A DNA stretch of 24,887 nt. Origin: Myxococcales bacterium. GTDB lineage: Bacteria > Myxococcota_A > UBA9042 > JABWCM01 > BTVJ01. The notes under the pieces are model-generated. The model was not told the DNA's origin. It was given only the letters and a program-made list of their open reading frames with translations, and ran no database searches. Within the stretch, counting starts at the first letter, position 1. Every line of letters starts with the position of its first letter. Positions 1-24,887 of the stretch are shown here, piece by piece. The stretch lies in contig BTVJ01000101.1 of the NCBI GenBank assembly GCA_045863395.1, positions 1-24,887 on the forward strand. Direction: 5' to 3'. The translations under genes were made by a program, and so were the position numbers.

Positions 1-2
1 GG

Positions 3-146
3 GGGACCACCGACGCAGGAGGGACCACCGACGCAGGGGGGACCACCGACGCAGGAGGGACCACCGACGCAGTGGGGACCGACGATACAGGAGGGACCGC
101 CGACGCGGGGGGGAGCACCGACGCAGGAGGGACCCCCGACGCTGGC
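3..146 (+). repeat. 18-bp coding tandem repeat, at least 8 units (gggaccaccgacgcagga, GTTDAG)
   Basis: Units start at 3, 21, 39, 57, 75, 93, 111, 129; the first four are nearly identical, later ones degenerate; array runs off the left edge. Confidence 0.95.
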
Positions 147-3100
147 GCCATCGACGACGCCGTCGCGGACACCGGCCCGGACACGGTCTCACCGGAGCCG
201 ACGCTCGCCGTGATCCTCCTGCCGCTGGCCCCGACGACGCTCGACGCGCTCGAGGCGACGCTGAGCGCCGACGGCCAGGCCGTCCCGCCTGGAGACGTCG
301 ACTGGTTCTGGACCCTGGACGGCGCCGCCGCAGGCGTCGACGGCCCGAGCGTCGCCGCGGGCCTGACCGTCCACGGCCAGACGTGGACAGTCTACGCACG
401 CCCCAGTGGCGCCACGCAGCCGTGGGCGTCGGTCTCTGTCGAGATCGCCAACTCTCCCCCGGTCCTGTCCGCCGTGACGCTCTCGCCCCCCACGGCGAAC
501 CGATCCGACACCGTGACCTGCGCCTGGGCCGCGCCTACGGACGCGGACGACGACCTGGTCGCCGTAGCCGTAGCGTGGATCCGCATCCGCGCCGGAGTCC
601 AGAAGACGCTACCCGGCTCAGAGGCCACGCGGCCGGCCGCCGACCTCCTCCCCGGAGACGCCATCGTCTGCGAGGCGACGCCCGCAGACCCGACGGACCT
701 GGGCACGCCAGTTCGCTCGGGGCCCGCACAGATCGTCAATCAGGCGCCGGTCGTCGGAACGGCCACGCTCGTGCCCGCCGTCGACCTGGGCGACTACGCG
801 CTCGTCTGCATCTACGACGGCGTCGCCGACCCGGACACCGACCTGGTGACGATCACGTACGCCTGGACGGCCGACGGCGTCCCGATCCCCGGCGCCCAGA
901 CGCTGCTGCTCACAGACCCGCCCGCCAACACGGACGTCCGCTGCGTCGTCACGCCCCACGACCCGTGGACCGCGGGGGCCCCCGTCACCTCGCCCCCCGT
1001 CCACGTGGCCCCGGTCCCGCCGGCCATCGACCTCGTCGACCTGGACGGCGGCTCGTATTGCCAGCCGTTCACCTGCATCATCACGCTGGTCGGCCCCGAG
1101 CCGCCCGACCTGGTTGTCGAGTACCACTGGACCGTGGGCGGCGTCGACGCCGGCGTCGACGGCGACACTCTCCCGGCTCACACCGCGACAGAGGGACAGA
1201 CAGTCCAGTGCCACGCGCGCGCTTCGGACGGCACCGTGGACGCCGCGGGCGCCCTCGTCTATGGCGAGGAGGCCGATTCCGACCTCGCCTTCGCCGCGGA
1301 TCTGCCGCCGTCCTTCGACGAGCCGGCGTCCATCCGCGAGCACGGCCGCTCGGGGGACGTCGCCACCTGCGCATTCTCCGTCAGCGACGACTGCTCCACG
1401 CCGAGCACCGTCATTCTCTGGAGCGTCGACGGCAAGACCCTGCCGTCCGAGCATGGCGTCACGCTGAAGATCCCGACGGCGCCGGCCGGCTCCGACGTCG
1501 CCTGCGCCGTGGTCGCGAGCGACGACACGCAGATCGCCCCGGTCGCGGTGTCCAACGTCCTCGAGCTGGCCGCCACGGACTTCAGCATCATCGGCGACAC
1601 CCTGGGCGCCCTGTTCGGCTTCGACGTGGCCGTCGTCCCAGACCTGGACGGAGACCACTTCGACGAGATCGCCATCGGCGCGCCGGGAGACGGCGCCGCG
1701 GCAGCCGCCCAAGCCGGCGCGCTGTTCCTCGTCGGCGGCCGTGACGACGTGGACCTTCTCGACCTGGCCGGCATCCGCGTCGGCATCGGCGGCCGCGCGA
1801 TCCTCAACGACTCGGGCAGCTACAACCTCACGAAACTCCTCTGCGGGCCGTACACATTCGGTGGAGGCTGCCCCATTCCCGCCGACCCCGGTCAGATCGA
1901 CGCGTACACCAAAGGCCCGGTCGGCGCGGCTCTCGGCCTCAGCGTCGCCTCCCCCGGCGACATCGACGGCGACGGCGTGGCGGACATCATCGTGTCCGCC
2001 CCCTACATGCTCGTCGGCAATGTCTACCGCGGCCGCACCTACGTCCTCTCGGGCGCGACGGCGCCGACCGTGCCGGACGTCCTCGGCAGCGCGGCCCTCG
2101 GCAACCTGGGCTACGTGTTCGACGGAGAGTGTGGGCGGCGCCTCACGGTCGACAAGGCCAAGGGGAGCAACTTCGCGTTGGACGGTGGCAACGGCGATCT
2201 CGCCGGCTTCAAGGTGGCCGCGCTGGGCGACGCCAACGGAGACGGCCTCGGCGACTTCGCCGTCTCTTCGGTCAACAGCGGCAACGTCGACGAGGGGACG
2301 ATCTACGTCGTCTACGGTCGCACGGACGGCGAGCGGGTGACCGGCAGCGACCTCTACACGCGCGGATGCTTCCCGAACGAGCCGGACGGTCCGGGCGCCG
2401 CGGCCGGCGTGGCCGGATTCGCGATGCTCGGCTACGACGCAGGCATCGGCGAGTCGAACTGGGGGCGCTCCATCGCGTCGGCCGGAGACTTCGACGGAGA
2501 CGGCTACGACGACGTCCTGCTCCATGCCCCGGGCCTCGGCGCCCCGCACTCCTACCTGGTGTTCGGCGGGCCGGTCGGAGCGACCGTGGACCTGAAGACC
2601 GCCGCGCCGCCCGCCGCGCTGAAGATCTGGCACGGCGACTTCAAGTACCACATGGGGACGGGCTTCACCGGACGCTTCGCGGGAGGCCTCCCGGCGGGCG
2701 GCGGCGGAGACGTCAACGGCGACGGCTACGACGACGTCGCGTTCCAGGTGGCCGACTTCGATCTGCCGGCAGGGCTGCTCGTCCTCCTCGGCTCGCCCGA
2801 CCGGGACGCCCTCGCCAACCTGGACCAGGCAGCCGACGGGTCCCGGGGCTTCGCCGTCGGTGGCGACACCAACGTCGACACGTTCCTCGGCGACGTCCAG
2901 ATTGTGGGGGACGTCAACGGAGACGGCTACGACGACGTCGCGATGGGCGTGCCGACCGAGAGCGGCGTGGGCCGCACCTACGTCGTCTTCGGGGCAGCGA
3001 CCGACCCGCAGGTGACCTTCAACGACCTGATCGCAGGCGATGGCGGCTTCGTCATCAACGGTATCGAGGCAGGCGAGAAGCTCGGCTGGTCCGTGGCGGG

Positions 3101-5591
3101 CGACGACATTGACGGCGACGGCCTCGCCGACATCATCGTCGGCGCCCCCTACGCCACGGTGAATGGCGTCCCGCGCGCGGGCCGCGTCGTCATCGCTTAT
3201 GGGCGCGACTTCAGCGGCGCAATCGACCAGTATGGGGCCCAGCTCGCGGACACGCTCCTCGGATCGACGGGGCCGGACTCGCTCGTCGGCGGCCAGGGAG
3301 ACGACATCCTCGTCGGCGGCGGCGGCGCGGACGTGCTCTACGGCGGCGCCGGCGACGACATCATCGAGGTGGGCGACGCGGGCTTCCGTCGCGTGCGGGG
3401 CGGCACTGGCGACGACACGCTGCGGCTCGGCGCGAGCATCGCCGCGTTCGACTTCGCGACCGTGGCCCGGCGAGTCGCGGACATCGAGCACATCGAGCTG
3501 CAAGGGCAGTCGCTGATCGTGAGCAGCGTCGGCGTGAACGGGCTCAGCACGACGAGCAACCGGCTCCTCGTCGACGGCGCGAGCGGCGAGGTCACGGCCC
3601 TCGAGGGTGACGCGTGGCTCGGAGACGGGTACGTCGAGAGCGGCGGCCTCACGTACCTGAAGCTCGTCGACGCCGTCACCGAGCTCTGGGTCGACACGCG
3701 CCTCGACACCGCAATCCCCCCGACGGCCAGCGATGTCGCCCTGGACGTCGCCGAGAACTCGCCGACCGGGACGGTGATCGGAGTGGTCCCCGCCACGGAC
3801 CCCGACGGAGACGACGGGAAGCTGACCTGGAGCATCGTCGCCCGCGAGGACGACGGAGCGCTGGAGGTCGGAGTGAGCTCCGGGCAGATCCGGGTCGCCG
3901 ACAGCTCGAAGCTGAACTACGAGCAAGGGCTCCACACGATGACGCTCGCGGTCGCCATCGCCGACGCGGACGGCCTGAAGCGGCAGGTCACCGTCACTGT
4001 CTCGGTGAAGGACGAGAACGAGCCGCCACACTTCCTCTACGCCAACCAGCTATGGAGCACCGAGGAGGGCGGGCAGTCCGACGACGTGATCGGATCGGTC
4101 TCCGCATTCGACGTCGACGCGGGTGAGGCGCTCGCTTTCGGCATCGTCGAGGACCTCGACGGCCTGTTCGAGATTGATGAGGTCACCGGAGCGGTCACGG
4201 TACAGGTGGGGAAGGCACTCGACTTCGAGACGGCGACGCTCCACACGCTGACCCTCTCGGTCACGGACTCCGGCGGGCTGACGGAGGAGTCGACGGTCAC
4301 CATTCAGGTGCTCGACCGCGAAGCCATCGAGAAGCACGTGACGCTGACGGCCACGCTCCGCGACTGGGCGCTGCGAAAGGACAAGGAGGCGAGCGACTTC
4401 GACATCATCAACGACTTCCCGACCACGCCTGGGGGTCTGGCGCTCTTCTGCCTGGAGTGGTACGCCATGGGCGAGTCCGCGCAGCACGAGCTGTGGCCCG
4501 GGTTCCCGTCGGTCGGATTCCCGCCGATCACCATCCCCCCGTTCTCGTTCACCATCAGCTCGGCGGGGACCATCTGCGCCTACATTGGAATCGCGTACGA
4601 CACGGGCCGCTTCAACGCCGACGTGCCGGTCACGATCGACCTGTCGTTCCCCGACGAGATCACGCCGGGGAGCGTAGTCGAGCTGTCGACGAGCTACACA
4701 ATCCCAACCGATGGCAGCGCCATGTGGGGGAACACACCGAAGCTGGAGGTCAAGGGAGGGCTGGAGGCAACGGACGTGTCCATGGTGGCCGAGTACTGTC
4801 ATGGCCCTGGGCTCTCCCAGTGTGACGACCTCGTGAACCAGCCGAACCCGAAGAGCGAGGCCTGGAGTGACAGCTTCAAGCTGAAGCCTGCGAGCTGGAA
4901 CGCGCCGATCTCGGGCGATGGCGCCACCTGGTCCGCGGAGACACCCGAGCCGGTGCATGTCGACACGGCCGACTTCCAGATCCCCTGGGACGAGCTGGTC
5001 TTCTCCCTGCTGAAGACGCTGGGGCTCCCGGCCAACGAGGGGCAGCTCGCGAAGTCGGGGGAGGGTGACGACTTCTCGATGTACGTCGATTACATCGCGT
5101 TCAAGCAGGAGCTGGTCTACATCCTGAAGTCCAAGTGGGAGTTCGACTTGAAGGTCCAAGGGTTTACGGTGGTCGTCGTGCTCGAGGACGAGTCAATCCA
5201 GACGTTTCCCCTCGGCACCATCGGCCAGATAGTGCTCCCGCCTGCCGGGGGCCAGGTCTACGACGACGGGCTGGTCGGAATCTCCATCTCCATCGTGCCG
5301 ACGGCGCACTTCAAGGCCCACCAGTGGTTGGACCAGACCGTCGGGGTGACCACCACCGTCGGCAGCGTCACGCTGACGGCTCTCGACAACGCCACGAACA
5401 AGGTCCTGCTCCAACGCGAAGCGGGCCCGATCTTCGACGACCTGTGCACCATCCAGACGGTGTCCCAGACCGGCGGCGGTCTCGCCATGGGGTGCCTCAC
5501 CGGCAAAGACGACTATGTCTACGAGTTCGACGTGACGGGCTTCCAGACGCCCGTGCTCCATGGCGCCATCGACGTGATGACGGGGAATTAG
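3..5591 (+). CDS. Giant secreted/surface adhesin-like protein (5'-partial): GTTDAG linker, Cys-containing Ig-like repeats, FG-GAP/integrin-alpha-like beta-propeller, RTX-type Ca-binding nonapeptides, two cadherin domains, unknown C-terminal domain
   Basis: Frame is open from base 3, so GTG 72 lies inside the repeat and is not the real start. Ig-like N.PP..V...C...D.D.D...W modules ~200-1570; repeated GD(V/I/F)(N/D)GDG.DD...GAP motifs ~1580-3210; GGQGDDILV-GGGGADVLY-GGAGDDIIE ~3290-3370; cadherin signatures VAENS, ATDPDGD, LNYE, DENEPP, LDFE ~3716-4322. Confidence 0.9.
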   Translation, partial: GTTDAGGTTDAGGTTDAGGTTDAVGTDDTGGTADAGGSTDAGGTPDAGAIDDAVADTGPDTVSPEPTLAVILLPLAPTTLDALEATLSADGQAVPPGDVDWFWTLDGAAAGVDGPSVAAGLTVHGQTWTVYARPSGATQPWASVSVEIANSPPVLSAVTLSPPTANRSDTVTCAWAAPTDADDDLVAVAVAWIRIRAGVQKTLPGSEATRPAADLLPGDAIVCEATPADPTDLGTPVRSGPAQIVNQAPVVGTATLVPAVDLGDYALVCIYDGVADPDTDLVTITYAWTADGVPIPGAQTLLLTDPPANTDVRCVVTPHDPWTAGAPVTSPPVHVAPVPPAIDLVDLDGGSYCQPFTCIITLVGPEPPDLVVEYHWTVGGVDAGVDGDTLPAHTATEGQTVQCHARASDGTVDAAGALVYGEEADSDLAFAADLPPSFDEPASIREHGRSGDVATCAFSVSDDCSTPSTVILWSVDGKTLPSEHGVTLKIPTAPAGSDVACAVVASDDTQIAPVAVSNVLELAATDFSIIGDTLGALFGFDVAVVPDLDGDHFDEIAIGAPGDGAAAAAQAGALFLVGGRDDVDLLDLAGIRVGIGGRAILNDSGSYNLTKLLCGPYTFGGGCPIPADPGQIDAYTKGPVGAALGLSVASPGDIDGDGVADIIVSAPYMLVGNVYRGRTYVLSGATAPTVPDVLGSAALGNLGYVFDGECGRRLTVDKAKGSNFALDGGNGDLAGFKVAALGDANGDGLGDFAVSSVNSGNVDEGTIYVVYGRTDGERVTGSDLYTRGCFPNEPDGPGAAAGVAGFAMLGYDAGIGESNWGRSIASAGDFDGDGYDDVLLHAPGLGAPHSYLVFGGPVGATVDLKTAAPPAALKIWHGDFKYHMGTGFTGRFAGGLPAGGGGDVNGDGYDDVAFQVADFDLPAGLLVLLGSPDRDALANLDQAADGSRGFAVGGDTNVDTFLGDVQIVGDVNGDGYDDVAMGVPTESGVGRTYVVFGAATDPQVTFNDLIAGDGGFVINGIEAGEKLGWSVAGDDIDGDGLADIIVGAPYATVNGVPRAGRVVIAYGRDFSGAIDQYGAQLADTLLGSTGPDSLVGGQGDDILVGGGGADVLYGGAGDDIIEVGDAGFRRVRGGTGDDTLRLGASIAAFDFATVARRVADIEHIELQGQSLIVSSVGVNGLSTTSNRLLVDGASGEVTALEGDAWLGDGYVESGGLTYLKLVDAVTELWVDTRLDTAIPPTASDVALDVAENSPTGTVIGVVPATDPDGDDGKLTWSIVAREDDGALEVGVSSGQIRVADSSKLNYEQGLHTMTLAVAIADADGLKRQVTVTVSVKDENEPPHFLYANQLWSTEEGGQSDDVIGSVSAFDVDAGEALAFGIVEDLDGLFEIDEVTGAVTVQVGKALDFETATLHTLTLSVTDSGGLTEESTVTIQVLDREAIEKHVTLTATLRDWALRKDKEASDFDIINDFPTTPGGLALFCLEWYAMGESAQHELWPGFPSVGFPPITIPPFSFTISSAGTICAYIGIAYDTGRFNADVPVTIDLSFPDEITPGSVVELSTSYTIPTDGSAMWGNTPKLEVKGGLEATDVSMVAEYCHGPGLSQCDDLVNQPNPKSEAWSDSFKLKPASWNAPISGDGATWSAETPEPVHVDTADFQIPWDELVFSLLKTLGLPANEGQLAKSGEGDDFSMYVDYIAFKQELVYILKSKWEFDLKVQGFTVVVVLEDESIQTFPLGTIGQIVLPPAGGQVYDDGLVGISISIVPTAHFKAHQWLDQTVGVTTTVGSVTLTALDNATNKVLLQREAGPIFDDLCTIQTVSQTGGGLAMGCLTGKDDYVYEFDVTGFQTPVLHGAIDVMTGN

Positions 5592-5594
5592 ACC

Positions 5595-8500
5595 ATGAAT
5601 GCTCGCTTCGCCGCACTGTCCGCCCTGATCGGTGTGGTGCTCGGTGCGCTGGCTCCCGGGGCCCGCGCCAACCCACCTCTGTTCGCAGAGGGGGCCGGCA
5701 TCCTCCCAATGGCCGACACCATCGCCCAGATCGCGGTCGTGGACGTCGACCGCGACGGGGACCCCGACGTCGCGATCTGCCACTCCGAAGGACTGTCGTG
5801 GGCGCAGAACACCGGCCTCGGCTGGGTCGAGCACCCGGTCGTCCCGCAGGTGGAGCTCGGGGCGTGCTTCGCGATGGACGTGGCGGACTTCAATCGCGAC
5901 GGCAGGGTCGACATCGCCGTCGTCGCCCAGATTTGGGGTGGCGTGGTCTACCAGGAGGGAGTGGGAGACACGTGGGTGCTGAACCTGATCGATCCCGACG
6001 GTATTGGAGGCTACAACCGGCTTGCAGCCGCCGACGAGCTGCGCGACGGCGGCGTCGACGTCTTCGTCCTGAGCAAGGACGCCAGCAGGATCAAGTTCAT
6101 CGAAAACACCGGCGAGAGGCACAACTGGACCAAGCCGACGGGCCCGGTGACGACGTCGGTCCATGGACTTGCGCTCACTGTCGCGGACATCACCGGCGAC
6201 AGCATCCCTGACGTCTTGACGACGGGAGCGTCGTCGCTCGGGTTCACCTACTACGTCTCCAACGGCACCACCTGGTCTCCAACGACGGTCCTTGCCAGCC
6301 CGGCAGTGCAGGTCGACGACATCGCCGTGGGCGATCTCGATGGAGACGGGCGCCCCGACGTCGCGGTGGCCGGATCGACCGGGCTGGCCTGGAGCCAAAG
6401 CGTGGGCGGGACGTTTCCGAGCCTGTCGGCGCCGTTCGCACCGGCCGCGACGTCCGTGATGGCGCTGGCCGACATCGACCAGGACGGCGTCCTGGACGTC
6501 CTGCACGTCGAGGGCCCGGCGGGCCTCCGGATGTTCTCCCTGCACGGGGGGCAGTGGCAGACGCGGCCGCTCGGCGCCTCGAACACGGAGAGCCCGGTGG
6601 ACATCGTGGCGGCGGACTTCGACCGGGACGGCGATCTCGACGTCGTCGTGGCCGCGCCGGATGGCCTGCACATTCATTACAATCTCACGGTGCACGCCGC
6701 CGCGCGGACCACGCGCACCCAGAACGTGCCGGGGACGTTCGCGGGCGTCGACTTCGTGGCGGCGGGAGACTTCGACCGGGACGGCGACCAGGATCTCGTC
6801 GTGTCCAGCAACACGGGCTCCAACACCCGACTCGTCACGGGGGCGTCCGGCGCCTTCGGCGTCGCGGGCGTCGTCTGGAGCGGCAGGCTCCGGGGTGAGG
6901 GCGTGTCCGTGGACTTCGACAGAGACGGGGACCTGGACGTCGTCGGCTGCACGGACGCAGGCGTCGCGTGGCTACGGAACATCGGGACTCTGCCGTGGAC
7001 GGCGCAGACCACCTCGTTCACGGGGAAGTGCCAGCTCGCGGTGGGCGACGTGGACCGGGACGGCGACCCGGACGTGGTGGTCGGCTCGCCCGACACGGGC
7101 GCGCTCCGGTGGATCGAGAATGCCGGCTGGGGCACGTCGCTCGTCACCCACATGATCGACGCGACGTTCAGCGGGTTTCGGGAGCTGGCGCTGGCCGATG
7201 TGGACCGGAACGGCTCGCCCGACGTCGTGGTGTCCCAGTACAGCGGGACCTCCGAGCAGGTGGCGTGGTACGCCAACTCGGGCGACGGAGCCTCCTGGGT
7301 GCGCTACCAGATCACGATCCCCGACGGGCCCGCTTCGCTGACGGCCGGCGACCTGAACGGCGACGGAGTCGTGGAGGTCGCAGTCGTCGGGGGGGGCATG
7401 GCCTGGGTCGTTGCCCCCGGCGGTGATCCGACCAGTGAATGGATGGAGGTGGTGGGCTTCTCCTCAGAGTCGCGGCTGGCACTGGGAATCCCCATGGACC
7501 TCGACTTCGACGGGACCCTGGACTGGACCGCGCCGCGGACCGGCTTCATGGGGTGGATGACCCTCGACGGAGAGTCGGTCACCGCCGGGGCCGCGACGAA
7601 CGTCGCCGCGAGCGCGCTCGAGGATCTGGACGACGACGGGGACCTCGACCTCGTTGCGGCGATCCCGGGGGAGAACCGCGTTGCCCTCTGGTTCGACGAC
7701 CGGGAGTCTGTGCGGATTGAGACGATGAGCGTCGGCGCGCCGGGGTCCCTCCGCCCGGCGCCGTACGAACCGCTGCCGTCGCTTGAGCTCCTGGTCACGC
7801 ATGCCGGACAGCCGGAGGACCTGCCCATCGAGCTCCTCTCATGCGGTCTGACGGCCGATCGGGGCGGAGTCGCGCTGACCCCCACGGAGCTGGCGTCGCT
7901 TGTCACGCTCACGCTCGCCCACGGCGCGAGTGGTGGAGGCGACCCGGGTGAGCCTCCCCTCGCCCTCACCACCGTGATCGACGGCGAGAAGCTCCGCTTC
8001 GAGCTTCCGATCGGCGGAGTCGTGGTAGAGCCTGGCGTGGAGGCGTATGTCCTGAACGTCGAGCTGGGGATTGGCTCGTTTGCCGGGAAGCCTCCCGTAT
8101 ACCTGAACCTTCACTGGAACGGAGACTGCGCGGTGGGGACGGCCGGCACGGAGGACGGCCCCATCACCCGGGTCACGCACGGAGCTGCAACGTCCGCGGC
8201 ACTCACAATCGGAAACACCCTGCTCCTGCCGGGCCCCGTCGGGGCGACGATCCTGCCCGGAGGGACGGCGAGCTGGGACCCACTTCTCGGCTCCATCGAC
8301 CCGGACGGCGACCCACTCTCGTACGTGGGCCTCGTCTCGAACCCGTCTCACGGCACGCTCACGGACGGCGACGGTGTCATCGAGTACGTGAACGCCGGCG
8401 ATGGGGCGAAGCTCGACGTCTTCGTCTATGCGCTGACGGACGGCATCGAGGAGGTCTGGGCGCTCGGAGTCGTCAAGGTCGTCCCGGCTCCGGCGCCGCC

Positions 8501-9389
8501 CTTCGCGACAGACTCCCAAGGAACGACCCTGGAGGACAGGCCGGTCTTCCTCACGCTGAAAGGCGGCTCGACCATCGGCGCGCCGACCTTCGTCGTGGTC
8601 ACCGCTCCGACGCACGGAGCCCTCGTCGTGATGAACGCGAAGACCGGGCTGGTCCGATACACGCCAGACCCGAACTACACCGGGCCGGACTCCTTCACGT
8701 TCCAGGTGACCGACGGAACCGAGACATCGCCGGTGGCGTCCGTCTCACTCACGGTGCTGGAGTCCGAGTTCGACGACGACGACGGCGACGGGCTGGGCGA
8801 TTGGTACGACAACTGCCGAGAGGTCGCAAACCCGGCGCAGGAGAATCTCGACCACGACGCCATGGGAGACGCCTGCGACGCGGACCGCGACGGCGATGGC
8901 GCACCGGACGCCGAAGACGTATGCCCGTCCGTCTTCGACCCCAGGCAGGCGAGCCACGACGGCGACGGGCTGGGCGACGCCTGCGATGACGACGACGATG
9001 GCGACGGCGTGGTTGATGCAGCCGACGTCTGCCCGTGGGACGTGGACGCCGGTCAGGAGGACCTCGACGGTGACGGTCTCGGCGACGCGTGCGACTCGGA
9101 TGCCGACGGCGACTTGATCGACGACGACATTGACGTCTGCCCCGGGGTGCCCGACCATGCGCAGCGTGACCGTGACGGCGACGGACTTGGTAACGCCTGT
9201 GATGAAGACGACGACGGAGACGGCGTAGCCGACGCGGAAGACGTCTGCCCATGGGTCGCGGATCCTGGACAGGAGGACGCGGACGGCGATGGGGTCGGCG
9301 ACGCGTGCGAGCCGCCGAGCGCGCCGCCACGACCGGCGCCGGGCCCCGTCGGCGCCCCGAGCCCGGAGGGCACGCCGTCTCGCGGATAG
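5595..9389 (+). CDS. Secreted FG-GAP/VCBS-repeat protein with two Ig-like (Big_9/cadherin-like) domains and C-terminal thrombospondin type-3 repeats
   Basis: Sec signal peptide MNARFAALSALIGVVLGALAPGARA; many D(F/V)DRDGD.D motifs; IDPDGD.L...P.HG and YTPDPNYTGPDSFTFQVTDG; D.CP....P.Q.D.DGDG.GDACD repeats ~8770-9312; starts 3 nt after the upstream stop. Confidence 0.92.
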   Translation: MNARFAALSALIGVVLGALAPGARANPPLFAEGAGILPMADTIAQIAVVDVDRDGDPDVAICHSEGLSWAQNTGLGWVEHPVVPQVELGACFAMDVADFNRDGRVDIAVVAQIWGGVVYQEGVGDTWVLNLIDPDGIGGYNRLAAADELRDGGVDVFVLSKDASRIKFIENTGERHNWTKPTGPVTTSVHGLALTVADITGDSIPDVLTTGASSLGFTYYVSNGTTWSPTTVLASPAVQVDDIAVGDLDGDGRPDVAVAGSTGLAWSQSVGGTFPSLSAPFAPAATSVMALADIDQDGVLDVLHVEGPAGLRMFSLHGGQWQTRPLGASNTESPVDIVAADFDRDGDLDVVVAAPDGLHIHYNLTVHAAARTTRTQNVPGTFAGVDFVAAGDFDRDGDQDLVVSSNTGSNTRLVTGASGAFGVAGVVWSGRLRGEGVSVDFDRDGDLDVVGCTDAGVAWLRNIGTLPWTAQTTSFTGKCQLAVGDVDRDGDPDVVVGSPDTGALRWIENAGWGTSLVTHMIDATFSGFRELALADVDRNGSPDVVVSQYSGTSEQVAWYANSGDGASWVRYQITIPDGPASLTAGDLNGDGVVEVAVVGGGMAWVVAPGGDPTSEWMEVVGFSSESRLALGIPMDLDFDGTLDWTAPRTGFMGWMTLDGESVTAGAATNVAASALEDLDDDGDLDLVAAIPGENRVALWFDDRESVRIETMSVGAPGSLRPAPYEPLPSLELLVTHAGQPEDLPIELLSCGLTADRGGVALTPTELASLVTLTLAHGASGGGDPGEPPLALTTVIDGEKLRFELPIGGVVVEPGVEAYVLNVELGIGSFAGKPPVYLNLHWNGDCAVGTAGTEDGPITRVTHGAATSAALTIGNTLLLPGPVGATILPGGTASWDPLLGSIDPDGDPLSYVGLVSNPSHGTLTDGDGVIEYVNAGDGAKLDVFVYALTDGIEEVWALGVVKVVPAPAPPFATDSQGTTLEDRPVFLTLKGGSTIGAPTFVVVTAPTHGALVVMNAKTGLVRYTPDPNYTGPDSFTFQVTDGTETSPVASVSLTVLESEFDDDDGDGLGDWYDNCREVANPAQENLDHDAMGDACDADRDGDGAPDAEDVCPSVFDPRQASHDGDGLGDACDDDDDGDGVVDAADVCPWDVDAGQEDLDGDGLGDACDSDADGDLIDDDIDVCPGVPDHAQRDRDGDGLGNACDEDDDGDGVADAEDVCPWVADPGQEDADGDGVGDACEPPSAPPRPAPGPVGAPSPEGTPSRG

Positions 9390-9417
9390 AGAGCCTGTGA
9401 TCGCTGACTCGAGGATT

Positions 9418-9474
9418 GGGGTCGGCGGCGGCCGGAGGCAGGCTCGTGGCCCGCCGAGGACCGCCGCCGACCCC
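9418..9474. terminator. 14-bp perfect inverted repeat between convergent genes (possible bidirectional terminator or REP-like hairpin)
   Basis: ggggtcggcggcgg (9418-9431) and ccgccgccgacccc (9461-9474), 29-nt loop, no U-tract. Confidence 0.55.
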
Positions 9475-9515
9475 GCGATGCATGCAGCGGTTTCGCAGGG
9501 TTGGCCGCTGCCGAA

Positions 9516-9770
9516 CTATTCGGTGCTGCTCTTGCCGATGCACGCGGCGGCGATGTCGCACGTTCCCGCCTTGGCCATGCAGTTGATGGTGGTCTGATTG
9601 GACTGGGAGACGGCGTCCTCGCAGGCAGCCTTGACCTTCGACAGGCTCGCGTTGCCTGCGCAGACGTCCTTGGCATTGGCGCACGCGTCATCCGCGGTGG
9701 AGTCGGCCTCGCAGGCAGACAGGGCGGCAGAGAAGCTGATGACGGCAAAGAGCGTGACAACGAAGCGCAT
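9516..9770 (-). CDS. Small Cys-rich lipoprotein (84 aa)
   Basis: ATG at 9770 preceded by AGGAGGT (9783-9777); MRFVVTLFAVISFSAALSA-C lipobox; six further Cys in the mature part. Confidence 0.85.
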   Translation of the reverse strand: MRFVVTLFAVISFSAALSACEADSTADDACANAKDVCAGNASLSKVKAACEDAVSQSNQTTINCMAKAGTCDIAAACIGKSSTE

Positions 9771-9880
9771 GAACGGACCTCCTGAGGATTTGTGACAGCC
9801 GAAGTCGTGAATTGACCGACGAGTGAACCGTGCGGGCGCCATGCCCGCTCGTCCGGTTGAACAACACCGAGCGGGTCCGT

Positions 9881-9896
9881 AGCACGTTCTGTGCCA
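9881..9896 (-). promoter_or_regulatory. sigma54 (-24/-12) promoter for the small lipoprotein gene
   Basis: Minus strand reads TGGCACAGAACGTGCT (GG-N10-GC spacing); predicted TSS ~9870, ~100 nt before the ATG. Confidence 0.75.
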
Positions 9897-9948
9897 CGCA
9901 CAGAGCTGCCAAAGCAGGCGCAAGTCCATACGCATGAGGGCCGGCCAA

Positions 9949-9964
9949 TCGACCATTTGGTCAT
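9949..9964. promoter_or_regulatory. Palindromic regulator-binding site, copy 1 (tcGACCAttTGGTCat)
   Basis: Dyad GACCA-N2-TGGTC centred ~-86/-87 from the predicted sigma54 TSS; matches the site at 16281-16296. Confidence 0.65.
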
Positions 9965-10270
9965 CGGAGAAGCGGGCATGGACGGATGACTGTACGTTCG
10001 GTGCACTTGCCCACCCAACCAGTGAGTCGCTGCGCTTGTGGCTGGACTGTGAGCCCCGAGGGCGAGTAGAACTTCGCGGTGGAGCGGGCCTCGTGCTGCT
10101 CTGGGTCGCCCTCTCCGTCGTCGTGCCAACTCTCAGTCTGCGGCTTGTTGTCGCCCAGAGCGTGTTGCAGTCGGCCCTCACCGTCACTCTCCCGGTCTGG
10201 TTGATCGTCCGCGCGGGTCGGCACCACGGTGCACTGGTGTCGACCCGAGGGCGCGCGTGAACCCCGGTGC

Positions 10271-10660
10271 CTACCCTGCCGCCGCCTCGATGGCCCGCCG
10301 AAGCGTGTCCGCGGACCAGGGCTTGTGGATCACGTCGGAGACCAGCGCGTCGGTCCGTGCGCGGCGAAGAGCCTCCGGGTCCGCCTGGCCCGTGAGCAGA
10401 ATGCGCCCGATGTCCGGGAACCTGGCCCTCACCGCCGCCAGAAACTCATCGCCGCGTATCCCAGGCATCAGCCAGTCCGAGACCACGACCACCACCTCGA
10501 CGCCGTCTCGGTGCAGCTCCTCGATCACCTCCCAGGCTTCCTGAGCGCCCTCCGCCACCTCGTAGCTGAAGCGCCGGCCGAAGAGTGAGCGGAGCTGCCA
10601 CTTCAAGCTGTCGAGGATCGTCTTCTCGTCGTCGACCATCAGGATCGCTGCGCTGGTCAT
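10271..10660 (-). CDS. Single-domain response regulator (REC)
   Basis: ILMVDDE, VSDWLMPG (phospho-Asp), LLTG, KPW; ATGA overlap with the kinase stop. Confidence 0.93.
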   Translation of the reverse strand: MTSAAILMVDDEKTILDSLKWQLRSLFGRRFSYEVAEGAQEAWEVIEELHRDGVEVVVVVSDWLMPGIRGDEFLAAVRARFPDIGRILLTGQADPEALRRARTDALVSDVIHKPWSADTLRRAIEAAAG

Positions 10661-12387
10661 CGTTGGGCCACCAGTCCTGTCGGCTCGCCTTGCGGCAGGC
10701 GCACCGTGAATGTCGTGCGACCGGGCTCACTCCAGCACTCCAGGCTACCCCCGTGCTTGCGGACGATGTCGCGGCAGATCGACAGGCCGAGGCCGGTGCC
10801 CTCCCCCGCCGCCTTGGTCGTGAAGAAGGGCTCGAAGATCCGGTCTCGAAGGCTCTCCGGGACGCCCGGGCCGCTGTCCGTGATCGACACAGCCACGCCC
10901 TGCGCGTCCCCGGTCACCGCCACATCCAGCCGCCCCTTGCAGGCCATCGCCTGGAGCGCGTTGTGCACGAGGTTTGTCCACACCTGGTTGAGCTCGTCGT
11001 GGCGCCCCCAGACGACCCCCACATCCTGGTAGTCGCGCCGCAGGTCCACGCCGCTCTTGATCTGGTTGTGATAGAGCGTCAGCACGGTGTCGAGGTTGTC
11101 CGCGAGCGACGCGCCCACGCGCTCCCCGTCGACGCCGCCCGGATGCGCGTAGCTCTTGAGCGCGAAGACGATCTTCGCCGCTCGGTCGGCCGCGGTGCGG
11201 ATGTTCTGGCAGTTGCGCAGGAGCGACGTCATGTTGTACGCGGTCCGAAGCAGCCGCTCCCGTCGTGGCGAGCGCAGGAGGTCGAGGTGTGGGGCCGCCT
11301 CCAGCGCGGCGCCGATGTCGACGAGGGTCGCGGCGAGCTCCTCCGCCCCCTCGACTCCCGACTCCTGGAGCTCGGCGGAGAGCCTCCGCCGCGCCGCGCG
11401 CTCTTCTCGCGAGGTCCGAGGAACCGGCTGACCCCCGGCTACGCGGACGAAGCGCAGCCAGGCGTCCAGCTCTTCGGGGACGGTGTCCGCCAACATCCCT
11501 GGCAGCTCTCCGACGGTCTCGTCCACGGCGCTCGCCAGGTTCCCGACCGACGCGCCGATCGCCCCCAGCGGCGTGTTGAGCTCGTGGGCTACGCCGGCCA
11601 CGAGCTGGCCCAGAGCCGCCAGCTTCTCGCTCTGCACGAGCGCGTGCTGCGACTCCTCGATGCGCCGCTTCTGCCCCGCAAGCTCCTGGTTCTTCTGATC
11701 GAGCTCCGCGTTCTTCTCCGCGAGCTCGCCGTTGAGGCGCTCCTGGACGGCGCGCTCCTCCTCGAGCAGGAGTGCATAGTACCGCACAGCCGCATAGCTG
11801 ATGGCCCCCACGGTCACGACGTTCATGAACGCGAAGACGCTCCGCATGGTCGCCGACATCGGCACGACGGGGACGAGGCCGAGCACCTCCACGAGCAGGC
11901 CCCCGAGCACCAGCGCGACAAAGCCGAGGAGCCAGCGCACGGACGCCGCGGGCCCGTCGAAGAGGAGCGCGATGAGAGGGGCCAGGAAGCTCCACAGCAG
12001 GACCACGCCGCCGGCGTGCAGCCCGCCGAGCGCAAGCGTGACCGCCGCGGGAAGCAGGAAGATGAGCCACGTCTGCCGCGTGCGGAAGGCAGCGATGTCC
12101 TTGTCCTTTGCGATGCGTGCGACGCTGAGGCACGTGAACGCGAGGTAGAAGATGGGCACGACGCCCGCGGTGGTGGCGCCGACCGCCAGGAAGAGCCCGG
12201 CCCAGGGCGGACAGGCCGCCGCCTTGAACAACGAGGCGCCGGTGATTACGGACTTCTGCCGCCGCTCGTAGGCGCTGTCGGTCGGTGCGTGGCCGCAATC
12301 CGCGACCTTTCGGAGCCACCCCCTGCCGGAGACTGCCTTCGTGGGTCCGGGGGCCGGTGGTGCGGACATGGCTGCCTCGATGCTCAT
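10657..12387 (-). CDS. Membrane sensor histidine kinase (multi-TM N-terminus, coiled coil, HisKA, HATPase_c)
   Basis: H-box LGQLVAGVAHELNTPLGAI, N-box NQVWTNLVHNALQAM, G1 DSGPG, F-box FEPFFTTK, G2 GTGLGLSI; start ATG 12387 with GAGG upstream (alternative 12369). Confidence 0.93.
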   Translation of the reverse strand: MSIEAAMSAPPAPGPTKAVSGRGWLRKVADCGHAPTDSAYERRQKSVITGASLFKAAACPPWAGLFLAVGATTAGVVPIFYLAFTCLSVARIAKDKDIAAFRTRQTWLIFLLPAAVTLALGGLHAGGVVLLWSFLAPLIALLFDGPAASVRWLLGFVALVLGGLLVEVLGLVPVVPMSATMRSVFAFMNVVTVGAISYAAVRYYALLLEEERAVQERLNGELAEKNAELDQKNQELAGQKRRIEESQHALVQSEKLAALGQLVAGVAHELNTPLGAIGASVGNLASAVDETVGELPGMLADTVPEELDAWLRFVRVAGGQPVPRTSREERAARRRLSAELQESGVEGAEELAATLVDIGAALEAAPHLDLLRSPRRERLLRTAYNMTSLLRNCQNIRTAADRAAKIVFALKSYAHPGGVDGERVGASLADNLDTVLTLYHNQIKSGVDLRRDYQDVGVVWGRHDELNQVWTNLVHNALQAMACKGRLDVAVTGDAQGVAVSITDSGPGVPESLRDRIFEPFFTTKAAGEGTGLGLSICRDIVRKHGGSLECWSEPGRTTFTVRLPQGEPTGLVAQR

Positions 12388-12395
12388 CCGTGACC

Positions 12396-13700
12396 TCACT
12401 TCGTGTCCAGGTCGATGACGCCGTCCCACCCAGGCTCTCGCACCAGGTGTGCACGGCAGCGGGCCAGGCACAGCAGGAGCAGATCCTCGGAGTCGAGCAG
12501 CCAGGCCGCCTCGAATCGCTGGATGGCCTCCAGGATCGCACCCTCTCGAAGCAGCGCCTGCCCCTCCTCCAGGTAATGGCGTGTCGCGAGGCGGCGCACG
12601 CGCTGCTCCTCTGGGAGCGCGTCGAGCACCTCGTAGACCCCCACCGGCTGAGTCTTCCCCTTGAGCCGGAAGCGCCCGATGAATCGGAGAGAGTAGACCC
12701 CCGGGTCCCGCAGGCCCTGCACCGTGGACTCGCTCACGAGCAGCGTGGCGCCGAGGTGCCGCGTGAGCGACTCAAGGCGCGCCGCCACGTTCACGGGATC
12801 GCCGAGCACGCCGGCGTTCAGGCGCTCACCGCTGCCGATGATGCCGAGCATCAGCGGTCCGGTGTTGATACCGATCCCGATGCGGATCGGCAGCTCCCCG
12901 CGCAGCCGCAGCACCCCATTGAACAGGTCGAGCGCCCGCAGCGACGCAAGGCCGGCGCGGACGGCGCCATCCGGGCCGTCCGCGAACAGCGCCATCACCC
13001 CGTCGCCGGTGAACTTGTCGATGAAGCCGCCCTGCTCGCGGATCGCCGGCTCCATGTGGGCCAGGTACTCATTCACGAAGTCGTAGATCTGCTTCGGGGA
13101 CTTGCCCTCGGCGAGTGGGGTGTAGGAGCGGATGTCGGAGAAGTACACGCTGAGCCGCTGCTCCCTGTGATCGTCGAGCGACACCTCGGCGAGCCGCTCG
13201 CGGCCGAGCAGACGCAAGAACTCCACCGGGACGAAGCGGCTGCCGGCCGCGTGCGCCTCGCGCAGCTCCTGGTTCTGACGCTCGACCTGAAGCTCCTGAT
13301 CGTAGCTGCGCACCGCCTCCCGAATGGTCTGGACCAGGTCCTCCAGATCCCAGGGCTTGGCGATGTAGCGATACAGCGCTCCTCCGTTGACGACGTTGCC
13401 CAAGGCGTCGGCGCCCGCCTGGCCCGTGAGGAGGATCTTGCGGGTTCGCGGCAGCCGCCTGTGCACCTCGACGAGCAGCGCGTCGCCCTTCATGCCCGGC
13501 ATGATGTGGTCACTGACGATCACGTGCAGGTCGCGCCCGTCCCGGTCCACGTCGCCGATGATCTCCAGCGCCTCGGACGAGTCCTGGGCGACCTCGATGT
13601 GGAACCGTCCCTCGAACCGCCTCCGGAGCTGCTCCTTGAGGCTGTCGAGGACGATGGGCTCATCGTCGACGCACAGGATGACGGGCCGCTGCTGCCGCAC
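12396..13700 (-). CDS. Receiver-domain class III adenylate/guanylate cyclase with C-terminal TPR-like helices
   Basis: REC: ILCVDDE, VSDHIMPG, KPW; cyclase: FSDIRSYT, DKFTGDGVMALF, GIGINTG, GDPVNVAARLE. Confidence 0.93.
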   Translation of the reverse strand: MRQQRPVILCVDDEPIVLDSLKEQLRRRFEGRFHIEVAQDSSEALEIIGDVDRDGRDLHVIVSDHIMPGMKGDALLVEVHRRLPRTRKILLTGQAGADALGNVVNGGALYRYIAKPWDLEDLVQTIREAVRSYDQELQVERQNQELREAHAAGSRFVPVEFLRLLGRERLAEVSLDDHREQRLSVYFSDIRSYTPLAEGKSPKQIYDFVNEYLAHMEPAIREQGGFIDKFTGDGVMALFADGPDGAVRAGLASLRALDLFNGVLRLRGELPIRIGIGINTGPLMLGIIGSGERLNAGVLGDPVNVAARLESLTRHLGATLLVSESTVQGLRDPGVYSLRFIGRFRLKGKTQPVGVYEVLDALPEEQRVRRLATRHYLEEGQALLREGAILEAIQRFEAAWLLDSEDLLLLCLARCRAHLVREPGWDGVIDLDTK

Positions 13701-13706
13701 GGCGAG

Positions 13707-16082
13707 CTACTCGCAGATGCCGTGAACGCAGGCCTTGCCTGGGCCGCACGGCGGCGCGCAGGGAGCGGGAGTGCAGGCGCCGTCCGTGCACTTCGCCGCG
13801 GGGGCGCAGTCCGTGTCTGCCAGGCAGCCTGGCACGCAGCGTTGAACTCCGTCCGGGCTTGCCGTCTCGGCGCAGTGGGCGTCCGGCGGGCAGGACATGT
13901 CCTCCTGACACGGCGTGCATCGCAGGACCGCCTCCGGACACTTTGCCGGGTCGAGGAAGCACTCCGTGCCCGTCAGCGCACGCTCGCAGTCGGTGTCGCC
14001 CTCCGCGCAGCCATCCCAGCGACACGGCCCGCCCGAGCAAAGCGTCTCGCACGACTCCTTGGCCGGGTCGCACACCTTGACCAGCTCCATCATGCCGTGA
14101 TCCTCGTGATTCAGCTTGTGACAGTGAAACACGTAGGCACCCGTGAACGCGCGGTACTCGGTCAGCAGGTCGACCTTGCGGTCCAGATTGACCAGGTACG
14201 TGTCACGCCAGTGGGCAAACGGCGGCTCGAACAGGCGGGACTTGGTGTTGGGGTCCTCTGCGCCGGCTGGCGGGAGCGGGCAGACCAGGAACGGGTTGAT
14301 GTGGATGTGGAACGGGTGACCGTCGAAGCCCGCGAGCAGACGCCAGTGCTCGACAGCCCCCAGCGGAAAGACGCGATCGAAGGGGTAGCGCTCCCGGTCC
14401 GTCTGCTCGAAGTTCTTGCAGTTGATGTTGTGGTCCGGGCAGGCGCAGTCGTCCAGACCCTCGTTCACCGCGAAGATCATCCACATGGCCACGACCTGAT
14501 CGATCTGCGATACGTCGGTCTTCGCCTGGGCCTCCTTGCACCGCTTCAGCGCGTCCACCTTGCCACCCTGGAGCTTCATGCTCGGCGCGTGCTGTGCGAC
14601 CTCGTCCAGATCGGGCATCTCCGTCTCCGTCGCCGTGCCCGCGCTCGCCGTGACGTTCATGATCGCGATCAGGTCTCCGTTCGTCGTAATCTGAAGGATC
14701 TCGTCCGCCGTGGGGGCCTCGGTCAGGCCGACGCCCATCTCTGTGGTGCCCGTGGTGTCCGTCTGCAGGAACCGCCCGGACATCATGCAGAGGGTATCGC
14801 CGTCTTGGAGCTTGCTCCCGTCGAGCATCGCGTCGATCCGGTAGCCGGGCGAGAGGAACATGTACGGCGGCGCGTGCGGCCAGTCCACGCCGTCCGCCGG
14901 CTTGGGGAGGGTCAGCCCGTCACGGCCAATCTGCGTCAGAGCGATGGGCCCCGCCTCGAAGTCCAGGTTCTTGCAGTCCGAGTCCTTGCCCATGAACAGG
15001 GCGATGGTCATCTCATCCAGGAAGGCGCCGTGGAGGAATCTCCAGCGCTCGATCTGCCCGGGAGGCATGATCAGGCGCGGCTGTCGGATGCCGTTGAGCA
15101 GGTTCGTCTGCTTCTCGCTCGTGTCTCCGAGGATGGCGAAGCCGTTCATCGTGATGTGATCCTCGTCGCAAGCCTGGCCGTCCGCGAGCGGCTCGTAGCC
15201 CACCGGCGGCGTCATCACCACGAAGATACGCTCGCGCGCCTTCGCGATCCCCGGCAGCTCGTCCACCGGGCCCCGGATGATCAGCGTCCCCGTCGCCCCG
15301 GATGCGACCTGGATCGCGGTGCTGCCGTGGATGTGCGGGTGATACCAGTCGAGCCCCTCGTGGTGGACACCGTCCTCGTCCAGGTCCCAGCGGTGCTGGG
15401 CCCCTTCACCGGCGGGGACGCGGCTGATCACGTCGTCCGCGAAGAAGCAGTCGCGCTTGCCGTCATCGGAGGATCCGCTGCAGACCCTACAGCTCAGCCC
15501 GTCTTTCTCGACGCAGCCGCCGCCTGTCGCGTAGTCCGGGCGCACGTGAGAGCCGTGGGCGTGAAGGTTCGTGACGTTGAAGTCGAACATGTGGCAGGCA
15601 GCGCCGTCCTCGGACGTACACTCGCAGGATGCGTGGGCCCCGTGCTCGCCGTGCGCCGGAGTGCAGGTGTTGCCCGCAGAGTCCTTGCAGGTGCACCTCT
15701 TGTAGCTCAGCGACTGGAAGTCGGCCTTCGTGAACTCGTTCCGGATATCGACGCGCACCTTCCGCGGCTTGCCGTCGACCTGCGCCGGGATGTCGATGGT
15801 GGGCGCCGGAAACATGCCGTTGTAAGTGCGCCCGCACTGTCGCTTGCCGTCGATGGTCACCTCCGTGGGGACGAGCGAAAGCTGATATACGCCGTCCCCG
15901 TCGGGCTCCAGCACCGCGGGGTTGCGGAACGTCTCCGCCACGCACCGCCCGTCTGTCAGCTTGAAGCACTCCGCAGAAGCAGTATCTGCCGCATCTGCCT
16001 TCGAGGCGGTCTGGGGCTCGCTCGCGCCACCGCACCCCAGTGCAAAGCACCACAATGCAACCGCCGCGCTGCTCTTTCGCAC
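13707..16082 (-). CDS. Cys-rich lipoprotein multicopper oxidase (laccase-like), 791 aa
   Basis: All four Cu-binding motifs: TNLHAHG, WYHPHIHG, HPFHIH, HCHKLNHEDHGMM; GTG start at 16082 with GAGGAGG RBS; lipobox FALG-C. Confidence 0.93.
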   Translation of the reverse strand: MRKSSAAVALWCFALGCGGASEPQTASKADAADTASAECFKLTDGRCVAETFRNPAVLEPDGDGVYQLSLVPTEVTIDGKRQCGRTYNGMFPAPTIDIPAQVDGKPRKVRVDIRNEFTKADFQSLSYKRCTCKDSAGNTCTPAHGEHGAHASCECTSEDGAACHMFDFNVTNLHAHGSHVRPDYATGGGCVEKDGLSCRVCSGSSDDGKRDCFFADDVISRVPAGEGAQHRWDLDEDGVHHEGLDWYHPHIHGSTAIQVASGATGTLIIRGPVDELPGIAKARERIFVVMTPPVGYEPLADGQACDEDHITMNGFAILGDTSEKQTNLLNGIRQPRLIMPPGQIERWRFLHGAFLDEMTIALFMGKDSDCKNLDFEAGPIALTQIGRDGLTLPKPADGVDWPHAPPYMFLSPGYRIDAMLDGSKLQDGDTLCMMSGRFLQTDTTGTTEMGVGLTEAPTADEILQITTNGDLIAIMNVTASAGTATETEMPDLDEVAQHAPSMKLQGGKVDALKRCKEAQAKTDVSQIDQVVAMWMIFAVNEGLDDCACPDHNINCKNFEQTDRERYPFDRVFPLGAVEHWRLLAGFDGHPFHIHINPFLVCPLPPAGAEDPNTKSRLFEPPFAHWRDTYLVNLDRKVDLLTEYRAFTGAYVFHCHKLNHEDHGMMELVKVCDPAKESCETLCSGGPCRWDGCAEGDTDCERALTGTECFLDPAKCPEAVLRCTPCQEDMSCPPDAHCAETASPDGVQRCVPGCLADTDCAPAAKCTDGACTPAPCAPPCGPGKACVHGICE

Positions 16083-16211
16083 GTTTCCTCCTCTCAGTGT
16101 CATGGCCGTGAGCGTGAAGCCTCCGCGGCAAGCCTGTACTGCCGCACCCTCGAAACGCCCTCGCGCTACTGGGCGACGAGAGAGCCGAATGTGAGGCGAC
16201 CCGCTCATCAG

Positions 16212-16227
16212 AGCAAGGGTCGTGCCA
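16212..16227 (-). promoter_or_regulatory. sigma54 (-24/-12) promoter for the oxidase-cyclase-HK-RR operon
   Basis: Minus strand reads TGGCACGACCCTTGCT, matching consensus TGGCACG-N4-TTGC(T/A); predicted TSS ~16201. Confidence 0.88.
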
Positions 16228-16280
16228 CTCAATCCGGTCGTGGAAGTCGCTGTATTGACTACGCAGACACCTGGCGACGG

Positions 16281-16296
16281 CTGACCAGTTGGTCAA
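16281..16296. promoter_or_regulatory. Palindromic regulator-binding site, copy 2 (cTGACCAgtTGGTCAa)
   Basis: Dyad TGACCA-N2-TGGTCA centred ~-87/-88; weaker TTGAC-containing copies start at 16255 and 16311. Confidence 0.7.
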
Positions 16297-16326
16297 TCGG
16301 GTCCTGCCAATTGACCGCTTGTTCGC

Positions 16327-19300
16327 TCAGAGTCGGAAGCCGCCGTGCTCCAGCAGATCCGCGGCCTCCTCCGACTCGTCCACGGTCATCCGCCCCAGGG
16401 TGCGGCTCGCCTCCAGGCAGAGCCAGCGGTGGTAAGGCTGGTCGTTGTCGCGAGAGCGCTCGAGGCAACGTCTCAGATCGCGCGCGGCGCGGCGCGGCGA
16501 CCCGCTGTGATGGTGGATCAGCGCGGCGACCCGGTCGCCCAGCCCAGCGAGATCCCGACGCTCGGTGCGCGCCAGCCGCCCGGCCCGGTGCAGCGCCCAC
16601 CGGCGGTCGCGCGCGCTCAGGGTCCCCGTGGCCGCCGCGCCGGCCGCCGCCTCGATGGCGACCCACGTCGCGACGCTCACCTCGTTCGGCGTCAGAGATG
16701 CGCCGAGGGGGTCGGGCCGACCCAGGAGGACGCTGCGCTGTCCGAGGATCTCCTCGAAGCTCGCTCGAGCCAGCCAGATACGCCAGCGCACGAGCGTCAA
16801 CAGGGCGGTCACGCGGCAGGGCGGGACGTCGGCCAGGTCCACCTCGGCGGCCTCAAGACACTGCGCTGCCTCCTCGACCCGGCCACAGGAGGCCAGGATC
16901 CAGACCTCCTGAAGGGCGGCCTCGCGCAGGAGCTGCACGCTGACGTGGACGCGCGCCCTCTCCCGGGCAATTGCGTCCAGAGCCGCCTGGTAGCGTCCTG
17001 TGGTCACGAGCCCGACGATCCGGAACCCGCGAGCGAACTCGGCATCGCGCCCGTCGACCTTGCCTGCCTGCTCGAGGAGCGAGAGGCCTGTCTCCACGCT
17101 CCTCACCGCGCGCACAGGGTCCACGTTGAGCCACAGGAAGCTCCTGGCCTGCCGCATGAGCGCGAGCCCATCGACGTCCTGCCCCTCCGCCGCAAGCCTG
17201 TCGCCCTGGTCCAGGAGCTCCTGGCATTGCCGGATGCGCCGGCCCGAGAGGCGAAACGACAGCGCCTTGCGCACGACCCGGAGAAACAGTGAGCGCACCA
17301 CCGCCTCCTTCGCATCGAGGCGTCGCGCGAGCAGCTCGGCGCGGAGCGAGAGCTCGGCCGCAGGCATCCACCACAGCGGCATCAGCGCTCGCCCTATCTG
17401 GTCGAGACGCCGCACGCGCTCCATGGCGCCCTGGCTCGTCCGACGCAGCGGGAGCAGGCGCTCCGGCACCAGGTCGAGGGCGAGGAGGCGGAGACCCAGC
17501 CACAGGATGACTCCAATCTGCTTCAGCGCCCCGCGCGTGAGCGACAGGTCGAGGAGCGCCAGGCCCTCGGCGCACGCGGAGGCGCCCTCGCGGACACGTC
17601 CGACGGCCGTGAGGCTCTCCCCGAGCTGACCGACCACGCGGAGCAGCGAGGCGCGCCGATCCGGGTGGTCCGCCGAGACGACCTGCCAGCAGCGCAGGGC
17701 GCGGCCAAAGGCGTCGACCGCCTCGTTCGGACGCCCCCCGTACTCGAACAGGGTGCCGATGCGCTCCCAGCAGGCTGCCGATTGGGGAGTTGCGGCGTCC
17801 GGGGCCGTGTCCTCCAGAGTGACCGAGAACAGCTCCGCGGCGCGCACGAACGCGAGCCGCGACTCGGCCTGTGCGGCTGCCAGCGCTGCGTAGCGCCTGC
17901 GGCGCTCCAGGTCTCCCGCTCCGGTCCAGTGGCGGTAGAGCTGCTCGGCGTCCTCGCCCGTGGCCTCCAGCGTCTCGGCGAGTCGCCGGTGCAGCGCCCG
18001 ACTTCGCTCCGGTGAGAGCCGCGCGGAGGCAGCCTCGCCGATTCGCTCGTGGTACAGGCCGACATGGCGCACGGACGTCTCCGGCGCGCGCGTCGTGGCG
18101 ACGAAGCGGAGCGCGGCCAAGTCGGCCAGCGCGTCGTCGAGCTCCGTCGCGCCGAGGCCGCTCGCCGCCCGCAGCGTCGATGTCGAGAGCTCCCCGCCAG
18201 CCGTCACCGTCAGCGCCAGGACCTCCTCCGCGCTGTCGCCCAGCGTCGTGATCATGGCGTCGAGCAACGACTCCACGTTCGGGCTCGTGTCTGCTCCGAC
18301 CTCGACCGTCGCGCCCTCCGCGGACGCAGTGACTCCCTTGGCCGCCGTCGCCCCAGCCGCGAGATACTCGGCGAGACGGCTCGTCAGGAACGGATGCCCG
18401 TCGGTTTGGCGGGCGAGGGCCAGGGCCCCCTCCGGGCTGAGCTTCGTTCCTGCCACGGTGGACAGGAGCTCGGCGGCCTCCTCGGTGCCGAGCCGCCCGA
18501 GCGCGAGCGCCAATCCCCCCTCGCTTCGCATGGAGAAGCGCTCCAGCTTCTGCAGCGCCCGCGCGTCCGTCACGCAGTCGGAGCGAATCAACCCCAACAC
18601 CGCGATGCGGCCGGTCGCGCCCTCGAGCGCCGCCGCGAGGAGGTCCAGGCTGCCGTCGTCCGCCCACTGCAGGTCGTCGAGCACGAGCAGGATCGGGGCG
18701 AGCTCCTGGAAGACGTCGAGAAGCATGGCAAAGCTGTCGATGGCCAGCCGGGCCCGCTCGCGGCCGCGACCAGCCTCCTCCTCTCGGGGCGGACCGGTGA
18801 GCGCCTCGATGGTGGGGAACATCGGCAGCAGCGGCCGCAGGAGTGGCAGCACCTTCGCGCGGCGCTCTGCAGGCCACTCCCGGACTGCCAGCACGACGTC
18901 GTCCACCACGCGGTCGAGGACGAGGTAGGGGACGCGCTCTCTGTCGAAGCACCGGCCCTCGAAGCAGAGGAACCCGCTCTGGCGAGCCCACGGGACGGTC
19001 ATCCTCGCCAGCGTGGTCTTTCCGATGCCGCTCGGACCGCTCACCGTGATGAGCTGCTTTCGCGACGCCAGAGCCCGGGCGAGGGCGCTGCGGATGGCGG
19101 CAGTCTCGCGGGTACGTCCGACGAACACCGATGCGACCGGACGCGCGACGGCGCGCGAGCCCGCCGCCAGGCGACGGACCGCGTCCAGCCCGGGTCGCGC
19201 GGCCGGATCGATGGCCATCAGGCCGCGGCAGAGGGCGGCCCACTCGGCGGGCACCCCCGTCACGTACGACTCCACTCGGGGAGGTGGCTCACGCTGGCGC

Positions 19301-20097
19301 CGCCTCACGATCTCAGCCGGGCTGCCTCGAATCGGGAGCTCACCCGTCAGGAGCTGGAACACGAGGCAACCGAGCGCGTAGAGGTCGGACGCGGGCGTGC
19401 AAGACTCACCAAGACAGCGCTCCGGCGCCATGTAGGGGAGCGTGCCCGACACCACGCCGACCATGCTCGCCGCCAGTGGGTCGGCGATCCGGATGGAGAG
19501 GCCGAAGTCGAGGACGCGCACCTGGCCCGCGACGTCCACCATGACGTTGGACGGCTTGAGGTCGCCGTGGACGATGCCGTGGCTGTGCAGGAACTCGAGC
19601 GCGTCGGCGAGCTGGCCGATGACTGCCTCGAGCGCCTCGAGTTCGCAGGCGACGGGCCCGGGCCTCCGAAGCGGAGGGCCGTCGCAGTCGGAGGCCCGCA
19701 GCACAGACGGGAGCTGCAGGTCGCCCAGCGTGTCGGGGGTGCTGTCCTCCGTGTCGCCCATGTCCTCCGGCAGCAGGAGCTGCACGAGGTCCTGCCCCTG
19801 GATCAGCTCCATGGTGAAGAACCACAGGGCGCCCTCGCGGGCCAGGTCGCGCGGAGTCACGAGGTTCGGGTGCCGCAGCTCTGCGATGACCCGAAACTCC
19901 TGCTTGAAGCGCAGCAGGCGCGCGGGGTCGGCGCTGCGCATGGTCTTCAGCGCCAGATGGGCACCTGTCTCGCGGTCCTCGACCTCGTAGACAGCGCCCA
20001 TGCCGCCGGACCGGAGTGGACGCACGAGCCGATACCGGTCGGTGCCACGAAACGGTGGTCCGGAGTCTGCCGCATCGCGCCAGGTCGAGTCGCTCAT
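16327..20097 (-). CDS. Hanks-type Ser/Thr protein kinase with P-loop (AAA_16/STAND-like) ATPase and helical TPR-like C-terminus
   Basis: SGGMGAVY, ALK, HGDLKPSN, DFG, GTLPYMAPE, SDLYALG; Walker A GPSGIGKT; Walker B LVLDDLQWAD. Confidence 0.93.
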   Translation of the reverse strand: MSDSTWRDAADSGPPFRGTDRYRLVRPLRSGGMGAVYEVEDRETGAHLALKTMRSADPARLLRFKQEFRVIAELRHPNLVTPRDLAREGALWFFTMELIQGQDLVQLLLPEDMGDTEDSTPDTLGDLQLPSVLRASDCDGPPLRRPGPVACELEALEAVIGQLADALEFLHSHGIVHGDLKPSNVMVDVAGQVRVLDFGLSIRIADPLAASMVGVVSGTLPYMAPERCLGESCTPASDLYALGCLVFQLLTGELPIRGSPAEIVRRRQREPPPRVESYVTGVPAEWAALCRGLMAIDPAARPGLDAVRRLAAGSRAVARPVASVFVGRTRETAAIRSALARALASRKQLITVSGPSGIGKTTLARMTVPWARQSGFLCFEGRCFDRERVPYLVLDRVVDDVVLAVREWPAERRAKVLPLLRPLLPMFPTIEALTGPPREEEAGRGRERARLAIDSFAMLLDVFQELAPILLVLDDLQWADDGSLDLLAAALEGATGRIAVLGLIRSDCVTDARALQKLERFSMRSEGGLALALGRLGTEEAAELLSTVAGTKLSPEGALALARQTDGHPFLTSRLAEYLAAGATAAKGVTASAEGATVEVGADTSPNVESLLDAMITTLGDSAEEVLALTVTAGGELSTSTLRAASGLGATELDDALADLAALRFVATTRAPETSVRHVGLYHERIGEAASARLSPERSRALHRRLAETLEATGEDAEQLYRHWTGAGDLERRRRYAALAAAQAESRLAFVRAAELFSVTLEDTAPDAATPQSAACWERIGTLFEYGGRPNEAVDAFGRALRCWQVVSADHPDRRASLLRVVGQLGESLTAVGRVREGASACAEGLALLDLSLTRGALKQIGVILWLGLRLLALDLVPERLLPLRRTSQGAMERVRRLDQIGRALMPLWWMPAAELSLRAELLARRLDAKEAVVRSLFLRVVRKALSFRLSGRRIRQCQELLDQGDRLAAEGQDVDGLALMRQARSFLWLNVDPVRAVRSVETGLSLLEQAGKVDGRDAEFARGFRIVGLVTTGRYQAALDAIARERARVHVSVQLLREAALQEVWILASCGRVEEAAQCLEAAEVDLADVPPCRVTALLTLVRWRIWLARASFEEILGQRSVLLGRPDPLGASLTPNEVSVATWVAIEAAAGAAATGTLSARDRRWALHRAGRLARTERRDLAGLGDRVAALIHHHSGSPRRAARDLRRCLERSRDNDQPYHRWLCLEASRTLGRMTVDESEEAADLLEHGGFRL

Positions 20098-21824
20098 TCA
20101 GCGATGCGTCTGCGTCTCAGGTTGAGGAGCGTCAGGTGCTTCCCGAGCCCCCCCGCAGACACCTGCAGAGCGCGGGCCGTTGCAGCGACGTCCCCGCCGT
20201 TCGCGAGGCTCGCAGTCGCGATCTCCTCCTCCGTGAGCTCCGCAGGGCGCTTGATCCCGAAGTCGCTCAACAGCTTGCCGAGGGTGGTACGTGACAGCCC
20301 GGCTTCGGAGGCCGCCCGTGTCCGGTTGAAGCCCACGGCCTCGAGCTGGCGATACAGGGCCTCGGCGACCGCGGCGCGTATGCGGTCCGCGTGGTCCGCG
20401 TCGCTGCCCTCACCGCGCCGCGTGTGAAGCTCCGCCAGCGCCGTGGGCGGCAGGAGCTTCACCACCGTCTTGTGGGCCAGCCCCAACAGCGCCGTCACCT
20501 CCGCCGTCGCGGCGGAGACCTCGATCAGCGGCTCGGACACGGGTCCCGTGGCCGAGTGACCCACGTCGTCGTCGGGCTCCGCGAAGACGCCCGCCTGCAT
20601 CGTGGCGCGCGCGACGCGCTCGGCGTAGTGCTGCAGCTCCCGCACGTTGCCGGACCAGGAGCGACGCATGAGGCTCGCGAAGAACCGGATGGGGATCGTC
20701 GGCCGCCACTGCCGCGCCCCGCTCCAGAGCCAGGCCAGGTCTGCGTGCCGCTCGCGCAGCCGCCTCAGGAAGCACATGAACAGCTCGGGGACGTCCAGGC
20801 GCCGCAGGTCGAGCGCAGGCACGCGAAGACGATGCCCGGCGAGCCGGTGGTACAGATCCTCCCGCAGTCGCCCGGCGGTCACCTCGGTGATCGGGTCCCT
20901 GTTCGTGGCGGCAATGAGCCGCGCGTCACACTGACGCGCGCGGTGCCCGCCCACCGCAACGACCTGGCCGTCCTGCAGGACCCGGAGGAGCTTCGGCTGT
21001 ACGGACGGCGGGAGCTCGCCGAGCTCGTCCAGGAACAGGCTCCCCCCGTGCGCCGCAAGGAACAGCCCAGGCTCGTCATGATCCGCGCCCGTGAAGGCGC
21101 CCTTACGGTGCCCGAAGAAGAGGCTCTCAGCGAGCCGCTCCGGGAGCGCCCCGCAGTTGACGGGCACGAACGGCCCGCGGGCACGCGCACCGGACGCGTG
21201 GATGGCACGGGCGACGAGCTCCTTGCCGGTCCCCGTCGGTCCTGTGAGCAACGTCGGGCCATCGAACCCCGCCACGGCGACCACGTCATCGCGGAGCTGC
21301 CAGAGGAGCTCGCTCTCCCCCACGAGACCCAGGCGGTCGGCGCCAGGCCGCAGGGTCGCCACTTCCAGCGCGACGAGGGTGCGGTCCCCGAAGGCGAGGC
21401 ACGACCCGGGCGCCACCCGCGCGGGACCGGTGAGCACCTCGACGGCCTCGTCCTGCCGGCGCGCCGGATCCACGACGCTGACGAGCCGCTTGGCGTCCGG
21501 GTCAGGCGTCACCTCGAAGCACTGGTCGCGGACGAGCCAGCGGATGCGCGCCTGACGACGGCTGACGGCCGGGTCTTCGATGGAGAGCTGCCGCTGATCG
21601 CCGGCGGGCGCGCGGAACAACGGCTCGAGACGGCCCACGAGCAGCGCGGCCCGCTCGTCGGTGGGGAAGGCCTCCGGCTCGGTCAGGTCGCCGATGCGGT
21701 CCAGGTCGACGTGGTACAGGATGCGGAGGCGAGGGAACGGACGCCCATCCCGTCTTCCGGAGGTCGACGACGACCAGCCATCGCTGATGCCGTCGAGCGT
21801 GTGTGTCTCGGTGTGGGTCGCCAT
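20094..21824 (-). CDS. sigma54-dependent enhancer-binding protein with FHA-like N-terminus and two C-terminal HTH-like motifs
   Basis: VGR...DPAVSRRQ (FHA-like); GPTGTGKE, ESLFFGHRKGAFTGA, LFLDE, REDLYHRL, WSGNVREL; HTH-like FNRTRAASEAGLSRTTL and GDVAATARALQVS; ATGA overlap with the kinase; start ATG 21824 (alternative TTG 21845). Confidence 0.93.
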   Translation of the reverse strand: MATHTETHTLDGISDGWSSSTSGRRDGRPFPRLRILYHVDLDRIGDLTEPEAFPTDERAALLVGRLEPLFRAPAGDQRQLSIEDPAVSRRQARIRWLVRDQCFEVTPDPDAKRLVSVVDPARRQDEAVEVLTGPARVAPGSCLAFGDRTLVALEVATLRPGADRLGLVGESELLWQLRDDVVAVAGFDGPTLLTGPTGTGKELVARAIHASGARARGPFVPVNCGALPERLAESLFFGHRKGAFTGADHDEPGLFLAAHGGSLFLDELGELPPSVQPKLLRVLQDGQVVAVGGHRARQCDARLIAATNRDPITEVTAGRLREDLYHRLAGHRLRVPALDLRRLDVPELFMCFLRRLRERHADLAWLWSGARQWRPTIPIRFFASLMRRSWSGNVRELQHYAERVARATMQAGVFAEPDDDVGHSATGPVSEPLIEVSAATAEVTALLGLAHKTVVKLLPPTALAELHTRRGEGSDADHADRIRAAVAEALYRQLEAVGFNRTRAASEAGLSRTTLGKLLSDFGIKRPAELTEEEIATASLANGGDVAATARALQVSAGGLGKHLTLLNLRRRRIAE

Positions 21825-21864
21825 GGGTTGGGATCGGCCAGTCAACGAGTCCCGGCTCGTGCTT

Positions 21865-22152
21865 CTACGTCAGGATGCACAGTAGTGATGACCTAGGGTG
21901 CCACGCCGCGCCACCGGGCGTCAAGGGTCCGGCGGCGCACTGCTGCGGGAGCTGCGCGTCGGGCGGCGGCTCCTCTCCGTCGTCCGCGTCGAGGAGGCCG
22001 CGTCGGCACAGCGAGGTGTGAACCCGCTCGAAGATGGCTGCGACCAGGGTCGTGATGTCCTCGTTGCTCGGCGGAGCGCACCGCACGAAGCTGGCCCCCG
22101 AGCCGTCCGGGCTCTCCGCGTAGGCCCCGTCGGGCGCGAGGATGTGCAGGTG
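21865..22152 (-). pseudogene. IS91/ISCR-family (HUH, Y2) transposase remnant, downstream piece
   Basis: HLHILAPDGAY...F....P.....L...I..RV...L.RRGLL resembles the IS91/ISCR H.H.L..DG.Y region; the frame ends before any catalytic Tyr region. Confidence 0.75.
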
Positions 22153-22691
22153 AACCATCAAACGGCACCACTCAGAATGCCGCGTGTTTGGTCGTGATTC
22201 GCTATCCGTTTCATCCGCTCCATGGACGCGACCTTCAGCGGGTGACGAGCCGGCGTAGCCCTCCCGGTGTTGTGGCGGTGGTCGACCCGAAGGGACGTTG
22301 GCTCACCGTGCCCGAGTGGATGTTTGGCGCGGAAGCGGAGCTGCTCACTGTCACGGCGGAGCCGGTGGTCGATACCCGCGCGCTGGTGCGGGTCGCGGAG
22401 CTGCTCGGCATGCCAGCCGGCGGCGAAGGTGACGTTGCGGGTAACGTGTCCCAAGGACCCAAGCCTGGAGGACACGAACATGCAGCTCGAACTCGATCTG
22501 GGGCGACCGGTGGGCGCGAAGGAAGGGGAGCTGGCGTTGCCGGCGCCCACTCGGTTGGAGGTGATCGCACGGATGGCGGAGGCGATTCTCGCCGTGGCTG
22601 CGAGGCTCGACGCAGAGTCGGACGGGGCGGAGGCCCTGGTACGTCCCACGGCGGTGAGCCGGACGGCAGCGGAGGAGGAGGTGCGCGATGA
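22152..22691 (+). CDS. Element-associated small protein with YPFHPL.G motif (DUF5372 / Y4bD-like, from recall); no good start in the integrated state
   Basis: TTQNAACLVVIRYPFHPLHG...VPEWM...ALVRVAELL; frame is open back through the left junction; only TTG 22188 or GTG without an evident RBS. Confidence 0.65.
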   Translation, partial: EPSNGTTQNAACLVVIRYPFHPLHGRDLQRVTSRRSPPGVVAVVDPKGRWLTVPEWMFGAEAELLTVTAEPVVDTRALVRVAELLGMPAGGEGDVAGNVSQGPKPGGHEHAARTRSGATGGREGRGAGVAGAHSVGGDRTDGGGDSRRGCEARRRVGRGGGPGTSHGGEPDGSGGGGAR

Positions 22692-22695
22692 GTGA
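22480..22695 (+). CDS. Small hypothetical protein (71 aa) translationally coupled to the recombinase
   Basis: GGAGG at 22467-22471, ATG at 22480; MQLELDL...EEEVRDE; stop overlaps recombinase ATG 22688. Confidence 0.7.
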   Translation: MQLELDLGRPVGAKEGELALPAPTRLEVIARMAEAILAVAARLDAESDGAEALVRPTAVSRTAAEEEVRDE

Positions 22696-24815
22696 GGACC
22701 GTCGTACTTCCAAGATCACGCCGGAGCACTTGTCGCGTCGTGCCATCGTGTACGTGCGGCAGTCCTCCGAGAGGCAGGTCCAGCACAACACGGAGAGCCA
22801 ACGTCTCCAGTATGCGCTCGGGGATCGCGCCTGATCGTTGGGCTGGCACCAGGTCGAGGTCGTCGATAGCGACCTGGGCGCGAGCGCGGGGCTGGGCGCC
22901 GCTCGCCGCGCTGGATTCGACCGCGTCCTGGCGGCCGTCGCCCGCGGCGAGGTCGAGATCGTGCTGGCCAGGGAGGCTTCTCGGCTCTCCCGGACAGACA
23001 AGGACTTCTGCCGTCTGTTGGAGCTGTGCCAGGTGTTTGGTACCCATCCTGGGCGATGCCGATCAGGTGTACGATCCGGCGCTCATGGACGACCAGCTCA
23101 TCCTCGGGATCAAGGGAACCCTGAGCGTCGTGGAGCTTCGGGTGATGCGGATGCGGCTCGTCCAGGGGATGCGCAGCAAGGCGGCACGCGGTGAGCTGTA
23201 CACGCTGCTGCCACCGGGCTACGAGTTGGACGGGGACCGGCGGCCGGTGATGGATCCGAACGAGCGGGTCCGCAACGCCATCGCCGACGTGTTCGCCGTC
23301 TTCCGAAAGACGTGGAGTGCACGACAGACGCTGCTGCTGTTTCACGGGGAGGATCGTCTTGTCCCGGTCCGCAAGCACTCGGGAAACCGTGCGACCCTCG
23401 TGTGGCAGCTCCCGACCCAGAGCTACTTGACCGACATGCTCTCGAATCCCTGGTATGCTGGTGCCTATGTTTGGGGACGCCGCAGGACGGAGCTCAGCTA
23501 TCGCGACGGCGTCCTCGTTCGTCGGACGGGTCGCAAGCGGCGCCCCGAGGAATGCGACGTGCTGCTGCGCGACCACCACGACGGATACATTACCTGGGAG
23601 CAGTTCGAGGAGCACAGGCGCATCATGAGCCGAAACAGCCGTGTCATCGGCGGGAGCGATGCGTCGCCCGTGAGGCGAGGCGGCGGCCTGCTGGTCGGCC
23701 TGCTGCGATGTGGGCGATGCGGACGCATGCTCCACGTCCACTACTGGCGTCGGTCCGGGAGCGCCGGCGAGTATCTATGCGGTGGCACGTATCAGTCCGG
23801 CGGGGAGTATTGCCTCAGCTTCGCAGGACGCGGAGTCGACCAGGCGTTCTCTGCCGAGATCCTTCGCGTCATCTCCCCCTGGAGTCTGGCGGCGAGCGAG
23901 GCGGCTCTCGAGCGACGAGCCGAAGACGACGATGCTCGACGTCGGGCGGTCGAACTGCATCTGCGCCAGGCGGAGTACGAGGCCCAACGATCCTTCGAGC
24001 AGTACAACGAGGCGGATCCACGGAACCGGCTCGTCGCCGCGGAGCTCGAGCGACGCTGGAACGTCAAGCTCGAAGAGCTGGGCCGCATCCGGTCGAGTCT
24101 TGAGGCGCTCCCCACGCGACGAGTCGGGGACACTCCCGAAGTGCAGAAGACCATCGCATGGCTGGGGGAGCACTTCGACCACGTCTGGACCAGCGACACG
24201 TGTACGCCCGAGCTGCGCAAGCAGAACGTCCGGACGCTCATCGAGGAAGTCATCGCCAACTACGACGATGACACGCGACATCTACGATTCACGATCCACT
24301 GGAAGGGCGGAGCACACAGCCACTTGGACGTGACGAAGCCGGCAGCGGGGAAGGCGCAGGCGACCTCGGATGGCGACCTGGACGTCATCGCCAAGCTCGC
24401 GGTGCGCTATGGCGACGACGACATCGCGCACGTCCTGACTCGCCTTGGACGCAAGACCGGCAAGGGGTTGCGCTGGACCCGAGAGCGAGTCAAGTCTGCC
24501 CGGTCTCGCGCCGGCATCGCTGGCCGAACCAAGACGCTGGAGGATCCCGACCTGCTGAACATGAACGCAGCCGCGCGCTACTGCGGTGTCAGCGACACCA
24601 CCATCCGGCGCCTCGTGGAGGCGAGGCTCGTGGCGAATCACCAGACAGTCCCGTGGGCTCCCTGGGAGGTCCCCCGAGCCGACCTGGATGCCGAGCCCGT
24701 ACAGCGCATCGTGCGGCACCTCAGAAGCACCGGCCGCCTCGTCCTGGACCTGGGCTGTTCGACGTCTCAGATGGAACTTCTCGTGGAGTTTCAAGGAGGT
24801 AGCAATGACAGGTAG
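22688..24815 (+). pseudogene. Large serine recombinase (resolvase catalytic domain, recombinase domain, Zn ribbon, coiled coil, C-terminal HTH), disrupted
   Basis: ATG 22688 reads MSEDRRTSKITPEHLSRRAIVYVRQSS...QY; in-frame TGA at 22832-22834; ASRLSR; extra C in 23043-23045 shifts into ILGDADQVYDP; LRCGRCG..YLC..YC; NMNAAARYCGVSDTTIRRLV; ~708 aa if repaired. Confidence 0.9.
24794..24807 (+). promoter_or_regulatory. Outward-facing Shine-Dalgarno plus ATG at the element's right end
   Basis: AGGAGGT (24794-24800), agca, ATG (24805-24807), overlapping the last recombinase codons. Confidence 0.65.
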
Positions 24816-24820
24816 TCTGC

Positions 24821-24886
24821 GTGCAGGTCTAACGTCGCGGCGTCGGCCGCTCGCTGCACGACCACGACGGAGCCGGGGTGGCAACG
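24821..24886 (-). pseudogene. IS91/ISCR-family transposase remnant, upstream piece (runs off the window)
   Basis: Minus frame RCHPGSVVVVQRAADAATLDLH aligns with the family pattern G.V..IQRFGSALNLN.H that precedes the HUH motif. Confidence 0.7.
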
Positions 24887-24887
24887 G

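Follow-up and report, generated by a model that had tools for sequence, protein, structure and literature searches.

The clostridial transposons Tn4451/Tn4453 (TnpX) and Tn5397 (TndX) are moved by large serine recombinases (LSR), excise as circles and re-insert through a 2-bp core without duplicating their target. Tn4451/TnpX-type elements have a GA dinucleotide at the ends and in the target, and in Tn4451-type elements the joint of the circle is said to build a promoter for tnpX, which ties production of the enzyme to the free form. Promoters formed at the junction of insertion-sequence circles are known from IS911 and other IS3 members, IS30, IS21, IS492 and IS110/IS1111, where they include the expression of bridge or seeker RNAs. 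Genes that span attP are known as well, namely the integrase gene of SSV1-type archaeal viruses, which is split on integration, and int of the Myxococcus phage Mx8. In Mycobacterium tuberculosis, the prophage-like element phiRv1, of ~10 kb, uses a serine integrase to insert into the repeated element REP13E12, and a small RDF sets the direction of the reaction. The window analyzed here, a stretch of 24,887 nucleotides that makes up a whole contig of a Myxococcales bacterium, contains at 22160-24832 a decayed copy of a 2.67-kb element that resembles an insertion sequence and is mobilized by a large serine recombinase (Table 1). Our comparative analyses suggest that it belongs to an LSR element family throughout which an accessory gene, ORF-A, is probably split across attP, being whole on the circle (or in a tandem) and surviving as a relic in the window.

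The ends of this element follow from two comparisons. An uninterrupted paralogous site in the same genome (G000:C26:95178-95287) is identical to the left flank up to 22161 and to the right flank from 24831 onwards, and the letters common to both flanks in this comparison are AA alone. In each of four public runs, one contig fuses 22159 to 24831, skipping 2671 bases, with two letters that fit either side; the same 2671 bp separate the two AA cores. Between attL, attR and the empty site, nothing but this AA overlaps. The element shows the traits of an LSR insertion, with crossover at a 2-bp core, no target duplication and attP arms that form an imperfect inverted repeat (12 of the inner 22 nt of the P' arm match the right-end arm in the window). 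By this AA crossover it inserted among the codons for the HUH motif of an IS91/ISCR-like transposase. In the window, the target matches the NCBIfam model ISCR_clade_Ia with an E-value of 7.3e-4, short of the cut-off, and has a VHLHIL motif; a Pfam search with its C-terminal fragment gave no match. The uninterrupted paralogue retains LMVHLHILAPDG with the HUH motif, whereas the target gene as restored in an earlier note on this DNA (..LDLHIL..) loses that motif. The same note had placed the junction at a shared GTG, with the 8-bp core GTGCAGGT as an alternative, and neither can be the crossover because the empty site and the contigs share AA alone.

Table 1. Features of the element and its flanks in the window
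Feature	Position	Strand	Remarks
HUH (IS91/ISCR-like) transposase target, C-terminal fragment	21865..22159	-	starts ..VHLHILAPDGAY.. exactly at the insertion point
attL core AA	22160..22161	.	empty-site paralogue and contig joint in 4/4 runs
ORF-A body, own start absent	22161..22691	+	leader 22161-22202; domain 22203 to ~22430; tail to TGA 22689-91
P' arm of attP, element left end	22162..22187	+	also ORF-A leader codons (..GTTQNA..)
ORF-B, small gene (M.QL.L...vP....LMA.AI.AV)	22480..22695	+	overlaps the ORF-A tail in another frame
Large serine recombinase pseudogene	22688..24815	+	ATG 22688; stop TAG 24813-15
Shine-Dalgarno AGGAGG	24794..24799	+	5 nt ahead of outward-facing ATG
P arm of attP	24805..24830	+	starts with ATG 24805-07; codes first 8 2/3 codons (MTGSLRAG-) of the junction ORF
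attR core AA	24831..24832	.	empty-site paralogue and contig joint in 4/4 runs
Interrupted target gene, upstream fragment	24833..24887	-	extends past the contig end

The recombinase no longer has an intact reading frame. It carries an in-frame TGA (22832-34), where relatives have Arg, and one extra base near 23046 that shifts the frame, and both lesions are invariant, with no variant or indel at either place in four runs. The pieces match Resolvase (PF00239, E 2.7e-8), Recombinase (PF07508, E 3.7e-11) and Zn_ribbon_recom (PF13408, E 5.4e-7), in the LSR order of N-terminal resolvase, Recombinase and zinc ribbon, and align with 49-68% identity to relatives of ~700 amino acids, most of which have all three domains in precomputed Pfam annotations and a few of which miss one. 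Among 8000 candidates scored, 3507 are recombinase relatives at E <= 1e-10. Membership in the IS607 family, whose small recombinases have an N-terminal DNA-binding and a C-terminal catalytic domain and are often accompanied by tnpB, was rejected on the N-terminal position of the catalytic domain, the length of ~700 amino acids and the absence of tnpB. Among the relatives, the genome of L078-L080 has copies that are 99.9% identical, and the recombinase frame of L049, from a Bradyrhizobium isolate, reads 698 amino acids. The recombinase has a Shine-Dalgarno sequence (SD) of its own and is therefore independent of ORF-A.

As read from their sequences, the related elements consist of three co-directional genes, ORF-A, ORF-B and the recombinase. 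ORF-A, whose family was represented by 154 sequences, starts its DUF5372-like small beta-barrel domain at the Y codon 22203, continues into an R/G-rich tail and ends with a stop that overlaps the recombinase ATG as ATGA. Its structure is predicted with pLDDT >90 for residues ~10-85. Against DUF5372 (PF17342; gathering cut-off 25 bits) the window copy scores 14.1 bits (E 0.051), its relative in locus L018 20.4 bits (E 5e-4) and the relative P0321 26.4 bits. We know of no function for the DUF5372 family, which was not mentioned in the literature searched. A first word-index search with ORF-A found nothing, Foldseek gave no match at E <= 0.001, and VIA-align returned generic SH3/KOW-like barrels only (Z <= 5.6), which therefore offer no functional lead. 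The third-position coding signal vanishes in the tail, so that we no longer count it as certainly coding; its real translation is doubtful on this pattern. ORF-B, which overlaps the tail, has GGAGGA 7 nt upstream of its ATG. Its conservation led us to drop the idea of a spurious frame: the aligned set comprises 18 other lineages, picked by motif from 18 of 32 representatives, a pick that skipped the window copy, which was matched by eye. It has no match in Pfam or NCBIfam and only clusters of hypothetical proteins in the Atlas, and it looks helical. Neither this conserved second small gene nor the broken state of the recombinase figured in the earlier account of the locus.

ORF-A lacks a start of its own in the window. 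The frame of its YPFHPL motif (phase of 22161; Y codon 22203) runs open through the left end, as previously described, and stays open for 49 codons upstream. The only start-like codons ahead of YPFHPL are TTG 22188 and GTG 22194, neither with a Shine-Dalgarno match before it. At the right end, AGGAGG(T) (24794-24800), agca and an ATG point outwards and overlap the recombinase stop, also as described. The earlier note had joined these two ends into one reading frame. The ends have since moved to the AA core, and the fusion has stayed in frame because both ends shift by the same 10 bases; only the predicted N-terminus changes, from MTGSLREPSNG.. to MTGSLRAGLNGTTQNAAC-LVVIRYPFHPL. For one copy, the one-in-three odds of coincidence given at the time hold, and the recurrence of the layout across the family, together with one public protein that has the fused N-terminus, goes beyond chance. 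The core idea that the excised circle would assemble a gene is borne out by comparative evidence, which extends it to the family as a whole; the ends and the crossover had been misplaced and the target wrongly restored.

The split would operate as follows. In the integrated element, the ribosome-binding site (RBS), ATG and first ~9 codons of ORF-A would lie at the far right end, in and just outside the P arm, while the rest of the gene would begin on the left, in the P' arm. Recombination between attL and attR would yield a circle (or a head-to-tail tandem) in which attP joins both parts into a translatable gene, and integration would split ORF-A again. Translatable only from the joined attP, ORF-A would thus be a sensor of the topological state of the element. 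Since the recombinase of the window is broken, the switch at this locus would be a relic.

The relatives share this layout. With the inferred ends, 29 of 37 loci regain both target motifs within a single open frame, whereas cuts displaced by 1 or 2 bases achieve this in 1 of 37; these counts come from a two-motif restoration test, an earlier and laxer test having been unable to separate shifted cuts. The core is the same at both ends in 29/37 loci, and in place of the GA of Tn4451/TnpX we find AA (window), TG, TA, GG and AG (relatives), as well as CA, read by eye, in L107. Target genes of the relatives match Zn_Tnp_IS91, Y2_Tnp or Y1_Tnp. In L038 and L076, the first two surround the insertion (Y2_Tnp at E 1e-56 to 1e-58) and a HUH motif lies at the site. 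The in-frame relation in the relatives follows from an attP geometry that is fixed and goes back to a shared ancestor, and their loci therefore cannot be counted as separate trials.

At the left end, resolved in 78 of 81 cases, none of the 78 ORF-A leaders contains a stop. Leaders measure 10 to 16 codons, always whole codons, and in-frame (H/Q)(N/K)(T/A) codons occur 11 nt past the core across the family. Entropy at the three codon positions is 0.65/0.52/1.22 in the leader versus 0.29/0.28/1.18 in the domain (44 unique sequences), and the P' arm shows no codon-position bias (44 unique sequences). The leader is coding, to judge by how its codons vary. This matters for the view that the fusion is an architectural by-product, ORF-A being made from the integrated element through an unrecognized or non-canonical start in the leader, with SD and ATG kept for other reasons, for instance as codons of the recombinase C-terminus or as part of an extended att site. 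Consistent with such a start, 14 leaders contain GTG or TTG as scattered Val/Leu codons, but the other 64 have no in-frame ATG, GTG or TTG and yet show coding-type variation, and no start-like codon is fixed in position. The conserved internal start that the earlier note had named as an argument against its proposal is not found in these leaders. In the wider family, 42 representative relatives of ORF-A were read, and at least 17 of them have an ATG 1-7 codons ahead of YPFHPL, so some branches of that family may not be split.

The right ends bear on the same question. Of 57 right ends, 50 have a recognizable P arm (46 identified by pattern, 4 by eye); an ATG stands 26 nt ahead of the core in 46 of these 50, as it does in the window, and the remaining four keep an in-frame ATG at codon 5. 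The comparison with homologues proposed in the earlier note thus gives a layout that recurs family-wide, although the SD is less constant, with an SD-like match in 35 of the 43 related right ends scored and none in the other 8. In favor of a by-product, SD and ATG of the main lineage overlap the recombinase tail ..ENQGDDNARY.., and the codon-5 ATG lies within the symmetric half-site GGTAT..TG. However, the ATG is retained where the recombinase ends upstream of it, together with an SD scored in five such lineages (L012, L018, L028, L049, L064) and read by eye in two more (L106, L108). Moreover, SD and first ATG lie outside the symmetric half-site, the arms matching at 12-15 of 22 inner bases versus 3-6 of 16 outer bases. 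On balance, we consider it improbable that the fusion is such a by-product. Two deviations occur among the right ends: in the L112/L114 subfamily the P-arm frame ends at the stop codon of the recombinase, and in L110 the first ATG is lost and the ends are ambiguous.

SD and ATG might instead drive outward expression into the flank, for instance of a short or antisense ORF across the disrupted transposase gene, with ORF-A read from the left flank as an antisense-target fusion. Both flank frames indeed stay open over tens of codons where targets are GC-rich, gene callers assign flank-coded N-termini to most family proteins, and the flanks are alike because the target is conserved. Nevertheless, 64 of the 78 flanks lack an in-frame ATG ahead of the first stop, and in L013, L018, L108 and L113 flank and core together make a TGA or TAA exactly at the junction, so that read-in from outside is blocked and the circle removes the stop. 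The lineages also sit in different targets (Y2 or Y1 transposases, with a host gene in L087), so they do not have a conserved flank-coded product. Outward expression is therefore a very unlikely purpose of these signals.

The most direct trace of the joined gene comes from public data. P0192, one of 269 family proteins, starts with MPGIMSEGS-HIHAHNTLSAENTEVQVFYPFHPL, which is exactly the predicted fused N-terminus and argues against a mere by-product. Its source is a single contig of 808 bp and the protein diverges after residue ~77; it could still derive from a tandem copy or a chimeric contig. The joint itself was not found in the loci, contigs and genomes searched, as a by-product would have it: no recombinase 3' end lies directly upstream of ORF-A in 80 genome loci, no contigs have overlapping ends, and the joined motif, with one mismatch allowed, occurs in none of four multi-copy genomes and none of 401 genomes of one class. 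A go-back joint is likewise missing from the contigs of the four runs over the window, where none is expected from a dead copy and where contigs drop rare forms. A single joined-motif match in one metagenome scan, L087, was discarded as an attL within a host gene, with a flank that resembles a P arm, and not a circle. No sigma-70-like promoter was predicted in 21900-24887, with a scan model that may not fit the promoter types of the host, and none could be placed by eye. The literature searched gave no description of this element or of its split gene.

What the product of the joined gene might do is suggested by a prediction of its complex with the recombinase, which scores 0.73 against 0.00 for the best control. 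Among solved complexes 116 of 157 attain this mark, as do 2 of 215 mismatched pairs; since own alignments were used, these counts hold approximately. Three runs agree on at least 75% of contacts, with a partner pLDDT of at least 68. The predicted interface comprises recombinase residues 339-345 and 477-544 and ORF-A residues 66-90, in L076 numbering. Based on this model, ORF-A may contact the zinc ribbon of the recombinase and the region after its coiled coil, and bias the enzyme towards re-integration or otherwise control its direction while the element is free, a role that we propose tentatively. We accordingly keep the directionality or integration cofactor of the earlier note as an inference from such modeling. 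Known RDFs act at the zinc ribbon and post-coiled-coil segment of their recombinases, so the predicted site would also suit an ordinary excision factor (RDF) needed when the element is integrated, the junction ORF being used only in tandem or dimer copies with no circle-specific switch; P0192, if it came from a tandem copy, would fit as well. Yet an excision factor that could not be translated from the integrated element would be self-defeating, and both the 80 loci without a tandem copy and the genomes without the joined motif speak against it, so we give this reading scarcely any credence. Returning to a gene made whole on the circle, a more complete scheme, somewhat more speculative, would be that a circle-only DUF5372-like protein binds the coiled-coil base and turns the recombinase to integration, opposite to the action of phage RDFs. 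This would describe a self-limiting cut-and-paste element with a topology-sensing split gene, in a widespread minimal family that inserts into HUH-motif codons; as a whole it is possible but rather unlikely.

If true, the split gene would add a translational circle-junction switch to the transcriptional ones already known, with the topology of the element deciding whether an accessory protein exists at all. Our analysis also delimits a large family of compact elements with a serine recombinase, for which the literature searched had no description. By inserting where IS91-type and IS200-type transposase genes encode their catalytic motifs, they act as mobile elements that disable others, among these the family that mobilizes resistance genes. 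Serine integrases are genome-engineering tools, on which a natural small direction-setting partner and att sites of ~50 bp would have a bearing.

Compared with the systems described so far, these elements resemble Tn4451 and Tn5397 in their LSR, 2-bp core and lack of target duplication, and would resemble them in a circle whose joint switches on expression. They differ in that the joint would build the RBS, start codon and first codons of an accessory gene, and in being far smaller (2.6-2.7 kb), cargo-free and aimed at transposase genes. With insertion-sequence circles they would share an expression signal that is made by the joined ends of the excised form and missing when integrated. However, those circles are formed by DDE/DEDD transposases and their signal is transcriptional, with the -35 at one end and the -10 at the other, whereas here a serine recombinase is at work and the coding sequence itself would be split across attP. 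As in SSV1 and Mx8, the att site would lie within a coding sequence of the element, so that the gene is disrupted or changed in the integrated state and whole again after excision; in those viruses it is the tyrosine recombinase gene itself that is split, while here it would be an accessory gene of an insertion-sequence-like element, split only 9 codons past its start. Finally, phiRv1, one of several serine-integrase elements with small RDFs, offers a parallel as an element that targets a repeated element and has a small accessory protein setting direction. We know of no sequence relation between its RDF and ORF-A, and the RDF gene of phiRv1 is complete when integrated, in contrast to the divided gene proposed here.

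The serine-recombinase element of the window extends from 22160/62 to 24830/32 and has a 2-bp core, as shown by an uninterrupted copy of its target and by metagenomic contigs joining its two flanks. The window is an entire contig, C101, of 24,887 bp in a genome of 8.8 Mb. Searching this genome revealed, at the end of contig C26, a paralogous uninterrupted site. Compared with the window, it agrees letter for letter with the left flank up to and including 22161 and with the right flank from 24831 onward; the only letters common to this site and to both ends of the element are AA. Contigs were placed on window positions 21700-24887 for four public metagenome runs, each of a different study, and each run contained one contig joining 22159 to 24831, with 2671 bases skipped and 2 letters fitting both sides; a 2672-base variant of the skip was also present in one of the four. 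A 2-bp core is the expectation for a serine recombinase. The target gene lies on the minus strand and both flanks are its halves, reading ..AATL / MVHLHILAPDGAY.. An earlier note had proposed that the excised circle fuses a right-end ribosome-binding site and ATG in frame to a left-end ORF. It had the layout largely right and the junction coordinates wrong; a target restored at GTG/GTGCAGGT would lose the H-x-H motif kept in the paralogue. Since the correction displaces both ends equally, by 10 bases, the in-frame joining survives it: the joined translation starts with the ATG at 24805, with 26 bases from its A up to the core, the second base of which opens a codon at 22161.

Features of the element and neighboring ORFs in the window
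Feature	Position	Strand	Remarks
ORF-A (YPFHPL frame)	codon phase of 22161; Y codon 22203; stop TGA 22689-91	+	upstream of recombinase
ORF-B	22480-22695	+	other frame, overlapping ORF-A tail
Large serine recombinase gene, three pieces	22688-24815	+	Pfam Resolvase, Recombinase and Zn_ribbon_recom on pieces
1256-aa ORF	16327-20097	−	N-terminus by eye Ser/Thr protein kinase-like, then long repeat-like region
583-aa ORF	20094-21845	−	by eye sigma-54-type activator-like

The recombinase has a Shine-Dalgarno sequence (SD) of its own and its ATG shares bases with the ORF-A stop, as ATGA. It is 49-68% identical to relatives of ~700 aa and is damaged in two places, by an in-frame TGA (22832-34) at a position that is Arg in relatives and by one extra base near 23046. 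Both lesions are unchanged in the contigs of the four runs, so that the window copy is a fixed fossil, in which the proposed gene-assembly switch is no longer operative. Another large serine recombinase, divergent from this one (31-55% identity over the pieces), is encoded in the same genome on the 2.7-kb contig C184 (293-2233, minus strand); ORF-A was found in this genome once only. The two neighboring ORFs, whose stop and start overlap, appear unrelated to the element.

At E ≤ 0.001, 154 representative relatives of ORF-A were identified. A locus search of reference genomes with the motif [VI]xYPFHP[LWH][HY]G confirmed 138 relatives, from which 80 loci were retained; within the window's phylum 401 genomes were searched and 17 gave matches, around which 14 stretches were retrieved. 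The ORF-A domains form 30 clusters at 70% identity, with both element ends readable in ~20 of them by our own tally; where one genome holds several copies, these measure 2.6-2.7 kb. One contig (L015) carries two different ORF-A genes ~3 kb apart (115-318 and 3082-3303), which probably belong to side-by-side insertions of elements from two lineages.

In these relatives the cuts were set by geometry (right, ATG + 26; left, 13 bases before in-frame (H/Q)(N/K)T codons). The fusion is then necessarily in frame, and the cuts require independent support. Joining the flanks at the inferred cuts brings the HTWG-like and H-x-H target motifs into a single open frame in 29/37 loci, against just 1/37 when the cuts are shifted by 1 or 2 bases (3-base shifts are not distinguished). 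The dinucleotides at both cuts are equal in 29/37 loci (TG 20, GG 5, TA 3, AG 1), and junctions derived by eye are in frame in all of L013, L015, L018, L107, L108, L109 and L113. Across lineages the core is TG, TA, GG, AA, AG or CA. Serine recombinases require matching cores, and a mismatch of the two copies at one position or at both, as seen in 8/37 loci (L015, L047, L054, L064, L069, L077, L081, L085), is thus unexpected.

The family inserts into codons around the HUH motif of transposase genes of other transposons (L007-L086, L106-L113; window 22135-22161 and 24831-24887), a hyperparasitism of mobile elements. Targets are IS91-type in most loci, the flanking ORFs matching Zn_Tnp_IS91 and Y2_Tnp in L038 and L076, and IS200-type in L064 and L085, where they match Y1_Tnp. 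At L087:93-123 the interrupted gene is an ordinary one of the host, with a periplasmic-looking product; its sequence next to the element is similar to the right arm of the element itself (..GGTGAGGGTTCTG), and the insertion therefore appears to be at a pseudo-site.

The comparison shows a conserved split layout, with a translation start at the right end and a coding leader lacking one at the left. Among 57 loci with a locatable recombinase 3' end, the right (P) arm of attP was recognizable in 50 (46 by pattern, 4 by eye); in 46 of these an ATG precedes the core by 26 nt, and the remaining four (L007, L013, L015, L075) retain an in-frame ATG at codon 5. An SD-like match, mostly AAGGAG or AGGAGG at 6 nt, lies 4-10 nt upstream of the ATG in 35 of 43 scored right ends, and none was found in the other 8. 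In L012, L018, L028, L049 and L064, as well as in L106 and L108 (read by eye), the recombinase stop precedes the SD, yet SD and ATG are kept. Half-site recognition does not explain this, since the inverted repeat of the joined arms matches at 12-15 of the inner 22 bases and does not extend over the 16 bases holding SD and ATG (3-6/16). L110, whose ends are ambiguous, has lost the first ATG; its codon 5 is a GTG, preceded at 4 nt by GGAGG. L112 and L114 form a divergent subfamily with an ORF-A leader ..PVHSAHV..; only the L112 right end is readable, and there the recombinase stop closes the arm frame. Another outward SD and ATG lie farther along that end.

At the left, 78 of 81 ends were resolved. 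The leader between core and Y codon never contains a stop (0/78) and lacks in-frame ATG, GTG or TTG in 64/78, the other 14 having Val or Leu codons at scattered positions; in the flank, too, 64/78 have no in-frame ATG ahead of the first stop. In L013 and L018, and by eye in L108 and L113, flank and core together create a stop (TGA or TAA) right at the junction, which prevents read-in from outside and which the circle would remove. Leader length varies between lineages from 10 to 16 codons, always in whole codons, the sole out-of-frame case (L019) having a broken recombinase. Entropy by codon position is 0.65/0.52/1.22 over the nine leader codons beyond the left (P') arm (44 unique sequences), 0.29/0.28/1.18 in the ORF-A domain and 0.27/0.51/0.37, without third-position bias, in the arm itself. 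This variation, mostly at third positions, shows at sequence level a start-less leader under coding constraint.

The predicted fused N-terminus occurs in one of 269 family proteins in public data (P0192), which starts with the peptide of the right arm, MPGIMSEGS, and continues with HIHAHNTLSAENTEVQVFYPFHPL. Its only source is one ENA assembly contig of 808 bp, and its sequence diverges after residue ~77; a tandem copy or a chimeric contig may account for it. The family N-termini that we read individually are flank-coded.

The ORF-A model (pLDDT > 90 for residues ~10-85) has four strands, then helices and a disordered tail; fold searches retrieved generic SH3/KOW-like barrels only, and relatives reach Pfam DUF5372, the window's copy being under the cut-off. 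The tail may be untranslated, since the third-position signal of the frame fades where ORF-B overlaps it and ORF-A ends 75-79 residues after Y in several lineages. Complex prediction of the intact L076 recombinase with ORF-A residues 1-100 scored 0.73, versus 0.00 for the best control; this mark was reached by 116/157 solved complexes and 2/215 mismatched pairs, counts that apply only approximately because the prediction used our own alignments. Runs had at least 75% of contacts in common, with partner pLDDT of at least 68. The predicted interface involves the zinc-ribbon CxxC (339-345), 393-406 and 477-544 after the coiled coil of the recombinase, and ORF-A residues 21-24, 52, 55, 66-83, 85-87 and 89-90. 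Binding of ORF-A to the recombinase is thereby supported by modeling, not demonstrated. ORF-B, between the ORF-A domain and the recombinase, has a core of ~50-60 aa with the motif M.QL.L...vP....LMA.AI.AV and is conserved across the 18 other lineages aligned, the window's copy being matched by eye; we could place ORF-B in no family or fold and attribute no function to it.

Family-wide evidence makes a circle-assembled gene plausible, although unproven at the level of molecules. Excision would yield a circle whose joined ends complete ORF-A, which would be made only there, integration splitting the gene again; the protein might act on the recombinase and, most simply, favor re-integration or block re-excision as long as the element is free. 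We found no circle reads among the contigs of the four runs placed on the window, no transcripts or peptides, and no promoter by scan or by eye. The titles and abstract openings of the literature searched held no description of the element, and none of the papers searched mentions DUF5372. The known systems for comparison are Tn4451/TnpX, the junction promoters of insertion sequences, the int genes of SSV1 and Mx8, and phiRv1.
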